NCBI GenBank assembly: GCA_046331125.1
Contig: JAXLRL010000005.1
Span: 64,923-128,922, forward strand
Source of the DNA: Acidimicrobiia bacterium
Lineage (GTDB): Bacteria; Actinomycetota; Acidimicrobiia; IMCC26256; DASPTH01
DNA: 64,000 bases
Direction of reading: 5' to 3'
In this document: positions 1-64,000 of the stretch, piece by piece
How positions within the stretch are numbered: position 1 is the stretch's first letter
Layout: each line of letters opens with the position of its first letter
Made by a program: the position numbers and the translations under genes
The notes under the pieces: model-generated
Database searches by the model: none
The model's input: the letters and a program-made list of their open reading frames with translations, nothing else
Told to the model about the DNA's origin: nothing

Positions 1-1
1 G

Positions 2-331
2 CCCACCGGCGGCGGCACCAGCAACTGGGAGCTGTCGACCAACCGGGCCACCTCGGTGCTGCGCGTGCTCGTGGAGCAGTTCGGCCTGCCGGCCGACCGG
101 GTCTACGCGGCCGGCTTCGCCGACCAGCGGCCCATCGCCCCCAACGACACCGCGGCGCACCGCGCCCTGAACCGGCGGGTCGAGATCGTGGTGCTCGCGC
201 AGAGCACGGGCAGCACGGCCTCGGCGACCGACACCGCCGGCACCACCGACGCGACGCAGATCTCGTCGGGCATCGATCTCCCCACCAACCCCATCGGCAC
301 ACCCGTCGACGCGACCAGCGCGGCGGGCTGA
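2..331 (+). CDS. motB: MotB/OmpA-family flagellar stator protein, C-terminal peptidoglycan-binding domain (5' end outside window)
   Basis: The frame of ORF 56..331 stays open back to nt 2 (..SNWELSTNRATSVLRVLVEQFG..FADQRPIAPNDTAAHRALNRRVEIVVL). This is the OmpA/MotB C-terminal signature. The gene lies directly upstream of fliL. Confidence 0.8.
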   Translation, partial: PTGGGTSNWELSTNRATSVLRVLVEQFGLPADRVYAAGFADQRPIAPNDTAAHRALNRRVEIVVLAQSTGSTASATDTAGTTDATQISSGIDLPTNPIGTPVDATSAAG

Positions 332-368
332 GCGGACCTGAGCGGTCCGCGAGACACGGAGCACCGAA

Positions 369-935
369 ATGGCCACCACCGAACCAGGCACCGAGGCCCC
401 GCCTGCGGGCAAGGGCAAGGGCAAGAAGGGCAAGGGCGGCAAGGACGCGCCCGAGAAGAAGAGCAAGAAGAAGCTCTTCATGATCGTCGGCCTGGTCCTC
501 GTGGCCCTGGTCGTGAAGTTCGTGATCCTGAAGGCCCCGCCGCCCCCCACCTGCGAGGTCAAGATCACGACCGCGGACACGCCCGTGACCACCACCACCA
601 TCGGCAAGACCGCCGCGGAGCAGTGCACGCCGCCGGTCGCCGGCGCCGCCCTGGTGCTCGACCCGATCACGGTGAACCTCGCCGACGGCCACTACCTGAA
701 GCTCGGCCTCGCCCTGCAGCTCGCGGGCACCGCCGACGCCAAGGTGATGACCGAGGAGGGTGGCGGCGCCAAGGCGCTGGACGCGGCCATCGCCCAGTTC
801 TCGTCGACGAACTACGACCAGCTGATCGACCCGGCCTCCCGCGACGAGCAGAAGATCGAGCTGGCCAAGACCGTCACCGAGGAGTACGACGGCGAGGTGC
901 TGAACATCTACTTCACCGAGTTCGTCATGCAATGA
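369..935 (+). CDS. fliL: flagellar basal-body-associated protein FliL
   Basis: ORF 369..935 has a Lys-rich N-terminus and one TM helix (LFMIVGLVLVALVVKFVIL). The block LVLDPITVNLADGHYLKLGLALQL is typical of FliL. It sits between motB and fliM. Confidence 0.85.
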   Translation: MATTEPGTEAPPAGKGKGKKGKGGKDAPEKKSKKKLFMIVGLVLVALVVKFVILKAPPPPTCEVKITTADTPVTTTTIGKTAAEQCTPPVAGAALVLDPITVNLADGHYLKLGLALQLAGTADAKVMTEEGGGAKALDAAIAQFSSTNYDQLIDPASRDEQKIELAKTVTEEYDGEVLNIYFTEFVMQ

Positions 936-1025
936 CAGGTCGGCGGGACGGCTGCCGCCCGCGAGATCAGCTGCAACCGTCCTGCAACCTGAAGTCCTCA
1001 GACGCCCGGGGCCACCGCCGATCCA

Positions 1026-1967
1026 GTGGGCGTGACCCAGACCGGCGCCGCCATCCACCTGCGTTCGCGACCGCACCGCACCCCCGAGGTGCAGACGTAC
1101 GACTTCCGGCGGCCCAACAAATTCAGCCGTGAGTACGTGCGCGCCCTCCAGATCGCGGGTGAGACGTTCGCCCGGCAGTTCTCGACGGTACTCGGCACCG
1201 CGCTGCGCGCCATCTCGAGCATCACGCTGATCTCGGTCGAGCAGCAGACCTACGACGAGCACGTCCGCAGCCTGGGCAACCCGTCCTACCTGGCCGTGCT
1301 CTCGCTCGAGCCGCTCTCGGGCGCCGGGCTGTTCCACCTCGAGATCGGCATCGCGATGGCGATCGTCGAGCGCCTCCTCGGTGGCAGCGGCGCGACCGAC
1401 GCGCCGACCCGGGCCCTCACCGAGATCGAGGAGCAGCTGGTGCGGTCGATGACGACCCGCTCGCTGAAGGAGTTCGACTACGCCTTCGAGAGCCTCGCCA
1501 CGATCGAGAGCACGATCGTGCAGCAGGAGGCGAACCCGCAGTTCGCGCAGATCACCGCCCCGTCCGACATGGTCGTGGTGATGTCGTTCGACATCAAGAT
1601 CGGCGAGACCCGCGGGCACGCGTCGATCTGCGTCCCCTTCGCAGTGCTGCAGCCCGTGCTCGAGGAGTACGCCAGCAGCTCCGTCTTCAGCGACCGCAAC
1701 GCCGCCGCCCAGGCCGAGTTCGCCCAGCAGGTCGAGGACGCGATGCACGAGGTGCCGCTCCCCCTGCGCGTGTGCTTCGACCCCGTCGTCGTGCGTTCCG
1801 CCGAGCTGCTGACGCTGGCCGTCGGTGACGTCGTGCCGCTGCACCACCCCATCCAGGAACCCCTGACCGCGACCGTCGGCGATGTCGCCGCGTTCAAGGT
1901 CGTGGCCGGCCGCCAGGGCAAGCGCCTCGGCTGCATGGTCGTCGAGGAGAGGAGCACCCGAGCGTGA
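1026..1967 (+). CDS. fliM: flagellar motor switch protein FliM
   Basis: ORF 1026..1967 is intact. YDFRRPNKFSREYVRALQIAGETFARQF and LSGAGLFHLEIGIAMAIVERLLGG match the FliM core. It overlaps the next gene by 4 nt. Confidence 0.9.
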   Translation: MGVTQTGAAIHLRSRPHRTPEVQTYDFRRPNKFSREYVRALQIAGETFARQFSTVLGTALRAISSITLISVEQQTYDEHVRSLGNPSYLAVLSLEPLSGAGLFHLEIGIAMAIVERLLGGSGATDAPTRALTEIEEQLVRSMTTRSLKEFDYAFESLATIESTIVQQEANPQFAQITAPSDMVVVMSFDIKIGETRGHASICVPFAVLQPVLEEYASSSVFSDRNAAAQAEFAQQVEDAMHEVPLPLRVCFDPVVVRSAELLTLAVGDVVPLHHPIQEPLTATVGDVAAFKVVAGRQGKRLGCMVVEERSTRA

Positions 1968-2788
1968 ACGCCGTGGAAGAGATCCAGCTCGAGGTCGAGG
2001 CCGGCAACGAGGCCGCGACCGTGCTCGAGCAGGCGCTCGCGGGCGCCGTCGTGTGCAGCGTCGGCCGGCCGCAGGAGGCCGACGACATCGCCGAGCTCGC
2101 GCCCGCCGAGATCGGCGCGGTGCTGAGCGTCGCGCTCACAGGCGACTCGCCGGCCCGGGTGGGCATCACCCTCGCCGGCGGCCTTCTCACCGCGCTGGAG
2201 CAGACGCTGGGCAGCCCCGACGCCGCGCTGGCCGCCGCCTCGGAGGCGTTGCTCGCCGCCGTCGCCACCACCGGGGCGACCGCCGACCCCGCCGGGCCCG
2301 TCGCCGACGACCTCGAGCACCTCGCCGGCACGCCGGGCAACCGGCTCGCCGCCGTGGCCATCCTCGAGGGCAGCGAGCGCCTCGCCACCGTGGTGCTGCG
2401 CATCGGTGACGACCTCGCCGCCCCCGCCCCGGCGGCTGCGGACCCGTCCGACGAGACCGTCGACGTCGACCTGTCGTCGCTCGAGGGCACCGCGGTGCCG
2501 CACGAGTTCGGCATGCTCGACGCCCACGGCGCCGCCGCCGCCGGTCTCGGCAACGGCATCGACCTGATCCGCGACGTCGAGCTCGAGCTCACCGTGCTCG
2601 GCCGCGCCGAGGCTCTCCGTGCGTGACCTGCTCGCCATGCGGGCCGGCACCGTGGTCCATCGACCAGGCCGCCGGCGACCCGGTGGACGTGCTCGTCAAC
2701 GGCACCCGCATCGCAGCGGGTCGTGGTGATCGACGAGGAGTTCGGCATCCGCATCTCCGAGATCGTCACCGGCAACGAGATCCGTTGA
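1964..2788 (+). pseudogene. fliN: flagellar motor switch protein FliN/FliY-like (long N-terminal extension), interrupted by at least 3 frame changes
   Basis: ORF 1964..2626 gives the N-terminal part. The conserved SpoA/FliN C-terminus is split across frames: DVELELTV / LSVRDLLAMRAGTVV / DQAAGDPVDVLVNGTRIAAG / RVVVIDEEFGIRISEIVTGNEIR*. The frame switches fall between ~2610 and ~2725. Confidence 0.8.
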
Positions 2789-2836
2789 CCTTCCTCCTCG
2801 CCGCGGCCGCCGAGCTCGTCGAACGCCAACACGAGT

Positions 2837-3349
2837 GTGGGGGCCGGCCAGCTCCTGCGGGTCGCCATCTCGTTGGGCGTCGTGTTCATCATGTGGGGAA
2901 ACGGTGAAGGTGCTGCGCAAGCGCGGCGTCTCCTTCGGCGGCAAGCGCTCCAGCCGCGGGGAAGCGCGACCAGCCGCAGCCAGTCGAGCGACACCGAGGT
3001 CGTGGCCGCGGGGCCGACCCGTTCGTCGTCGGTCGCACTGGTGCCCGTCGGCGAGCAGTTCCTCGTCCTCGGCGCCACCAGCTCCTCCGTCACCCTCCAC
3101 CAGCGCGGCGACAGGGCGTTCGGCCTCCGGCCCCGGCGCGCCGAGGGTGCGCACGCCCGTCGCCCAGGGTACACGGCCGACACGATCGACGTCGTCCCCG
3201 TCGCCACCGGCACGACCGGCTCCACCGGCTCGACCAGCTCCGCTGACCTCGAGGTCGCCAGGACGGCGCCTCGGGACGCGTACGCGTCCGCTCCGGCATG
3301 GAAGATGTTCCTCGACACGATGAAGGACCGCACCGTCCGCAGCGTGTGA
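2837..3349 (+). pseudogene. fliO: probable flagellar biosynthesis protein FliO (FliZ-like), frameshifted
   Basis: ORFs 2837..3349 and 2835..3323 alternate. The pieces are an N-terminal TM (LLRVAISLGVVFIMW), a basic stretch VKVLRKRGVSFGGKR, then SSVALVPVGEQFLVLGATSSSVTL. The call rests largely on its position between fliN and fliP. Confidence 0.5.
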
Positions 3350-3371
3350 GGAGCGCCTTCCCCGAGATGTC

Positions 3372-4297
3372 GTGCTCCACCAACCGATCGGCACCTGGGC
3401 CCGCCGCCTGGCGACCCTCCTGCTCCTCGCGATGCTCGCGGCCGGCGCCCTGCTGGCCGGTGGCGGCGCCCGCGCCGCTCACGCCCAGACCACCGACGGC
3501 ACCGACGTCACGACGCCGACCATGCCGACGGTGCCCACCGTCCCCTCGATCGACGGTTCGACCAACGGCACCGACAGCACGACGGGCACCGACGCGACCG
3601 GCTCGTCGTCGAGCAGCTCGAACGACAGCAACGTCAACATCAACCTGGACATGGGCGGGTCCAAGAACAGCAGAAGCCCAACCGGGGCATCCTCGTGATC
3701 CTGGTGCTCACCGTGCTCTCGGTGGCGCCGTCGCTCGTGATCCTGCTGTCGGGCTTCACCCGGATCATCGTGGTGCTGTCGCTCGCCCGCAACGCGATCG
3801 GCCTGCCGTCGATCCCGCCCAACCAGGTGCTGGCCGGGCTCGCGCTCTTCCTCGCGATCTTCGTGATGTCGCCGACCCTGTCGAAGGTGTACCACGAGGC
3901 CTTCCAGCCGCTGATGGACGGCAAGATCACGCAGCAGGAGGCCTACACCCGGGCCCAGGCCCCCATCCGCACGTTCATGCTGAAGCAGACCCGCAAGGGC
4001 GAGCTCGCGATGTTCGAGCAGGCGAGCGGCAAGAAGGCGCAGAGCGCGGCCAAGGTGCCGCTGACCACGCTGATCCCCGCGTTCCTCCTGTCGGAGCTGA
4101 AGACCGGTTTCATCATCGGCTTCGTGATCTTCATCCCATTCCTGGTGATCGACCTGGTGGTCAGCTCCGCCCTGATGTCCATGGGCATGTTCATGCTCCC
4201 GCCCGTGATGGTGTCCCTGCCGTTCAAGTTGCTGCTGTTCGTCATGGTCGGCGGCTGGGGCCTCATCGCCGGCACGTTGATCGCGAGCTTCAGATGA
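3372..4297 (+). CDS. fliP: flagellar type III export pore protein FliP (core 3695..4297; signal peptide and Thr/Ser-rich linker in ORF 3372..3698)
   Basis: The core ORF 3695..4297 carries LSGFTRIIVVLSLARNAIGLPSIPPNQVLAGLALFLAIFVMSP, the FliP signature. The upstream ORF has a signal peptide (WARRLATLLLLAMLAAGALLAGGGARAAHA). The two are joined by a GTGA overlap, so this is either one frameshift or two coupled ORFs. Confidence 0.85.
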
Positions 4298-4334
4298 CGG
4301 CATCCCTCGACCGCGCGCGCCCCGGAGAAGTGCA

Positions 4335-4607
4335 ATGAACGACGCGTCCATCATGGAGATCGCCCATTCGGCGATCACGATCGGCATCAAGCTCGCCGCG
4401 CCGATCCTCCTCGTCACCATGGGTATCGGCCTGCTCATCTCGATCTTCCAGGCCGCCACCCAGGTACAGGAGGTGACGCTCACCTTCGTGCCGAAGCTGA
4501 TCGCCGTCGCGCTCGTGATCGTGATCGGCGGCAACTGGATGCTGAACGAGATGATCTCGTTCACCCACGAGCTGTTCCGCATGATCCCGTCGCTGATCTC
4601 CACGTAG
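4335..4607 (+). CDS. fliQ: flagellar export apparatus protein FliQ
   Basis: Intact 90-aa ORF with two TM helices. The motif AAPILLVTMGIGLLISIFQAATQVQEVTLTFVPK is typical of FliQ, and it sits between fliP and fliR. Confidence 0.9.
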   Translation: MNDASIMEIAHSAITIGIKLAAPILLVTMGIGLLISIFQAATQVQEVTLTFVPKLIAVALVIVIGGNWMLNEMISFTHELFRMIPSLIST

Positions 4608-4637
4608 ACGGCTGCGCAGGGACCCGGGGACCGATCG

Positions 4638-5384
4638 GTGAAGCTCACCTTCGACCAGGCGGCACTGGCCGCGTTCACGCTCGCCCTCGTGCGGTCGACC
4701 GTGTGGGTGTTCGTGGTGGTCCCGTTCTCGCTGCGCGCCGTGCCCCAGGTCGTGAAGCTCGGCCTCGCCGCGTCGCTGGCCCTCGTCGCCGCGCCCAGCA
4801 TCGACCACTCGATGATCCCCACCGACCTCGGCGGCTTCATCATCGCCGCCCTGATGCAGGCGATGATCGGCTTCGCCCTCGCGTTCCTCATCGTGGTGCT
4901 GTTCAGCGCGGTGCAGGCCGCCGGCGGCCTCATCGACGACTTCGCCGGGTTCAACCTGGCCGCCATGCTCGACCCGATGGCCGACACCAACAACGGCCCG
5001 TTCGGTCGCCTCTACCAGCTCGTGGCCATCACGCTGCTGTTCGCCACCAACCTCTACCTGGTGCTGGTGAAGGGCTTCCTGAAGTCGTTCACCGCGATCC
5101 AGGGTGTGCACCTCGCCGACGTGCTGCGCCTCCTGATGCACGACCTCGACACGTTCCTGATCTCGGCGCTCGAGATCGCGGGCCCGGTGCTCGCGGTGCT
5201 GTTCCTCACCGAGGTCGCGCTCGGTCTGCTCGCCCGCACCGCGCCGGCGATGAACATCTTCGCCCTCGCCTTCCCGATCCGCATCACGATCGCACTCGTG
5301 GCCACGAGCGTGACGCTGCCGTTCGTGCTGCCCGCGGTCGAGAACCTGGTGACGACCGGCGTCCGCCAGGTGCTGGCGCTGTGA
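4638..5384 (+). CDS. fliR: flagellar export apparatus protein FliR
   Basis: Intact 248-aa polytopic membrane ORF with a GTG start. The gene order fliQ-fliR-flhB and the FliR-like GFALAFLIVVLFSAVQAAGGLID block support the call. Confidence 0.9.
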   Translation: MKLTFDQAALAAFTLALVRSTVWVFVVVPFSLRAVPQVVKLGLAASLALVAAPSIDHSMIPTDLGGFIIAALMQAMIGFALAFLIVVLFSAVQAAGGLIDDFAGFNLAAMLDPMADTNNGPFGRLYQLVAITLLFATNLYLVLVKGFLKSFTAIQGVHLADVLRLLMHDLDTFLISALEIAGPVLAVLFLTEVALGLLARTAPAMNIFALAFPIRITIALVATSVTLPFVLPAVENLVTTGVRQVLAL

Positions 5385-6602
5385 GCAGCGACCGCAGCCA
5401 GAAGACCGAGGCGCCCACCCCCAAGAAGAAGAAGGAAGCGCGCAAACAGGGGCAGGTGGCGAAGAGTCCCGAGCTCGTCGCGTGGGTGTCGCTGCTCGCC
5501 GCCACCTACCTGCTGCGCATGGTGGTGCAGAACACCGGTGACGGCATCGAGGCGATGGTCGTGCGCTTCAAGCTGGCCGCCGCCCACCCGTCGCCGCTCA
5601 TCATGCGCGACGCGCTCGCCGCCGGCCTGAAGCTGTCGGTCACCGCGGTGATGCCGCTCGCCCTCGGCCTCATGGCCCTCGGCACCGTGGTGGAGCTCGC
5701 CCAGGTGGGCATCCGGCCCTCGTTCCACCGGCTCAAGCCCGACCTCAAGAAGGTCAACCCCCTCAAGGGGATGAAGCGGATCTTCTCGGTGAAGTCGTTG
5801 TGGGAGGTGGGCAAGGCGATCCTGCGCATCGTCGTGGTCGCCGCGGTCGCCTACCCCATCGTCAGCGCCACCAGCCACACGCTCCTCGCCCAGGGCGCCT
5901 CGCTCGACACCATCCTCTCCACGGTCAGCGACGCCATCTTCACGATCATCCGCAACGCCGCGTTCGCCGGCCTCGTCATCGCCTTCATCGACTTCGCCGC
6001 GATCCAGAAGCGGCGCCTCATGACCGACCTGAAGATGACCAAGCAGGAGGTCAAGGAGGAGCACCGCCAGTCCGAGGGTGACCCCCAGATGAAGGGGGCG
6101 ATCCGCTCGAAGCGGAATGGCGGTGAGCCACCGGATGCTCTCCGCGGTGGGCAAGGCCGGCGCGGTGCTGGTGAACCCACCCACTACGCCATCGCCCTCT
6201 CCTACCGGGTCGACAAGGGTGCCCCCGAGGTGGTGGCCCGGGAAGCGGGCCCGAGATCGCGGCCAGCATCCGTGGGGGAGGCCGAGGTACAAGGTGCCGA
6301 TCGTGGAGGACGTGCCCCTCACCCGGATGCTGTACCGGGTCTGCCGGGTGGGCGACTTCGTGCGCGAGCTGTACGAGGCCGTGGCCCACGTCCTCGCCTT
6401 CGTGTTCGCCCTGGGGAACCGGCGGGCCTACATCCGTGCACCGCGGCGCCCGCCGAGGTGTCGCTCCCCGACGCCGACCCGAAACGGTCCCGCAGACGTC
6501 TCAGGTCGGCGGCCTGGTTGCCGATCAGGAAGCCCGAGGCCAGGACGGCGCCCCGCTGAGCAGACCGGTCCACGGAGGGCGATCACGAGGCGGAGTCGGT
6601 GA
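5381..6602 (+). pseudogene. flhB: flagellar export switch protein FlhB, at least 4 frame changes in the C-terminal half
   Basis: The GTG at 5381 overlaps the fliR stop (GTGA). The N-terminus SSDRSQKTEAPTPKKKKEARKQGQVAKS is the classic FlhB start. C-terminal blocks sit in alternating frames: RMLSAVGKAGAVLVNP / THYAIALSYRVDKGAPEVVA / VPIVEDVPLTRMLYRVCRVGDFVRELYEAVAHVLAFVF. The terminal frame ends in a GTGA overlap with flhA. Confidence 0.85.
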
Positions 6603-8692
6603 AGCGGAATCGGATCGGGAACATGATGGTCCCGGTGGCAATCGTCGGCATCATCCTGCTGATGATCGTCCGCGCGACGGTCCTCGTCGACTTCCTCATC
6701 GTGATGAACGCTCGCGATGGCGCTGCTCGCCCTCCTCGCAGGCATGTTCATCCGCAAGGCGCTCGACCTCGATCTTCCCGTCGTTCCTCCTCGTGGCGAC
6801 CCTGTTCCGCCTCGGCCTGAACATCGCAGTCACCCGGCTGATCCTCCTGCACGGCTACGCGGGCTCGGTGATCGAGAGCTTCGGTCACTTCGTGATCGGC
6901 GGCTCGCTGATCGTCGGCCTCGTGATCTTCCTGATCCTCATCGTCATCCAGTTCGTGGTCGTCACCAACGGTGCCGGCCGCGTCGCCGAGGTCGGGGCCC
7001 GTTTCACCCTCGACGCGATGCCCGGCAAGCAGATGGCGATCGACGCCGACCTCAACGCCGGCATCATCGACGAGGACGTGGCGCGCAGCCGCCGCAAGGA
7101 GGTGGCCGACGAGGCCGACTTCTACGGCGCGATGGACGGTGCGTCCAAGTTCGTGAAGGGCGACGCGATCGCCGCCATCGTCATCGTCATCATCAACCTG
7201 GTCGGCGGCTTCCTCACCGGCGTGCTGCAGATGGGCATGTCGCCCGCCGACGCGCTGAACCAGTTCAGCCTGCTGACCGTCGGTGACGGCATCGTCTCGC
7301 AGATCCCGGCGCTGCTCATCTCGATGGCCGCCGGTCTCGTCGTCACCCGGGCGGCCACCGAGGCCGACCTCGGCGCGGACCTCCTCGGCCAGCTCACCGC
7401 ACACAACCAGGCGCTCAGCATCGCCGGCCCCGCCATCGCCGTGCTCGGACTGTTCCCCGGGCTCCCGAAGATCCCGTTCCTCGTGGTCGGCGGTGGCCTG
7501 TGGATCCTCTCCCGCCGTCTCCGCAAACGGGGGCCGAGGGCACGGCGCCCGAGGCTCCACGGTGCCGGCGCCCGGGCCGCGCTCGGGGCCGGCGCCGCCG
7601 GCAGCTCCGCCGCCGCCCCCCACCGCCCAGACGCCCGAGACGCTCAGCGAGGAGATGCGGGTCGAGGCGCTGGAGGCTCGAACAAGCCTACGACCTCATC
7701 GACCTCGTCGACCCAGGAAACCAGGGCGGCGACCTGCTCGACCAGGTGCAGGGCCTGCACTGGCTCGCCCGCGAGGCTCGGCTTCGTGATCCCGACGATG
7801 CGCACCCGCGACAACATCGACCTCCCGCAGTCGACCTACGTCGTGAAGCTGCACGGCGTGGAGTTCGGAAGCGGCGAGGCGCCTCCCGGCCACGCGCTCG
7901 CCATCGGCGAGGACGGCGAAGATCGCTTCTGCCCCGGCATCCGCACGCGGGAGCCGGTGTTCGGCCTGCCCGCGACGTGGATCCCGCTCGAGCTGCGGGC
8001 CCAGGCCGACCTCGCCAACGTGACCGTCGTCGACCGGGCGTCGGTCGTGACCACCCACCTCTCCGAGATCGTGCGGGCCCACGCCGCCGACCTGCTCAGC
8101 CGCGAGGACGTGAAGGCGCTGCTCGACGTGGTGCGCACCAACTCGCCGGTCGCGGCCGACGGTGTTCCGCGGCGTCAGCCTGCGCTCGCCGACGGCCAGC
8201 GCATCCTCCAGGCCCTGCTCGCCGAGGGTGTCCCGATCCGCGACCTCGTGCGCATCAGCGAAGTGCTGTCGGCCCGGGCCACCACCACCAAGGACACCGA
8301 GATGCTCACCGAGGCCGTGCGCAGCGTGCTGGGCCCCGCCATCTCGTCCGGGCACGCGATCGACGGGGTGCTCCCCGCGATCACGCTCGCCCCGGTGCTC
8401 GAGCAGGAGCTGCTCGGAGCAGTGGTGCTCGCCGACGGTGGCGGCGCCGCCCTGAACGTGGGCCCCCGACAAGCTCACCGCGCTGGTCGACTCCGTCGCC
8501 CGGCGCGCGCTGGAGGCCGAGCAACTCGGCCGGAGCCCGGTGCTCCTGTGCTCGGGGCGGGTGCGTCCCGGCCTGCGGCGCATCGTCGCCCCTGTCATCC
8601 CCCGACTCCCCGTCCTCTCGTACGCGGAGCTCGGCACCCATCTGCAGCTCGAGAACCTGGGAGTGGTGAATGTCGAACACGCAGACGTTTGA
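6599..8692 (+). pseudogene. flhA: flagellar export gate protein FlhA, at least 7 frame changes
   Basis: FlhA sequence can be followed through ORFs 6599.., 6717.., 6436..9681, 7283.., 7500.. and a final frame-2 segment. Recognisable blocks include FRLGLNIAVTRLILLHGYAGSVIESFGHFVIGG, ARFTLDAMPGKQMAIDADLNAG, FYGAMDGASKFVKGDAIA, GFVIPTMRTRDNIDLPQSTYVVKLHG and PRLPVLSYAELGTHLQLENLGVV. Confidence 0.9.
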
Positions 8693-10038
8693 GGGTCCGC
8701 ACCTCGAGCCCCTGCTCGCCAAGGTGCGTGACGCCCACGGGGCCCACGCCCGCATCGTGTCCGTCGACAAGGTCCGCTCCGGCGGCATGGGCGGCTTCTT
8801 CCAGCGCGAGCGCTTCGAGGTGGTGCGTCGAGATCGACGACGACACCGCAGCAGCCGCGATGCCGGCACCCGCACCGGCACCGACGGCGGCCGCACGTCG
8901 CCGAGCCGGTGACCCGCGCCGGCGAGCATCTTCGACCTCGCCGCCGCCGTCGACGACGCTTCGACCTTTACCTTCCCGACCGGCACCGGCGACGACGCCG
9001 GCCGCCGAGCATCGTACAAGACGAGCGGCCTGCCGCGGTCTCGACCACGCAGCCGAGTTCGGGCGATCATGGCCGCGTGTCGGCGACGGCAGCGCCAGCA
9101 TCCCCACGCCCGCCACCCCGGGCCTCGCGCGCAGCAGCCGCCGGCGCCATGCCGCCGCCGGCCGCGCCGGCGCCCGCGCGCAGCTCCGCCCCGGCGCGCA
9201 ACCGCGGCGGCGCCATCACCGCTCCCGCCCGTCCCGCCGATGGCGCCGGCCCCGTGGTCGGCACCGGCGCCGTCGAGGGCCGCGCCGGCGAGGATCAGTG
9301 GACCCCCGAGACGGCCACGATGTCGTCGACTGCGGTCGCCGTGGCGACACCACCACGCCGGTCCCCGCCGTGCCCGAGATGATACCGGCCGGACCCGGCC
9401 GCCGGACACGCGCCGTCGTCGCCCTCGGCCTCCCGGCCGCGTTCGTCCTGCGTCCACGCCGGTGCACGACCTGCGGCGCGCTCACGCAGCGCCTGAGCGC
9501 TTACCCTCCTTCCCGAGCTGCCCCGCGAAGGCGGCAGTCGCGGTGGTCGGCGAGGTCGACGGCGCGTTCGCCCACGGCCTGCGCCTCGCCGCCGAGGCTC
9601 GGCATCGAGGACGACGGTGTGGTGCTCGCCACCCGCAACGAGCCGATGAGCCTCTCCACCGCCTCCACGTGCGGGGCGTGAGCGACGCCAACACCCGGCG
9701 TCGGGCCTGGTACCGCCGCCACCTGCCCGTGGTCGTGGCCGATCCCGACGCCCCCGTCGTGCCCGACCTGCGGCGCGTGGGTCGCCGACGTGCTCGCCGC
9801 GCTCGGGCCGACGCTCGTGATCAGCAGGTGGACGCCCGCCGCAAGACCGAGGACGTCCTCGAGTGGGGCCGCGGCTTCGGCGGCGTCGGCGCGGTGATCT
9901 GGAGAACCTCCAGGCGACCGTGTCGCCCGGGGCGATGCTGAGCCTGGGCGTGCCGGTGATGGCCATCGACGGCCTGCCCGCCACCCCCGCCCGCTGGGTC
10001 GACTCCCTCACGCGCCGCCTGACCGCGGTTGCGGCCTG
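8670..10038 (+). pseudogene. flhF: FlhF-like protein (FlhF B-domain at the N-terminus, degenerate G-domain), frameshifted with a low-complexity Ala/Pro/Arg linker
   Basis: The N-terminus MSNTQTFEGPHLEPLLAKVRDAHGAHARIVSVDKVRSGGMGGFFQRERFEVV matches the FlhF N-terminal pattern. Later come VAVVGEVDGAFAHGLRLAAELGIEDDGVVLAT (the P-loop position, without GxxGxGKT) and VDLENLQATVSPGAMLSLGVPVMAIDGLPATPARW, ending at TGA ~10036-10038. Several frames are needed to read it. Confidence 0.5.
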
Positions 10039-10070
10039 AACCCGACCGGCTCCTCGAAGGGACGCAGCAG

Positions 10071-10507
10071 ATGGACACGATGAAGACCCGCTCCGTGCCG
10101 GCGCCGCCGTGGCACCCTCCGCCTCCCAGACCGTCGCCCCTGCCGCCGACGGGAACGCCGTCGCGGGCCCGGCGCTCGACCCCGATCTCCGCCTCGCCGC
10201 AGTGCTGGGTCTCTCGCTCGTGTGCTGGACGCCGGTGCTGCTCGGCTGCATCAGCGGCTCGATCACCCTCGACCGTGCGGTCCTCTGGTACCTGGCCGCC
10301 CTCGCGGTCGCGTTCCTCGCCGTGCGCGGGGTCGAGTGGCTCGTCGGCGGCTTCGCCCGCAACAACGAGGCCCGGCGCCTGGCCGCCCTCGGCAACGAGA
10401 TCGCCGCCGAGCACAGCGTGCCCGGCGGCGAGACGTTCGTGATGGACCAGCCCGCCGAGCGGGCGCCGATGCCGGCGTCAGACGACGATCACGGCGAGGC
10501 GGCCTGA
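10071..10507 (+). CDS. hypothetical small membrane protein at the end of the flagellar operon
   Basis: The ATG at ~10071 is preceded by GAAGGGA. ORF 10109..10507 has strong GC3 bias and two hydrophobic helices (LAAVLGLSLVCWTPVLLGCI, VLWYLAALAVAFLAV). The first ~12 codons lie in another frame. I recognise no family. Confidence 0.45.
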
Positions 10508-10978
10508 GCCGTACCCCTCGATGTCGACATCGAGGGTCACGGCAGGCCGACGGCTTGTCGACCAGGCCCTGGGCGTCGTCGGTCGCCGGCGTCTCGGCGA
10601 CGACCTGCAGCGAACGCCACCGCACGTGCGGCGTGTCGTGGCTGTTGAACAGGCGCGGGTCATCACGTTGAGGACCTCGGCGTAGTTCTCGGAGAGCGTG
10701 TCGGCCTCGAGCCGCCCCGCCGTCACCGACTCGTTGACGATGCCGGGCGGCACCATCGTGAGGGCGGCACCCAGCGCGGCGCTGACCTCGAGGTCGGCGA
10801 GCACACAGGCGGCGACCGAACCGTCGTCCATGGTGAAGTCGGCGAGCGTGTGCCACGCCACCGGCTCGTCGTCGTCCTTGGCGGGCTCCGACTTGGCCAC
10901 GGCGACGTGGCGGTCGAGGAGATCGCCGAGCACCTCGCGGATCGTCTCCGGGATGGGCATCGGGATGCGGGTGGGCAC
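10478..10978 (-). pseudogene. hypothetical protein co-transcribed with cheY; possible CheC/CheX-superfamily relative (ExxN motif), frameshifted
   Basis: The GTG start at 10978 is preceded by AAGAGGAG and lies 32 nt after the cheY stop. The sequence runs ETIREVLGDLLDRHVAV..LSENYAEVLNVMT, continues in another frame (RLFNSHDTPHVRWRSLQVVAETPATDDAQGLVDKPSA), then returns (VTLDVDIEGYGSGRLAVIVV*). Confidence 0.4.
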
Positions 10979-11010
10979 GAGGTGCTCCTCTTGCTGAGAT
11001 CGTGGGCGGT

Positions 11011-11376
11011 TCAGAAGACGGATTCGACGAGCTCGCGGAACTCGTCACCGCTGAAGGGCTTGGCGATCAGGAAGCTCGCCCCCGACGCGATCGCCTGCTC
11101 ACGCATGGCGGACTGCGTCTCGGAGGTCACGAACCCGAAGCGGACGTCGCGCCCCTCGGCGCGCAGCGCCTGCAGGAGCTCGATGCCGCTCATGTTCGGC
11201 ATGTTCCAGTCGCACAGGACGAGATCGGGCGAACCATCCGTGCGGATGAGCTCCAGCGCGTGGTTGCCGTCCTCGGCCTCCACGACCTGGGCATCGGCCA
11301 GGACCGCCACGTGGTGCAGGCTGCGCTTCACGATCATGCGCATCGCCTTGCTGTCGTCGACGACGAGGACCTTCAT
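11011..11376 (-). CDS. cheY: chemotaxis response regulator CheY (single receiver domain)
   Basis: Sequence is MKVLVVDDSKAMRMIVKRSL..PDLVLCDWNMPNMSGIELLQALRA..FGFVTSE..ASFLIAKPF, with the receiver Asp/Thr/Lys positions present. An AGGAAGGGAG RBS lies upstream of the ATG at 11376. Confidence 0.9.
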   Translation of the reverse strand: MKVLVVDDSKAMRMIVKRSLHHVAVLADAQVVEAEDGNHALELIRTDGSPDLVLCDWNMPNMSGIELLQALRAEGRDVRFGFVTSETQSAMREQAIASGASFLIAKPFSGDEFRELVESVF

Positions 11377-11544
11377 GTCCCGATCTCCCTTCCTTGGTGA
11401 AGGGCTAGATCGGCCACGACCCCTCGTTCCTGAGCGGTTCCGGCGGGTCGCGGCCGGCCCGGGGATGTTCCGACAATGCTCAGGTCCCCCGCCGTCCCGC
11501 CGATGCTGTGCCCTGACACGGAACGACACGGGAGTGACCAGGAC

Positions 11545-11994
11545 ATGGAACTCGACAGCAACGACCTCGGCGAGGTCGTCTCCGCGGTGTGGAGTGGCAT
11601 GCTCGGCGTCGACATGGTGGCGACTGCGGCCGAAGAGCTGCCGCAGCCCGACGACGACGTGCAGCTCACCGGATGCATCCACATGAGCGAGGGCCACGAC
11701 GGCTCGCTGCTCGTGCGGGTCCCCGAGCCCGTCGCCAAGGAGCTCGCCGCGGCGATGTTCGCACTCGAGGTCGACGAGCTCGCCGACGACGACGTGGTCG
11801 ACGCCCTCGGCGAGGTGACCAACATGATCGGCGGCAACGTCAAGGCGCTCGTCGGCGGCGACCGCCTGTCGCTCCCGTCGGTGACCCGTGGCCACCGCTT
11901 CGACGTGGTCGTGCCGGGCAGCACGCTCCAGGCCGAGACCGACGTCGACTCCTGCGGTCACCACTCGCGCGTCCTGCTGCTCGCCCACGCGTAG
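11545..11994 (+). CDS. cheX: chemotaxis phosphatase CheX-like protein
   Basis: This is the inner ATG of ORF 11476..11994, with a GGGAG RBS. DALGEVTNMIGGNVKALVGG contains the D-x3-E-x2-N CheC/CheX motif. The gene is divergent from cheY. Confidence 0.75.
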   Translation: MELDSNDLGEVVSAVWSGMLGVDMVATAAEELPQPDDDVQLTGCIHMSEGHDGSLLVRVPEPVAKELAAAMFALEVDELADDDVVDALGEVTNMIGGNVKALVGGDRLSLPSVTRGHRFDVVVPGSTLQAETDVDSCGHHSRVLLLAHA

Positions 11995-12059
11995 CCGCGG
12001 CTGCGCCCTCTCGAATCTGCCGCCTGCGATCTGTGGTCGCCGGCGCACGGCCCGCCCCC

Positions 12060-13503
12060 GGTCCGGGCGCCGGCCCGGTCGCATGCGCGTCCCGCATCCG
12101 GACGACGTCGCTGCGGTACTCGCTCATCGTGTGCGGCCACTGGGTGACGATGCGCCGTCGGGCCCGCGGTAGTAGGTGCTGCACCCGCCCTGCCACGGGC
12201 TGACCGCGTCCATGTCGCGCTGCAACTGCTCGTTGTACAGGCGCTGCATCCGCGCTTCGTCCGCCGAGGTGCTCGCGGTCGATGCGCTCGATCTGGCGCA
12301 TCACGTAGTCGACCTGCGACTCGATCATGTAGATGATCGACCCGTTGTTGGTGTTGGGCCCGTACAGCACGAACAGGTTGGGGAATCCGCTGACCGTGAT
12401 CCCCAGGTAGGCCTCGGGCCCGTTCGCCCACTCGTCGGCGAGGCGCGCCGCCGCGCCCCGTGACGTCGATCGCCAGCAGGTAGCGCGTCGTCTGGAAGCC
12501 GGTCGCGCACGATGGTGTCGAACTCGCGTCCGTGCCGTCGCACCAGTGACGATCCCGCTCGGCGTGATGCGCGTGATGGTGTCGGTCACCAGCTCCACGT
12601 TGGGCCGGTTGAACGTCGGGTAGTAGTAGTTCGACATCAGCGGCCGGTGGCGCGGTACGGCGTGTCGGGCAGCAACCGCCCTCCGGGTCCTCCACCACCT
12701 CCATGTCGCGCGCAGGCACGCCTGGCGCCAGTTCGAGCGCGCTTCGTCCTGGAAGGTGATGAACGGGTCGGTGCTGCGGGAAGATCTCGTACTTGGAAGG
12801 CCTGCACCTTGGCGGGGTCGGCGCGGTCACGCAGTTGCTTCGCGGTGTAGGGCTGGTCCTCCTTGGGCGACCAGTTGGCCGAACGCTGGAGCAGCGTGGT
12901 GACCGGCGACCTTCGTACCTCGGGCACCAGCTGGACCAGCGGGCGGCGCGGCGCGCCGATCACCGCGGCGCGCTCACCGGTGAGGTCGTGGTCCCAGTCC
13001 CAGCGCGGTGTGGAACATCGTGCCGCCGAACTCGTCGAGACCCGGCGTCGGGGTACGGCCTCGTTGAACATGCCGGGCGCCGCTCACCACGATGTCGGCG
13101 GTGAGCGAGCCGCCGTCGGCGAACGTGAGGGTCGGCGCGACCTGGCGTCGTCCCAGCGCGCAAGCGCGCACCTCCACGGTGCCGTATTCGCGTGCTCGTC
13201 GATGCCGTACTTCTCCACGGTGCTCAAGGAGTACCTCGCGGATCTCGGCGTCGCCCGCGTACGGAAACGACCAGTCGGCCTTGAGCACCCACGAGAAGGA
13301 GTAGAGGTGCGACGATGTCCTCCGCCGCCCAGGTAGCGGTTGTGATACCAGGTGCCGCCGGGCCAGTTCCACTTCTCCAGCACCACGAAGTCGGTGATGT
13401 CGCGCTGCAGGAGCTGGTACGCGGTGGAGATGCCGCCCGGGCCGGCGCCCATCACCGCGACGTGCACGTGTTCGGGCAGCTGGGCCGTGGCAGAGCTGGT
13501 CAT
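12060..13503 (-). pseudogene. class B flavoprotein (Baeyer-Villiger-type) monooxygenase, many frame changes; 3' end approximate
   Basis: Fragments are spread over minus-strand ORFs 13084..13548, 12974..13555, 12637..13071, 11958..12830 and 11840..12637. Recognisable pieces are VAVMGAGPGGISTAYQL (FAD GxGxxG), WNWPGGTWYHNRY, SHLYSFSW, GERAAVIGA and IVTQWPHTMSEYRSD. Confidence 0.75.
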
Positions 13504-13562
13504 GCGGGCGACCGTACCCACGCCCCGCAGGTCGCGGCAACCGCCCAAGTCCCAAACCCCCG

Positions 13563-13605
13563 ACGTTGCGTCACCTGCATCCGCCAGAGTTCAACGACGC
13601 AACGT
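13563..13605. repeat. 10-bp inverted repeat (acgttgcgtc ... gacgcaacgt) with a 23-nt spacer; possible terminator or operator
   Basis: Read directly from the sequence. It lies between the stop of the hydratase gene (13642) and the start of the monooxygenase gene (13503), both on the minus strand. Any function is inferred only. Confidence 0.35.
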
Positions 13606-13641
13606 GGAGGAGACGTGGAGGGGCAGGTCAGCGGAAGCGGC

Positions 13642-14520
<879 letters not shown>

Positions 14521-14554
14521 CGATGAACGGGTAGTGCAGCGGCTGGATCAGATC

Positions 14555-15205
14555 AGGCCCCCTCGACGGCGCGTGTCGGGGTGCAGCGCCGCCTCGGCCC
14601 GCAGCTGCGCCAGCTTCGCCACCGTCGCCCTCCACGAACACCATGTCGAGCGCAAGGCCTTCGCGCGTGACCGACGAGAAGCTCACCACCCCGTGCACGC
14701 CGTCGAGCGCGACCACACGCGGCGTCCAGTCGGTGCGGTACCAGGCGTCGAGCGACTCGTGCTGCTCGCGTTGGACCACCACGGTCGCGGTGTGGCCGAC
14801 CGCCGGCACGTCCTCGGCCTCGAGTGTGCCGGCGGGGTCACCGAGCGCGTACTCGATGCGCATCACGTCCCCCTCGCGCACCACCTTCTTGTCGGCCGGG
14901 AACCGCATGCGGTCGCCGTCGTAGAGCTTGTCGCGCAGCACCGTCATGTCGTCGAACGCTCGCGGGTTCCACCCAGAGCGTGTAGATGGTGAGGAACACC
15001 GAGTGGCCGTCGGCGAACGGCGAGCCGGCGTCAGTTGCGCCGCGCGTCGTGGGCACCAGGCGGCGCGACGTAGCGGTGGCCGAGCATCACACCGGGCATC
15101 GACACGTTCGGCGGCACGTGCTCGAGGTCGTACCAGCGGTTCCACTCCTCGATGCTGTCGACGTCGCAGTCGAGCGCCGCGAAGATGATGCCGGTCGGTT
15201 GCATG
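14555..15205 (-). pseudogene. conserved hypothetical protein, frameshifted; boundaries approximate
   Basis: A minus-strand ATG at ~15205 opens MQPTGIIFAALDCDVDSIEEWNRWYDLEHVPPNVSMPGVMLGHRYV. It continues in other frames (DKLYDGDRMRFPADKKVVREGDVMRIEYALGDPAGTLE..VVALDGVHGVVSFSSVTREGLALDMVFVEG). GC3 bias supports coding. No family assigned. Confidence 0.4.
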
Positions 15206-15294
15206 GAGTTCCTCCGTCAAGGGCTGCCATGGTGTTGGCCTGGCGCGGAACGTAGCCGCCGACGGGCGATCACTGCACGTGACAGGCTGCACCC

Positions 15295-16488
15295 GTGCCC
15301 ACACCGCTCGTCGTCGACCTCGGCGATCCCGAGTTCTGGCAGGACCCGTACCCCACCTTCGCCCGCGCGCAGCACCGCATCGCGCGCAGCGACGAGGCGG
15401 TGATGCTGCTGCGCGCCGACGACCTCGACCTCGTGCACACCGACCCGGCGTTCGCCCAACCGGGCCTGCGCGCTCGAACGTCTCGGCGTGCACGACAGCC
15501 CCACTTCTACGAGTGGCGTCGCCTCACCATGCCCGCGCACGACGACCCGGTGCACGAACGGCTGCGCGGCACCGTCGTGCGCGCATTCACGCCGCGTCGG
15601 GTCGAGCCGTTGCGCGCCGAGCTGTACGAACACGCGTGCGCGGTGCTCGTCGAGCTGCGCACCCACGAGCAGTTCGACGTCGTCGCCGACTACGCGAACG
15701 ACCTCCCGCTCTGGTTGATCTGCCGCTTCCTCGGACTGCCGGTCGACGCGCGCACCGAGATCGCGACCTTCCTCGCGGGGACGGAGGCCGGGTTCGTCGA
15801 CCCACTCACCCCCGAGCGTCGTCGCGTCGCGGAGGACGGCATCGTCGCGCTCTACACCTACGTCGAGGGCCTCGTCGACGAGCGCGTCGCCGATCCCCGC
15901 GACGACATCGTCTCCGACCTGCTCGAAGCCGAGGCCGAGGGGCGGCTCTCGCGTGCCGAGTTGCTCGCGTTGGTGGTCAACGTGTTGGGCGGCGCGATCG
16001 GGTCGAGCCGGGCCGCGATCGCGAACACGATCCTGCTGCTGCTCGCACATCCCGAGCAGACGGCGTGGGTGCGGGCCGATCCCGACGCACGGCTCAACCC
16101 GGCGATCGAGGAGTGCCTGCGCTTCCACCCGCCGTTCCGTACCGGTCGGAAGCTCGTCGTGCACGACAACGACACGTTCGGGGTGCCGCTCGTCGCCGGC
16201 GACACCGTGTTCCTCGCCCGGCAGGCCGCCAACCGCGACCCGCAACGCTGGCGCGACCCCGACCGCTTCGACGTGACCCGTGCGCCCGAACGTCACTTCT
16301 CGTTCGGGTACGGGCCGCACTTCTGCCTGGGCCAGGCGCTCGCCCGCCTCGACGTGCAGGAAGCGGTGCGGGCGTTCCTCGCGGTGATGATGGACGAGCT
16401 CCCCGGCGCGCGCCTCCTGACGGTCGACCCGCGCCGGGTGCCCTTCACGCCGGACGAGCAACTCGAGGAGCTGCTCGTCCGGTCGTGA
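15295..16488 (+). CDS. cytochrome P450
   Basis: ORF 15295..16488 (397 aa) has the heme-binding loop FSFGYGPHFCLGQALA, the EECLRF (ExxR) motif and the I-helix GGAIGSSRAA. A short out-of-frame stretch at ~15465-15510 is described in the findings. Confidence 0.9.
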   Translation: MPTPLVVDLGDPEFWQDPYPTFARAQHRIARSDEAVMLLRADDLDLVHTDPAFAQPGLRARTSRRARQPHFYEWRRLTMPAHDDPVHERLRGTVVRAFTPRRVEPLRAELYEHACAVLVELRTHEQFDVVADYANDLPLWLICRFLGLPVDARTEIATFLAGTEAGFVDPLTPERRRVAEDGIVALYTYVEGLVDERVADPRDDIVSDLLEAEAEGRLSRAELLALVVNVLGGAIGSSRAAIANTILLLLAHPEQTAWVRADPDARLNPAIEECLRFHPPFRTGRKLVVHDNDTFGVPLVAGDTVFLARQAANRDPQRWRDPDRFDVTRAPERHFSFGYGPHFCLGQALARLDVQEAVRAFLAVMMDELPGARLLTVDPRRVPFTPDEQLEELLVRS

Positions 16489-16524
16489 CGTCTGTGTGCC
16501 TCGGGCCCGACCTCGGGCTGGGCC

Positions 16525-18381
16525 TCAGGCGGGGATGTGCATGTCCCGCAGCGACGAGCCGTTGAGCGTGCCGTTGCCGTTGCCGTACCCGTTGCCGTTG
16601 CCGTTGCCGTTCGAGTGCCCATTGCCGTTGGAGTGCCCGTTGCCGTTGGCGTAGCCGTGGTCGAGCGGGGCGTGCGACGAACCGTCGTCGTTGGCGATGG
16701 CGAGCAGCGACTGGGCGAGGCGGGAGAGGTCCTGCGCGGAGCTCTGCGTCTCGTTGGCGCCCATGGCCGCCACCTGCGCCGTGTCGGCGAGCGTGTGGGT
16801 GGAGACCGTGATCTCGTTCACGCCCGACGCCACCTCGGCGATGCTGCGGACCATCTCGGCGGTCGTCGCCGTCTGCTCCTCGACGGAGCTGGCGATGATC
16901 TCCTGGCTCTGGTTGATGTTCTCCACCACGGTGGCGATCTGCTCGATCGCGCTCACCGCCGCCATGGAGTCCATCTGGATCTTCTCGATCCGGCTCTTGA
17001 TGTCCTTGGTGGCCTTGGCGGTCTGGTTGGCGAGGTTCTTCACCTCGTCGGCGACGACCGCGAAGCCCTTGCCGGCCTCACCGGCGCGGGCGGCCTCGAT
17101 GGTCGCGTTGAGCGCCAGCATGTTGGTGTCCTCGGCGATGGACGAGATCACGCCGACCACTTCGCCGATGGCCGTGCTCGACTCGCCGAGCTCGGCGACG
17201 GCCTCACGGGTGGTGCGGGCGATCGCGACGGCCTCGGAGGCGGTGCGCGACGCCTCGACCGCGCCGTGCGAGATCTCGTTGATGCTCTCGCGCATCTCCT
17301 CGAGGGCGGAGGCGACGATCATGGCGCCCGAGTTCACCTCGTTGCCGGCCGTCGACAGCCGCTCGGCCTGCGCCGCGGTGTCGTCGGCGCCGGTGCCCAT
17401 GGACTTGGCGACCGCGCTGAGCTCCTCCGACGCCGCGGCGATCGTCGTCGCGTTGTCGCGGATGCCGGAGAGGATCGCGGTCTCCTTCTGCTTGGCCTCG
17501 TCGAGACCGATGACCGCGTCGTTGAGCGCAGTGCCGAGCTGGGCGATGTCGCCGCGGCCCGCCACCTCGACCCGGGCGCTGAGGTCACCCTCGCCCACCT
17601 GGGCCAGCACACCGTTGATCTTCTTGAGCTGCGAGGTGATCGAGTAGATCAGCAGGGCCGCGAGGCCGATGCCCACGATGATCGTGATCCACATGAACGT
17701 CTGGGCGCTGGATGCGCCGTCCTGCGCCGTGGTGACCGACTCGCGGGCCGCGGTGTCCGCGGCGGCAGCGGCGTCGATGGCACTCTGGAAGGAGGCGTCG
17801 GCCCGCTTGCCCACGATCGCGTTGAGCTTGTCGAACTGCGCCGGGATGTCGTTCGACACGTCGAGGTTGTCGACGGTCATGACCCGGACCGCGGCATTGG
17901 CGTCGCCGGCCTGCACCGCCGTCCACACCTGCTGCGAGAAGCCGTCGTAGGTCTTCATGTCGTCCTGCAGCGTCGTCAGGATCTGCTTCTCGCTGTCGAT
18001 CGTCGCCAGCTTCTTGGCTGTGGCCAGCTGCTTGAGCGCCTGGTCGTACCCCTCGCGGGTCTGCGACCAGGTGTCGGCGATGAGCTGGTTCTGCGAGGGG
18101 TCCCGCAGCGCGGCGAGCGCCACCGTCATGTTCGACTGCGTGTCGTCGGTCAGGAAGCCGAGGTACGCCTGGTTGATGTGGTCACCCAGGACGTTCTCCT
18201 GCTGCGCGAGGCGGGTCTTGGCCTCGGCCGTGGCGGCGAGCTTCTGGGTGTCCGACGCCTTGCTCTCGATGTTCGAGAAGCTCCCCATCGCGGAGCGCGA
18301 CGCGATGAAGAAGGTGCCCAGGAGCACGACGACGAGGGCGATCAACCGGACGGTGATCGAGAATCGGTGCAGGTACCGCAT
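16525..18381 (-). CDS. methyl-accepting chemotaxis protein (4-helix-bundle-type sensor, HAMP, signalling domain, Asn-Gly-rich C-terminal tail)
   Basis: This is ORF 16525..18411. The preferred start is MRYLHRF at 18381, with a GGAG 9 nt upstream. It has two TM helices, a HAMP region and the highly conserved tip [35 protein letters not shown]. Confidence 0.9.
16571..16656 (-). repeat. in-frame (AAC-GGC)n-type hexanucleotide repeat encoding the NG-rich tail of the MCP
   Basis: The plus strand reads gccgtt units repeatedly. The translation is [33 protein letters not shown]. Confidence 0.9.
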
Positions 18382-18492
18382 GATGATGAGCTCCGCTGTC
18401 CTCGGTGACACAGGGACCGCCCGCCGGGTGCGGGAGGTTCAGAGAGGCTGATCGTCCGGATCACCCGCGGTCTGAGGGGTTTCGGAATTGCC

Positions 18493-18516
18493 GAGACCCC
18501 TCCGGAGAGGGGTCTC
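18493..18516 (-). terminator. GC-rich hairpin (gagacccctc-cgga-gaggggtctc) downstream of the second MCP gene
   Basis: A perfect 10-bp stem with a 4-nt loop lies 44 nt after the stop at 18560. There is no clear U-tract, so terminator function is an inference. Confidence 0.45.
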
Positions 18517-18559
18517 GAACCTGTCGTCACCGGGCGCCGCTCGCGCGGCACGCTCGGGC

Positions 18560-20329
18560 TCAGTAGCGGAACTGGCCGACGAGCACGTTCAGGTCGTTGG
18601 CGAGGAACGACAGCTCCTCGGACGCCTGGCGGCTCTGCGACGCACCGTGCGCACTCTCGTTGGCGGCCGCGGCGACACCCTCGATGTTGCGGGCGATCTC
18701 ACGGGACGCCGCCGAGGCCTCGGCCACGTTGCGACCGATCTCGTTGGTCGTCGCGGTCTGCTCCTCCACCGCGGCGGCGATGCCGGCCTGCGAGTCGTTG
18801 ATCTGGGCGATCACGTTGCTCAGCTCGCCGATCGACTCGACCGCCTGGCTCGTCTCGCTCTGGATCATCTTGATCTGGGTCGTGATGTCGGTGGTGGCCT
18901 TGGCCGTCTGGTGGGCCAGCTCCTTCACCTCGTTCGCGACGACCGCGAAGCCCTTGCCCGCCTCACCGGCGCGGGCCGCCTCGATGGTCGCGTTGAGCGC
19001 CAGCATGTTGGTGTCCTCGGCGATCGCCGTGATCAGGGCCACGACGCTGCCGATGGAGTCGGCCGCGGTGAGGAGGTTGCCCACCGCGATGCTCGTGGTC
19101 TCGGCCTGCACCGATGCCGTGGTGGCAACGCCCGCCGCATCGGCGGCGTTCTTGGAGATCTCCACGATCGACGCCGTCATCTCCTCCACCGCGGTGGCCA
19201 CGGTCGAGATGTTGGCGGAGACCTCCTCGGCCGCGGCGGCGACGATGGTCGCCTGCGCCGACGTCTCCTCCGACGAGCCCGACATCTGCTCGCTCACCGC
19301 GGCGAGTGCCTCGGACGACCCGGCGAGGGTGCCCGCGTTGCCGGCGATGGAGCGCACGGAGTCCTGCATCTTGCCCACGAAGCGGTTGAAGTCGCGGGCG
19401 ACGGTGCCCAGCTCGTCCTCGCGGTCCTCCTCGACCCGGGCGGTGAGGTCACCCTCGCCGTCGGCGATGTCGGCGAGGCGGTCGCTGAGGCTCTTCAGCG
19501 GGTTGACGATCGAGCGGGTGATCACCACGGCGCAGGCGATGGCGATGCCCAGCGCAATCAGGCCGACGATGATCATGATCGTCTTGGCGGCGTTCCCGGT
19601 GCTCGACGCGTCAGCGGCGGCACTGGCCCGCTGGGCGTCGGCCGAGGTGACGAGCTTCTCGGACGCGGCGGTGAGGTTCTCGAACGTCTTGATCTCGTCG
19701 ACCAGCACGAGCTTGTCGGCGGCCGCCTTCGCGGCGGGTGTGCCCTTGCGGTAGTCGGCGATGATCGTCTTGTCGACGCTCATGAACGTGTCGAATTGCT
19801 TGCTGATCTCGGCGATCAGCGCCGCCTGCTCGGCGGTCAGCGGGTTGTCGCGCAGGGTGGCGAGCTCGCTGCGGAACGCCTTGGCCGACGCCAGGAAGGC
19901 GGCGCGGCTCTCGCCCGTGTCGCTGGTGGCGTCCTTGGCGCCGCGGGCGACGTCGAAGGCGTCCGCCGTCTGCCAACCGTTGAAGTCGGCGCTGCGGAAC
20001 TTCACCTGCAGCACGTCGTGCATGAGGTCACCCGCCTGCGCGGTGTTCGCGGACGCCGAGGTCTGCATCGACGAGCCCACCACGCCGACGATCACGGTCA
20101 CCAGGAGCAGTGCCGCCACCAGGCCGAACGCGGCACCGAGGCGGGTGCCGATCTTCACGTCGGCGAGCATCCCCGTGAGGGATCGCTTGCGCGGCGCCTT
20201 GCCGGCCGAGGGGGCCGGCGCCGGCTCGGGGCGCCCCGCGCGCTCGGGCTGCGAACCCGGCTCCGGGCCGGAAGCGGGCATGCCGCCGCCGGAGATGGGC
20301 GCGCGTTGGTCCGTCATGATGGTCGCCAT
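18560..20329 (-). CDS. methyl-accepting chemotaxis protein (Pro-rich cytoplasmic N-terminus, 4HB-type sensor, HAMP, signalling domain)
   Basis: Intact 589-aa ORF with the tip [35 protein letters not shown] and two TM helices. Confidence 0.9.
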
Positions 20330-20392
20330 GAGGGGTCCATCGGACGGGCCCCGGCGATGCTGAGGCTTCTGACCGGTTCGCCCGGCCTGCCC

Positions 20393-21607
20393 CTACTTGA
20401 TGTGCACGCCGGAGATGGAGCGGGCGATCACGAGGCGCTGTACCTCGGAGGTGCCCTCGAAGATCGTGTAGATCTTCGAGTCGCGGTGCCACTGCTCCAC
20501 CGGGTACTCCCGCACGTAGCCGTAGCCACCGAGGATCTGGATCGCCTGCTCGGTGATCCACACCGCCGACTCACCGGCCTTCAGCTTGCTCATCGAGCCC
20601 TCGCCGGCCTCGAAGTTCTTGCCGTTGCGGCCCATCCACGCCGCGCGCCAGACGAGCAGGCGGGAGGCGTCGAGCTCGGTCTTCATGTCGGCGAGCTTGA
20701 AGGCGATGCCCTGGTTCTCGATGATCGCCCGGCCGAACTGGTGGCGCTCCTTGGCGTACTCGAGCGCGTACTCGTAGGCCGCCCGGGCGATGCCGACGGC
20801 CTGCGCGCCCACGATCGGGCGGGTGGCCTCGAAGGTGGCGAGCGCCGCCTGGTGGCGCGTGCCGGTGCCCTCACGGGCCCGGGCGAGGCGCTCGTCGAGG
20901 CGGTCCTTGCCGCCGAGGAGGCAGCTGCCGGGGATGCGCACGTCGTCGAGCACGACCTCCGCGGTGTGGCTGGCGCGGATGCCCATCTTCTTGAATTTCT
21001 GCCCCATGCTCAGGCCGGGCGTGTTCGGGCCGATGACGAAGCTGGCCTGTCCACGAGCCTTGAGCTCGGGGTCGACCGACGCCACCACCACGTGGACATC
21101 GGCGATACCGCCGTTGGTGATCCACGTCTTGGTGCCGTTCAGCACCCATTCGTCCTTGGCCTCGTCGTAGACCGCGCGCGTCCTCAGCGAGGACACGTCG
21201 CTGCCGGCGTCGGGCTCGGTCACGCAGAACGCGCCGAGGGCGATCTTCTCGGGCGTCCCGTAGCACTGCGGCACCCACTCGCCAATCTGCTCGTTGGTGC
21301 CGTTCGCGAGGATGCCCGACACCGCGAGGGTGGACCCGAAGATGGCGAGGGTGATACCGGCGTCGCCCCAGCACATCTCCTCGCTGACGATCGGCCAGGT
21401 GAGACCGGTGGGGTCGGCCACCGCGTTGGCGCCGAAGTCGACGGAGTAGAGGCCGATGCGGGCGGCCTCCTCGATGACGGGCCAGGGCGTTTCCTCCCTC
21501 TCGTCCCATTCAGACGCAACTGGGCGGATCACGTTCTCGGCGAAGTCGTGCACCCAGTCCTTGAGCTGGAGCTGGTCCTCGTTGAGATCGAGCGAGAAGT
21601 CACCCAC
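20393..21607 (-). CDS. acyl-CoA dehydrogenase
   Basis: The GTG start at ~21607 is preceded by AGGAGG. Family blocks present are LGAFCVTEPDAGSDV, WITNGG and YTIFEGTSEVQRLVIAR. The reading frame is intact. Confidence 0.9.
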   Translation of the reverse strand: MGDFSLDLNEDQLQLKDWVHDFAENVIRPVASEWDEREETPWPVIEEAARIGLYSVDFGANAVADPTGLTWPIVSEEMCWGDAGITLAIFGSTLAVSGILANGTNEQIGEWVPQCYGTPEKIALGAFCVTEPDAGSDVSSLRTRAVYDEAKDEWVLNGTKTWITNGGIADVHVVVASVDPELKARGQASFVIGPNTPGLSMGQKFKKMGIRASHTAEVVLDDVRIPGSCLLGGKDRLDERLARAREGTGTRHQAALATFEATRPIVGAQAVGIARAAYEYALEYAKERHQFGRAIIENQGIAFKLADMKTELDASRLLVWRAAWMGRNGKNFEAGEGSMSKLKAGESAVWITEQAIQILGGYGYVREYPVEQWHRDSKIYTIFEGTSEVQRLVIARSISGVHIK

Positions 21608-21672
21608 GGCGGGGCCTCCTGGAGTGAGGTGGTGTCGGGTCCTGCGGCGAAAAGTTACTGGCGGGTAACTTA

Positions 21673-22236
21673 TCACGCCCGGACGGCAGGCGCGGGAGTG
21701 CCCGCCGGCGGGGAGGACCGGCGGGCACTCTGCGGGATCGTGGGGCCTGCGGGGGCGATGCTCAGGCGTTGCCGCCGGCGGCCGCCCTGCTGGCCCTGGC
21801 CGAACGTGCGGGTGAGGAAGTGGTTCACCCGGTCGGGCACCTTGCCCTTGATCGTGTCGGCCCGCTCCTGCTTGATCTTGCCGTCGGCGACGAGCTGGTC
21901 GATCTTGTCGTCGGCCGCCTTGGTCAGGGCGTCGGCGATCGCCTGCGGGTCCTTGCCCAGCGACTCGGCGTACTGGCTGATCGTCTGGCCGCCCTTGAGC
22001 GCCGCGCGCAGGTCCTCCTTCGACACGCCCAGCTGGTCGAGCACGATCTGGAAGGCGCCCTTCGCCACCTGCGCCCGGAGGCCGGGGTGGCGGGTGGTCT
22101 GGCTGGTGGCGGCGCCGCCCGTCGAGCCGGACGAGTTGTCGGCGGCGAAGGCGCTGCCGGCCATCCCGAGCGTCCCGACGGTCACGGCGCCGGCGACGGC
22201 GACGGTGGCGGTGAGCTTCTTCAGGGTCGAGTTCAT
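21673..22236 (-). CDS. secreted hypothetical protein (signal peptide); 3' end uncertain
   Basis: The ATG at 22236 is preceded by GAGGAG. The signal peptide is MNSTLKKLTATVAVAGAVTVGTLGMAGSAFA. The body is helical and Lys/Asp-rich. No family recognised. Confidence 0.5.
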   Translation of the reverse strand: MNSTLKKLTATVAVAGAVTVGTLGMAGSAFAADNSSGSTGGAATSQTTRHPGLRAQVAKGAFQIVLDQLGVSKEDLRAALKGGQTISQYAESLGKDPQAIADALTKAADDKIDQLVADGKIKQERADTIKGKVPDRVNHFLTRTFGQGQQGGRRRQRLSIAPAGPTIPQSARRSSPPAGTPAPAVRA

Positions 22237-22390
22237 GGTGTGCTCCTCGGTCGGTGGCCCGGGGGTGGGCCGGTCCTGGTGGACGGTCTGCGTTCCGTCC
22301 TCGATGTTCATGAAACGACCCGAACGTCATGGATGTGTGAAGCCGCGCCCAGGGGTCGGTGAGCCACCGGTGCGGTAGTTTCCGCGGCCT

Positions 22391-23142
22391 GTGAGCAGCG
22401 ACGTCACCACCACCATCGCGGATCTGGTCGCCACGGTCGAGATCCACCGCCCTCCGCACAACTGGTTCGACCTCGAGGTGCTCGCCGGTGTGGCCGACGC
22501 CGTGCTCGCGCCGACGACGGCGTCCGCCCGGGCGATCGTGTTGTGCACCGAGGAAAGAACTTCTGCGCCGGCGCCGACCTCACCGGCGGCGACGTGCTCG
22601 ACAACACCGCGTCGCTCTACGCCAGCGCGGCGCGCATGTTCACCGGCACGAAGCCCATCGTCGCCGCGGTGCAGGGTGCCGCGATCGGTGGCGGGCTCGG
22701 CCTGGCGCTCGCGGCCGACTTCCGCGTCGCGTCGCCCGAGACGCGCTTCTCGTGCAACTTCGCCAAGCTCGGGTTCCACCAGGGCTTCGGCATCTCCGTC
22801 ACGTTGCCGCGCGTCGTAGGCATGCAGAAGGCGCTCGAGCTCATGTACACCGCGGTCGACGTGCGCGGCGACGAAGCCCTGCGCATCGGGCTCGCCGATC
22901 GCGTCGTGCCCGCCGACGAGGTGCGCGCGGCGGCCACCGCGTTCGCGCGCGAGATCGCGGCGAACGGTCCGCTCGCGATCCAGTCGATCCGCACCACGAT
23001 GCGCGGCGACCTCGCCGAGCTCGTGCAGGCCGCGACCACGCACGAGGCGAAGGAACAGGCGCGTCTGCGCGAGACCGACGACTTCCGGGAAGGTGTCGCC
23101 GCGACCGCGGAGCGCCGCGCACCGAACTTCACGGGGCAGTAG
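22391..23142 (+). pseudogene. enoyl-CoA hydratase/isomerase family protein, one frameshift near 22550
   Basis: ORF 22391..22819 (ATVEIHRPPHNWFDLEV..AIVLCTE) joins ORF 22543..23142 (GKNFCAGADL..KPIVAAVQGAAIGGGLGLALAADFRVA). Confidence 0.8.
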
Positions 23143-23144
23143 GG

Positions 23145-24206
23145 ATGAGCGACGCACCGGCCACGCCACCGGCGGGCGTCGATCTCGACGCGCTCGCACG
23201 CTGGGCCGCGGGTGCGCTCCCGCAGCTCACCCCGCCGTTCGCCGGCCACACGCTCGTCGGCGGGCAGTCGAACATCACGGTGCGCATCGACGACGCGGCC
23301 GGGCAGTCCGTCGTGCTGCGCCGCCCGCCGTTGCACGGTGTGCTCGCGAGCGCGCACGACATGGGCCGCGAGCACCGGATCATCAGCGCGTTGCAGGACA
23401 CCCCCGTGCCCGTGCCGGTGACCATGGCCATGTGCCACGACGTCGACGTGATCGGTGCGCCGTTCTACGTGATGTCGTACGTGGAGGGGGTGGTGCTCGA
23501 GGTCGCCGACGACGTCGAGGCGTCGATGGCCCTGGACGGGCGCGGCGCCACCGCCGAGTCGCTCGTCGACACGTTGGTCGCGCTCCACGCGGTCGACATC
23601 GACGCCGTCGGCCTCGGCGACTTCGCCAAGCGCGAGGACCTGATCGCCCGCCAGCTCAAGCGGTGGCTCGGCCAGTTCCAGGCCGGCGACACGAGCCTGG
23701 TCCCCGAGATCGCAGCGACCGTCGAGCGCGTGCACGGTGTGCTCGCGGCGCGCGTCCCTCCGCAGCAGGGCGCGACGATCGTGCACGGCGACTTCCGGCT
23801 CGGCAACACGATCGTCGACCCGGTGGCCGGCGCCGTGCGCGCCGTCCTCGACTGGGAGATCTGCACGTTGGGCGACCCGCTCGCCGACGTGGGCTACCTG
23901 CTCGCCACCTGGGGCCAGGCCGACGACCCCGTCCGCACCCAGCGGTTCGCCCCGTCGACCGCCCCGGGGTTCCCCCGCCGCGAGGATCTCGTCGAGCGCT
24001 ACGCCGCGGGCTCGGGCCGCGACCTCTCCCAGGTCGAGTACTACATGACGTTCTCGTGGTGGCGGCTCTGCTGCATCCTCACCGGTGTGCTCACCCGCAT
24101 GATGTCGGGCGCGCGCGGCGAGGTGGCTCCCGACGTGCTCGACGAGTTCCGCGACCGGGTGAACGGCTGCGCCACCCTCGCCGACGAGCACGCCGCGCTG
24201 CTCTGA
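23145..24206 (+). CDS. phosphotransferase (APH/choline-kinase-like) family protein
   Basis: The ATG is at 23145 within ORF 22488..24206. The catalytic loop IVHGDFRLGNTIVD and the DWE motif fit the family often found next to acyl-CoA dehydrogenase genes. Confidence 0.8.
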   Translation: MSDAPATPPAGVDLDALARWAAGALPQLTPPFAGHTLVGGQSNITVRIDDAAGQSVVLRRPPLHGVLASAHDMGREHRIISALQDTPVPVPVTMAMCHDVDVIGAPFYVMSYVEGVVLEVADDVEASMALDGRGATAESLVDTLVALHAVDIDAVGLGDFAKREDLIARQLKRWLGQFQAGDTSLVPEIAATVERVHGVLAARVPPQQGATIVHGDFRLGNTIVDPVAGAVRAVLDWEICTLGDPLADVGYLLATWGQADDPVRTQRFAPSTAPGFPRREDLVERYAAGSGRDLSQVEYYMTFSWWRLCCILTGVLTRMMSGARGEVAPDVLDEFRDRVNGCATLADEHAALL

Positions 24207-24247
24207 CCCGCACGGTTATCGTGGGCGTTCCGACCAGGGGGGACGCC

Positions 24248-24667
24248 ATGAGCGCGAAGACCACGCAGAAGACCGTGACCGTGGCGGGCTACAGCCACGT
24301 GAACCTGATGGTCGACGACGTCGACGCCGCCGTCGCCTTCTACACCGAGGTGCTGGGCTTCGAGCTCCTGCCCCGCCCCGACTTCGGCGAGTTCGCCCGG
24401 GGTGCGTGGCTCGGGCACGGCGCCTGCCAGGTGCACCTGAGCGTGGCCGACCAACGGGCGACCCGCGTGTTCTTCACACCACACATCGCGCTGCACATCC
24501 CCGCCGACGCATGGGACGACACCATCGACGCCCTGCGCGAGCGCGGCGTCACCTTCATGGGTGAACCCAGCTCGCGTGTCGACTTCGACGTGCCGATCCG
24601 CGCCGCGTTCATCGAGGATCCGTGCGGGAACGTGATCGAGCTCACCGACGTCGACCCTCGCCCGTGA
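24248..24667 (+). CDS. VOC (glyoxalase/bleomycin-resistance/dioxygenase) family protein
   Basis: Sequence is YSHVNLMVDDVDAAVAFYTEVLGFEL..HIALHIP..AFIEDPCGNVIEL, with the ATG at 24248. Confidence 0.8.
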   Translation: MSAKTTQKTVTVAGYSHVNLMVDDVDAAVAFYTEVLGFELLPRPDFGEFARGAWLGHGACQVHLSVADQRATRVFFTPHIALHIPADAWDDTIDALRERGVTFMGEPSSRVDFDVPIRAAFIEDPCGNVIELTDVDPRP

Positions 24668-24930
24668 ACCCTCCCTGCACCCATCTCCACACCATGCGCG
24701 ACGTCACGCCGAGCGCCGACGGCTGTGAGGACTGCCTCAAGATCGGCGGCCGCTGGGTGCACCTGCGCATGTGCACCGTGTGCGGCCACGTCGGGTGCTG
24801 CGACAGCTCACCCAACCGCCACGCCACCGCGCACTTCCAGGCCACGCAGCACGCGATCATCCAGTCTGCGGAGCCCGGTGAGCAGTGGATCTACTGCTAC
24901 GTCGACGACGTGATGATGGAGCCTGCGTAG
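24664..24930 (+). CDS. UBP-type zinc-finger domain protein
   Basis: The GTG at 24664 overlaps the VOC stop (GTGA). CEDCLKIGGRWVHLRMCTVCGHVGCCDSSPNRHATAHFQATQH gives the Cys/His spacing of zf-UBP. Confidence 0.75.
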   Translation: MNPPCTHLHTMRDVTPSADGCEDCLKIGGRWVHLRMCTVCGHVGCCDSSPNRHATAHFQATQHAIIQSAEPGEQWIYCYVDDVMMEPA

Positions 24931-26015
24931 TGGTCATCGAGGCCACTGGCGCGGCGCCCATCCGCGTCGGCGTGCTGAACGACCTCGCCGACGGCCCGAG
25001 CGACGACCTCACCAGCGGCGGCGGGGTCGAGCGCTACCTGCAGTACGCGATCGACGAGGTGCGCGCCACCGGTCGCCTCGACCGCGACGTCGAGTTGATC
25101 ACCGCGTACGGCATCGGGCTGCCGCGCGGCACTGCGGCCGCGGTCGAGCGCGCCTACGCGGAGCTGGTCGCACAGGACGTGCTGATCATCGTCGGTCCCG
25201 CGATCGGCGACAACGCGCTCGTCGCGACGCCACTCGCCGAGGCGGCGTGCGTGCCCACCATCCACTGGGCGGGCACCGGCAAGGCGCGCGGCGAGTGGAT
25301 GTTCCACCTGCAGGTGGGGTCGCACGAGGACGAGGCCACCGTGCTCGCGCGTCACCTCGTCGCCACCGGCGCCCGCACCCTCGGCCTGGTCTACGACCGA
25401 TCCCCCATCGGCAAGCGCTACGCGGCCTACCTCGAGACCGAGTGCGAGATCCTCGGCCTCGACATCACCGCGCGGCGCTCGGTGTCGCCCGTCGTCACCG
25501 ACGCGTCGGCCGAGGTCCGCACGGTCATGGCGACCAACCCCGACGCGCTGGTGTACCTGGGCCTCGGGCTCAGCGGCCGGGCCGTGGCGACCGCGAAGCG
25601 CGCCGCCGGCTGGGACGTGCCCGCGCTCATGAACTCGGCCGGCATGTTCGGCCACGTTCCCGCGGTCGCCGCCGACCTCGACGGCTGGATCTACGTCGAC
25701 ATGTACTCCGACGCCAACACCACACTCGCCGCGCTGCGCGAGCGCCTCGGCGCCGACCACACCCCGGCCGAGGTCGGCGCGTCGCTCGTCTACGGCTACG
25801 ACCTCGGGCAGCTCGTCGCCGAAGGCCTCGCCCGCGCCCCCGAGCTCACTCGCGCCGGCGTGCGCGAGGGGCTGGAAGCGATCAAGTGGGTCCCCGCGGT
25901 CGAGGGGCACGAGGGCACGATGCTCTCGTTCGGCACCCAGGACCGCGGCGCCCTCCACGGCCGCTACCTCGTCCTCCGTCGCTGGGAGGCCGGCACCTCC
26001 GTCGAGGTCACCTGA
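24930..26015 (+). CDS. type-1 periplasmic-binding-fold (Leu/Ile/Val-binding-like) ligand-binding protein without an obvious signal peptide
   Basis: ORF 24885..26015, with a GTG at 24930 overlapping the preceding stop. IRVGVLNDL..VLIIVGPAIGDNA..LGLVYDRSPIGKRY follows the ABC substrate-binding family pattern. No permease or ATPase gene lies nearby. Confidence 0.65.
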   Translation: MVIEATGAAPIRVGVLNDLADGPSDDLTSGGGVERYLQYAIDEVRATGRLDRDVELITAYGIGLPRGTAAAVERAYAELVAQDVLIIVGPAIGDNALVATPLAEAACVPTIHWAGTGKARGEWMFHLQVGSHEDEATVLARHLVATGARTLGLVYDRSPIGKRYAAYLETECEILGLDITARRSVSPVVTDASAEVRTVMATNPDALVYLGLGLSGRAVATAKRAAGWDVPALMNSAGMFGHVPAVAADLDGWIYVDMYSDANTTLAALRERLGADHTPAEVGASLVYGYDLGQLVAEGLARAPELTRAGVREGLEAIKWVPAVEGHEGTMLSFGTQDRGALHGRYLVLRRWEAGTSVEVT

Positions 26016-26059
26016 CCCACCCCCCTCGTTTTGGCGCTCCTGGCGCGTGAATATCACGC

Positions 26060-26084
26060 GGAACTGGCGCCAAAACGGGTCGTT
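26060..26084 (+). promoter_or_regulatory. ECF-sigma-type promoter GGAAC-N16-CGTT upstream of the ECF sigma gene
   Basis: GGAAC lies at 26060-26064 and CGTT at 26081-26084, with an exact 16-nt spacer, 20-40 nt upstream of the candidate start codons. This matches the consensus known for autoregulated actinobacterial ECF sigmas (SigE/SigH type). Confidence 0.5.
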
Positions 26085-26104
26085 TTGGGGGTGAAGCGGC
26101 CCCA

Positions 26105-26716
26105 GTGTGGGGTCGATGCTCCTCGGTGGCCAGTCGCGGCAACTCGGTCCGTCGCCCCAGTGCGCACTTCGGCGACGCCTTCCCGGCGTTGCTGTCCGCC
26201 GCGCAGTCGGGCGCGGCGTGGGCGTGGCAGCGGATCTACGAGTGGCTGGCCCCCGTGATCGCCGGGTACCTCCGGGTGCAGGGCGTGCGCGACGTCGACG
26301 ACGTCACCAGTGAGGTGTTCCTCGGCATGGTGCGGGGCATCGACGCGTTCACCGGCGACGAGGCCGGCTTCCGCTCCTGGGTGTTCGTGATCGCGCACCG
26401 GCGCGTGCAGGACGAACGGCGCCGCGCGGGCCGTCGCCCGCCGCCCGAGCTCCCGGGTGACGACCTCCCCGCATCGGTCGGGGGCGACGCGGAGGACGAC
26501 GCGCTGCGGGGCCTGGCCACCGCGCGTGTCCACGCGCTGTGCGAGCGCCTGGCGCCCGACCAGCGCGACGTGGTGCTGCTGCGGATCGTCGGCGACCTCA
26601 CGGTCGACGACGTGGCGGCCGTGCTGGGCAAGACACCCGGCGCGGTCAAGCAGCTGCAACGGCGAGGGTTCGGCGCGCTGCGCCGGATGCTCGAGCAGGA
26701 GGGCGTACCCCTGTGA
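26105..26716 (+). CDS. ECF (sigma-70 family) RNA polymerase sigma factor
   Basis: Region 2 reads DDVTSEVFLGMVRGIDAFTGDEAGFRSWVFVIAHRRVQDERRR. Region 4 reads LAPDQRDVVLLRIVGDLTVDDVAAVLGKTPGAVKQLQRRG. The start could be 26105 or 26126. Confidence 0.85.
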   Translation: MWGRCSSVASRGNSVRRPSAHFGDAFPALLSAAQSGAAWAWQRIYEWLAPVIAGYLRVQGVRDVDDVTSEVFLGMVRGIDAFTGDEAGFRSWVFVIAHRRVQDERRRAGRRPPPELPGDDLPASVGGDAEDDALRGLATARVHALCERLAPDQRDVVLLRIVGDLTVDDVAAVLGKTPGAVKQLQRRGFGALRRMLEQEGVPL

Positions 26717-27741
26717 GCCACTTCGGCGATGACGTGTACGAGATGCCACGACGCCGGCCGATCGACGACGACGCCGTCGAGCTCGTCCTCGCGGGAGTTC
26801 CCGCGGGCGACGATCTCGCCGGGCTCACCGCCTTCGTCGACGACGTGCGTTCGGCGGCGGCGACGGGACCCGATCCGGTCCCGTCGGCGGCCCTCGCGCA
26901 CGTGCTGACGCGTGGCTTCTCCACCGACGAGGGCGACCTGCCGGCGACGGCAGCGAGCAACGCCAACGGGTCTGCACAGCAGACGGCCGGGCTTCCGAAG
27001 TGGAGGAGTGCACTGATGAAGACGTCACAGTTCGTTGCCGGATTGTCCATGGCCGCCAAGGTGGCCCTGGGCGCAGGGGTGGCGGTGGCCGCGACGGCCA
27101 CCGGAGCGGTTGCGGGCGTGCTGCCCGACCCGGTGCAGCACGCCGTCGCCGACGCGGTCGGTTCGGTCACGCCGTTCGAGCTCCCCGGGGCGTCGAGCGA
27201 CGCGCCGACCGCCGACGGCGCGAACCCGGGCCCGGCCACCCCGCCGGCCACCGACGGCAACGGCGCGCCGGGGGCGGGCACGGGCGGCTCCCCCCGCTCC
27301 GGCTCGGGGTCCGACCCCGGCGCGCCCGCCGGCTCGCAGCCCGCAACCGGTGCGCCGGGGGCCCCGTCGGGTGAGACCGGCAACCCGGCCGCCCCGCCCG
27401 CGACCGAGGCCCCGGCCGCGCCGCCCGTCGTCACCCCCGGCCCGGTCGACGAGCCGAAGGTGCCGCAGTCGCTGTCGATCTCGTGCGCGGCCGACGGCGG
27501 TCACGTGCACTGCACCTGGACTGGGGCGAACCCCGAGACCTTCGGGCAGTACGTGCTGCTGCGCATCGCGAACGACGGCTCGCAGGGCCGGGCGCTCACG
27601 AGCAGCACCGACCTCGGGTTCACCAGCTGGGACGACTCGCTCGCTCTGAACCCCGGCGTCACGTACGGCTACATGGTCATCGTGCTCGGCCCCGACGGCA
27701 AGAACGCCGAGCACAGCCAGTACGTCTACGTCACGCCGTAG
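26713..27741 (+). CDS. putative membrane-anchored anti-sigma factor / sensor with a Pro/Ala/Gly-rich linker and C-terminal beta-rich domain
   Basis: The GTG at 26713 overlaps the sigma stop (GTGA). There is one TM helix (FVAGLSMAAKVALGAGVAVAATATGAVAG). The extracytoplasmic C-terminus reads SLSISCAADGGHVHCTWTGANPETFGQYVLLRI..GVTYGYMVIVLGPDG. The function is inferred from position. Confidence 0.5.
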   Translation: MSHFGDDVYEMPRRRPIDDDAVELVLAGVPAGDDLAGLTAFVDDVRSAAATGPDPVPSAALAHVLTRGFSTDEGDLPATAASNANGSAQQTAGLPKWRSALMKTSQFVAGLSMAAKVALGAGVAVAATATGAVAGVLPDPVQHAVADAVGSVTPFELPGASSDAPTADGANPGPATPPATDGNGAPGAGTGGSPRSGSGSDPGAPAGSQPATGAPGAPSGETGNPAAPPATEAPAAPPVVTPGPVDEPKVPQSLSISCAADGGHVHCTWTGANPETFGQYVLLRIANDGSQGRALTSSTDLGFTSWDDSLALNPGVTYGYMVIVLGPDGKNAEHSQYVYVTP

Positions 27742-27750
27742 CCGACGCGG

Positions 27751-27764
27751 TGTAACTGGTTCAT
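27751..27764. promoter_or_regulatory. possible TetR/KstR-like operator half-palindrome tgtAACtgGTTcat upstream of the P450 gene
   Basis: An AAC-NN-GTT core sits in an unusually AT-rich stretch 70 nt upstream of the start at 27833. The match to TnnAACnnGTTnnA is imperfect. Confidence 0.25.
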
Positions 27765-27832
27765 CAGGTCAAATAGTCTCCTCGGAGGCCGCCGACCCCC
27801 GACAGCACCCGGGCGGCCCCGAGGAGGACCTG

Positions 27833-29063
27833 ATGGCCATCGACGGGATCGACCTGAACGACCCGCACCGCTTCGTGCGCATGGAACACCACGAGATGTT
27901 CAAGACGCTGCGCGCCGAAGACCCCGTCTACTGGCAGGAGGACGACTTCGGCGGGTACTGGAACATCACGAAGCACCAGGACCTCATCGACGTCAACCGC
28001 GACACCGCGCTGTTCTCGTCGGAGATCGGCGGCACACAGATCCCGGTGACGCCCGACGACCCCGAGAACTTCATGGACCCGCGCGGGCTCATCATGCTGG
28101 AGATGGACCCGCCGAAGCACACGCGCTACCGCCTCCTCGTGAACAAGGGCTTCACCCCGCGCATGATCGGCCTCATCGAGCAGGCGCTCGAGTTCCGCGC
28201 CCAGTCGATCGTCGACGAGGTGATCGAGAAGGGCGAGTGCGACTTCGTCGAGGACATCGCCGCCGAGCTGCCGCTGCAGGCGATCGCCGAGATCATGGGT
28301 GTGCCGCAGGAGGACCGCCGCAAGCTGTTCGAGTGGTCGAACCGCATGATCGGTGCCGCCGACCCCGAGTACGCCAACTCCGACCAGGGCGACGCGTTCA
28401 TGGAGCTGTTCGCCTACTCCAACGCGCTCGCCGCGCAGCGCCGCGACGACCCGCGTGACGACATCGTCACCACGTTGCTCAACGCCGAGATCGAGGGCGA
28501 GAAGCTCAGCGAGCTCGAGTTCGACATGTTCATGATGCTGCTCGCGGTCGCCGGCAACGAGACCACGCGCAACGCCACCGCGCACGCGATGCACGCGTTC
28601 ATGACCAACCCCGACCAGCTCGCGCTCGTGCAGTCGGATCCCGACCAGTACTTCGACACCGCGGTCGAGGAGGTGCTGCGCTGGGCCACGCCCGTGCTGC
28701 ACTTCCGCCGCACCGCCACCAAGGACACCGAGATCCGCGGCCGGCAGATCAAGGAAGGCGACCGCGTCGTCATCTGGCACATCTCCGCCAACCGCGACGA
28801 AGAGGTGTGGGCCGACCCGTTCACCTTCGACATCACGCGCAACCCGAACCCGCACATCGCGTTCGGTGGCGGCGGTTCGCACTTCTGCCTCGGCGCCAAC
28901 CTCGCCCGCATGGAGCTGCGCCTGATCCTGCGCGAGGTCGTCACCCGCATGCCCGACATGCACATGACCGGCGAGCCGCAGCGTCTGCTCTCCAACTTCA
29001 TCGGCGGCATCAAGCACCTCCCCGTCGCGGACCCCCGGTCCGCGCGTGCTCACCGCGAGCTGA
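27833..29063 (+). CDS. cytochrome P450 (CYP125/CYP142-like), last ~10 codons reached only after a frame change
   Basis: Motifs present are HEMFKTLRAEDPVYW, LLAVAGNETTRNA, EEVLRW and FGGGGSHFCLGANLA (heme loop). After IKHLPV the plausible end TPGPRVLTAS* (TGA 29061-29063) lies in the +1 frame. The 687-aa ORF 27833..29896 is a read-through artefact. Confidence 0.85.
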
Positions 29064-29925
29064 CGAGGGTCCTCGTGGCCGAGGCATCCTGGGCGGGCCC
29101 GTCGACGGGCCCGCCCGCACCGCCGCGCAGTACCCGCACACCCAGGCGGTGCCGGGGCTGCGCGTGCTGCACCGCTCGTCGGGCTTCGTGGGCACGCTGG
29201 TGGAGCTGCGCGGCAGCGGCCAGGATGCCGACGTCGTCCTGCGCGGGCACACCGGGCTCGAGAAGGTCTTCAAGAACATCCCCGGTTCGTTCGCGGTCGA
29301 CGGGACGGCAACCCATCTCGTGCCGCCGCGTGTCGCCGACGCAGATGGGGGCGCACCGGAGGTGCGCGTCAAGGAAGGCGTGCGCACCGCGTCGGGGAGC
29401 CGCGCGGTCGCGGGCGCGAAGGCGCGGGTCGCGCGCGCCAGCCGCATCTGGGTGGAGGGCATCCAAGACGCCGAGCTGGTCGAGAAGGTGTGGGGCGACG
29501 ACCTGCGCATCGAGGGCATCGTGGTGGAGCGCCTCGACGGCGCCGACCACCTCGCCGACGCGGTCGCCGAGTTCGGCCCCGCGGCCGACGCCCGCCTCGG
29601 CGTGCTGCTCGACCACCTCGTGCCCGGCTCCAAGGAGGCGCGCCTCGCGGAGTCCGTGCGCCACCCGCACGTGCTCGTCACCGGTACGCCGTTCGTCGAC
29701 GTGTGGGCGGCGGTGCGCCCGTCCGCGCTGGGCATCCCCGCATGGCCCGAGGTGCCGAAGGGCCAGCCGTGGAAGGAGGGCGTGTGCGCCGCGCTCGGGG
29801 TGGGCGACCCGCGCGACTTCTGGCGCCGCATCCTCGCCACCGTGCAGGACTGGAAGCAGCTCGAGCAGCCCTTCGTGGCCGCGGTCGAGCAGCTGATCGA
29901 CTTCGTCACCGAGCCGGTCGACTAG
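29062..29925 (+). CDS. DUF3097 family protein (start not resolved)
   Basis: This is the tail of ORF 28807..29925: ILGGPVDG..AVPGLRVLHRSSGFVGTLVEL..RIWVEGIQDAELVEKVWGDDLRIEGIVVERLDG..DHLVPGSKEARL..WPEVPKGQPWKEGV. It matches the conserved actinobacterial DUF3097 pattern. No in-frame start codon lies near the expected N-terminus. Confidence 0.7.
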   Translation, partial: DEGPRGRGILGGPVDGPARTAAQYPHTQAVPGLRVLHRSSGFVGTLVELRGSGQDADVVLRGHTGLEKVFKNIPGSFAVDGTATHLVPPRVADADGGAPEVRVKEGVRTASGSRAVAGAKARVARASRIWVEGIQDAELVEKVWGDDLRIEGIVVERLDGADHLADAVAEFGPAADARLGVLLDHLVPGSKEARLAESVRHPHVLVTGTPFVDVWAAVRPSALGIPAWPEVPKGQPWKEGVCAALGVGDPRDFWRRILATVQDWKQLEQPFVAAVEQLIDFVTEPVD

Positions 29926-29942
29926 CGGGCCGAGGCCGGACG

Positions 29943-31601
29943 ATGACGAGCGTCGACGCGGCCGTCACCGGCGAGATCGTCCGCAACGGGCTCGCGATGG
30001 CCGCCGAGGAGGCGAGCGTCGTCGTGGTGCGCGCCGGGCACAGCGCGTTCATCCAGGAGGGCGCCGACGCGTGCGCGGCGGTGCTCGACCACGAGGCGCA
30101 GCTCGTGGCGTTGTCGACGGCCACCAGCCTCATGCACGCCGCGAGCCTCCGGTGCTCGCTCCCCGCGCTGATCGAGGACTTCCCCCTCGCCAGGATGGAA
30201 CCGGGCGACGTGTACGCGTTGAACGACCCCTACCGCGGTGGCATCCACGCCAACGACATCCTCGTGTTCCGCCCCGTGTTCGCGGACGACGGCAACGGGG
30301 CTCGGGTCGTGTTCTTCACCGGCACCCTGATCCACGTCGCCGACGTCGGTGGCGTGGCGGCCGGCGGCCTGGCCACGCTCGCCACCGACACCTTCGTCGA
30401 GGGCCTGTTGCTGCCGCCCGTCCGGCTCTACCGCCGCGGCGAGCAGCAGCACGACGTGTTCAACATCGTCGCCCGCAATTCGCGCGCACCGGAGAAGGTC
30501 ACCGGCGACGTGCAGGCGCTCGTCGCCGGCACCGGTGTGCTGGCGCGCCGCGTCGAGGAGCTGCTCGACCGCTACGGCGCGGCCGCGGTCGTGCGCGTGG
30601 TGCGCGACGCGATGGACGAGTCGGAGCGACGTATGCGCGCCTCACTCGCCGAGCTCCCCGCCGGTCGCTACGAGGGCAGCTTCGAGATCGACACCGACGG
30701 CATCGAGGACCGCACGTTCACCGTGCGGGCCGCGGTCACCCTGCCCGGCGACGGCACGATCGCCATCGACCTCGGCGGCACGTCGGCGCAGGCGGTCGGC
30801 GCGATCAACGCGTCGGAGTCGCAGACGATGTCGGGCGTGGTCTACGCGGTGCGCTGCTTCGTCGATCCCACCATCCCCATGAACGAGGGGTGCTTCCGCC
30901 CGCTCGCGGTCGACCTCCCGCGCGGCACGCTCGTGAACCCCGAACCGCCTGCGGCATGTGGCGGGCGACTCGTGACCGTCGCCGCGGTCACCGAGGCGTT
31001 GCTGCAGGCGCTCGCGGCCGCGCAACCGGAGCACGCGGTCGCCGCGAGCGCGCTCATCCACGTGGTGTCGCTGCACGGACTGCGCCCCACGGGCGAGGTG
31101 TGGCTCACGCTGCTGTACGAGTTCGGCGGCCTCGGTGCCCGCACCGGCGCCGACGGCCCCGACGCGACCGGCGCGTTCTTCCTCGGCGGCCGTTCGGTGA
31201 TCCCGCAGGTCGAGCCACTCGAGGCGCAGTTCCCCTTCGTCGTGCGCTCCACGCGGCTGTTGCCCGACTCCGGTGGCCGCGGCCGGTGGCGCGGCGGCCT
31301 CGGCGTGGAGACCGTCGTGGAGATGCTCGACCACGCGCACCTCACCGTGCGGGGCGACCGCATCGGCGCGTTCCCGCCGCCGGGCGCGCAGGGCGGCGAG
31401 CCCGGGCGGTCCGGGTCGTTCACCGTCGAGCGGGCCGACGGCCGGGTCGAGGTGCTCACCGCCCGCCAGAGCGACGTGCCCCTCGCGCCGGGCGACCGGT
31501 TCGTGCTGCGCACCTCCGGCGGCGGCGGCCTCGGCCCTCCCGCCGAGCGTGATCCCGCCGCCGTCGCGCGCGACCTCGCCGAGGGTCGGGTCACGCCATG
31601 A
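29943..31601 (+). CDS. hyuB: hydantoinase B / oxoprolinase family protein
   Basis: The ATG is at 29943 within ORF 29490..31601. GDVYALNDPYRGGIHANDILVFRPVF and PDSGGRGRWRGGLG are HyuB signatures. It has an ATGA overlap with hyuA. Confidence 0.85.
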   Translation: MTSVDAAVTGEIVRNGLAMAAEEASVVVVRAGHSAFIQEGADACAAVLDHEAQLVALSTATSLMHAASLRCSLPALIEDFPLARMEPGDVYALNDPYRGGIHANDILVFRPVFADDGNGARVVFFTGTLIHVADVGGVAAGGLATLATDTFVEGLLLPPVRLYRRGEQQHDVFNIVARNSRAPEKVTGDVQALVAGTGVLARRVEELLDRYGAAAVVRVVRDAMDESERRMRASLAELPAGRYEGSFEIDTDGIEDRTFTVRAAVTLPGDGTIAIDLGGTSAQAVGAINASESQTMSGVVYAVRCFVDPTIPMNEGCFRPLAVDLPRGTLVNPEPPAACGGRLVTVAAVTEALLQALAAAQPEHAVAASALIHVVSLHGLRPTGEVWLTLLYEFGGLGARTGADGPDATGAFFLGGRSVIPQVEPLEAQFPFVVRSTRLLPDSGGRGRWRGGLGVETVVEMLDHAHLTVRGDRIGAFPPPGAQGGEPGRSGSFTVERADGRVEVLTARQSDVPLAPGDRFVLRTSGGGGLGPPAERDPAAVARDLAEGRVTP

Positions 31602-33703
31602 GCACGCACCTCCTCGGCGTCGACGTCGGCGGCACGTTCACCGACGTCGTGCTCGCCGACGGCCACGGCGCGTTGCACCTGGCCAAGGTGCTCACCACGC
31701 CCGCCGACCCGCGTGACGGGGTCGCCGCGGGCGTCACCGAGGTGCTCGCACTCGCAGGCGTCGACGCGTCGGCGGTCGGGCGCTTCGTGCACGGCACCAC
31801 GCTGGCCACCAACGTCATCCTGCAACGTCGCGGCGGCCCCGTCGCGCTCGTCACCACCGAGGGCTTCGCCGACGTGCTGCGCCTCGGGCGTGAGGCGCGC
31901 GTGGAGGACGACCGCTACGACCTCTTCTTCGCGCCCGCCGAACCGCCGGTGCCCCCGCAACTCACGTTCGAGGTGCGCGAGCGCATCGGCGCGAACGGCG
32001 ACGTGCTCGTCGCGCTCGAACCGGGCGCGCTCGACGCGCTCGTCGCGCAGGTCACCGCCGCCGCACCGCGCGGCGTCGCGGTGTGCCTGCTCCACGCGTA
32101 CGCCGATCCCACCCATGAGCGAGCGGTCGCCGACGCGCTGCGCGCCGCACTCCCCGACGCGTGGATCACCGGGTCGGCCGACGTGTGGCCCGAGATGCGC
32201 GAGTACGAGCGCGCGATGTCCACAGTGGTCGCGGCGCTGGTCGGCCCCGTGATGGCCGAGTACCTGCGGTCGTTGGAGGCGCGCCTGCGCGACCTCGGCC
32301 TGCGGTGCCCGGTCGAGGTGATGGACTCCGCCGGCGACGTGATGACCGCGGTGAGCGCCGCGGCCCATCCCGTGGCCACGGTCGAGTCGGGCGGCGCCGC
32401 CGGCGTGCTCGCAGCGGGGATCATCGGCCGGGCCACCGGCGCCGACGACGTGATCTCGTTCGACATGGGCGGCACCACCGCCAAGGCCGCCATCGTGCGC
32501 GCCGGTCGCCCCGCCGTCACCCACGACTTCCAGGTGGGCGGCAAGGGCAGCTTCGGCGGCGCCCGCGCCGGCACCGGAGTCCCACTGAAGGTGCCGGTCG
32601 TCGACCTCGCCGAGGTGGGCGCGGGCGGCGGGAGCATCGCGGCGGTCGAGGCCGGCGGCGTGCTGCGCGTGGGCCCGCACTCGGCGGGTTCGTACCCCGG
32701 CCCCGCGTGCTACGGGCAGGGTGGCACCGCGCCGACCGTCACCGACGCCGACCTGTTGCTCGGCTACCTCCACCCCTCCGGCCTCGCGGGCGGTGTGGAA
32801 CTGTCGGTGGACCTCGCGCGCGATGCCGTCGAGCGGGCGATCGCCGCACCCCTCGGCATCAGCGCACTCGACGCCGCGCGTGCGATCCACGAGATCGTGA
32901 ACGCCAACATGGCGGCTGCGATCCGCATCGTCACCGTGCAGCGCGGCATCGACCCGCGCGGCATGGGCCTCGTGGGTTTCGGCGGCGCGGGCCCGATGCA
33001 CGTGGCCCGCCTGGCCGAGACCTTCGGCATCCCCACCGTGGTGGTGCCGTGGGGCGCGGGCGTGGCGTCGGCCATCGGCCTCGTGAGCGCGGACCTCGGC
33101 GCCGAGCGGGTGCGCCCCTTCACGCGCGACCTCACCGCCCTGCGCGACGGCGAGCTCGAAGCCGCACTCGCCGACCTCGAACGCGACGCGCGCGCCGAGC
33201 TCGACACGGCCGCAAGTGACGGTGAAGAGGCGCTCGTGGCGCGCACCGTCGACCTGCGCGTGCGCGGGCAGGCGCACCACCTCGGCGTCGTGTTCCCCGC
33301 CGACGGCCGCGCCGCCGACCTCCCCGAACTGTTCGCACAGCGCTACCGCGAGGCGTACGGGGTGGAGCCCGGCCCCGCACTGCAGGTCACGTCGTTGCGC
33401 GTGCGCATCGTGCGCCGCACCGCGCGCCACGTGCCGACGTCGACCACCGGCACCACCGGCACCACCGGCACCGGTGTCGACCCGTTCGACGCGACGCCCG
33501 CACGCGAGCGGCTCGCGCACTTCGCGGAGATCGGTGCCGCCGCGAGCACCCCGGTGTACGACTGGGCCACCCTGGCGCCCGGCGCGCAACTCGCCGGCCC
33601 CGCGCTCGTCGACGGCACCGACACCACCGTGGTGGTGCCACCCGGCCACGGCGCCCACGTCGACGCCGCCCGCAACCTCGTGCTGCACCCGTACACCCGC
33701 TGA
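31598..33703 (+). CDS. hyuA: hydantoinase A / oxoprolinase family protein
   Basis: Intact 701-aa ORF. LGVDVGGTFTDVVL, HGTTLATNVILQRRG, ISFDMGGTTAK and GFGGAGPMH follow the HyuA/acetone-carboxylase-beta family pattern. Confidence 0.85.
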   Translation: MSTHLLGVDVGGTFTDVVLADGHGALHLAKVLTTPADPRDGVAAGVTEVLALAGVDASAVGRFVHGTTLATNVILQRRGGPVALVTTEGFADVLRLGREARVEDDRYDLFFAPAEPPVPPQLTFEVRERIGANGDVLVALEPGALDALVAQVTAAAPRGVAVCLLHAYADPTHERAVADALRAALPDAWITGSADVWPEMREYERAMSTVVAALVGPVMAEYLRSLEARLRDLGLRCPVEVMDSAGDVMTAVSAAAHPVATVESGGAAGVLAAGIIGRATGADDVISFDMGGTTAKAAIVRAGRPAVTHDFQVGGKGSFGGARAGTGVPLKVPVVDLAEVGAGGGSIAAVEAGGVLRVGPHSAGSYPGPACYGQGGTAPTVTDADLLLGYLHPSGLAGGVELSVDLARDAVERAIAAPLGISALDAARAIHEIVNANMAAAIRIVTVQRGIDPRGMGLVGFGGAGPMHVARLAETFGIPTVVVPWGAGVASAIGLVSADLGAERVRPFTRDLTALRDGELEAALADLERDARAELDTAASDGEEALVARTVDLRVRGQAHHLGVVFPADGRAADLPELFAQRYREAYGVEPGPALQVTSLRVRIVRRTARHVPTSTTGTTGTTGTGVDPFDATPARERLAHFAEIGAAASTPVYDWATLAPGAQLAGPALVDGTDTTVVVPPGHGAHVDAARNLVLHPYTR

Positions 33704-33748
33704 CGTAACGTCTCGCGCGCCCCGCCGCGCACGACCCGAGGAGATCCC

Positions 33749-34216
33749 ATGGCCGACGGCTCCGGACCCCGCATCGTCCACCTCGACGACCTCCCCTGGG
33801 AGGAGGTCCGCAAGATCGACTTCGGCGACCGCACCGCGTCGGTGTGGGAGAAGTGGCCCGAGTTCTCGCCGCGCTACCTCACCGTCTACGCGAAGTACGA
33901 GCCCGGCATGATGGTGCACGAGCACGGTCACAACGGCGACCACGTGGTGTTCGTGATCGAGGGTTCGGTGAAGTGCGGCGACGTCGACTGCCCGGCGGGC
34001 ACGCACATCGCGCTCGATCACGGCGAGTGGTTCGGTCCGTTCATCGCGGGGCCGGAGGGCGCCACGCTGTTCGAGATCATGATCGGCGACCCCCGCTCCT
34101 GGGCCACCGAGGAGGGCGAGGAACGCTGGAAGGCGCTGCTCGCGGAGCACGGCGCCACCCAGGCGCCGAACCCGAAGATCGCGCTCCCCGACTGGCTCGA
34201 GGACACGCGCACGTGA
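33749..34216 (+). CDS. cupin-domain protein
   Basis: 155-aa ORF. MMVHEHGHNGDHVVFVIEGSVKCGD..AGTHIAL resembles the two-His cupin metal motif region. Confidence 0.55.
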   Translation: MADGSGPRIVHLDDLPWEEVRKIDFGDRTASVWEKWPEFSPRYLTVYAKYEPGMMVHEHGHNGDHVVFVIEGSVKCGDVDCPAGTHIALDHGEWFGPFIAGPEGATLFEIMIGDPRSWATEEGEERWKALLAEHGATQAPNPKIALPDWLEDTRT

Positions 34217-35190
34217 CCGACACATCGGCCGCGGCACCGTTCGCCGCGGCGAGCGTCTCGCTGCGCCTCTACCCGCACCTCAACTCGGAGCTCGACGCGC
34301 CCGCCATCGTGCGCGAGCTCACCGGGCAGGCCGCGCTCGCCGCGCAGTCGGGGTTCGACGGCGTGATGACCAGCGAGCACCACGGCGGCTTCGCCGGCTA
34401 CCTCCCCAACCCGCTGCAGGCCGCGGGCTGGTGCCTCGAGGAGATGGCGACGGGCTGGGCCGCGCCCTGCCCGCTCCTCCTCCCGTTGCGCCCCGCGGCA
34501 CTGGTGGCCGAGGAGATCGCCTGGCTCGATGCGCGCCACCCGGGCCGGGTCGGCCTGGGCGTGGCGTCGGGCTCGCTGCCCCAGGACTTCGACGCGATGC
34601 ACGTGCCCATCGACGACATGGCGGCGCGGTTCACCGCGTCGTTCGAGGAGCTCGTCGGCATCCTGAACGGGCACGCGCCCGGGGTGCTGCTCGGCGACCC
34701 CGCGGTCGCCCGCTGCCACGACCACCCCATCCCCGTGCTGAGCGCGGCGATGGGTCTCACCGCGGCCCGCCGGGCGGCCCGGCTCGGCGCCGGCCTGGTG
34801 TTCGACTCGATGTCCACGCCCGAACGGTGCCGCGAGCTCATGGACGAGTTCCGCACCGCGGGCGGCACCACGCCGTCGGTGCTCATCCGCCGGGCGTGGG
34901 TGGGCACGCCCCCTCGGGGCAACCTCGACGCCCAACTCGAGGTGTACAAGGGCTACGCGACGGCGACCGCCCAGCAGCACTGGGGCAAGGACGAGCTCGT
35001 CGGGGTGGACGATCCCGCCGCGGTCGCCGACGGCCTGGCCGACGCCCTCGACCGCAGTGGCGCCGACGCCCTCAACCTCCGCCTGCACGTGCCGGGCGTG
35101 ACCCCCGCCCAGGTGCGCGAGCAGGTCGAGCGGCTGGGGGCCGAGGTGCTGCCCCGGCTGCGCACCCGGCTCGCATCGCGGACCGACTGA
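34213..35190 (+). CDS. LLM-class (luciferase-like) flavin-dependent oxidoreductase
   Basis: The GTG at 34213 overlaps the cupin stop (GTGA). Supporting sequence is FDGVMTSEHHGGFAGYLPNP..GRVGLGVASG. Confidence 0.7.
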   Translation: MTDTSAAAPFAAASVSLRLYPHLNSELDAPAIVRELTGQAALAAQSGFDGVMTSEHHGGFAGYLPNPLQAAGWCLEEMATGWAAPCPLLLPLRPAALVAEEIAWLDARHPGRVGLGVASGSLPQDFDAMHVPIDDMAARFTASFEELVGILNGHAPGVLLGDPAVARCHDHPIPVLSAAMGLTAARRAARLGAGLVFDSMSTPERCRELMDEFRTAGGTTPSVLIRRAWVGTPPRGNLDAQLEVYKGYATATAQQHWGKDELVGVDDPAAVADGLADALDRSGADALNLRLHVPGVTPAQVREQVERLGAEVLPRLRTRLASRTD

Positions 35191-35268
35191 CCGCGCGCTT
35201 CCGGACCGTCCCAGTAACGCGGTACTGTCTTCAGTCAACCTTTGTCGACGCGCCTCAGGAGACCGCCG

Positions 35269-36453
35269 ATGAGCCTCAACGACATGCCGGTCAACGACTA
35301 CGACCAGCACTACTACGAGGCGCTCGACGCCTTCACCCGCCACCTCGACCCGCGCCTCGGCGGCCGCATCATCCAGTGGTGCGACATCGGAGGCCGCAAG
35401 TACCACGTGATCGGCGGCAAGGTCAGCCACGCGGTGGTGAACCCCACGTTCGACCCCGTGTCGCCCGCCGGTGCGATGGCCGAGTACTTCCGCGGCAACC
35501 CGAACGGCAAGACGCCGTTCGACTTCCTCAAGGAGCGGGAGCCGATCCGCCCCGAGTACCGCGACCGCGATGCCCGCATCCGGTCCATGGACGAGCAGGG
35601 CATCGAGAAGCTCTGGCTCTACCCCACCCTCGGCATGATCTACGAGGAGCTCCTCAAGGACGACCCGCAGGGCGTCGGCCTCATGTTCCAGGCGTTCAAC
35701 CGCTGGCTCGAGGAGGACTGGGGCTACGGCTACCAGGACCGCATCTTCGCCGCGCCCTACATCGCGCTGGCCGACATCGACATGGCGGTCGCCGAGCTCG
35801 AGCGCGCGCTGTCGCTCGGTGCGACCACCGTGTGCATGCGCCCCGCCGCGCCGACCACGCTCAACGGCCGCCGCACTCCCGCGCACGAGGACTTCGACCC
35901 GTTCTGGGCGCGCGTGAACGAGGCGGGCATCACCGTCGTCGTGCACGCGGGTGACAGCGGCTACCAGCTCAACGGCTACGGCAACGAGGGCTTCTCGGCG
36001 AGCTTCGGTGAGGGTGCGCGCAAGCCGAGCATCGGCTTCGTCACCATCGAGCGCGCCATCTACGACTTCCTCGCGTCGCTCATGTTCGACAAGCTCTTCG
36101 ACCGCTTCCCGAACGTGCGCGTCGTGTCGGTCGAGAACGGCGCCGAGTACCTCGGCGACCTGTTCAAGAAGCTGCGCTCGGTCAGCCGCAAGATGCCCGG
36201 CTACTGGAGCGAGGACCCGGTCGAGACCTTCAAGCGCAACGTGTGGATCAACCCGTTCTGGGAGGACGACGTCTACGAGGTCGTCGAGCACATGGGCGCC
36301 GACCGCGTGGTGTTCGGGAGCGACTACCCGCACATCGAGGGACTGCCGTCGCCGCGCGACTACCTCGTGGAGGTCAAGGAGCTCGACGAGGCCTCGCAGC
36401 GTCTCGTGATGCACGACAACGCGCTCGTGCTCAACACGCCGCAGCCCATCTGA
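35269..36453 (+). CDS. amidohydrolase-2 (ACMSD-like metal-dependent hydrolase/decarboxylase) family protein
   Basis: The ATG at 35269 follows an AGGAGAC RBS. Supporting sequence is ITVVVHAGD..VVFGSDYPHIEG with the family-typical C-terminal block. Confidence 0.8.
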   Translation: MSLNDMPVNDYDQHYYEALDAFTRHLDPRLGGRIIQWCDIGGRKYHVIGGKVSHAVVNPTFDPVSPAGAMAEYFRGNPNGKTPFDFLKEREPIRPEYRDRDARIRSMDEQGIEKLWLYPTLGMIYEELLKDDPQGVGLMFQAFNRWLEEDWGYGYQDRIFAAPYIALADIDMAVAELERALSLGATTVCMRPAAPTTLNGRRTPAHEDFDPFWARVNEAGITVVVHAGDSGYQLNGYGNEGFSASFGEGARKPSIGFVTIERAIYDFLASLMFDKLFDRFPNVRVVSVENGAEYLGDLFKKLRSVSRKMPGYWSEDPVETFKRNVWINPFWEDDVYEVVEHMGADRVVFGSDYPHIEGLPSPRDYLVEVKELDEASQRLVMHDNALVLNTPQPI

Positions 36454-36465
36454 GGCCGAGGCCCG

Positions 36466-37416
36466 TCACTCCGGGCTGAACCCCTCGAACATCCGGCGCA
36501 TCGCGAATCCCGCCTGCGCGCCCGCGACGGGCGTGGTGGGCGAGTCGAGGATCTCCGCCGCGCCCTCGGCGATGGCCTCGATGGTCGCGTCGCGGTCGAT
36601 CAGCCCGGCCGCGAGCGCGAGCTCGATGCGGGCGTAGTGCCCGCCGCCCACGCTGAACGCCTCGCCGCTCACCGGACACGACTCGTGTGCGAGCCAGCCG
36701 ACGAGCGGCGCGATGAGACGCGGGTGCAGCCACTCGTTGAGCGCGTCGCTCGGCGGGAAGGGGCCGAAGCCGGTGCCGGGGCGCGTCTTCGCGTAGGGCG
36801 CGATCACGTTGGCGGCGATGCCGAGCGGCGCACCCTCCGAGGCCATCGCGCGCGTGAGCCCGACCACGCCCATCTTCGCCATCCCGTAGACGGAACCACC
36901 GGGCACGCCACCGAACATGGCGCCCGACGAAACGTTCACGAAGCGGCCGCCGCCGTTCGCGGCCATGACCGCCCACGCGGGCCGGCTCACGTTGAACGGG
37001 CCGCGCAGCTGCGTGTCGATCACCGTCGAGATCATGTCGTCAGTCAGCTCGGTGAACGGGGCCATGCGCACCTGGCCGGCGTTGTTCACCACCACGTCGA
37101 CGGTGCCCCACGTGTCGAGCGCGGTCTGCACGATCGCGGCGCCGCCGTCGGGCGTGGCGATGCTGTCGAAGTTGGTGACCGCCTCGCCGCCCGCGGCGAC
37201 GATCTCGGCGACCACGTCGTCGGCCGGGTTGGTGGGCGGGGCGTCGGCCACCCCGTCGGTGTCGCTGATGCCCACGCCGAGGTCGTTGACGACCACCCGC
37301 GCGCCGCGGGACGCGAGCAGCAACGCGTACTCCCGACCGAGGTTGCGCCCAGCGCCGGTGACGATCACGACCTTGTCGTCGAAGCGCAACTGTCCCGCCT
37401 CGCGACGCTCACTCAT
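36466..37416 (-). CDS. SDR-family oxidoreductase (hydroxyacyl-CoA dehydrogenase-like)
   Basis: Motifs present are VVIVTGAGRNLGREYALLLASRGARVVVND (TGxxxGxG), NNAG and YGMAKMG (YxxxK). The ATG at 37416 overlaps the upstream hydratase stop by 8 nt. Confidence 0.8.
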   Translation of the reverse strand: MSERREAGQLRFDDKVVIVTGAGRNLGREYALLLASRGARVVVNDLGVGISDTDGVADAPPTNPADDVVAEIVAAGGEAVTNFDSIATPDGGAAIVQTALDTWGTVDVVVNNAGQVRMAPFTELTDDMISTVIDTQLRGPFNVSRPAWAVMAANGGGRFVNVSSGAMFGGVPGGSVYGMAKMGVVGLTRAMASEGAPLGIAANVIAPYAKTRPGTGFGPFPPSDALNEWLHPRLIAPLVGWLAHESCPVSGEAFSVGGGHYARIELALAAGLIDRDATIEAIAEGAAEILDSPTTPVAGAQAGFAMRRMFEGFSPE

Positions 37417-38218
37417 CGGTGTAGACGGGGGTACGACCCTCACGCCAGGCGCGGATCTTCTCGTCGAAGTTGCTGGTGGTGAGGCGCACGTAGAGCTGCG
37501 CGTTGCCCTCGTGGTTCATGTGCCCGTGCAGGCCACCCGCGTCGTAGCTCGCCCACAGCAACTGCTTGGTGAGCTCCACGCCCACGTGGCTGAAGCCGAT
37601 CATGCGGTCGGCCACCTCGTAGCACGTGTCGAGCAGCTGGTCGCCCGGCACCACCTGCGACACCATGCCGATGTGCAGCGCCTCCTCGGCGGTGACGTCA
37701 CGGCCGGTGAGGAGGATGTCGAACGCGCGGGAGAACCCGATCTGGCGCGGCAGCAGGTAGCTGATGCCGAGCTCGGCTGCAGTGAGGCCGTTGTTGATGC
37801 CCGCGGCACGCCAGTACGCGGAGTCCGACGCGATACGGATGTCGCACGCGGTCGACAGGCAGAACCCGCCACCGATCGCGGCACCGTTCACCGCCGCGAT
37901 CACCGGCTGGTGCATGTCGCGGATGGCGAGGATCACGTCGTCGAGCACGCGCAGCGCCCGGCGGGCGATGGTGGTCTTCTTCAGTCCGCTGATGTTGGGC
38001 ACCATGCCGCCGTCGGCGAGGTCGGCACCCGAGCAGAACCCGTGCCCGGCGCCGGTGAGCACCACCACCCGGCAGTCGTTGTCGACGCTGATGTCGTGCA
38101 GGGCGTCACGCAACGGGAGCATCACGTCGAACGCCATCGCGTTCATGCGCTCGGGCCGGTTGAGCGTGACCAGGGTGATCCCCTCACGCGGCTGGCTGAT
38201 CTGGATGAAGTCGTCCAT
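37409..38218 (-). CDS. enoyl-CoA hydratase/isomerase family protein
   Basis: This is the inner ATG (MDDFIQISQPREGITLVTLNRPERMNA) of ORF 37409..38749. Supporting blocks are VVLTGAGHGFCSGADL and PVIAAVNGAAIGGG. Confidence 0.85.
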   Translation of the reverse strand: MDDFIQISQPREGITLVTLNRPERMNAMAFDVMLPLRDALHDISVDNDCRVVVLTGAGHGFCSGADLADGGMVPNISGLKKTTIARRALRVLDDVILAIRDMHQPVIAAVNGAAIGGGFCLSTACDIRIASDSAYWRAAGINNGLTAAELGISYLLPRQIGFSRAFDILLTGRDVTAEEALHIGMVSQVVPGDQLLDTCYEVADRMIGFSHVGVELTKQLLWASYDAGGLHGHMNHEGNAQLYVRLTTSNFDEKIRAWREGRTPVYTDE

Positions 38219-38234
38219 GGCGGCGGAGGCTAAC

Positions 38235-38248
38235 GGAAACCGGTTTCC
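38235..38248. promoter_or_regulatory. perfect 14-bp palindrome GGAAACCGGTTTCC in a divergent intergenic region (candidate operator)
   Basis: Read directly. It lies ~17 nt upstream of the hydratase start (38218, minus strand) and ~105 nt upstream of the secreted-protein gene (38354, plus strand). Confidence 0.35.
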
Positions 38249-38353
38249 GACGCCGACGGGCGGCCCCGTCGCCGGACGCGGATCAGCCGCAATCCGATCG
38301 GGGCCCCGGCCCGTAATCCCTCCGAAGCTGCGGGGCTGACGGAGGACACGGAC

Positions 38354-38992
38354 ATGCGGCGAACCCAACGAATCGGCTCGGCGCTCGTCGTCGCGCTCGC
38401 CATCGGCACGACGACGGCGGCGGCCATCGCCGGCCCGGCCAGTGCGGCTGCGAAGCCGACCACGGCCACGGTGATCTCGGTGCAGACCACCGACGGCCAG
38501 GCCGGCGTGCTGACCGCCGGCACCACCGCGGTGTACACGCTGAGCGGCACGGGCACCTGCAGCGGGAAGTGCCTCACGGCGCGGCCGCCGGTGCTGCTCC
38601 CCAAGGGGGTCAAGGCGGCGACTGCGGGTCCCGGCGTCGACGCGGCCTCGCTCGGCACGGCCAAGGCCGCGCACAACCGTCGGCAGGTCACCTACGGCGG
38701 CAAGCGCCTCTACTGGTCGGCCAAGGACTCGTCGGTGAGCGCGGTCCACGACGGCAAGGACAAGTTCGGGACGTGGTCGACCGTCACGATCGCCGCGGCG
38801 ACCACCACCACCACGCCCGCACCCGCGACCGAGGCGCCGACCACCCAGCCGACCACCGCGCCGCAGACCGCACCGGCCGAGACCGCGCCGCCGGCGACCG
38901 ATCCGCCCGCCACGGACCCGCCCACCACGCCGCCGGCGCCGCGGACCGACCCGCCGACCAAGACGCCCGGCTCCGGCGGCGCCGCCTTCTGA
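38354..38992 (+). CDS. secreted protein of the Yx(FWY)xxD-motif lipoprotein-like family (COG4315-like) with a Pro/Thr-rich tail
   Basis: The signal peptide is MRRTQRIGSALVVALAIGTTTAAAIAGPASA. Two repeats, AVYTLSGTGTCSGKCLTARPP and QVTYGGKRLYWSAKD, are followed by a PT-rich C-terminus. Confidence 0.6.
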   Translation: MRRTQRIGSALVVALAIGTTTAAAIAGPASAAAKPTTATVISVQTTDGQAGVLTAGTTAVYTLSGTGTCSGKCLTARPPVLLPKGVKAATAGPGVDAASLGTAKAAHNRRQVTYGGKRLYWSAKDSSVSAVHDGKDKFGTWSTVTIAAATTTTTPAPATEAPTTQPTTAPQTAPAETAPPATDPPATDPPTTPPAPRTDPPTKTPGSGGAAF

Positions 38993-39037
38993 GCGACGCC
39001 GCCGGTCGACCGGCCCCCGGCACGAGCGGCGGGTCGG

Positions 39038-39436
39038 TCAGACGGGGCTGAGCTCGCCGAAGAACCCGACGGCCGACGCGATCCGTCCGTCGGCCGCGAA
39101 GGTCACGACGTCGATGCCGGCGACGGCCACGCTGCCGTCGGGGGCATTGACCGTCCATCCGAATCGGGCGGTGTCGTGGTGCGCGTCGACCGCGGTCGTG
39201 CGGGTGAGCGAGTGGCCGGGCATCTGGTCACGCAGCTCGCTGATCGCGACCGCGATGCGGTCGGGGCCGGTCGCGTCGACGAGCGGATCCACGAGACGCG
39301 CGTCGTCGGACACGACGGCGTACACGGATTCCGCGCGGACGGCGGCGTCGGGTTCGTTCCACATTGCGAGGTAGCGGTCGAGGGTGGCCTGCATGGTGAC
39401 TTCCTGGGTGTCGTTCGTCGTCTGCATGCCACCCAT
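39038..39436 (-). CDS. SnoaL-like / NTF2-fold protein
   Basis: ORF 39038..39436 contains ATLDRYLAMWNEPDAAVRAESVYAVVSDDARLVDP..FGWTV..GIDVVTFAADGRI. Confidence 0.6.
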   Translation of the reverse strand: MGGMQTTNDTQEVTMQATLDRYLAMWNEPDAAVRAESVYAVVSDDARLVDPLVDATGPDRIAVAISELRDQMPGHSLTRTTAVDAHHDTARFGWTVNAPDGSVAVAGIDVVTFAADGRIASAVGFFGELSPV

Positions 39437-39514
39437 CGTGCGAGGCCGAGCGAGCGACGGCGATTCCCTGTGAGGTAATGGCCGGGCTGCGGGCCCCCGC
39501 GTAGCGTCGCGGGC

Positions 39515-40300
39515 GTGACCACGACCATCGCGACCCCACCGTGCCTCGGCGAGCTGCTCAAGCTGTGGCGCTCGAAGCGACGCGGAGCCAGCTCGAGCTC
39601 GCCAGCGGCAGGCGTGTCGTCACGCCATCTGTCGTTCGTGGAGACGGGCCGATCGAAGCCGAGCCGCGAGATGGTGCTCCACCCCGCCGAGCACCTCGAC
39701 GTGCCGTTGCGCGACCGCAACGTGCTGCTCACCGCCGCCGGGTTCGCACCCGAGTACCGCGAGTCGCCACTCGGACGCCTGAACTGGCGAGCGCGTGCCA
39801 GGCCATCGAGATCATCCTCGCCAACCACGGCGCTGCGTCTGCTCGTGATCGACGGCGCCTGGAACCCGCTCGAGGCCAATGCCGGCATCGGCGCTCCTCG
39901 ACCTGATCTCCCCCGAGCTGCTCGAGCCGCTGCTCAACGTGATCCGCGCGAGCCTGCACCCGCTCGGGCTGTCGCGCTACATCGTGAACTTCGGCGAGTA
40001 CGCCGCGCACGTGATCGAACGCCTCGACCGCCAGCTCGCCACCACGTCGGACCCGGGTCTCGCCGCGCTGCTCGCCGAGGTCACCGCGGCACCGACGTCG
40101 CGCAGGCGCTGCGGGAAGCCCCGGTCGGCGCACCGCTCGCGGCGGTGCTCCCGATGCACTTCCGCCTCGACGACGGCCGCGAACTGCGCTTCTTCTCCAC
40201 GATGACGGTGTTCGGCTCACCGCTCGACGTCACCATCGCCGAGCTCGCGATCGAGAGCTTCTTCCCCGCCGACGAGGTGACCGCGGCGTTCTTCGGTTGA
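39515..40300 (+). pseudogene. MmyB-like XRE-family transcriptional regulator, multiple frame changes
   Basis: The HTH reads LGELLKLWRSKR..AAGVSSRHLSFVETGRSKPSREMVL..LDVPLRDRNVLLTAAGFAPEY. The C-terminal domain is spread over ORFs 39541.., 39879.. and 39515.. (LISPELLEPLLNVIRASLHPLGLSRYIVNFGEY..ELRFFSTMTVFGSPLDVTIAELAIESFFPAD). Confidence 0.7.
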
Positions 40301-40318
40301 CGCCCCCGTCGCGGTGGC

Positions 40319-40788
40319 TCAGTACTCGCCCTTGATCACGAAGTACGAGCCGCGGATCTCTCCGGCCAGCGCCGACTTCTGCCGCGCGAACTTGAACTTC
40401 GACGCGAGCTCCTCGGGCACGTCCATCCCCTCGGAGAGCTTGAGGCCCACCGCCCGCTTCTTCGGGTCGTCGAGCGGGTACAGCACGTTGATCGCGAGAC
40501 CGCTCTCGTAGAACACGTGCGTCCAGCGGATGTTCTCCACCTCGACCTGCGCGGCTTCGAGCGGCGGTGACGCGATCACGATGTCACGCTCCGTCTCCAG
40601 GATGTTCGCGACGTACGCGACGAGCTTCTTGCCCTTCGCCGACGTCGCCGGCTCCACCGAGAACTCGACCTTGTACTTGTTCGCGAAGTAGCGGGCCTCA
40701 AAGCAGCCCGGCCAGCGCCTCCGCCACCGACGAGGACTCGAGCCCCGCCGTCGTGACGTTCTTCTTGAAGTCGACCTTCGTCGCCATG
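40319..40788 (-). pseudogene. hypothetical protein downstream of menB, one frameshift; start approximate
   Basis: ORF 40319..40657 extends upstream in another frame to an ATG at ~40788 (MATKVDFKKNVTTAGLESSSVAEALAGL / ARYFANKYKVEFSVEPATSAKGKKLV..). GC3 bias is high. No family recognised. Confidence 0.4.
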
Positions 40789-40850
40789 GTGCTCCCTTCG
40801 TGTCGAGAGCACCGTACGCACGTGGTGCGGCGCCGCTTCTCCGATCCTGC

Positions 40851-41749
40851 TCAGTAGTGCCAGGAAGGGCGACCAGTCGGGCTCGCGCCTCCGAACGGAT
40901 GCTCTTCGGCCGCTTCGTCCGTCATGTACGCGAGGCGCGCCGCCTCGCCCGCGAACACCTGCTGGCCGACGAGGTTGCCGTCGATCAGGTTCAGCGCGAA
41001 CTTCACCATGCGCTGGCCCGTCGGGCTCTTGCCGTTGACCTCTTCGCCCACCGAGCGCGGTAGCGCTCGAGAGGTCGGCGTGTGGCACGACCGTGTTCAC
41101 CATGCCATGCGGTGCGCAGCCTCGGCGTCGTACTCGTCGCCGAGGAAGAAGATCTCGCGCAACTTCGCCGCTCCGACCCGCGGCGAGGTACGCGGACCCG
41201 AAGCCGCTGTCGAAGCCTGCAACATCCGTGTCGGTCTGCTTGAAGCGCGTGCTCACGGCTCGCGATGGTGAGGTCGCACACGATGCGCAGGTTGCGGCCG
41301 ACCACCGGCCATCCAGCTCGGTACCACGCAGATCACGATCTTGGGCATGAAGCGGATGAGCTGCTGTAATCCTCGAGGATGTGCAGACGACCGCTGCGCC
41401 CGGGGTCGATGGTCTCGGCCGTGTCGCCCTCGGCGTACTTGTAGCCGTCCTTGCCACGGATGCGCTGGTCACCACCGGAGCAGAACGCCCAGCCCCCGTC
41501 CTTCGGCGACGGGCCGTTGCCGGTGAGCAGCACACACCCGACGTCACTCGACTGCCGGGCGTGGTCGAGCACCCGGTACAGCTCGTCGACCGTCGCCGGG
41601 CGGAATGCGTTGCGCACCTCGGGCCGGTTGAACGCCACCCGCACCGTGCCGTGCTCGACGGAGCGGTGGTACGTGATGTCGTGGAGGTCGAACCCCGGCA
41701 CCTCGACCCACGCAGCCGGGTCGAACAGCTCTGACACAGTCATGGGCAC
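40851..41749 (-). pseudogene. menB: 1,4-dihydroxy-2-naphthoyl-CoA synthase (MenB), heavily frameshifted
   Basis: ORF 41333..41749 (RVAFNRPEVRNAFRPATVDELYRVLDHARQSSDVGCVLLTGNGPSPKDGGWAFCSGGDQRIRG) is a strong MenB signature. The remainder is scattered over at least 4 frames (MPKIVICVV, DLTIASREHA, MVNTVVPHADL, KSPTGQRMVKFALNLIDGNLVGQQVFAGEAARLAYMTDEAAE, ..WHY*). Confidence 0.75.
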
Positions 41750-41810
41750 ACGCTACGGCCTGACGAACGACCGGCCCGTACTTGTGACCGCCGAGGGCTA
41801 CCGTCGCGGC

Positions 41811-41996
41811 ATGAAGGAACTCCCCGTGCGGGTGTACAGCGAGCAGGCGCTCGACGAGTACCTCGCCCGCGCCGGCATCGCCGACGGCCGCACCAAGACC
41901 CAGCCCGTGCGTCAGGAACCACGCCCCGCCACGGACTCCGCCGACGAAGACGACGAGCAGGACCCCGAGCCGGACGACGGTCAGGTCGAGGCCTGA
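41811..41996 (+). CDS. small acidic hypothetical protein
   Basis: This is the inner ATG (MKELPVRVYSEQALDEYLARAG..) of ORF 41451..41996. Support is weak: GC3 bias only. Confidence 0.3.
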   Translation: MKELPVRVYSEQALDEYLARAGIADGRTKTQPVRQEPRPATDSADEDDEQDPEPDDGQVEA

Positions 41997-42537
41997 TCCG
42001 ACACGGCCGTTCGGCCCGCGTCAGCGAGAGTGCGGACCAGGTCGGTGACGGCAGCGACGGTGTCGTCGTCGGTGAAGCCGCCGTGCTCGTTGCGCTTGGA
42101 GCGGGTGGCACCGACGGCAAGTTGGGCGACCACGCTCGCGGACATCACCTCGAGGAGGTTGACCAGCGCATCCCCGGCGATCTTCCCGCCGTCGAGGCCG
42201 GGCGATGCGCTCATCACCGCGACGGGTTTGTCGACCAGCTCGCCCGAACCGACGAGCCAGTCGAGCATGTCCTTGAGCGCGCCGGGCAGCGCGTGCGCGT
42301 ACTCGGGGGTGGAGAACAGCACCGCGTCAGCCGCGGTGAGCAGGGCACGCAGCTCGGCGATCGGCGCGGGCGGTTCAGGACCGTCGAGATCGGGGTCGAA
42401 GTGCGGGAGCGCGCGCACGCCGTCGTAGATGTCGATGGTCACGCCGTCGGGCGCAACCGATGCGGCGAGCCGCAGCAACGCAGTGTTGCTCGACGACTGC
42501 TGCAGCGATCCGGAGATGGCGACGATGCGTACGCTCA
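41981..42537 (-). CDS. NAD(P)H-dependent FMN reductase family protein
   Basis: GTG start within ORF 41981..43183. VRIVAISGSLQQSSSNTALL..DAVLFSTPEYAHALPGALKDMLDWL is the typical FMN_red pattern. Confidence 0.75.
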
Positions 42538-43146
42538 CCGCGGGTCGCGCCACATCGTGGTGACGTGCGGACCTGGCCCGTGCTCGGTTGCGGGCAGGTC
42601 GAAGCCGCCGATGGCCTCGAAGCCCACCGAGCGGTAGCGGTCGTCGTTCACCGGGTTGGACGACTCGAGGTACGCGGGCATCCCCGCCTCGTCGACCATG
42701 CGCAGGTTCTCGCGCAGCACCTCCATGCCGGTGCCGTTGCCGCGGTGCGCGGTGTGGGTGGCGAGCACGCCGAGGTACCAGTGCGGCTCGTCGTCGCGCA
42801 CCGCGTGCGTGCCGAACAGCGCGAGCCCTTCGAACACGGTGCCGATGCGGTCGCCCACCAGCTCGGCGAGGAGGCCGGGCACGCGGGTCTCGTCGTCGGC
42901 CAGCATCTTGTGGCCGCCCGGCGGTGTCCAGATCGCCACCGACTCGTACGACGGAGTCGTCCACAGCGTGCCGTTGGCGATCCCACCCGACACGAGCAGC
43001 GGCCACCACGCCGCGAACTGCGCCATCCGCAGCGACGGGTCGGGGAACACCCAGCTCCACACCGGGTCGTCGAAGAACGCGGAGCACACAGTGGCGGTCA
43101 CTGCGTCGAGGTCCTCGGGGAGTGCGGTGCGAAGGGGCAGGGCCAT
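42535..43146 (-). CDS. GNAT-family N-acetyltransferase
   Basis: ORF 42535..43146 contains WYLGVLATHTAHRGNGTGMEVLRENLRMVDEAGMPAYLESSNPVNDDRYRSVGF, the acetyl-CoA-binding R/Q-x-x-G-x-G/A region. Confidence 0.7.
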   Translation of the reverse strand: MALPLRTALPEDLDAVTATVCSAFFDDPVWSWVFPDPSLRMAQFAAWWPLLVSGGIANGTLWTTPSYESVAIWTPPGGHKMLADDETRVPGLLAELVGDRIGTVFEGLALFGTHAVRDDEPHWYLGVLATHTAHRGNGTGMEVLRENLRMVDEAGMPAYLESSNPVNDDRYRSVGFEAIGGFDLPATEHGPGPHVTTMWRDPR

Positions 43147-43240
43147 CCCGCGACCCTACGGCGTGGACGTGCGCCCGGCCCACGGGCTGCGCTAGGAAAG
43201 GTCATACATCTCGTCCCCCAGTGATCCCCGGAGGATCTCC

Positions 43241-44101
43241 GTGAGCTTCAAGGACCAGTACGGCCCGTGGGCCTTCATCGCCGGCGCGTCGCAGGGCATC
43301 GGCGGCGCCTACTCCGAGGAGGCGGCCAAGCGCGGCCTCAACGTCGTGCTGATGGCGCGGGGCAAGGAGGCGCTCGACGCCAAGGCCGCCGAGATCGCGT
43401 CCACCTACGGCGTGGAGACCCGCACCCTCGCCGGTGACCTCGCCGCCGACGACGTGATCGACCAGGTGCGCACGGTCACCGACGACATCGAGGTCGGCCT
43501 GTTCGTCTACAACGCGGCGATGGCGCCCGCGGGCGACTTCCTCGACGTGCCGCTCGACGACCACCTCCGCAGCATCCTCATGAACTGCACCACGCCCACG
43601 AAGCTGGCGCACCACTTCGCCGGGAAGATGAAAGACCGCGGCCGCGGTGGTCTCGCCCTCATCGGGTCGATGGGTGGCCTCGAGGGCTCGATCCACTTCT
43701 CCACCTACAACTCGGGCAAGGCCTACGAGTGGGTGCTCGCGGAGACGCTGTGGGCCGAGCTCAAGCCGCACGGTGTCGACGCCACCTGCCAGCTCGTGGG
43801 CGCCACCAACGGCGCGAACTACAAGTGGTTCCAGGAGACGCTCGACCCCGAGCTGTGCAAGAACCGCGAGAGCGACAACCCGCTCGACGTGGCGCGCTGG
43901 CGCCTCATGAACCCGGTCGAGCCCCACGTGTGCGCGACCACGCTCTACGACAACCTCGGCGACGGCCCCGTGTGCTTCAGCACGCCGGAGGACGAGTTCG
44001 TGGCGTCGAAGATGTTCGCGATGTCACGCGCCGAGATCGTGCAGCTCTGGGTGGAGATCCAGAACACCACCACGCGTCTGCCCGAGCACGACGCGCGGTA
44101 G
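43241..44101 (+). CDS. SDR-family oxidoreductase
   Basis: ORF 43241..44101 has a GTG start after GGAGGAT. Supporting blocks are AFIAGASQGIGGAYSEEAAKRGLNVVLMAR and YNSGKAY (YxxxK). Confidence 0.8.
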   Translation: MSFKDQYGPWAFIAGASQGIGGAYSEEAAKRGLNVVLMARGKEALDAKAAEIASTYGVETRTLAGDLAADDVIDQVRTVTDDIEVGLFVYNAAMAPAGDFLDVPLDDHLRSILMNCTTPTKLAHHFAGKMKDRGRGGLALIGSMGGLEGSIHFSTYNSGKAYEWVLAETLWAELKPHGVDATCQLVGATNGANYKWFQETLDPELCKNRESDNPLDVARWRLMNPVEPHVCATTLYDNLGDGPVCFSTPEDEFVASKMFAMSRAEIVQLWVEIQNTTTRLPEHDAR

Positions 44102-44114
44102 CGCGTAGGAGGAA

Positions 44115-44957
44115 CTACCCGACGCCGAACAGGGCCCGCGCGTTCCCGCCGAGGATCGCAACCTTGTCGGCGTCGGGGAGCGACGACGCCACGATCTGCG
44201 GCAGCAGGTGGCTGATGCGTTGCCCGACCGGGTACGAGTAGAGGTCGGTGCCGAACACCACCCGGTGCGCACCGAAGCGCTTCGCGAAGTCCTCGATGAA
44301 GTCGAAGTTGTAGCTGAGGCTGGTGTCGAACACGATGTTCGGCGCGACGTCGGCGACGAAGAAGCACTGACGCGTGGCCTCGAAGCCACCGAACGCGTCG
44401 AGCGCGACGATCGGCACGTCGGGATGGGCGCGGGCCACGGTCGCCAGCTTCCACAGCGCCTCCTCCGGCGTGTCGTCCATCGCGTGGAGGATCGGCACCA
44501 TGCCCCGCTCCCCCAGTCGGCCGACGTACCGGATGATCCACTGGCTGTCGAGCGACACGCCCTGGAAGCGGGTGTGGAAGCTCATCGCCACCAGGCCGAG
44601 CTCGTCGTGGGCGCGGTCGATCTCGCCGAACGACGCCGCGCCGTGCGTGGGCTCCACGATGCCGCAGGCCACCGGGAAGCGCTCGGGCGTGGCGTCGCGG
44701 TAGGCCGCGATCTCGTCGTTCACCCGGCGGGTGTCGGCGATGCCCTCGGGCCGCAGGTATCCGTGACCGGGGATCACGAGGGCCTGGTGCACACCGCCCT
44801 CGTCCATGATGCGCAGCCGGTCGGCGAGTTCGATACGGGCGAACTCGACGGCATCCTGGTCGTCGGCCGCGAGCTCACCGCCGAGCGCGTCGAAGGCGCG
44901 ACCGACGTGGTGGTGCACGTCGAAGACGTCGTACTCGTTCCCCGCAGGCGTGCTCAT
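44115..44957 (-). CDS. amidohydrolase family protein
   Basis: This is ORF 44115..44987 with the inner ATG (MSTPAGNEYDVFDVHHHVG). The HxH metal motif and VVFGTDLYSYP support the call. Confidence 0.75.
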   Translation of the reverse strand: MSTPAGNEYDVFDVHHHVGRAFDALGGELAADDQDAVEFARIELADRLRIMDEGGVHQALVIPGHGYLRPEGIADTRRVNDEIAAYRDATPERFPVACGIVEPTHGAASFGEIDRAHDELGLVAMSFHTRFQGVSLDSQWIIRYVGRLGERGMVPILHAMDDTPEEALWKLATVARAHPDVPIVALDAFGGFEATRQCFFVADVAPNIVFDTSLSYNFDFIEDFAKRFGAHRVVFGTDLYSYPVGQRISHLLPQIVASSLPDADKVAILGGNARALFGVG

Positions 44958-45007
44958 CGGGGCACACGTATATTGCGGGCCGACCACGATGTCAAAGGGG
45001 AACCAGC

Positions 45008-45823
45008 ATGCGCGGACTGCAGGGCAAGGTCGCGATCGTCACCGGCGGCGCCAACGGCATCGGCCGCGCGTGCTGCGAGCGCTTCGCCGAGGAGGGCTGC
45101 GACGTCGTCGTCGCCGACCTGCTCGAGGACCCGGGCGCGGAGACGGTCGAGCTGGTCGAGAAGCTCGGCGGCCGCGCCATCTTCGTCGCCGCCGACGCCA
45201 CGAGCGTGGAGTCGAACGACGCGGTCGTCGCCGAGGCGGTGGAGGTGTTCGGTGGTGTCGACATCCTCGTGACCGCCGCCGGCGTCGCGTGGAAGAACTA
45301 CGTGAGCGGCGACCCCGGCGCGGCGAAGACGATGATGGAGGCCGGGCGCGGCGGCGCCGCCGGCATCGTCGACTGCGACCTCGAGGAGTGGGCGAGCGTC
45401 ATCGACATCAACCTCACCGGCACGCTGCTCGCCATCCGCAGCGCGGGCCGCCAGATGGTGGCGCAGGGACGGGGCGGCTCGATCGTGACCATCGCCTCGA
45501 TCGCGGCGAAGCACCCCGAGGCGGGGCCGCCCGCCTACGGCGTGTCGAAGGCCGGCGTGTGGATGCTCACGAAGCAGGCCTCGAGCGCGCTCGCGTCGGA
45601 GGGCATCCGGGTCAACTCGGTGGGCCCTGGCTTCATCGACACCAACATGACGAAGGTCATCAAGGACCTCGGCATCGAGGAGATGGTCATGCAGTCGATC
45701 CCGATGGGTCGGATGGGTCAGCCCTCGGAGATCGCCAGTGCGGTGGCCTTCCTCGCGTCCGACGACGCGTCGTACTTCACCGGCGAGCTCATCCACCCCG
45801 ACGGAGGCTTCTTCACCGACTGA
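45008..45823 (+). CDS. SDR-family oxidoreductase (3-oxoacyl-ACP reductase-like)
   Basis: Motifs present are VAIVTGGANGIGRA, YGVSKAG and PGFIDTNM. The ORF is intact. Confidence 0.85.
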   Translation: MRGLQGKVAIVTGGANGIGRACCERFAEEGCDVVVADLLEDPGAETVELVEKLGGRAIFVAADATSVESNDAVVAEAVEVFGGVDILVTAAGVAWKNYVSGDPGAAKTMMEAGRGGAAGIVDCDLEEWASVIDINLTGTLLAIRSAGRQMVAQGRGGSIVTIASIAAKHPEAGPPAYGVSKAGVWMLTKQASSALASEGIRVNSVGPGFIDTNMTKVIKDLGIEEMVMQSIPMGRMGQPSEIASAVAFLASDDASYFTGELIHPDGGFFTD

Positions 45824-46908
45824 GGGTCGGTCGCCCGGGTCCGCAGCGCCGTCGCGGTGAAGGCGACGAGCACGCAGGTGCGCACCGCGACCAACGCGGG
45901 CAGCACGAGGTGCACCACGTGGCTGCTCACGCCCCAGTGGAAGTGGCCGTAGACGGTGACGAACACCGCGGCATCGACCGCGCAGAACGCGACCCACAAC
46001 CGGTGTGACACCGGGAGCAGCACGAAGAACGCGAGCAGCCACAGGTCGTAGGTGGGCGAGAACACCTTGTTGGTGAGCAGGAAGACCGCCACTGCCGCAC
46101 CCGCGACGCCCACCGCAGTGACCGGCCGGCGCAGGGCGAGCAGCGTGATGGTGGCGAGCCCCACGCCCATCACCACGAACGAGGCCGTGTTGGCGAGCGA
46201 CGACCCGGTCGCGCCGTGCACCGACGCGCCGACGAGTCGCAGCACGTAGAACTCCGCGCTCCCCCACGTCGCCTGGCGAGCCCCCTGGAAGGTGAACGCC
46301 CAGCGCCACCCGCCGAAGTTGGCGAACGCGAAGGGCAGGTTGAGCACGAGCAGCACTGCGCCCGCGCTCGCGACGAGACGGATCGCGCCACGGCGGTCAC
46401 CCTGCTGCCACCGGGCGCGGCGAGCGGCGGCACCGCCACCGCGGGGAACAGCTTCACCGCGGCACCGAGGCCGAGCGACCCCGGCGGTGGTGTCGCGTCG
46501 GCGTTCGAACAGGAAGAGGCCGCCGAGCAGCAGCGCGACCGCGTACACGTCCCAGTTCTGGAACGCGTAGAGCATCACCGGCACGCCGATCGCCCAGCGC
46601 CAGGCGCGCACACCGTCGTGGCGTTCGAGCGCGACCGTGATCGCGACACACAACGCGGCCGCCCCGAGCGCGGTGACCGCAAACACCCCGAGTGCCGACG
46701 GTGCAACCTGCGCGGCGACGAACATCAGCAGCCCGGCGCCCACGGGGTACTCCAGGACCCGGTCCACGTAGGGCACGACACCGGTGCCCATGCCGCGGTG
46801 CAGGTACACGCGCGGTAGGTCGGAGATCGCGGTGTGCCCACCGTGCGCGTAGACGGCCATCTGGATCGCGAAGCCCGCGAGGAGGAGCGCGGTCGTCGTC
46901 GCGGCCAT
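45718..46908 (-). pseudogene. DUF2029 / GT87-like polytopic membrane glycosyltransferase, two frame changes near 46200-46460; 3' end uncertain
   Basis: ORF 45718..46989 is polytopic membrane sequence. The segment GAAVKLFPAVAVPPLAA is found only in ORF 46170..46457. The open frame runs ~100 nt into the convergent SDR gene. Confidence 0.55.
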
Positions 46909-46943
46909 CGCCGCCGCGCGCGACGGCGCATGACCCGTCGCGG

Positions 46944-47747
46944 TCAGCCGCGGGAGCGCGAGCGCTTCCACCGGTCCGCCACACCCCAACGCGTCACGAG
47001 CAGGAACGCTTCGATCACGATGCGCGTCGACATCTTCGAGGTGCCGGCCACCCGGTCACGGAACTCGATCGGCACCTCGGTGATGCGGGCGCCGTTGCGC
47101 GCCGCGCGGTACGTCATCTCCACCTGGAAGCCGTAGCCGCTCGCCTGCACCCGGTCGAGGTCGATCGCCTCGAGGGTGGCGGCGCGGTAGGCACGGAACC
47201 CGGAGGTCGCGTCACGCGCGGGGAGGCGGAGCATCACCTGCGCGTAGCGGCAGCCGTTGCGCGAGATCATGCGGCGCAACCAGGGCCAGTCCAACGTGGC
47301 GCCGCCCTCGGTGTAGCGCGAGCCGATGGCGAGGTCGGCGCCGGTGCTCACCGCGTGCAACAGCTCCGGGAGCACCAACGGGTCGTGTGAGAGGTCGGCG
47401 TCCATCTCCACGAGCACGCCGTATCCACGGTCGAGCCCCCACCGGAACCCGGCGCGGTACGCATTGCCCAACCCCGTGGGGCGCGGCCGGCGCAGCACCG
47501 AGATGCCCCGGAGATCGCGCGCCACGTCCTCGGCGATCTCGGCAGTGCCGTCGGGACTGCCGTCGTCGACGACGAGGACGTGCGCGGCCGGCACGACGAA
47601 CCGGATGCGGCGCAGCACCGTCTCGATGTTCTCGCGCTCGTCGTAGGTGGGGAGGACGACGAGGGTCGACAGGTTCGCCGGATCACCCGACGGCTCAGCG
47701 CGACCTTGGAGGGGAGCAAGTGCGGAGGTCATGCACCGAGGGTGCAC
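46944..47747 (-). CDS. ppm1: polyprenol-phosphate mannosyltransferase (GT2, Ppm1/DPM1-like)
   Basis: Supporting blocks are LVVLPTYDERENIETVLRRI..VLVVDDGSPDGT..VEMDADLSHDP..SGFRAY..GYGFQVEM. The ORF is intact. Confidence 0.85.
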   Translation of the reverse strand: MHPRCMTSALAPLQGRAEPSGDPANLSTLVVLPTYDERENIETVLRRIRFVVPAAHVLVVDDGSPDGTAEIAEDVARDLRGISVLRRPRPTGLGNAYRAGFRWGLDRGYGVLVEMDADLSHDPLVLPELLHAVSTGADLAIGSRYTEGGATLDWPWLRRMISRNGCRYAQVMLRLPARDATSGFRAYRAATLEAIDLDRVQASGYGFQVEMTYRAARNGARITEVPIEFRDRVAGTSKMSTRIVIEAFLLVTRWGVADRWKRSRSRG

Positions 47748-47789
47748 CCGTGCCGATGAGAAGGCTGTGAGCGCCCGATGAGGGCGGAC

Positions 47790-48905
47790 TCAGGGACGCA
47801 GCCCCCGGTAGAGGTAGCGGTCGACGAAGGCGCCGACGAGGAGACGTTGCGCGATCCATCGGGGAACCCGGGTGCGCTTGCCGTTCGGCTGCACGAGGAC
47901 CATGCCGTCGTCCTGCACGCCGAGCACCGAGCCCCACCGGTACTCAGGCGCCTGGAACCGCTTCGCCTTGCCGTGACCCAACTGGGCCCGCACGTTGGTG
48001 ACCACGACCTTCCAGCCCCAGTTCCGGGCGGAGCTGCGGTGGGGGTCGGTGGCGGCGACGTCGCCGATCGCGAACACCTCGGGGTGCCCCGGCACCTGCA
48101 GGTGGTCGTCGACCCGCACGAAGCCGTCGTCGTCGAGGACGGCGGCCGGGAGGAACGCGCTGTGCGGACGGCCACCGCCGACGGCCCAGAACACGACGTC
48201 GGCGGTGAACGGCGCCTGGCCGGTGGACCACTCCACCGGCTCGGTGGTCATGCGTTCGCCCGCGAAGCCGTCGGGCATCACCGCGCGGTGCTCCGGGTGG
48301 AGCGTGACGCCGTCGTCGGCGAGCTGGCGCACGATCCACTCGCGGGCGCGCGGGTGGTAGCCGGGCAGCGGCTGCTCGCCGCTGTGGAACAGGTGCACCT
48401 GCGCGGTGCCGGCGCGCGCGAGGTTGTCGGCCACGCTCACGCCGGTCGCACCGCCACCGATCACCGCGATGGTGCCGGCCGCGGCGAGTTGCGTGGACGC
48501 ATCGACGGTCAGTGCCTGCGCGTCGTCGGCACCCTCCACCCGGTCGTGGCGCCAGAAGCCGTTGCTGGTGCCAGTGGCGATCACGAGCACGTCGTAGGGC
48601 TCGACGGTGGTCGTGCCGTCGGCGCGCTCCACGGTGACGGTGCGCGCGTCGAGGTCGCTGGCGGTGATGCGGCCGTGGATCGTCTGCACCTGGTCGAGCC
48701 GACGGAAGCGCCGGTGCGGCACCACGTAGGTGCGGTGCCAGCGCGGCGGGTCGACGAGCCGGGTGCCGAGCTCCTGGCCGCTCACGAGCGCCGGGCGGGT
48801 GGAGATGCCGACGACGTCGGCGACCTTCGTGAGCCGCAGGGCGATGAGCATGCCGGTGTCGCCCAGGCCGGCGATCACGACGCGGGGCCGGTTCGCCGCT
48901 ACCAC
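47790..48905 (-). CDS. FAD-dependent pyridine-nucleotide-disulfide oxidoreductase family protein (NDH-2/AIF-like)
   Basis: Supporting blocks are RVVIAGLGDTGM, IAVIGGGATGVSVA and FAIGDVA. The 371-aa ORF is intact. Confidence 0.8.
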   Translation of the reverse strand: MVAANRPRVVIAGLGDTGMLIALRLTKVADVVGISTRPALVSGQELGTRLVDPPRWHRTYVVPHRRFRRLDQVQTIHGRITASDLDARTVTVERADGTTTVEPYDVLVIATGTSNGFWRHDRVEGADDAQALTVDASTQLAAAGTIAVIGGGATGVSVADNLARAGTAQVHLFHSGEQPLPGYHPRAREWIVRQLADDGVTLHPEHRAVMPDGFAGERMTTEPVEWSTGQAPFTADVVFWAVGGGRPHSAFLPAAVLDDDGFVRVDDHLQVPGHPEVFAIGDVAATDPHRSSARNWGWKVVVTNVRAQLGHGKAKRFQAPEYRWGSVLGVQDDGMVLVQPNGKRTRVPRWIAQRLLVGAFVDRYLYRGLRP

Positions 48906-49684
48906 CAGAGTGCCTCCGCGGTGCCGGCGAGCACGCGCTCGCGGTCGGTGTCGGTGAGGCCGTCACACGCGCTGGCGCCGAGGGCGACGAGCTCGCCATA
49001 GGTGTGGTCGTCGACCTGCGGGAAGTCGGAGCCCCAGGCGAGACGCGCGGCGCCGAAGCTGGCGACCAGCTCCTCGACGACGAGCCGGGGATCGATTGCC
49101 TCCTCCAGCACGTGCGCGGTGACCTTGAGGTGCAGGTTGTCGTGCGCGGCGAGCGGGCGCAGCACCGGCGCGGGCGCGAACCCGCAGTGGTCGAGCGCTA
49201 CCGGCACGTCGGGGAAGTCGCGCAGCAGCGCGCGCAACGGGTCGAGTCCGTCGGGCAGAGTCGCGGCCACGAGCGGGAAGCCGCGCTCGCGCGCTGCCGC
49301 GAAGATCGCGCGCGTGCCGGGGTGGTCGAGCGGATTGGGGGCAGGGTCACCGATGGCGAACACGCGCACCCCGCGGAACGACGGGCGCGCCACGCACTCG
49401 TCGAGCCGCGCGTCGAGCGCGGGATCGTCGCTCGCCAGCACCACCACGGAGGCGAACCGGTCGGACGCGGCGTCGGCGGCGTCGAGCACGTACGAGTTGT
49501 CGGTGCCGTACGCGCCGTACGCCTGTACCAGCACGGCGCGCTCGACGCCTTCGGGACCACTCACCTCGGCGAAGCCGTCGGCGTCGGCCGGATGCTCGTC
49601 GAACCAGCGCGAGCCCACGCCGGGCGGCGCCACCGGATAGCGGTCGCGATCGCCCGCGACCACGTGCACGTGCGCGTCGATCAT
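48899..49684 (-). CDS. amidohydrolase family protein
   Basis: This is the inner ATG (MIDAHVHVV..) of ORF 48899..50326. Supporting sequence is LAWGSDFPQV. It overlaps both the upstream SDR stop and the downstream start. Confidence 0.75.
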   Translation of the reverse strand: MIDAHVHVVAGDRDRYPVAPPGVGSRWFDEHPADADGFAEVSGPEGVERAVLVQAYGAYGTDNSYVLDAADAASDRFASVVVLASDDPALDARLDECVARPSFRGVRVFAIGDPAPNPLDHPGTRAIFAAARERGFPLVAATLPDGLDPLRALLRDFPDVPVALDHCGFAPAPVLRPLAAHDNLHLKVTAHVLEEAIDPRLVVEELVASFGAARLAWGSDFPQVDDHTYGELVALGASACDGLTDTDRERVLAGTAEALWW

Positions 49685-50571
49685 CAGGCCTCGAACGGCC
49701 CCTTCCCCATCTGCTCGCGCACGGTGACGACCGGCGGGTTGGTGAGCGACCGGCGCTGCCAGTTGGCGCCGTCGACCACCAGCGTGTGCCCGGAGATGAA
49801 GCGGGCGTACGGCGACGTGAGGAACGTCGCGGCCCAGCCCAGCTCCTGCACCTGGCCGACGCGCAGCGCGGGCTGCACGATGTCCTTCTCGTGCGTGCGC
49901 GACAAGTTGCCCTTGATGTCGGCCGTCATGTCGTCGTGCGGGAAGAGGCCGGGCACGAGGCCGTTCACCTGGATGCCGTACGGGCCCCACTCGACCGCGA
50001 GCGTCTCCACCATGTTCTTCACGCCCGCCTTCGCGGCGGCGGAGTGCGCGAAGCCGGGGCCACCCGTCCAGGCGTACGACGCGCCCACGTTCACGATGGA
50101 GCCGGGCGTGCCCGCCGCGAGGTGACGGCGACCGAACTCGCGGGCGCAGAAGAAGGTGCCATTGAGCGTGATGTCGACGACGGTGCGCCACGCGTTGGGC
50201 GACATGTCCTCGGCCGGTACCGGGAAGTTCGCGGCCGCGTTGTTGACCAGGATCTCGGGCAGGCTGAACTGCGCCTCGGCGGCGTCGAACGCGGCGGCGA
50301 TGCTCTCGGGGTCTCGGATGTCGCACGCGACGGTGAGCACGTCGCCCCCGATCGCCGCGATCGCCTCCTGGCCGGCCTCGAGGTGCTCGGGCTTGCGCGA
50401 CGCGATCACGATCTTCGCCCCGAGCCGCGCGTACTCCGACGCGATCGCCTTCCCGAGGCCGGTGCCTGCGCCGGTGACGAACACCACCGTGCCGTCGTAG
50501 GTGCCGGCGGGCAGCGCGGAGGCGCCGACGGCGGGCGGGGCGGGCAGGCCGGGGAACTGGTCGGTCGGCAT
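49684..50571 (-). CDS. SDR-family oxidoreductase (2,4-dienoyl-CoA reductase-like)
   Basis: This is the inner ATG (MPTDQFPGL..) of ORF 49684..50736. Supporting blocks are VVFVTGAGTGLGKAIA, NNAAANF and SAAAKAG. Confidence 0.8.
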   Translation of the reverse strand: MPTDQFPGLPAPPAVGASALPAGTYDGTVVFVTGAGTGLGKAIASEYARLGAKIVIASRKPEHLEAGQEAIAAIGGDVLTVACDIRDPESIAAAFDAAEAQFSLPEILVNNAAANFPVPAEDMSPNAWRTVVDITLNGTFFCAREFGRRHLAAGTPGSIVNVGASYAWTGGPGFAHSAAAKAGVKNMVETLAVEWGPYGIQVNGLVPGLFPHDDMTADIKGNLSRTHEKDIVQPALRVGQVQELGWAATFLTSPYARFISGHTLVVDGANWQRRSLTNPPVVTVREQMGKGPFEA

Positions 50572-50614
50572 CGGGTGAGCTCCTGTCGGGAGTGGGAAGT
50601 GCGGCGGGAAGGGG

Positions 50615-51406
50615 TCAGCTGCCGGTGTAGCGGGGCTCGCGCTCCTCGGCGCGGGCGGCCCGGAACTCGGCCATGTCGTCGGACCGGGAGATGAACGTCT
50701 GCGCGATGAGCTCCTCGGCCATGGACGAACGCACATCGGGCTCGGAGAGGTGCTTGATCACGCGGCGCGCCATCTTCACCGTGACCGCCGGTGAGCCCGC
50801 GATCTTGCGGGCCATCTCGAAGACGGTCTCGTCGAGCTGTTCGACCGGCACCACCCGCGACACCACACCGTGCGCGTAGGCCTCGTCGGCACCCATGGGA
50901 CGGCCGGTGAGCACCATGTCGGTGACCACACCGTGGCCGCAGATCTCGTAGAGGCGGCCGATGCCACCGGTGTCGGGGATCACGCCGTGGGTGACCTCGG
51001 GCAGCATGAAGCGGGCGCCCTCGGCGGCGACGCGGATGTCGCACAGCAGCGCCCGCTGGAACGACGCGCCGATCGACCAGCCCTGCATCGCCACGAGAAT
51101 CGGGGCCTCGATGTCGAAGATCTGGAGGATGCCCTTGTGACCGCGGCTCATGAGCTCGTGGTGGGTGAGCTCCACCTGGTGACCGCCGATGGCGGCGACG
51201 TCGCGGCCCGACGAGAACGACTTACCCTCGCCGCGCCACACCACGGCGCGGACGTCGGTGTTCTCCTTCAGCTCGCCGAGGATCTCGAACAGGCGCAGGT
51301 CCATCGCGTCGTCGAACGCGTTGTGCTTCTCGACGTTCGCGTTGGTGATGACGGCGATGTTGCCGTCGTATTCGAGCCGCACCTTGTCCGTCGTGCTGTC
51401 GGTCAT
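50615..51406 (-). CDS. enoyl-CoA hydratase/isomerase family protein
   Basis: Intact 263-aa ORF with AVITNANVEKHNAFD..VVWRGEGKSFSSGRDV..APILVAMQGWSIGASF. Confidence 0.85.
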   Translation of the reverse strand: MTDSTTDKVRLEYDGNIAVITNANVEKHNAFDDAMDLRLFEILGELKENTDVRAVVWRGEGKSFSSGRDVAAIGGHQVELTHHELMSRGHKGILQIFDIEAPILVAMQGWSIGASFQRALLCDIRVAAEGARFMLPEVTHGVIPDTGGIGRLYEICGHGVVTDMVLTGRPMGADEAYAHGVVSRVVPVEQLDETVFEMARKIAGSPAVTVKMARRVIKHLSEPDVRSSMAEELIAQTFISRSDDMAEFRAARAEEREPRYTGS

Positions 51407-51478
51407 CCGTCCCCCTCGGGCGTGTGGGCGAGCGCCGTGACAGTATCAGCGACCGATCGACCACCATCTGGGGGAACC

Positions 51479-52255
51479 GTGGACGGCGCTGCACGACGGG
51501 CACTCGGCGAGGCGACCTGGCGGGAGGTCATGCAGACCGAGCCGCCGACGCGCCCGAGCCCCCTGTGGCGCAACGGTCGCCTCGACCAGGAGTTCGCCGA
51601 GCTGTGGAACCGCGGCGGGCTCACTCGGGTGGAACGACGCTGGATCGCGATCGCCGCCCACACCGCGATCGGCGTGCCCAGCACCGTGCGCCCCTACGTG
51701 TACGGCGCGCTGCGCAGCGGCGACCTCACCGTCGACCAGTTGCTCGAGGCCACCCACCACGCCGCGTACTACTGCGGGTTCCCGCGGGCGCAGCAGCTCG
51801 ACGGCGCGGTGTGGGAGGTCGCCGAGGAACTGGGGCTCTCCCCCAGCGACGCGCTCGACACCGAGCCGCGCTCCTGGGAGTCGCCCGCGGCCCGGGAGGA
51901 CGTCGCCGCCGAGCAGTTCACCGCCGTGGTGGGCGTGCCCGCACCGCGGGGTGTCGCCGACCTGTCGGTCGCCGGCACCTTCGACGCCGTGTTCTCCGAG
52001 GTGTGGCCGCGTGGCGTGCTCACCAAGAAGGAGCGGCGGATCGTCACCGTGTCGTGCGTGGTCGCCAGCGCGTCGATGACCGCGGCCGAGGCCCACACCC
52101 AGGGCGCGCTGCGCACCGGCGATCTCACCTACGACGAGCTCTCCGAGCTGATCCACCACTGCGCGTTCGTCACCGGCTGGCCCCGCGCCGCCCAGATGGG
52201 CACCACCGCCATGCGCGCCGCCGCCATCGTCGCCGAGGAGAACGCGGCTCCCTAG
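51479..52255 (+). CDS. carboxymuconolactone decarboxylase (AhpD-like) family protein, two CMD domains
   Basis: This is the tail of ORF 50870..52255. The two domains read WNRGGLTRVERRWIAIAAHTAIG..HHAAYYCGFP and VWPRGVLTKKERRIVTVSCVVAS..HHCAFVTGWP. The start is at 51479 or 51530. Confidence 0.7.
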   Translation: MDGAARRALGEATWREVMQTEPPTRPSPLWRNGRLDQEFAELWNRGGLTRVERRWIAIAAHTAIGVPSTVRPYVYGALRSGDLTVDQLLEATHHAAYYCGFPRAQQLDGAVWEVAEELGLSPSDALDTEPRSWESPAAREDVAAEQFTAVVGVPAPRGVADLSVAGTFDAVFSEVWPRGVLTKKERRIVTVSCVVASASMTAAEAHTQGALRTGDLTYDELSELIHHCAFVTGWPRAAQMGTTAMRAAAIVAEENAAP

Positions 52256-53187
52256 AGGGAGGCGAGGAGATCGAGGGTGCGGCGCCGGTTGCGCTCGCGC
52301 TCCTCCGTGTCGGCGCCGAGGCCGAGGACGGCGGCCATGAGGTCGGTGGGGCCGGTCGCCGCGTAGGCCTGCAGGCGCGTCGCCACCTCCTCCTCGGTGC
52401 CGATCGCGGCGACGTCGGCGGGCGACGTGCCCTCGCCCCCGCGCGCGAGCACGCGCTGGTACGTGGGGATCGCGGTGTAGGCCTCGAAGATGCGCGCCGC
52501 CTGCTCGCGACCGACGTCGCCGTCGTCGCACACGCCGATCGGCAGGCCGCACACGATGCGCGGCGTCTCCCGCCCGACGTTGGCGGCGGCCTCCGAGATG
52601 CGGGGGACGATGTGCTCCTCCAGCGCGCGCTCGTTGGCCCAGTAGGTGATGGTGCCGTCGGAGATCTCGCCCGCCATCTTCAACATGAGCGGCGCCAGCG
52701 CGGCCACCATGATCGGTGCGGGCGTCGCGCCCGGCACGATGAACGGCGACGTGAAGTCGAAGAACTCGCCGTGGTACTCGAGCATGCCCGTGCACTCGAA
52801 CGCCTTGCGCAGCACCTCGACGTACTCGCGCGTGTGCGCGGCCGGCTTCGTGTAGCTCATCCCGTAGAGGTTCTCGATCACGCTCTGGTGCGACGGCCCG
52901 ATGCCGAGCACCACCCGGCCGTTGGCCGCGGCCTGGGCGGAGAGTGCCTGCTGCGCCATCGCCATGGGGTGACGGGTGTAGGTGGGCATCACCGCGGTGC
53001 CCAGCTCGATGCGCTCGGTGACCTGGCCCGCGAGGGCGAGGGCGGTGAGGCCGTCGAGGCTCCACGGGATGTGGGGCACCCAACCCGAGTGGAAGCCCAG
53101 GGCCTCCGCTTCACGTGCCGCTTCGAGCAGGCCGTCGACCGTGGTCTGGGCGCCGCTCACCTCACTGATGAACAAGCCGATGCGCAT
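52252..53187 (-). CDS. LLM-class F420-dependent oxidoreductase
   Basis: Intact 311-aa ORF with MRIGLFISE..LGFHSGWVPH..LGIGPSHQ.. Confidence 0.8.
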   Translation of the reverse strand: MRIGLFISEVSGAQTTVDGLLEAAREAEALGFHSGWVPHIPWSLDGLTALALAGQVTERIELGTAVMPTYTRHPMAMAQQALSAQAAANGRVVLGIGPSHQSVIENLYGMSYTKPAAHTREYVEVLRKAFECTGMLEYHGEFFDFTSPFIVPGATPAPIMVAALAPLMLKMAGEISDGTITYWANERALEEHIVPRISEAAANVGRETPRIVCGLPIGVCDDGDVGREQAARIFEAYTAIPTYQRVLARGGEGTSPADVAAIGTEEEVATRLQAYAATGPTDLMAAVLGLGADTEERERNRRRTLDLLASL

Positions 53188-53206
53188 CGGCGCAGCTTGT
53201 CACACG

Positions 53207-54448
53207 TCAGAGCGAACCGCGCTCCGGGAGCTGCGAGCCGCGCACGTGCACCGCGTACCCCGCGTCGCGCAGCGCGGCGACGATGTCGTCGACGTGACCA
53301 CGCCCGCGCGTCTCCACCGCGAGGTCGAGCACCGCCGACTTGATCGCGACGTCGTCGAAGAGGCGGTGGTGCGACACCTCCACGATGTTCGCCCCGCTCG
53401 CGCCGATCACGGTGGCCACCGCTGCCAGCGTGCCGGGCGCGTCGGGCAGCACGAGTTCGAGGGTGACGAGCAGACCCTCCCGCACGAGGCCGCGGAGCAC
53501 CACCTGCGACAGGATGCGCGGGTCGACGTTGCCGCCGCTCAACACGAGGCCCACCGTGCGACCCGCGAACCGCTCGGGGTGCTCGAGCAGCACTGCGAGG
53601 GGCGCGGCGCCGGCCCCCTCGGTGACGGTCTTCTCCTCGAACAACAGGAGGTTGCACGCCTCCTCGATCGCCGACTCGCTCACGGTGACGACGTCATCGG
53701 CGAGCTCGCGGATGATCGCGGTGCTGTTGACGCCCGCGTGGGTGACTGCGATGCCCTCGGCGATGGTGGAACCGCCGCACGGCAGCGCCTCGCCCGAGAG
53801 CGCGGCGACCATCGACGGGTAGCGCTCCGTCTGCACGCCGACCAGCTCGACGCCGGCATGGTCGGCCCGCAGCGCCACCGCCATCCCTGCGAGCAACCCG
53901 CCGCCACCGACCGGCACGATGACTGCATCGAGGTCGGGGAAGTCTCGCACCAGCTCGAGCGCGACCGTGCCCTGCCCGGCGATCACCACCGGGTCGTCGA
54001 ACGGGTGCACGAACACGCGGTCCTCGGCGTCGGCGATCTCGTGGGCGCGCACCTGCGCCGCCTCCACCCCGCCGTCGACGAGCACGACGGTCGCGCCGAG
54101 CTCGCGCGTGCGCTCCACCTTCACCGTGGGTGTGGCCGCGGGCATCACGATCGTGACCGGCACCCCGAGCCGGGAGCCGTGGTGGGCCAGCGCCTGGCCG
54201 TGGTTGCCGGCGGAGTTCGCGACCACGCCGCGGGCGCGCTCGTCGTCGCTCAACCGCAGGAGCTTGTTGAGCGCGCCGCGCTCCTTGAAGGAGCCGGTCG
54301 CGTGCAGGTTCTCGAGCTTCACCACCACACGCGCACCGGTGGTCTGCGACAACCGCTCCGACACCGAGCTCGGCGTCACCCACAGCTCGCCCGCGAGCGC
54401 CGCCGCCGCGGCATCGACGTCGGCGCGCGTGACGGGCAGCGACGTCAT
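53207..54448 (-). CDS. ilvA: threonine ammonia-lyase (threonine dehydratase) with a C-terminal ACT-like domain
   Basis: Supporting blocks are LHATGSFKERGALNKL (PLP-lysine motif), AGNHGQALA and PVGGGGLLAG. The 413-aa ORF is intact. Confidence 0.9.
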   Translation of the reverse strand: MTSLPVTRADVDAAAAALAGELWVTPSSVSERLSQTTGARVVVKLENLHATGSFKERGALNKLLRLSDDERARGVVANSAGNHGQALAHHGSRLGVPVTIVMPAATPTVKVERTRELGATVVLVDGGVEAAQVRAHEIADAEDRVFVHPFDDPVVIAGQGTVALELVRDFPDLDAVIVPVGGGGLLAGMAVALRADHAGVELVGVQTERYPSMVAALSGEALPCGGSTIAEGIAVTHAGVNSTAIIRELADDVVTVSESAIEEACNLLLFEEKTVTEGAGAAPLAVLLEHPERFAGRTVGLVLSGGNVDPRILSQVVLRGLVREGLLVTLELVLPDAPGTLAAVATVIGASGANIVEVSHHRLFDDVAIKSAVLDLAVETRGRGHVDDIVAALRDAGYAVHVRGSQLPERGSL

Positions 54449-55533
54449 GTGCCCGCGGGCGCTCCGACGGTGACGACGTAGTCCTCCGCCGCGTCGTCGA
54501 ACTCCATCTCGATGACCCCACGTGCCCGCGCCGCCTTGCAGAACTGCAGGAAGCCGCCGTACCCGAACTTCTTCTCCGAGAAGTCCGCCTGGGTGCGCCG
54601 CAGCTGCGTCTTCAGCCCCGACAGGTGCACCGCACCCTTCTTGCCGAGGCGCTCGACGGTGTCGCGCAACAGTGCGAACGCGGCGTCCTCGTCGGAGCCC
54701 TGCGCGGCGAGCGTGACCTCGGGGTCGCCCTGGGCCGCACCCTGGTGCACCGTGAGCACGCCGCGGTCGGCGAGGTGGCGCACCACCTCGCCCCAGTTCC
54801 GGAAGCCGTGGTCGGACTCCGCGAAGGTGGGGTCCTTGCGGAGGATCGCCCGCTTCAACGACGACGCCAGGACCGGCCCGCTCGCGTTGCGCTCGAGACC
54901 ACCCAGCGTCTGCGCCACGAGCACCGCGAGGTCGACCTCCTCGCGGGCGGAGGCATCGGCCTCCACTTCCTGGGTGTCGGGCTTCGCCTTCGCGCTCCGC
55001 GTTCGCTTCTTCGGCTTCTCGGGGACGTCGACACCCTCGAGCCGCTCGTAGAACAGGAACTCGTCGCAGGCCGCCGGCAGCAGCGCCGAGGTGGACGCCT
55101 CGACCCCGATGCCGATCACCCGCTTGTTCAGCTCGCGGAGCTTGTGCACGAGCGGCGTGAAGTCGCTGTCGCCGGTGCCGAGCACGAAGGTGGTGATGTA
55201 GTCGCGCTCGAACGACAGCTCGATCGCGTCGACCGCCATCTTGATGTCGGCCGCGTTCTTGCGCACCGCGCCCATCCGCTGGGGGATCTCGATGAGCTCC
55301 ACCTGGTGGCGGGTGAGCATGCGCCGGTCGTCGGCGAAGTACGACCAGTCGGCGTAGGCCTTGCGCACCACCACCCGGCCCCGCTCCGCCAGCGCGTCGG
55401 CGATGGGCCGGAAGTCGAAGACCCCCGCTCCGAGCGACTCACGGGCCCCGATCGCCAGGTTCTCGTAGTCGAGGAACAGGGCGATGCGTTCTTCTTCGGT
55501 GGTCACCGCCAGAGCGTACCGGCAGCCGGGCAC
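54445..55533 (-). CDS. NYN-domain (LabA-like) protein with two C-terminal OST-HTH/LOTUS-like domains
   Basis: Supporting blocks are IALFLDYENL..KAYADW..AADIKMAVDAIEL..FVLGTGDSDFTPLVHKLRELNKRVIGIG, then two repeats of the type LKRAILRKDPTFAESDHGFRNWGEVV and LKTQLRRTQADFSEKKFGYGGFLQF. It has an ATGA overlap with ilvA. Confidence 0.75.
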   Translation of the reverse strand: MPGCRYALAVTTEEERIALFLDYENLAIGARESLGAGVFDFRPIADALAERGRVVVRKAYADWSYFADDRRMLTRHQVELIEIPQRMGAVRKNAADIKMAVDAIELSFERDYITTFVLGTGDSDFTPLVHKLRELNKRVIGIGVEASTSALLPAACDEFLFYERLEGVDVPEKPKKRTRSAKAKPDTQEVEADASAREEVDLAVLVAQTLGGLERNASGPVLASSLKRAILRKDPTFAESDHGFRNWGEVVRHLADRGVLTVHQGAAQGDPEVTLAAQGSDEDAAFALLRDTVERLGKKGAVHLSGLKTQLRRTQADFSEKKFGYGGFLQFCKAARARGVIEMEFDDAAEDYVVTVGAPAGT

Positions 55534-55574
55534 CCATCGGCCCGGTTCCGGCCGGGCGTGCTAAGGAGTACGGC

Positions 55575-56315
55575 GTGAACGAGAACGTCTACATCCACGA
55601 GATCATCGACATCATCGGGCACAACCGCGCCAACTACATGCACCACATGACGGCGAACTTCAGCCCCATGGCACAGGAGGACCGCAAGCAGCTGTGCTTC
55701 GGCGTATGGGGCATCCTCGGCACCACGCGCGGGTGGCCCGAGGTGCTGAACCTGTGGGAGGAGCCCGGCTTCGACCACATCGCCACGTCGTTCCGCTTCG
55801 AGTGCAGCGGCGCGGGGATGCAGGACCCCAAGCTCCAGAAGTGGTGGGCCGAGGCGTCCAACTACCGCCGCCACGGCGACGACCGCGTGCTCGTGCCCGC
55901 ACCGTGGTCACCCACCATCACCGAGCTCATCGACGCCGGCGTGAAGGGCGAGACCTACGCGCACGAGCAGATCCACGTGCCCATGGGCACCGCGCGCGAC
56001 TTCCTCGAGATCGTGCGTGACGAAGCCGTCCCCGTGTACGAGGAGTTCGGCTGGACGCTCTGCGGCGCGTGGGAGACCGCGATGGTCAACGAGTCCGAGT
56101 GCTTCCTGCACTGGGCGATCCCCACGTGGGAGAGCTGGGCCGAGACGGAGAAGGCCGAACGCATGGAGAGCGCGCTGCGCAAGTGGCGCAAGCGCACCTA
56201 CGAGCTCAGCGAGAAGTGGCACCGCTTCCTCGTGGTCGACTCGCCGCTGTCGCCGATGAAGATCGGTCGTCAGCCCGCCCGGTCCGACCGCCACGAGGGC
56301 TGGACCGACCTGTAA
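55575..56315 (+). CDS. NIPSNAP-like / dimeric alpha-beta-barrel hypothetical protein
   Basis: Intact 246-aa ORF (MNENVYIHEIIDIIGHNRANYMHHM..). The family assignment is tentative. Confidence 0.45.
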   Translation: MNENVYIHEIIDIIGHNRANYMHHMTANFSPMAQEDRKQLCFGVWGILGTTRGWPEVLNLWEEPGFDHIATSFRFECSGAGMQDPKLQKWWAEASNYRRHGDDRVLVPAPWSPTITELIDAGVKGETYAHEQIHVPMGTARDFLEIVRDEAVPVYEEFGWTLCGAWETAMVNESECFLHWAIPTWESWAETEKAERMESALRKWRKRTYELSEKWHRFLVVDSPLSPMKIGRQPARSDRHEGWTDL

Positions 56316-56317
56316 CG

Positions 56318-56827
56318 ATGACCGACGGCCCCCGCTGGGATCTCGTCGCGCTCGCCGTCCGCTACCGGCGCGAGCAGCTCGGGTACTCCGTCGACGACCT
56401 CGCCGCGCACGTCGGCGTGCCCGCCGCGTCGTGGCGCACCCTCGAGGCCGGCACCCGCCCCAGCGGCTTCCACAAGGAGCACGCCGTCGCCGCGAGCACC
56501 GCGCTCGGCTGGACCCCCGACTCGCTCACCCGCATCGTGCGCGGCCAGCGCCCGCTCGACGCCGCCGGGGCACTTCCAACCTTGGCTCGATCCGCTCGCC
56601 CAGAGGCCGGACGGGCTGCGCCTCCTCTTCCGGCGCCCTCTGGGCGCTCCGAGGCCGGACGGGCTGCGCCGTCCCCGGCGCAGCGCTCCCACAGTGCTCC
56701 TTGGTATCTCGCGCCGGTGTGCTCGCGCGGGGCGGACGGGGTGCGGCAGGTCGACCCGGCGAGGCTGGGCGTGCTCGGCGGGCTCCTCATCCTCGTGCTG
56801 GTCGTCGCGGTGTTCTTCGTCAACTGA
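56318..56827 (+). CDS. XRE-like HTH protein with a repeat-containing linker and C-terminal TM anchor
   Basis: This is the inner ATG of ORF 56069..56827. The HTH reads LAVRYRREQLGYSVDDLAAHVGVPAASWRTLEAG, and the C-terminal helix reads LGVLGGLLILVLVVAVFFV. Confidence 0.5.
   Translation: MTDGPRWDLVALAVRYRREQLGYSVDDLAAHVGVPAASWRTLEAGTRPSGFHKEHAVAASTALGWTPDSLTRIVRGQRPLDAAGALPTLARSARPEAGRAAPPLPAPSGRSEAGRAAPSPAQRSHSAPWYLAPVCSRGADGVRQVDPARLGVLGGLLILVLVVAVFFVN
56603..56670 (+). repeat. perfect 20-nt direct repeat (gaggccggacgggctgcgcc) with a 48-nt period inside the HTH/TM protein gene
   Basis: The copies lie at 56603-56622 and 56651-56670. They encode EAGRAAP twice. Confidence 0.85.
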
Positions 56828-56839
56828 ATCGAGCAGCCC

Positions 56840-57565
56840 ATGAGCGACGCTTCCTCTCCCACCGTCCTCGTCGACGACCACGAGCACGTCCGGCTCGTCA
56901 CCTTCAACCGACCCGAGGCGAAGAACGCGTTCGACCGCTCGATGTGGGAGGGCGCACACCGGGCGCTGCACGACGCGAGCCACGACGACGCCATCGGTGC
57001 CGTGGTCCTCACCGGTGCCGGCGACGCCTACACGGCGGGGGCCGACGTGAAGGCCATGGGCGATCCCGACGAACGACTCAAGAGCAAGGTCGCGTTCGAC
57101 GCGTTCCTCGCCACGCTCGAGTCGTTCCCCAAGCCGTTGATCGCCGCGGTGAACGGCGTCGCGGTGGGCATCGGCCTCACGATGCTCGCCCACTGCGACC
57201 TCGTCTTCGTGTCACGCACCGCCCGGCTGCGCGCGCCCTTCGCCTCCATGGGGCTGTCGCCCGAGGCGGGCAGCAGCGTCGCGCTCCCCCTGCGCATCGG
57301 GTGGCAGGCCACCGCGCATCTCTTCCTCTCCGCCGCGTGGCTCGACGCGCAGGAGGCGCTCGACCTCGGTCTCGCGTGGAAGGTGTGCGAGCCCGACACC
57401 CTGCTCGACGAGACGCTCGTCGAGGCGCGCCACATCGCGGCGATGCCCGTCGCATCGCTCGTCGCCACCAAGCAGCTCATGCTCGCCGGTCGTCTCGACG
57501 CCGTGCGCGCCGCCCGCGCCCGCGAGGGCGAAGTCTTCCGCCGCCTCCTCGAAGCCCGCGACTGA
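56840..57565 (+). CDS. enoyl-CoA hydratase/isomerase family protein
   Basis: Intact 241-aa ORF with LVTFNRPEAKNAF..VVLTGAGDAYTAGADV..PLIAAVNGVAVGIG. Confidence 0.85.
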   Translation: MSDASSPTVLVDDHEHVRLVTFNRPEAKNAFDRSMWEGAHRALHDASHDDAIGAVVLTGAGDAYTAGADVKAMGDPDERLKSKVAFDAFLATLESFPKPLIAAVNGVAVGIGLTMLAHCDLVFVSRTARLRAPFASMGLSPEAGSSVALPLRIGWQATAHLFLSAAWLDAQEALDLGLAWKVCEPDTLLDETLVEARHIAAMPVASLVATKQLMLAGRLDAVRAARAREGEVFRRLLEARD

Positions 57566-57567
57566 AT

Positions 57568-57618
57568 CCTTCATGCGTCAATCAGGTCGACATATCCGGA
57601 CCGATTGACGCATGAAGG
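57568..57618. repeat. 51-bp hairpin element, copy A (perfect 16-bp stem, 19-nt loop)
   Basis: Sequence is ccttcatgcgtcaatc / aggtcgacatatccggacc / gattgacgcatgaagg, and the arms are exact reverse complements. It begins 2 nt after the hydratase stop. Confidence 0.9.
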
Positions 57619-58523
57619 GAGCGGGCGGCGCGGATCATCGCTACGACGTGGTCGCCGCCGCTCTTGATGTCGGCAGCCGTGACGGAGATCACCGACCAGC
57701 CCAGTCCGACCAGGGCATTCCGACGGCGGCTGTCCCTGACGTGCGCCTTGTGGCCGGTGTGGTGCTCGTAACTGTCGTACTCGATCGCGACCTTCTGATC
57801 GGGGTACGCGGCGTCGACACGTGCGACGAACCGGTCTCCCGAACGCACCTCGTACTGGAACCTCGGCATCGGGAGCCGGTGACGGCGGAGCAACTGCTTC
57901 AGCCTGGTCTCCATGACGCTCTCGGTGACCGCCTCCTCCCCTCCATGACGGTCGAGCACCTGCCGGAGGACTCCGGCGCCGGGACGCCCCTTGACGCCGA
58001 GCCGGTCCAACAGCGAGCGCAGTGCGGCGACAGAGGTGAGGTGCCGTCGGAGCGCCGCGTCGAGTGCCAGCTCCACCGACGCGGGTGATGCAGCACCGAG
58101 CGACAACAGCGTCCGCTCCACCGTCATGCACGGAATGGAGTCCCGGACCGTCACATCGAGCGCATCGAGCGAGAGGGTCTCGTGCACCACGAGCGCCGTG
58201 AGCTGTGTCCGCCGCCATCGTCGGCACGTGATCTCGATCGTTCGCTCGGATCCGCCGGGGAGATCCCACAACCGAGCAGCGGACCGGTGCGACGCAACGC
58301 CCGGCCCCGGAGCTGCCAGGCACGCCGCGAGCACATTGCTCCGCCACGTCACGGGTGACCCGGCAACCCGGTAGACGGAGGGATACAACGGCAGAAGGCG
58401 ACGGGTGTTCACCCGATGACGGACGGCCGCCGGGGTCATGCCCGCGGACACGGCCTGCCGCATTGCGACGATCCCGTGCTGACGGGCCGCCAGGCGGGCG
58501 ACTGCTTGGTCGTCGGTTTCCAC
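57582..58523 (-). CDS. AbiEi-like wHTH + DUF559 (Vsr/PD-(D/E)xK-like) endonuclease-domain protein
   Basis: ORF 57582..58523 has the N-terminus VARLAARQHGIVAMRQAVSAGMTPAAVRHRVNTRRLLPLYPSVYRV and the C-terminus RVDAAYPDQKVAIEYDSYEHHTG..RDSRRRNALVGLGWSVISVTAADI, the pattern of the actinobacterial DUF559 family. The last 12 codons lie inside repeat copy A. Confidence 0.8.
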   Translation of the reverse strand: METDDQAVARLAARQHGIVAMRQAVSAGMTPAAVRHRVNTRRLLPLYPSVYRVAGSPVTWRSNVLAACLAAPGPGVASHRSAARLWDLPGGSERTIEITCRRWRRTQLTALVVHETLSLDALDVTVRDSIPCMTVERTLLSLGAASPASVELALDAALRRHLTSVAALRSLLDRLGVKGRPGAGVLRQVLDRHGGEEAVTESVMETRLKQLLRRHRLPMPRFQYEVRSGDRFVARVDAAYPDQKVAIEYDSYEHHTGHKAHVRDSRRRNALVGLGWSVISVTAADIKSGGDHVVAMIRAARSLHASIGPDMST

Positions 58524-58575
58524 CTCTGCAGCAACGATCGCCCCGCCGCGTCGTCACGCACTTCTCACCAACCCC

Positions 58576-58626
58576 CGTTCATGCGTCGATCAAGTCGACA
58601 TATCCGCACCGATTGACGCATGAAGG
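58576..58626. repeat. 51-bp hairpin element, copy B (14/16-bp stem)
   Basis: Sequence is cgttcatgcgtcgatc / aagtcgacatatccgcacc / gattgacgcatgaagg. It is 47/51 identical to copy A in direct orientation and ends 1 nt before the acyl-CoA synthetase stop codon. Confidence 0.9.
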
Positions 58627-58627
58627 G

Positions 58628-60204
58628 TCAGGCGAGGCGGTCCCAGGTGTCGGGGGCGATGCCCTGGGCCCGGAGCTCGTGCTTGCGCACGCGCATCGAC
58701 GCCTCGGTGCGCGGCAGGTCGTCGAGCATCCGCACGTAGCGCGGCACCATGAACTTCGGCATGCGGGAGTCGAGGAACTCCACGAACCCCGCGGGATCGA
58801 ACGCCTCCGGATCGGTGACGATCACCGCGACCAGCACCTCGTCCTCGCCCATCTCCGCGGGCACGCCGATCGCCGCGCACTCGACGACGCCGTCGTACTC
58901 CGACGCCATCGTCTCCACCTCGAACGACGAGATGTTCTCGCCCCGCCGGCGGATCGCGTCACGCATGCGGTCGACGAAGTAGAACCAGCCGTCGTCGTCG
59001 TAGCGGAACGCGTCACCGGTGTGGAACCAGCCGTTGCGCCACGCCTCGACCGTCGCCTCGGGCATCTTGTAGTACCCCATGTTGATCGACCACGGCTCGC
59101 GCGTGCGCACGACCAACTCGCCGATCTCGCCGGGGCCGAGGGGTTCGTCCCACTCGTTCACCACCCGCACCTCGGGCCACGGGTACGCGTCGCGCACGCG
59201 GCCGCAGTTGGCGGGCGGCCCGTGGTCGACGTCGGTCGTGACCGCCATCCCGGACTCCGTCTGCCCGTAGCCGGTGACGACCTGCACGCCGAAGCGACGC
59301 TCGAAGTCGTCCATCTCGGGGATCATCGGGCCCAGCAGGATGTACTCGAGCGGGTTGTCGGCGTCGTCGTCACGCGGCGGCGCGCTGTAGAGCACCGCGG
59401 TCATCGGACCGACGAGGCCGGCGATGCGGATGTCGTGCTCGCGCACGTCGTCCCAGAACGCGGTGGCGCTGAACTTCTCGCGGAACACGAAGCGCGCGCC
59501 CGCCGACATCGCGTAGTTGAACGCACCGCGGCCCGAGTTGTGGAACGTCCCCATCGACACGTAGAGGCCGTCGCCCGGCTGCGCGCCGCCACCCGGCACC
59601 CACGACCAGAACTGGTACATCAGCGCCCACGGCGTGATGACCGCCTTCGAGGGGCCCGTGGTGCCCGAGGTGAACATCAGCGAGTGGATGTCGCGGTACT
59701 CCGGGCCCGGTGAACGACACCGTCTCGGCCGACGCCACCGCCTCGACGTCGGCACCGTCGAGGCTCGGCGCGCGACACCACCCGCGGGCGCAGGCCGCGC
59801 GGCGCCTCGGCCTCGCCCAGCACCACGACGGTGTGCAGGTCGGGCAGGTCGTCGGCGACGTCGACGACCGCGTCGAGGAACTCGAGAGCGACGACCACCA
59901 CGGTGACGTCGGCGTGGGCCAGCAGTAGGCGAGGATCCGGCCGGTGGGCGCGGGGTTGAGCGGCACCTCGACCGCCTGGCCAGCCGAGTCCGGCATCGTG
60001 CGGTGACGTCGGGCCGGTTGGGAGCATCGTCGCGACGTGGTGGCCGCCGTCCCGCCGGGCGCTTCGAACGCCGAGGCCCAGTGGGCGCGTCGGCGTGGAG
60101 CCGGCGTAGGTGATCGGCGTGTCCCGACGGGCTGGAGGGCAACCGTGTCGGTCTCCTCGCGGCGGGCGACGGCGTGGGGGGCCAGGTGCGGGCAGGTCGA
60201 GCAT
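58628..60204 (-). pseudogene. AMP-dependent acyl-CoA synthetase/ligase (FadD-like); C-terminal two thirds intact, N-terminal third frameshifted
   Basis: This is the tail of ORF 58628..61312 (MFTSGTTGPSKAV, TGYGQTE, GWFHTGD, RMPKFMVPRYV). N-terminal blocks lie in ORFs 59370.. and 59677.. (LLAHADVTVVVVALEFLDAVVDVADDLPDLHTVVVLGEAEAP; GDHVATMLP). The start at ~60204 (MLDLPA) is approximate. Confidence 0.8.
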
Positions 60205-60277
60205 GGGAGGTAGTTGTATACGATCTGCAATCCACCCGCGGCACCGTCTCCCCGGCGTCGCCGCCACGACGAGTGCG

Positions 60278-61654
60278 GTGGACCTCGAACACCGACGAGC
60301 AGCAGTCGATCGTCGAGGTGTTCGGCGCCCTGGCCGACCGCTGGGCCCCACCCGCGGGCCTGCCAGGGCTGGGCGGGTTCGACGCCAAGGTCTGGAACAG
60401 CTCGATGACCGTAGGCGCGCCCGTCGCGCTGCTCCCGAGGCCGGCGGCGGAGGCAACCCTCTCCTCGACCTCGCCCTGGCGGTGGAGCGCTCGGCGCCCG
60501 TGACCCGGCTCGGTGGTCGAGCACGCCGTCGCCACCCGGCTCCTGGCCCGCGCCGGCGCCCTCTCCCCGACCTGGTGGAGGGCACCGATCGCCACCCTGG
60601 CGTTGCAGCCCGCGGTCGACGGCGTCGTCCGGCTGGCGCGCCGCAGGCGCGGTCGCCGATGTCGTCCTCGCCCTCGACGACCGTCTCGTGCCGCCGCCGG
60701 CGAGGCTCGAGGAGCGTCGCCACGCCCAACCTCGCCGTACTCCTCGCCGATCGCGACCTCGGCGGCGCGACCGTCCTCGCCGCCGGCGCCAGGCCGTTGC
60801 GCCGACGTGCTGGCGACAGTTGCCTGCGCCTGCTGTCGGGCGGCGCGGTGGCAGCCGGCTACACCAGGCCCGACTCCGGCTCCGACGTCGCCGCAGCGCG
60901 CACCGTGGCCCACTATGACGGCGACGGCTGGCGCATCAACGGCGCCAAGATGTTCACCTCCGTGGCCGAGGAGGCCACCGTGGTGCTGATGCTCCGCGCA
61001 CCGACCCCGACGTCCCCAGCACAAGGGCCTCACCTTCTTCCTCGTGCCGCTCGACACCGAGGGCGTGGAAGTCCAGCCCGTGTACACGTTGTCGAACAGC
61101 GCACCAACGCCACCTTCTACGACGACGTGTACGTGAGCGACGAGTGGCGTCGGCGGGCGAGGTGAACGAAGGGCTGGCAGGTGATGCTGGTCGCGCTGTC
61201 CTACGAACGGGGCGTGGCCGGCGGCGTGCGCGACGCGGAGCGCCTCCTCGTGAACGCCGAGGCGTACGCGCGTGACACCCTCGACGCCGACGGCCGCCCA
61301 CTCGTCGAGCAACCCGTGAAACGAGGCGCTGGCGAAACTCGCGGTCGACGTCGAGGTCGGCCGACCACCTCCTCGCCAGGCTCTGCGTGGGTCTCCGGCT
61401 CAGGGCGGCTCCCCGGCACCGAAGGCGCGCACGTGAAGCTGTTCGCCACCAGGAGCCGTCACCCGCGCCGCCAACGTGTTCATGGACCTCGCCGGGCCCG
61501 AGGAAGCCTGGAGCAGGGGCGACCCGCACGACGACCGCGCTCGCGTGTTCGAGTACTTCTGCCAGTTCTTGCGCCGGTCGCCACGGCGGCACCGGGCGAG
61601 ATCAGCGCCAACCTCGTCGCCCAGCGGCCTCGGCCTCCCCACCGCGGGCGCCAG
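60278..61654 (+). pseudogene. acyl-CoA dehydrogenase family protein (first of a tandem pair), many frame changes; boundaries approximate
   Basis: Fragments are VDLE / TDEQQSIVEVFGALADRWAPPAG..GGFDAKVWN; SGSDVAAARTVAHYDGDGWRINGAKMFTSVAEEATVVLML; NEGWQVMLVALSYERGVAGGV; and GEISANLVAQR near the end. Confidence 0.7.
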
Positions 61655-62832
61655 GTGCGCGACCCGCTCTTCGCTCCGGAGCACGACGAGTTCGGGCGCG
61701 TGCCGCGTTCTGCGCGAGGAGATGGACCCGGCTCGCACCGTCGGCCACCGCAGCCGCGACCTCACCGGCCTCGACGCCGAGTTCGGCGCGCGGTGCTGCG
61801 CCACCTCGCCGGCGCCGCGGGCTTCCTCGGCATCAGCCTCCCCGAGGAGGAGGCTCGGTGGCAGCGGCAATGCCGAGTTGGGACGGTCGTCGTGAGCTAC
61901 GAGTCGGCGTACCACGACGGTCCGCTCATCGACACCGCCGCGCACTTCCTCGGGCCCACCGTGCTCACGTTCGGCACGCCCGAGCAGCTCGACCGCATCA
62001 TCCGGCCCGCCATCGCGGGCGAGATCAACAGGTGCATCGCGCGCCACCGAGGCGCAGGCGGGCAGCGACCTCACCGGTGGCCACCGTCGCGGCGCCCGAC
62101 GGCGACGCGTTCGTCCTCACCGGCGAGAAGGTGCTCGTGACCGGCGCCCACAAGGCCGACTGGTGCTGCACCGTCGCCCGCAGCGACGCCGAATCGACGG
62201 GGCGCAAGGGACTGTCGATGTTCGTGTTCCCGATGGACACCCCGGGCGTGTCGAGCGAACGGGTGCGCACCGCCAACGGCTGGGACCTCGGCACCGTGCG
62301 CTTCGACAGTGCGCGCGTGGGGCCCGAGGCGCTGCTCGGCGAGCGCGACCAGGGCTGGCGCACGCTCACCGGCGCACTCATCGGCGAACGGTCGGGCGTT
62401 GCGTGGCTCGGCTGGGCCACCCGCAACGTCGAGACGTTGCTCGACGCGTGCACGGGCACGCGCGACTCGCTCGTGCGCGACGAACTCGCGGGCGCGGTCG
62501 CCGAGCTCTTCACCGCGAAGTGCGTCGCGCGGCGCGTGCTCGACGCCCAGGACGCCGGGCAGGCGCCGTTCGTGGAGGGCGCGATGAGCAAGGTGAAGGC
62601 CACCGAGCTCCTGCAACGCGTCGCCCGCCTGGGCGCGCGCGTGCTCGGCCCCGACGTGCTCACCGCACCCACGTGGTTCGGGCGCATCGCTCCCGGCCCC
62701 GACCCGCTCGGCGGCTGGTTCGCGTACGAGACGGTCGAACGACTGCACCCCGCACTCAGCGTGGGCGCCAACGAGATCCAGCGGACCACGATCGGGCAGG
62801 TCGGCCTCGGCCTCCCGCTCGAGCCGCGCTGA
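61655..62832 (+). pseudogene. acyl-CoA dehydrogenase family protein (second of the tandem pair), frameshifted in the first third, intact thereafter
   Basis: The GTG at ~61655 opens VRDPLFAPEHDEF. Further blocks are YESAYHDGPLIDTAAHFLGPTVLTFGTPEQLDRIIRPAIAGEIN and, from ORF 61387..62832, DAFVLTGEKVLVTGAHKADWCCTVAR..GANEIQRTTIGQVGLGLP. Confidence 0.75.
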
Positions 62833-62857
62833 GCACGACCCCGGACTGGAGGGCACG

Positions 62858-63913
62858 ATGACGTACCGAGTGGTGGGATGGTCGACGGGGTGGGTGGGAC
62901 GACTGGCGATCCAGTCGATCACCCGCCGTCCCGACATGGAGCTGGTCGGCCTGTGGGTGCACAGCCCCGACAAGGTCGGCGCCGACGCCGGCACGCTCGC
63001 GGGCATCGATCCCGTCGGCGTCACCGCGACGAACGACATGGACGAGCTCCTCGCACTCGCCCCCGACTGCGTCTGCTACTCGGCCTCGGGTGAGGGCCTC
63101 GACGTCGCGGCCGCCGCCGACATCGAGCGCATCCTCGCCGCGGGCATCAACGTGGTCACCGTGTCGATCGCGGGGCTGGTGTTCCCCGCGGGCTACGACC
63201 CGCGCCTCCGCGACCGGCTCGCCGCCGCCGCCGAGCAGGGCGGGTCCACGCTCTACGCCTCGGGCATCGAGCCCGGGTTCGCCGGCGACCAGTTCGTGCT
63301 CACGCTGCTCACGATGAGCGACACCATCACGTCGGTGCGCACACAGGAGATCTTCCTCTACGACACCTACCCGGTGGAGTTCGTGATGCGCGAGGTGTTC
63401 GGCTTCGGCAAGCCGCTCGACCACACGCCCATCATGTCGATGCCGGGCGTGCAGCAGGGCACGTGGGGCCCGCCCGTGCGCATGGTCGCCGACCGCCTCG
63501 GTGTGCAGCTCGACGAGATCCGCGAGACCTACGAGGTGCTGCCCACGCCCCGCGAGCTGCAGGTGGCGGCGGGCACGATCGACGCCGGCACCGTGGGCGC
63601 GGTGCGGTTCGAGACGATCGGCGTGGTCGACGGCCGCGACGCGATCGTGATCGAGCACGTCAACCGGATGGCCCCCGACCTCGCGCCCGACTGGCCCACC
63701 GCGGATCGCGACGGCACCTACCGCATCATCGTGGAGGGCAACCCCAACATGAGTTGCGACCTCCAGGTGGGTCTCGCCGACACGGCCGGCACCGAGGGCA
63801 TGGTCGCGACCACGATGCGCATCGTGAACGCGATCCCCTACGTGTGCGACGCCGCGCCCGGCCTGGTGAGCTCGCTCGACCTGCCGCTCACGACACCGAG
63901 GTTCGCGCTGTAG
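62858..63913 (+). CDS. NAD(P)-binding DapB-N-like oxidoreductase (dihydrodipicolinate-reductase-fold family)
   Basis: Intact 351-aa ORF with MTYRVVGWSTGWVGRLAIQSITRRPDMELVGLWVHS..INVVT... The family call is tentative. Confidence 0.55.
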   Translation: MTYRVVGWSTGWVGRLAIQSITRRPDMELVGLWVHSPDKVGADAGTLAGIDPVGVTATNDMDELLALAPDCVCYSASGEGLDVAAAADIERILAAGINVVTVSIAGLVFPAGYDPRLRDRLAAAAEQGGSTLYASGIEPGFAGDQFVLTLLTMSDTITSVRTQEIFLYDTYPVEFVMREVFGFGKPLDHTPIMSMPGVQQGTWGPPVRMVADRLGVQLDEIRETYEVLPTPRELQVAAGTIDAGTVGAVRFETIGVVDGRDAIVIEHVNRMAPDLAPDWPTADRDGTYRIIVEGNPNMSCDLQVGLADTAGTEGMVATTMRIVNAIPYVCDAAPGLVSSLDLPLTTPRFAL

Positions 63914-63917
63914 GTCT

Positions 63918-64000
63918 CAGGCGCGGTTGGTGCGCTCGCCGCGCGTGCCGAGCAGCGCGCCGTATGCGTCGGTGACCGCCTTCACGAACGCGGGGTCGCG
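63918..64000 (-). CDS. 3' end of an unidentified minus-strand gene (runs out of the window)
   Basis: The reverse strand reads ..RDPAFVKAVTDAYGALLGTRGERTNRA* with good GC3 bias. It is too short to assign. Confidence 0.3.

Follow-up and report, generated by a model that had tools for sequence, protein, structure and literature searches.

The window (the whole 64-kb stretch of DNA that we analysed) contains a gene for a putative nuclease between two copies of a hairpin-forming palindrome. This unit, or cassette, lies between the stop codons of two convergent genes, ECH (enoyl-CoA hydratase) and ACS (acyl-CoA synthetase). It is about 1.06 kb long, and its repeats are spaced 1008 nt apart. Two related palindromes occur elsewhere in the window without a nuclease gene. 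The features are:

13559..13609, no strand: degenerate solitary palindrome, ACGTTGCGTC...GACGCAACGT outer arms
26025..26079, no strand: solitary palindrome of the same family and a different subtype, CGTTTTGGCGCTCC...GGCGCCAAAACG
56840..57565, + strand: ECH gene, a boundary of the insertion, outside the element
57566..57620, no strand: downstream palindrome (copy A), 43.7 bits with covariance model R1 (E 4.7e-11)
57582..58523, - strand: cassette gene, 313 aa, AbiEi-type wHTH plus DUF559/Vsr-type nuclease
58524..58575, - strand: spacer from palindrome to start codon, 52 nt, from an alignment of spacers from ~55 loci
58574..58628, no strand: upstream palindrome (copy B), 49-bp core with CTTCATGCGTC/GACGCATGAAC outer arms
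58628..60301, - strand: 3' part of the ACS (AMP-binding) gene, a boundary of the insertion, outside the element

The cassette and its protein

The sequence-only reading had described two 51-nt hairpins around a gene for an AbiEi-like plus DUF559 protein, and we found every item that it listed. The hairpins (57568-57618 and 58576-58626) are in direct orientation and are identical at 47 of 51 positions (4 mismatches, 92%); a repeat search aligned 57570-57619 with 58578-58627 at 94% identity. Copy A begins 2 nt downstream of the ECH stop codon (57563-57565), and copy B ends 1 nt short of the ACS stop codon (58628-58630). The stem of copy A has 16 bp and no mismatch. In copy B, 14 of 16 positions are paired, or 15 of 17 if the stem is extended. 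The arms are separated by 19 nt, which include GTCGAC, and the hairpin is of type TTCATGCGTC. The folding check that had been proposed gave strong structures: for its two strands, copy A has a dG of -38.5 and -33.8 kcal/mol (z -6.4 and -5.5), and copy B has -28.4 and -29.5 kcal/mol (z -3.6 and -2.6). The 49-mer occurs twice in the 64 kb, both times beside the cassette gene (chance expectation, 0).

The upstream palindrome lies 52 nt 5' of the GTG start codon and touches the ACS stop codon (43.5 bits with model R1, E 5.5e-11). The last codon and the stop of ACS differ in the window from those in empty-site alleles. The spacer that follows contains a GCGTGAC motif, which is common to the closest relatives; at the same position, other clades have TGTCAYACC...TGGGAT-N7-ATG. 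This spacer is probably the promoter or operator of the cassette. At the other end, copy A takes in the final ~12 codons of the cassette gene together with its stop, so that the downstream palindrome codes for the protein's C-terminal tail, which is variable.

The sole credible gene between the hairpins is on the minus strand (57582-58523). As had been claimed, it stands there without a transposase or an integrase. In Pfam, it has matches above cutoff to DUF559 (PF04480; 27.6 bits, cutoff 20.6, residues 201-298) and AbiEi_4 (26.8 bits, cutoff 25), while a match to MTES_1575 fell under its cutoff. The domain search of the cassette region found no transposase or integrase domain, and the cassette, whose domains are AbiEi and DUF559, has no Y1 (HUH) tyrosine transposase domain. 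An AbiEi-type winged-helix module spans residues 1 to ~185 (nt ~57969-58523), and this part also matches the PADLOC profile for AbiEi (E 4.6e-29). Residues ~200-300 (nt ~57624-57924) form a DUF559/Vsr-type PD-(D/E)xK nuclease domain. In a predicted structure (pLDDT 90), which we compared with Foldseek, the N-terminal part resembles AbiEi (6y8q, E 8e-6) and the C-terminal part resembles the catalytic domain of I-Bth0305I (3r3p, TM 0.73, rmsd 3.2), with further matches to NGO0050 (3hrl, TM 0.65) and Vsr (1vsr). D237, E248, and H255 do not vary across 27 homologues, which makes them candidates for the catalytic acidic and histidine residues. The gene for the nucleotidyltransferase toxin AbiEii (DUF1814) is absent: the only neighbours of the window's cassette are ECH and the AMP-binding synthetase.

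A profile search against clusters at 50% identity shows that the protein family is very large: 5,617 clusters reach E ≤ 1e-30, and 20,531 reach E ≤ 1e-10. Annotations of its members go no further than "DUF559 domain-containing," "very-short-patch-repair endonuclease," or "AbiEi antitoxin."

Palindromes at homologous loci, at empty sites, and alone

We found the same bracket at 64 of 72 homologous loci, mostly on metagenomic contigs. At these 64 loci, a pair of repeats of 42-88 nt is spaced by ~990-1070 nt, with one copy at -110 to -45 from the start codon and the other at the stop codon. The repeat pairs score 32-107, as compared to a mean of 20 and a 99th percentile of 31 for a cross-locus control. 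Thus, the proposal that hairpin and DUF559 gene form a recurrent unit was borne out, and the hairpin is not limited to the window. The expected enrichment near DUF559 genes was also seen: palindromes of the family are ~380-fold enriched beside cassette genes relative to the rest of the same contigs (85 matches in 20.5 kb of cassette-adjacent windows and 6 in 370 kb elsewhere; 5 shuffles gave 1 match). The cassettes sit at the 3' ends of genes.

The repeat of this family is a 49-bp palindrome of fixed geometry, GTTTTGGCGTC-27 nt-GACGCCAAAAC, with conserved outer arms and a hypervariable, AT-rich centre. The distance from the centre to the start of the GCG box is 18 nt in 73 of 128 copies; GCG/CGC is invariant across the 91 palindromes of alignment A2, which were picked for carrying this box. 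Across the arms, 83% of cells are paired, versus 35-41% if the partner is slid, and there are 461 cells with double changes, versus 171 in shuffles. Of the 421 non-Watson-Crick cells, 83 are G-U, which is no enrichment, and the two strands are palindromic to the same degree. This implies that the palindrome is a DNA-level feature, and we rejected an RNA-level structure (a terminator or riboregulator) as the main constraint. Nor do the window's hairpins look like intrinsic terminators, with a short GC-rich stem and a T/U run: the stems have 22-24 bp with an AT-rich centre, and there is no T-run 3' of either hairpin on either strand. Rfam covariance models gave no match at E ≤ 1 in 57400-58800. 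When we scanned 185,579 species genomes for the exact pattern of the window's stem, CATGCGTCNATC-N15-23-GATNGACGCATG, the only hits were a hairpin in a Planctomycetota MAG and another in Microbacterium indicum, both unrelated, so this exact stem sequence is lineage-specific.

The identity of the outer half-sites tracks the identity of the proteins (rho 0.67 across 1452 pairs of loci with unrelated flanks; 0 of 500 permutations reach this rho), a co-divergence that would also arise from plain joint inheritance in diverging hosts.

At the orthologous ECH-ACS junction, relatives differ. L095 and L098 read TGA-CCC-CTA: the stop codons are 3 nt apart and there is no palindrome. L097 has a single palindrome, and L094 has a junction palindrome of another subtype. 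The junction is occupied by a cassette in L096 and L099, as it is in the window. Since the junction is found with no palindrome, with one, or with a cassette, the palindromes arrive with the element. They belong to the element and not to the target, and no resident terminator has been duplicated. The sequence-only reading had named an empty-site allele with one hairpin as a decisive positive result. Such an allele does exist (L097), but its hairpin is of a different subtype from those of the window.

Both solitary palindromes in the window are of other subtypes than the cassette's own, of which the 64 kb contain no solitary copy. The palindrome at 26025..26079 (type GGCGCTCC) lies 10 nt beyond the stop codon of the gene upstream and scores 42.8 bits with model R1, even though it is outside the model's training set. 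Over 54 nt it shares 91% identity with the palindrome beside a 60%-identical cassette gene at a metagenomic locus (L016). We considered whether L016 is the occupied allele of this solitary site and rejected this, as the flanks are unrelated despite the similar palindromes. The palindrome at 13559..13609 is degenerate (24 bits, E 6e-5), and the pairing of its inner part is lost.

The two palindromes of a cassette are related to each other in several ways. At 16 of 34 informative loci, such as L024, the arms are swapped (U = x-c-y', D = y-c-x'); 17 loci have directly duplicated imperfect copies, and 7 have fully inverted copies. One simple reaction does not explain all of these configurations. 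For L099, we predicted from arm swapping that the upstream copy would have CTTTCGG.../...CATGAAG arms, complementary to the downstream copy. This prediction failed: all four arms differ.

Cassettes with 77-78% amino acid identity occupy unrelated sites. One site can hold cassettes in opposite orientations: this is the case for L017 and L033 (cassettes 65% identical, flanks 87%) and for L079 and four other loci (cassettes 40-46%, flanks 66-75%). In collinear pairs, the identity of the cassettes is about that of the flanks. Because most cassettes are at conserved positions, and their rate of evolution is about as low as that of the neighbouring genes, mobility must be rare, and the cassette could also benefit its host. 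We found no viral relatives in IMG/VR contigs; among plasmids there were none at E 1e-10 and only distant ones at 1e-3.

More distant relatives are found in cultivable actinobacteria. Tsukamurella and Arthrobacter contain DUF559 genes that are 27-31% identical and are bracketed in the same way by different palindromes. In Tsukamurella tyrosinosolvens, a pair of 64-nt palindromes surrounds the gene, and there are ~7 solitary cognate copies; all three that we inspected are at convergent gene ends. A second paralogue in Tsukamurella is bounded by 72-nt terminal repeats of its own, with more copies elsewhere in the genome, so that two gene paralogues go with two repeat classes. Arthrobacter sp. 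StoSoilB13 has a palindrome pair and 3 further copies in its genome. The match from Nonomuraea (L103) has no repeat pair. The matches from Rhodococcus are ordinary AbiEi-AbiEii pairs, and L102 has AbiEii.

Interpretation and alternative explanations

We propose that the nuclease gene and two copies of its own palindrome form a unit that is common in Actinomycetota and that works as a REPIN/RAYT-like or homing-endonuclease-like system. We put the probability of this at roughly 0.6. The proposal builds on the architecture, conservation, co-variation, site polymorphism, solitary copies, and fold that we computed. The best explanation for the palindrome itself is that it is the protein's putative cognate site and not host sequence. 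Our best reading of the unit's history is largely vertical inheritance, with insertion, loss, replacement, or flipping now and then. In the literature we searched, this palindrome-bounded actinobacterial unit is apparently undescribed.

Two alternatives seem about equally improbable to us. One is that the cassette is a non-mobile, self-regulated host or defence gene: a fused AbiEi-nuclease that is a single-chain toxin-antitoxin system or a defence effector, with the upstream palindrome as its operator and the downstream one as its terminator, undergoing ordinary gain and loss, and with the two copies kept alike by gene conversion. This would account for the strong AbiEi matches, the conserved leader motif 5' of the start, and the fact that most cassettes are at conserved sites and under purifying selection; AbiEi proteins are also described as autoregulating through inverted repeats (PMC7319586). 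But the AbiEii partner gene is absent, and nothing in this view would make an operator-like site at the 3' end keep pace with the upstream one. This explanation also leaves unexplained the solitary palindromes at the ends of unrelated genes, the base-precise insertion between stop codons, the divergent cassettes in both orientations at one site, and the swapped arms.

The other is a classical free-standing homing endonuclease gene, which would cut the cassette-less allele and be copied in by repair, and so spread between genomes at the same locus. I-Bth0305I is the characterised enzyme whose structure is closest to the nuclease domain; a single locus has alleles with a cassette, with a solitary palindrome, and with neither; most copies are site-stable; and the swapped arms are consistent with a cut resident palindrome whose arms primed the copying. 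However, the occupied allele retains two intact presumed targets, when in classical homing the target is destroyed. Also, no target can be recognised at the empty sites that lack a hairpin, related cassettes are found at unrelated loci as well, and solitary copies are dispersed around a genome.

The sequence-only reading favoured an ancestral bidirectional terminator that was duplicated around the insert. In mechanistic terms, the nuclease would have cut a resident terminator hairpin at its base, leaving a target-site duplication of ~50 nt. The direct orientation and 92% identity of the window's copies, the 17 loci with directly duplicated imperfect hairpins, the single-hairpin allele at the orthologous junction (L097), and the location of cassettes at gene 3' ends, where terminators are expected, all point this way. 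But with only 3 nt between the stops in the hairpin-free L095 and L098, the repeat was not a host sequence present once, and the L097 hairpin is of a subtype unlike the window's. Furthermore, one consensus with fixed geometry recurs at unrelated sites and its arms co-diverge with the protein, staggered-cut duplication cannot produce the arm-swapped or inverted configurations (16 of 34 loci), and neither hairpin is followed by a T-run on either strand. The empty sites contradict this explanation, which we consider very unlikely.

We give almost no credence to an invertible switch, in which the palindromes would be inverted repeats for the programmed inversion of a gene segment: orthologous sites do hold cassettes in opposite orientations, but these cassettes are far more divergent than their flanks, which speaks for replacement or independent insertion and against switching. 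Nor is an invertase encoded, and inversion would alter only the last few codons of the coding sequence.

Returning to a cassette that carries its own palindromes, the unit would consist of a ~49-bp palindrome, a leader of ~50 nt, the gene for the AbiEi module and Vsr/DUF559 domain, and a second palindrome at the stop codon. The unit and the solitary palindromes would enter and leave the few bases between gene ends, mostly those of convergent genes. A protein dimer may bind the outer half-sites (GTTTTGGCGTC, 27 bp apart) via the AbiEi winged helices, and the two Vsr-like domains may work on the AT-rich centre. If palindromes are then broken and rejoined at their centres, or undergo break-induced copying there, this could lead to insertion into a resident palindrome or to excision that leaves a single palindrome, with the cassette in either orientation. 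The palindromes are probably also bidirectional terminators, which would keep insertion harmless; termination without a U-tract is possible.

More tentatively, AbiEi-DUF559 cassettes may be an unrecognised class of mobile or domesticated-replicator DNA in actinobacteria, which cut a cognate palindrome of ~50 bp centrally and insert, excise, or flip there. We think this stronger claim is possible but would not bet on it. If true, it would provide a non-HUH analogue of REP/RAYT. It would also explain why DUF559 genes, with protein clusters in the thousands, are multi-copy in Actinomycetota, why palindromes occur alone and are hypervariable at their centres, and how junctions with swapped arms arise. 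A fixed unit with its own palindromes, which are also solitary at gene ends, gives DUF559/AbiEi-fusion genes a testable biology, and Tsukamurella and Arthrobacter are cultivable carriers. Because the half-sites co-vary with the protein, the family might offer a new sequence-programmable nuclease scaffold for long sites. For annotation, the cassette alters the C-terminus of the neighbouring gene, and it likely breaks metagenome assemblies.

Comparison with known systems

IS200/IS605 elements, other hairpin-recognising single-strand transposons, MITEs, and solo LTRs share hairpin-forming ends and solitary end-derived copies with the cassettes. Unlike these, the cassette has no HUH or DDE transposase and no TnpB, and it has the same full palindrome at both ends. 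Also, the lack of G-U enrichment and the dyad-symmetric half-sites are as compatible with recognition of duplex DNA as with that of hairpins.

The AbiE type IV toxin-antitoxin systems share the AbiEi module, by both profile (4.6e-29) and fold (6y8q). AbiEi is described as binding inverted repeats at its own promoter (PMC7319586). In the cassette, in contrast, AbiEii is missing and a nuclease domain is fused instead, and the inverted-repeat site has a second copy at the 3' end and others scattered around the genome.

EDxHD homing endonucleases such as I-Bth0305I combine a Vsr-like catalytic domain (3r3p, TM 0.73) with a separate DNA-binding part, as the cassette protein does. I-Bth0305I is a homodimer with a footprint of ~60 bp and cuts a pseudopalindrome at its centre (PMC3239194); the size and symmetry of this target match the cassette palindrome. 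Presence/absence polymorphism at a fixed site is another feature in common with homing endonuclease genes. However, the nuclease domains share only 23% sequence identity, the cassettes are outside of introns and phages, and the presumed target is intact on both sides of the gene and also occurs as solitary copies.

As for the REP/REPIN-RAYT systems of Proteobacteria, the sequence-only reading had pointed out a likeness. This holds for the organisation, as illustrated by the solitary cognate copies in Tsukamurella, and fails for the enzyme, which is unrelated: RAYT is a Y1/HUH tyrosine transposase, while the cassette encodes an AbiEi winged helix with a Vsr/DUF559 PD-(D/E)xK domain. The cassette repeat, a palindrome of 49-64 bp with conserved outer arms and a hypervariable centre, lacks the GTAG head. 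Each genome has few solitary palindromes instead of hundreds, we saw no REPIN-type doublets, and the hosts are Actinomycetota. In the literature we searched, no REP-like repeat system is described from high-GC Gram-positives. Yet in both systems copies of a cognate palindromic repeat stand on either side of a single gene, solitary repeats lie in extragenic space at gene ends (here, in Tsukamurella), distinct paralogues go with distinct repeat classes (two in Tsukamurella), and inheritance is mostly vertical, with long persistence.

A nuclease gene between paired palindromes

In the window, two direct repeats of ~51 nt (copies A and B) bracket a nuclease gene and are themselves flanked by convergent enoyl-CoA hydratase (ECH) and acyl-CoA synthetase (ACS) genes:

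56840-57565, + strand: ECH; its stop is 2 nt ahead of the start of copy A
57568-57618: copy A, the downstream palindrome
57582-58523, - strand: nuclease gene, 313 aa, the sole credible gene between the copies
58576-58626: copy B, the upstream palindrome
58628-60729, - strand: ACS (AMP-binding); its stop is 1 nt past the end of copy B

The copies mismatch at 4 of 51 positions. The stem is a perfect 16 bp in copy A and 14/16 in copy B, with 19 nt separating the arms, and both strands of both copies fold much more stably than shuffled sequences (copy A: -38.5 and -33.8 kcal/mol, z of -6.4 and -5.5; copy B: -28.4 and -29.5 kcal/mol, z of -3.6 and -2.6). The final ~12 codons of the nuclease gene fall within copy A. 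The repeats, their stems and this overlap, and the base-tight fit between the two neighbouring stop codons, are as the sequence-only reading described them. Beyond the two copies, the 64-kb window contains no further match to the 49-mer, and none is expected by chance. The protein has AbiEi_4 (N-terminal) and DUF559 (C-terminal) domains, each of which exceeds Pfam's curated threshold.

ACS looks frameshifted, and is either misassembled or a pseudogene. ORF 58628-61312 has the AMP-binding C-terminal part in frame, and its upstream half is Arg/Pro-rich nonsense; the frame of ORF 59677-60729 carries a stretch that resembles an N-terminus (ADVTVVVVALEFLDAVVDVADDL...). The Pfam match is confined to profile positions 152-384.

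Acidimicrobiia-type metagenomes contain hundreds of proteins related to the window's. For instance, the metagenomic loci L013 and L005 (60% and 68% identity) have cassette genes between polysaccharide deacetylase and DegT aminotransferase genes, and each is flanked by two 58-64-nt hairpin copies, spaced 1003 and 1010 nt apart versus 1008 in the window. We sampled 80 loci by protein similarity alone (39-70% identity) and, for each, locally aligned 235 nt around the start to 260 nt around the stop. As a control, we aligned upstream and downstream regions taken from different loci (mean score 20, 99th percentile 31). The bracketing repeat scored above the control's 99th percentile in 64 of the 72 loci with sufficient flanks (scores of 32-107), and every repeat at these loci folds into a long hairpin. 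The upstream copy lies ~45-110 nt ahead of the start and the downstream copy lies on or just past the stop, ~1 kb away. The unit of hairpin and DUF559 gene proposed from the window alone is real, and it is more general than was supposed. At L038, a tandem pair of family palindromes (L038:3643-3761) lies immediately upstream of the cassette gene.

When centred on their dyads, the repeats align without gaps. The consensus is (C)GTTTTGGCGTC, then a 9-nt variable stem and a ~9-nt A/T-rich centre (frequently GAATAG or GATATG), and then the mirror image. The start of the GCG box is exactly 18 nt from the centre in 73/128 copies and 17-19 nt away in 106/128, and a gapless alignment of the 91 box-carrying copies shows no variation in either GCG or CGC. 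Across 22 proposed pairs, 83% of cells are paired, as against 35-41% with the partner slid by 1-3 columns, and compensatory double changes occur in 461 cells versus 171 +/- 10 in shuffles (picking the centre by maximal pairing biases these values toward structure; neither the slid controls nor the invariant box is affected by it). Of the 421 non-Watson-Crick cells, only 83 are G-U, which is roughly chance level, so the constraint is on a DNA palindrome on both strands and not on an RNA hairpin. The window copies are a variant whose outer arms are compensatorily altered to CTTCATGCGTC/GACGCATGAAG.

The palindrome follows the protein

Among 1452 locus pairs with unrelated flanks, the identity of the 13-nt outer half-site climbs with protein identity (Spearman rho 0.67; 0/500 label permutations were as high), from 0.38 at 30-40% protein identity to ~0.8 above 60%. 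The palindrome follows the protein rather than the insertion site. The most divergent protein clades have other boxes, such as GATCTGTGCG and GTTCTCGTAAC. Turnover is far faster in the inner stem and centre than in the outer half-sites: in the orthologous cassettes at L061 and L067, the proteins are 85% identical and the inner 27 nt are only 48% identical, which is near random. Because the inner parts differ between these loci, yet the two copies inside each locus are alike, the pair shows concerted evolution.

R1, our covariance model of the palindrome, matches four sites in the window: the two flanking copies and two solitary ones.

13559-13609: degenerate solitary palindrome
26025-26079: solitary palindrome (42.8 bits), 10 nt past the stop of the upstream gene

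The palindrome at 26025 has a GGCGCTCC box, a different subtype from the window cassette's. At L016, where the neighbouring genes are unrelated, a 60%-identical cassette gene has a flanking palindrome that is 91% identical to the one at 26025. This subtype, which is also found at the ECH-ACS junctions of two related contigs (L097 and L094), suggests that a second cassette type is present in the source genome outside the window.

In 422 kb of related loci, R1's matches are almost all at the two expected sites. A stricter in-house scan, which gave one match across five shuffles, found 85 matches in the 20.5 kb adjoining the genes and 6 in the remaining 370 kb; of these 6, 3 are clear solitary copies and 2 are downstream copies of truncated matches. 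The palindrome is tied to cassette genes, and solitary copies are rare. Since the matches cluster in this way, two outcomes that the sequence-only reading had raised against itself do not hold: the palindrome is not confined to this site, and it is not a generic repeat abundant between genes. Two related genomes also have solitary palindromes at an orthologous position ~5.8 kb upstream of the cassette (L058:74-128 and L064:58-112); they share the outer arms GATGCGT...ACGCATC and have wholly different inner parts.

Empty, solitary, and occupied sites

Close ECH orthologues led us to five contigs that reach the junction; palindrome counts were confirmed with R1.

Table. The ECH-ACS junction in relatives (contigs; ECH identity; junction)
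L095, L098; 83-84%; stops 3 nt apart (TGA-CCC-CTA), without palindrome or cassette
L097; 91%, the closest; one GGCGCTCC-subtype palindrome, then 10 nt (GGCATGAACG), then the ACS stop
L096, L099; 89%; cassette, with a protein 76% identical to the window's
L094; 79%; GGCGCTCC-subtype palindrome straight after the ECH stop; the contig ends 6 nt on

It had been proposed that a resident bidirectional terminator hairpin was duplicated around the insert. This is contradicted by the hairpin-free alleles and by the different subtype of the hairpin in L097. An allele with a single hairpin, which that proposal looked for, does exist (L097), but it is not the parent of the window copies. The junction states show instead that the ancestral junction was hairpin-free, that the palindromes entered with the inserted DNA, and that the site was later remodelled more than once. 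In L097, GGCATGAACG (L097:786-795) looks like what is left of a TTCATG-type arm: it resembles the right-hand outer arm of window-type palindromes (GACGCATGAAGG), which would fit replacement of an older palindrome or cassette from the inside. Wherever a palindrome-bearing allele extends to the end of ACS, this gene is without its last codon, and its TCA stop is at the insert's edge.

By crude gene calls, the cassette lies between convergent genes in 23/42 cases, and the downstream neighbour is convergent with the cassette in 35/42. The neighbours' stop codons are mostly 0-10 nt from the palindromes. Because the empty junction measures only 3 nt, this tight fit stems at least partly from selection against gene disruption.

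The close ECH orthologues (P0121-P0129) are all on 1-4-kb contigs, several of which end at or near a palindrome (such as L094); palindrome pairs, or polymorphism in the cassette's presence, probably break short-read assemblies. The frameshifted C-terminus of one of them, P0129, runs through the palindrome (…LTLHASLMRRYPRCLTPKA…), so palindromes are open to mis-annotation as coding sequence of a neighbouring gene.

Cassettes with proteins at least 72% identical mostly have the same flanking genes. When pairs are collinear, conservation of the cassette protein is close to that of its neighbours (a median gap of 10 points, with the flanks higher), so cassettes are long-lived residents under purifying selection. 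An exception is the L058/L064 group and the L068 group, which are 77-78% identical in unrelated contexts. Also, several sites are taken up, in opposite orientations, by cassettes much more divergent than their flanks: L017 versus L033 (cassette 65%, flanks 87%), and L079 versus each of L024, L053, L069, and L070 (cassette 40-46%, flanks 66-75%). The unrelated contexts and the divergent cassettes in opposite orientations indicate replacement or independent insertion at one site.

Where palindromes are imperfect, their arms can be traced. In swapped loci, the upstream copy's left arm is complementary to the downstream copy's right arm, and the inner arms of the two copies likewise complement one another.

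Table. Arm and loop configuration in 53 non-redundant loci
Arms direct, loop direct: 17
Arms direct, loop inverted: 1
Arms swapped, loop direct: 9
Arms swapped, loop inverted: 7
Arms uninformative: 19 (loop direct 14, inverted 1, ambiguous 4)

The clearest swapped case is L024, with 3 mismatches if swapped versus 12 if direct, and an identical centre (AATAGTT). Duplication of the target by a staggered cut is unable to yield swapped arms. They would arise if DNA of the form y-c-y' were joined into a resident x-c-x' at the centre c, giving U = x-c-y' upstream and D = y-c-x' downstream; the joining could be cut-and-rejoin, or the cut arms could prime repair synthesis. The other configurations show that no one simple reaction accounts for everything. 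Gene conversion, flipping of whole palindromes, and template-switch repair of quasipalindromes are probable contributors.

The cassette protein and known systems

A confident AlphaFold model built with 27 homologues (pLDDT 90, pTM 0.83) resembles the AbiEi antitoxin of S. agalactiae over its first two thirds (6y8q, E 8e-6), and PADLOC's AbiEi profiles cover residues 1-185 (4.6e-29). Over its last third, the model is similar to the catalytic domain of I-Bth0305I, a homing endonuclease (3r3p, TM 0.73, rmsd 3.2 A), as well as to the DUF559 protein NGO0050 (3hrl) and Vsr. D237, E248, and H255 are invariant across the family. The window locus has no AbiEii partner gene. AbiEi is described as binding inverted repeats at its own promoters (PMC7319586), and I-Bth0305I is a multidomain homodimer with a ~60-bp footprint that cleaves a pseudopalindrome at its centre (PMC3239194). 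Given these precedents, we propose that the cassette protein binds and cleaves its palindrome, and that this underlies insertion or excision. A dimer whose winged helices sat on both outer half-sites, with the nuclease domains above the A/T-rich centre, would fit the 49-55-bp dyad.

Within clades, the leader that separates the start from the upstream palindrome is conserved, which suggests that the gene has its own promoter, possibly for a leaderless mRNA. The window clade's leader carries GCGTGAC. At ~30 loci (such as L067:598-655 and L036:116-162), TGTCAYACC-N7-10-TGGGAT/TGCACT ends ~7 nt ahead of ATG/GTG; this motif could be a leaderless-mRNA promoter or an extra protein-binding site.

Searched with the family profile, representatives of 50% identity clusters number 5,617 at E<=1e-30; at E<=1e-10 there are 20,531. 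In complete assemblies, homologues of 27-31% identity have the same design with other repeats. In Tsukamurella tyrosinosolvens NCTC13231, a 'DUF559 domain-containing protein' gene lies within a pair of 64-nt palindromes (ACATCTTTCGAAGCGTTCTG...) 951 nt apart, and in Arthrobacter sp. StoSoilB13, the palindromes are 57 nt long and 1049 nt apart. The Arthrobacter palindrome has five copies in its genome. The Tsukamurella palindrome has ~9 genomic sites, 2 flanking the gene and ~7 solitary, with conserved arms and hypervariable centres; the three solitary copies that we inspected are all between convergent genes and contact a stop codon. A second DUF559 paralogue in Tsukamurella (L107, NZ_LR134451.1) has its own 72-nt inverted terminal repeats (1106-1177 and 2113-2184), which are 78% complementary rather than two full palindromes and have partial copies elsewhere in the genome.

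In the full-text literature of non-subscription journals, we found no description of the cassette unit. The only indirect trace is in a table of PMC9881135, where 'DUF559 domain-containing protein' is 14-fold enriched among predicted targets of programmed inversion. Inverted repeats that overlap the 3' ends of these genes, if common, are expected to produce such enrichment; it is possibly a by-product of the palindrome pairs.

The organisation of the Tsukamurella and Arthrobacter genes and palindromes is that of REP sequences and RAYT transposases, although the enzyme is unrelated. The flanking and solitary palindromes of Tsukamurella uphold this comparison, which the sequence-only reading had drawn. 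The best-supported interpretation is a system of palindromes plus nuclease, of the same kind as REP/RAYT or homing endonucleases, on a new protein architecture and widespread in Actinomycetota.
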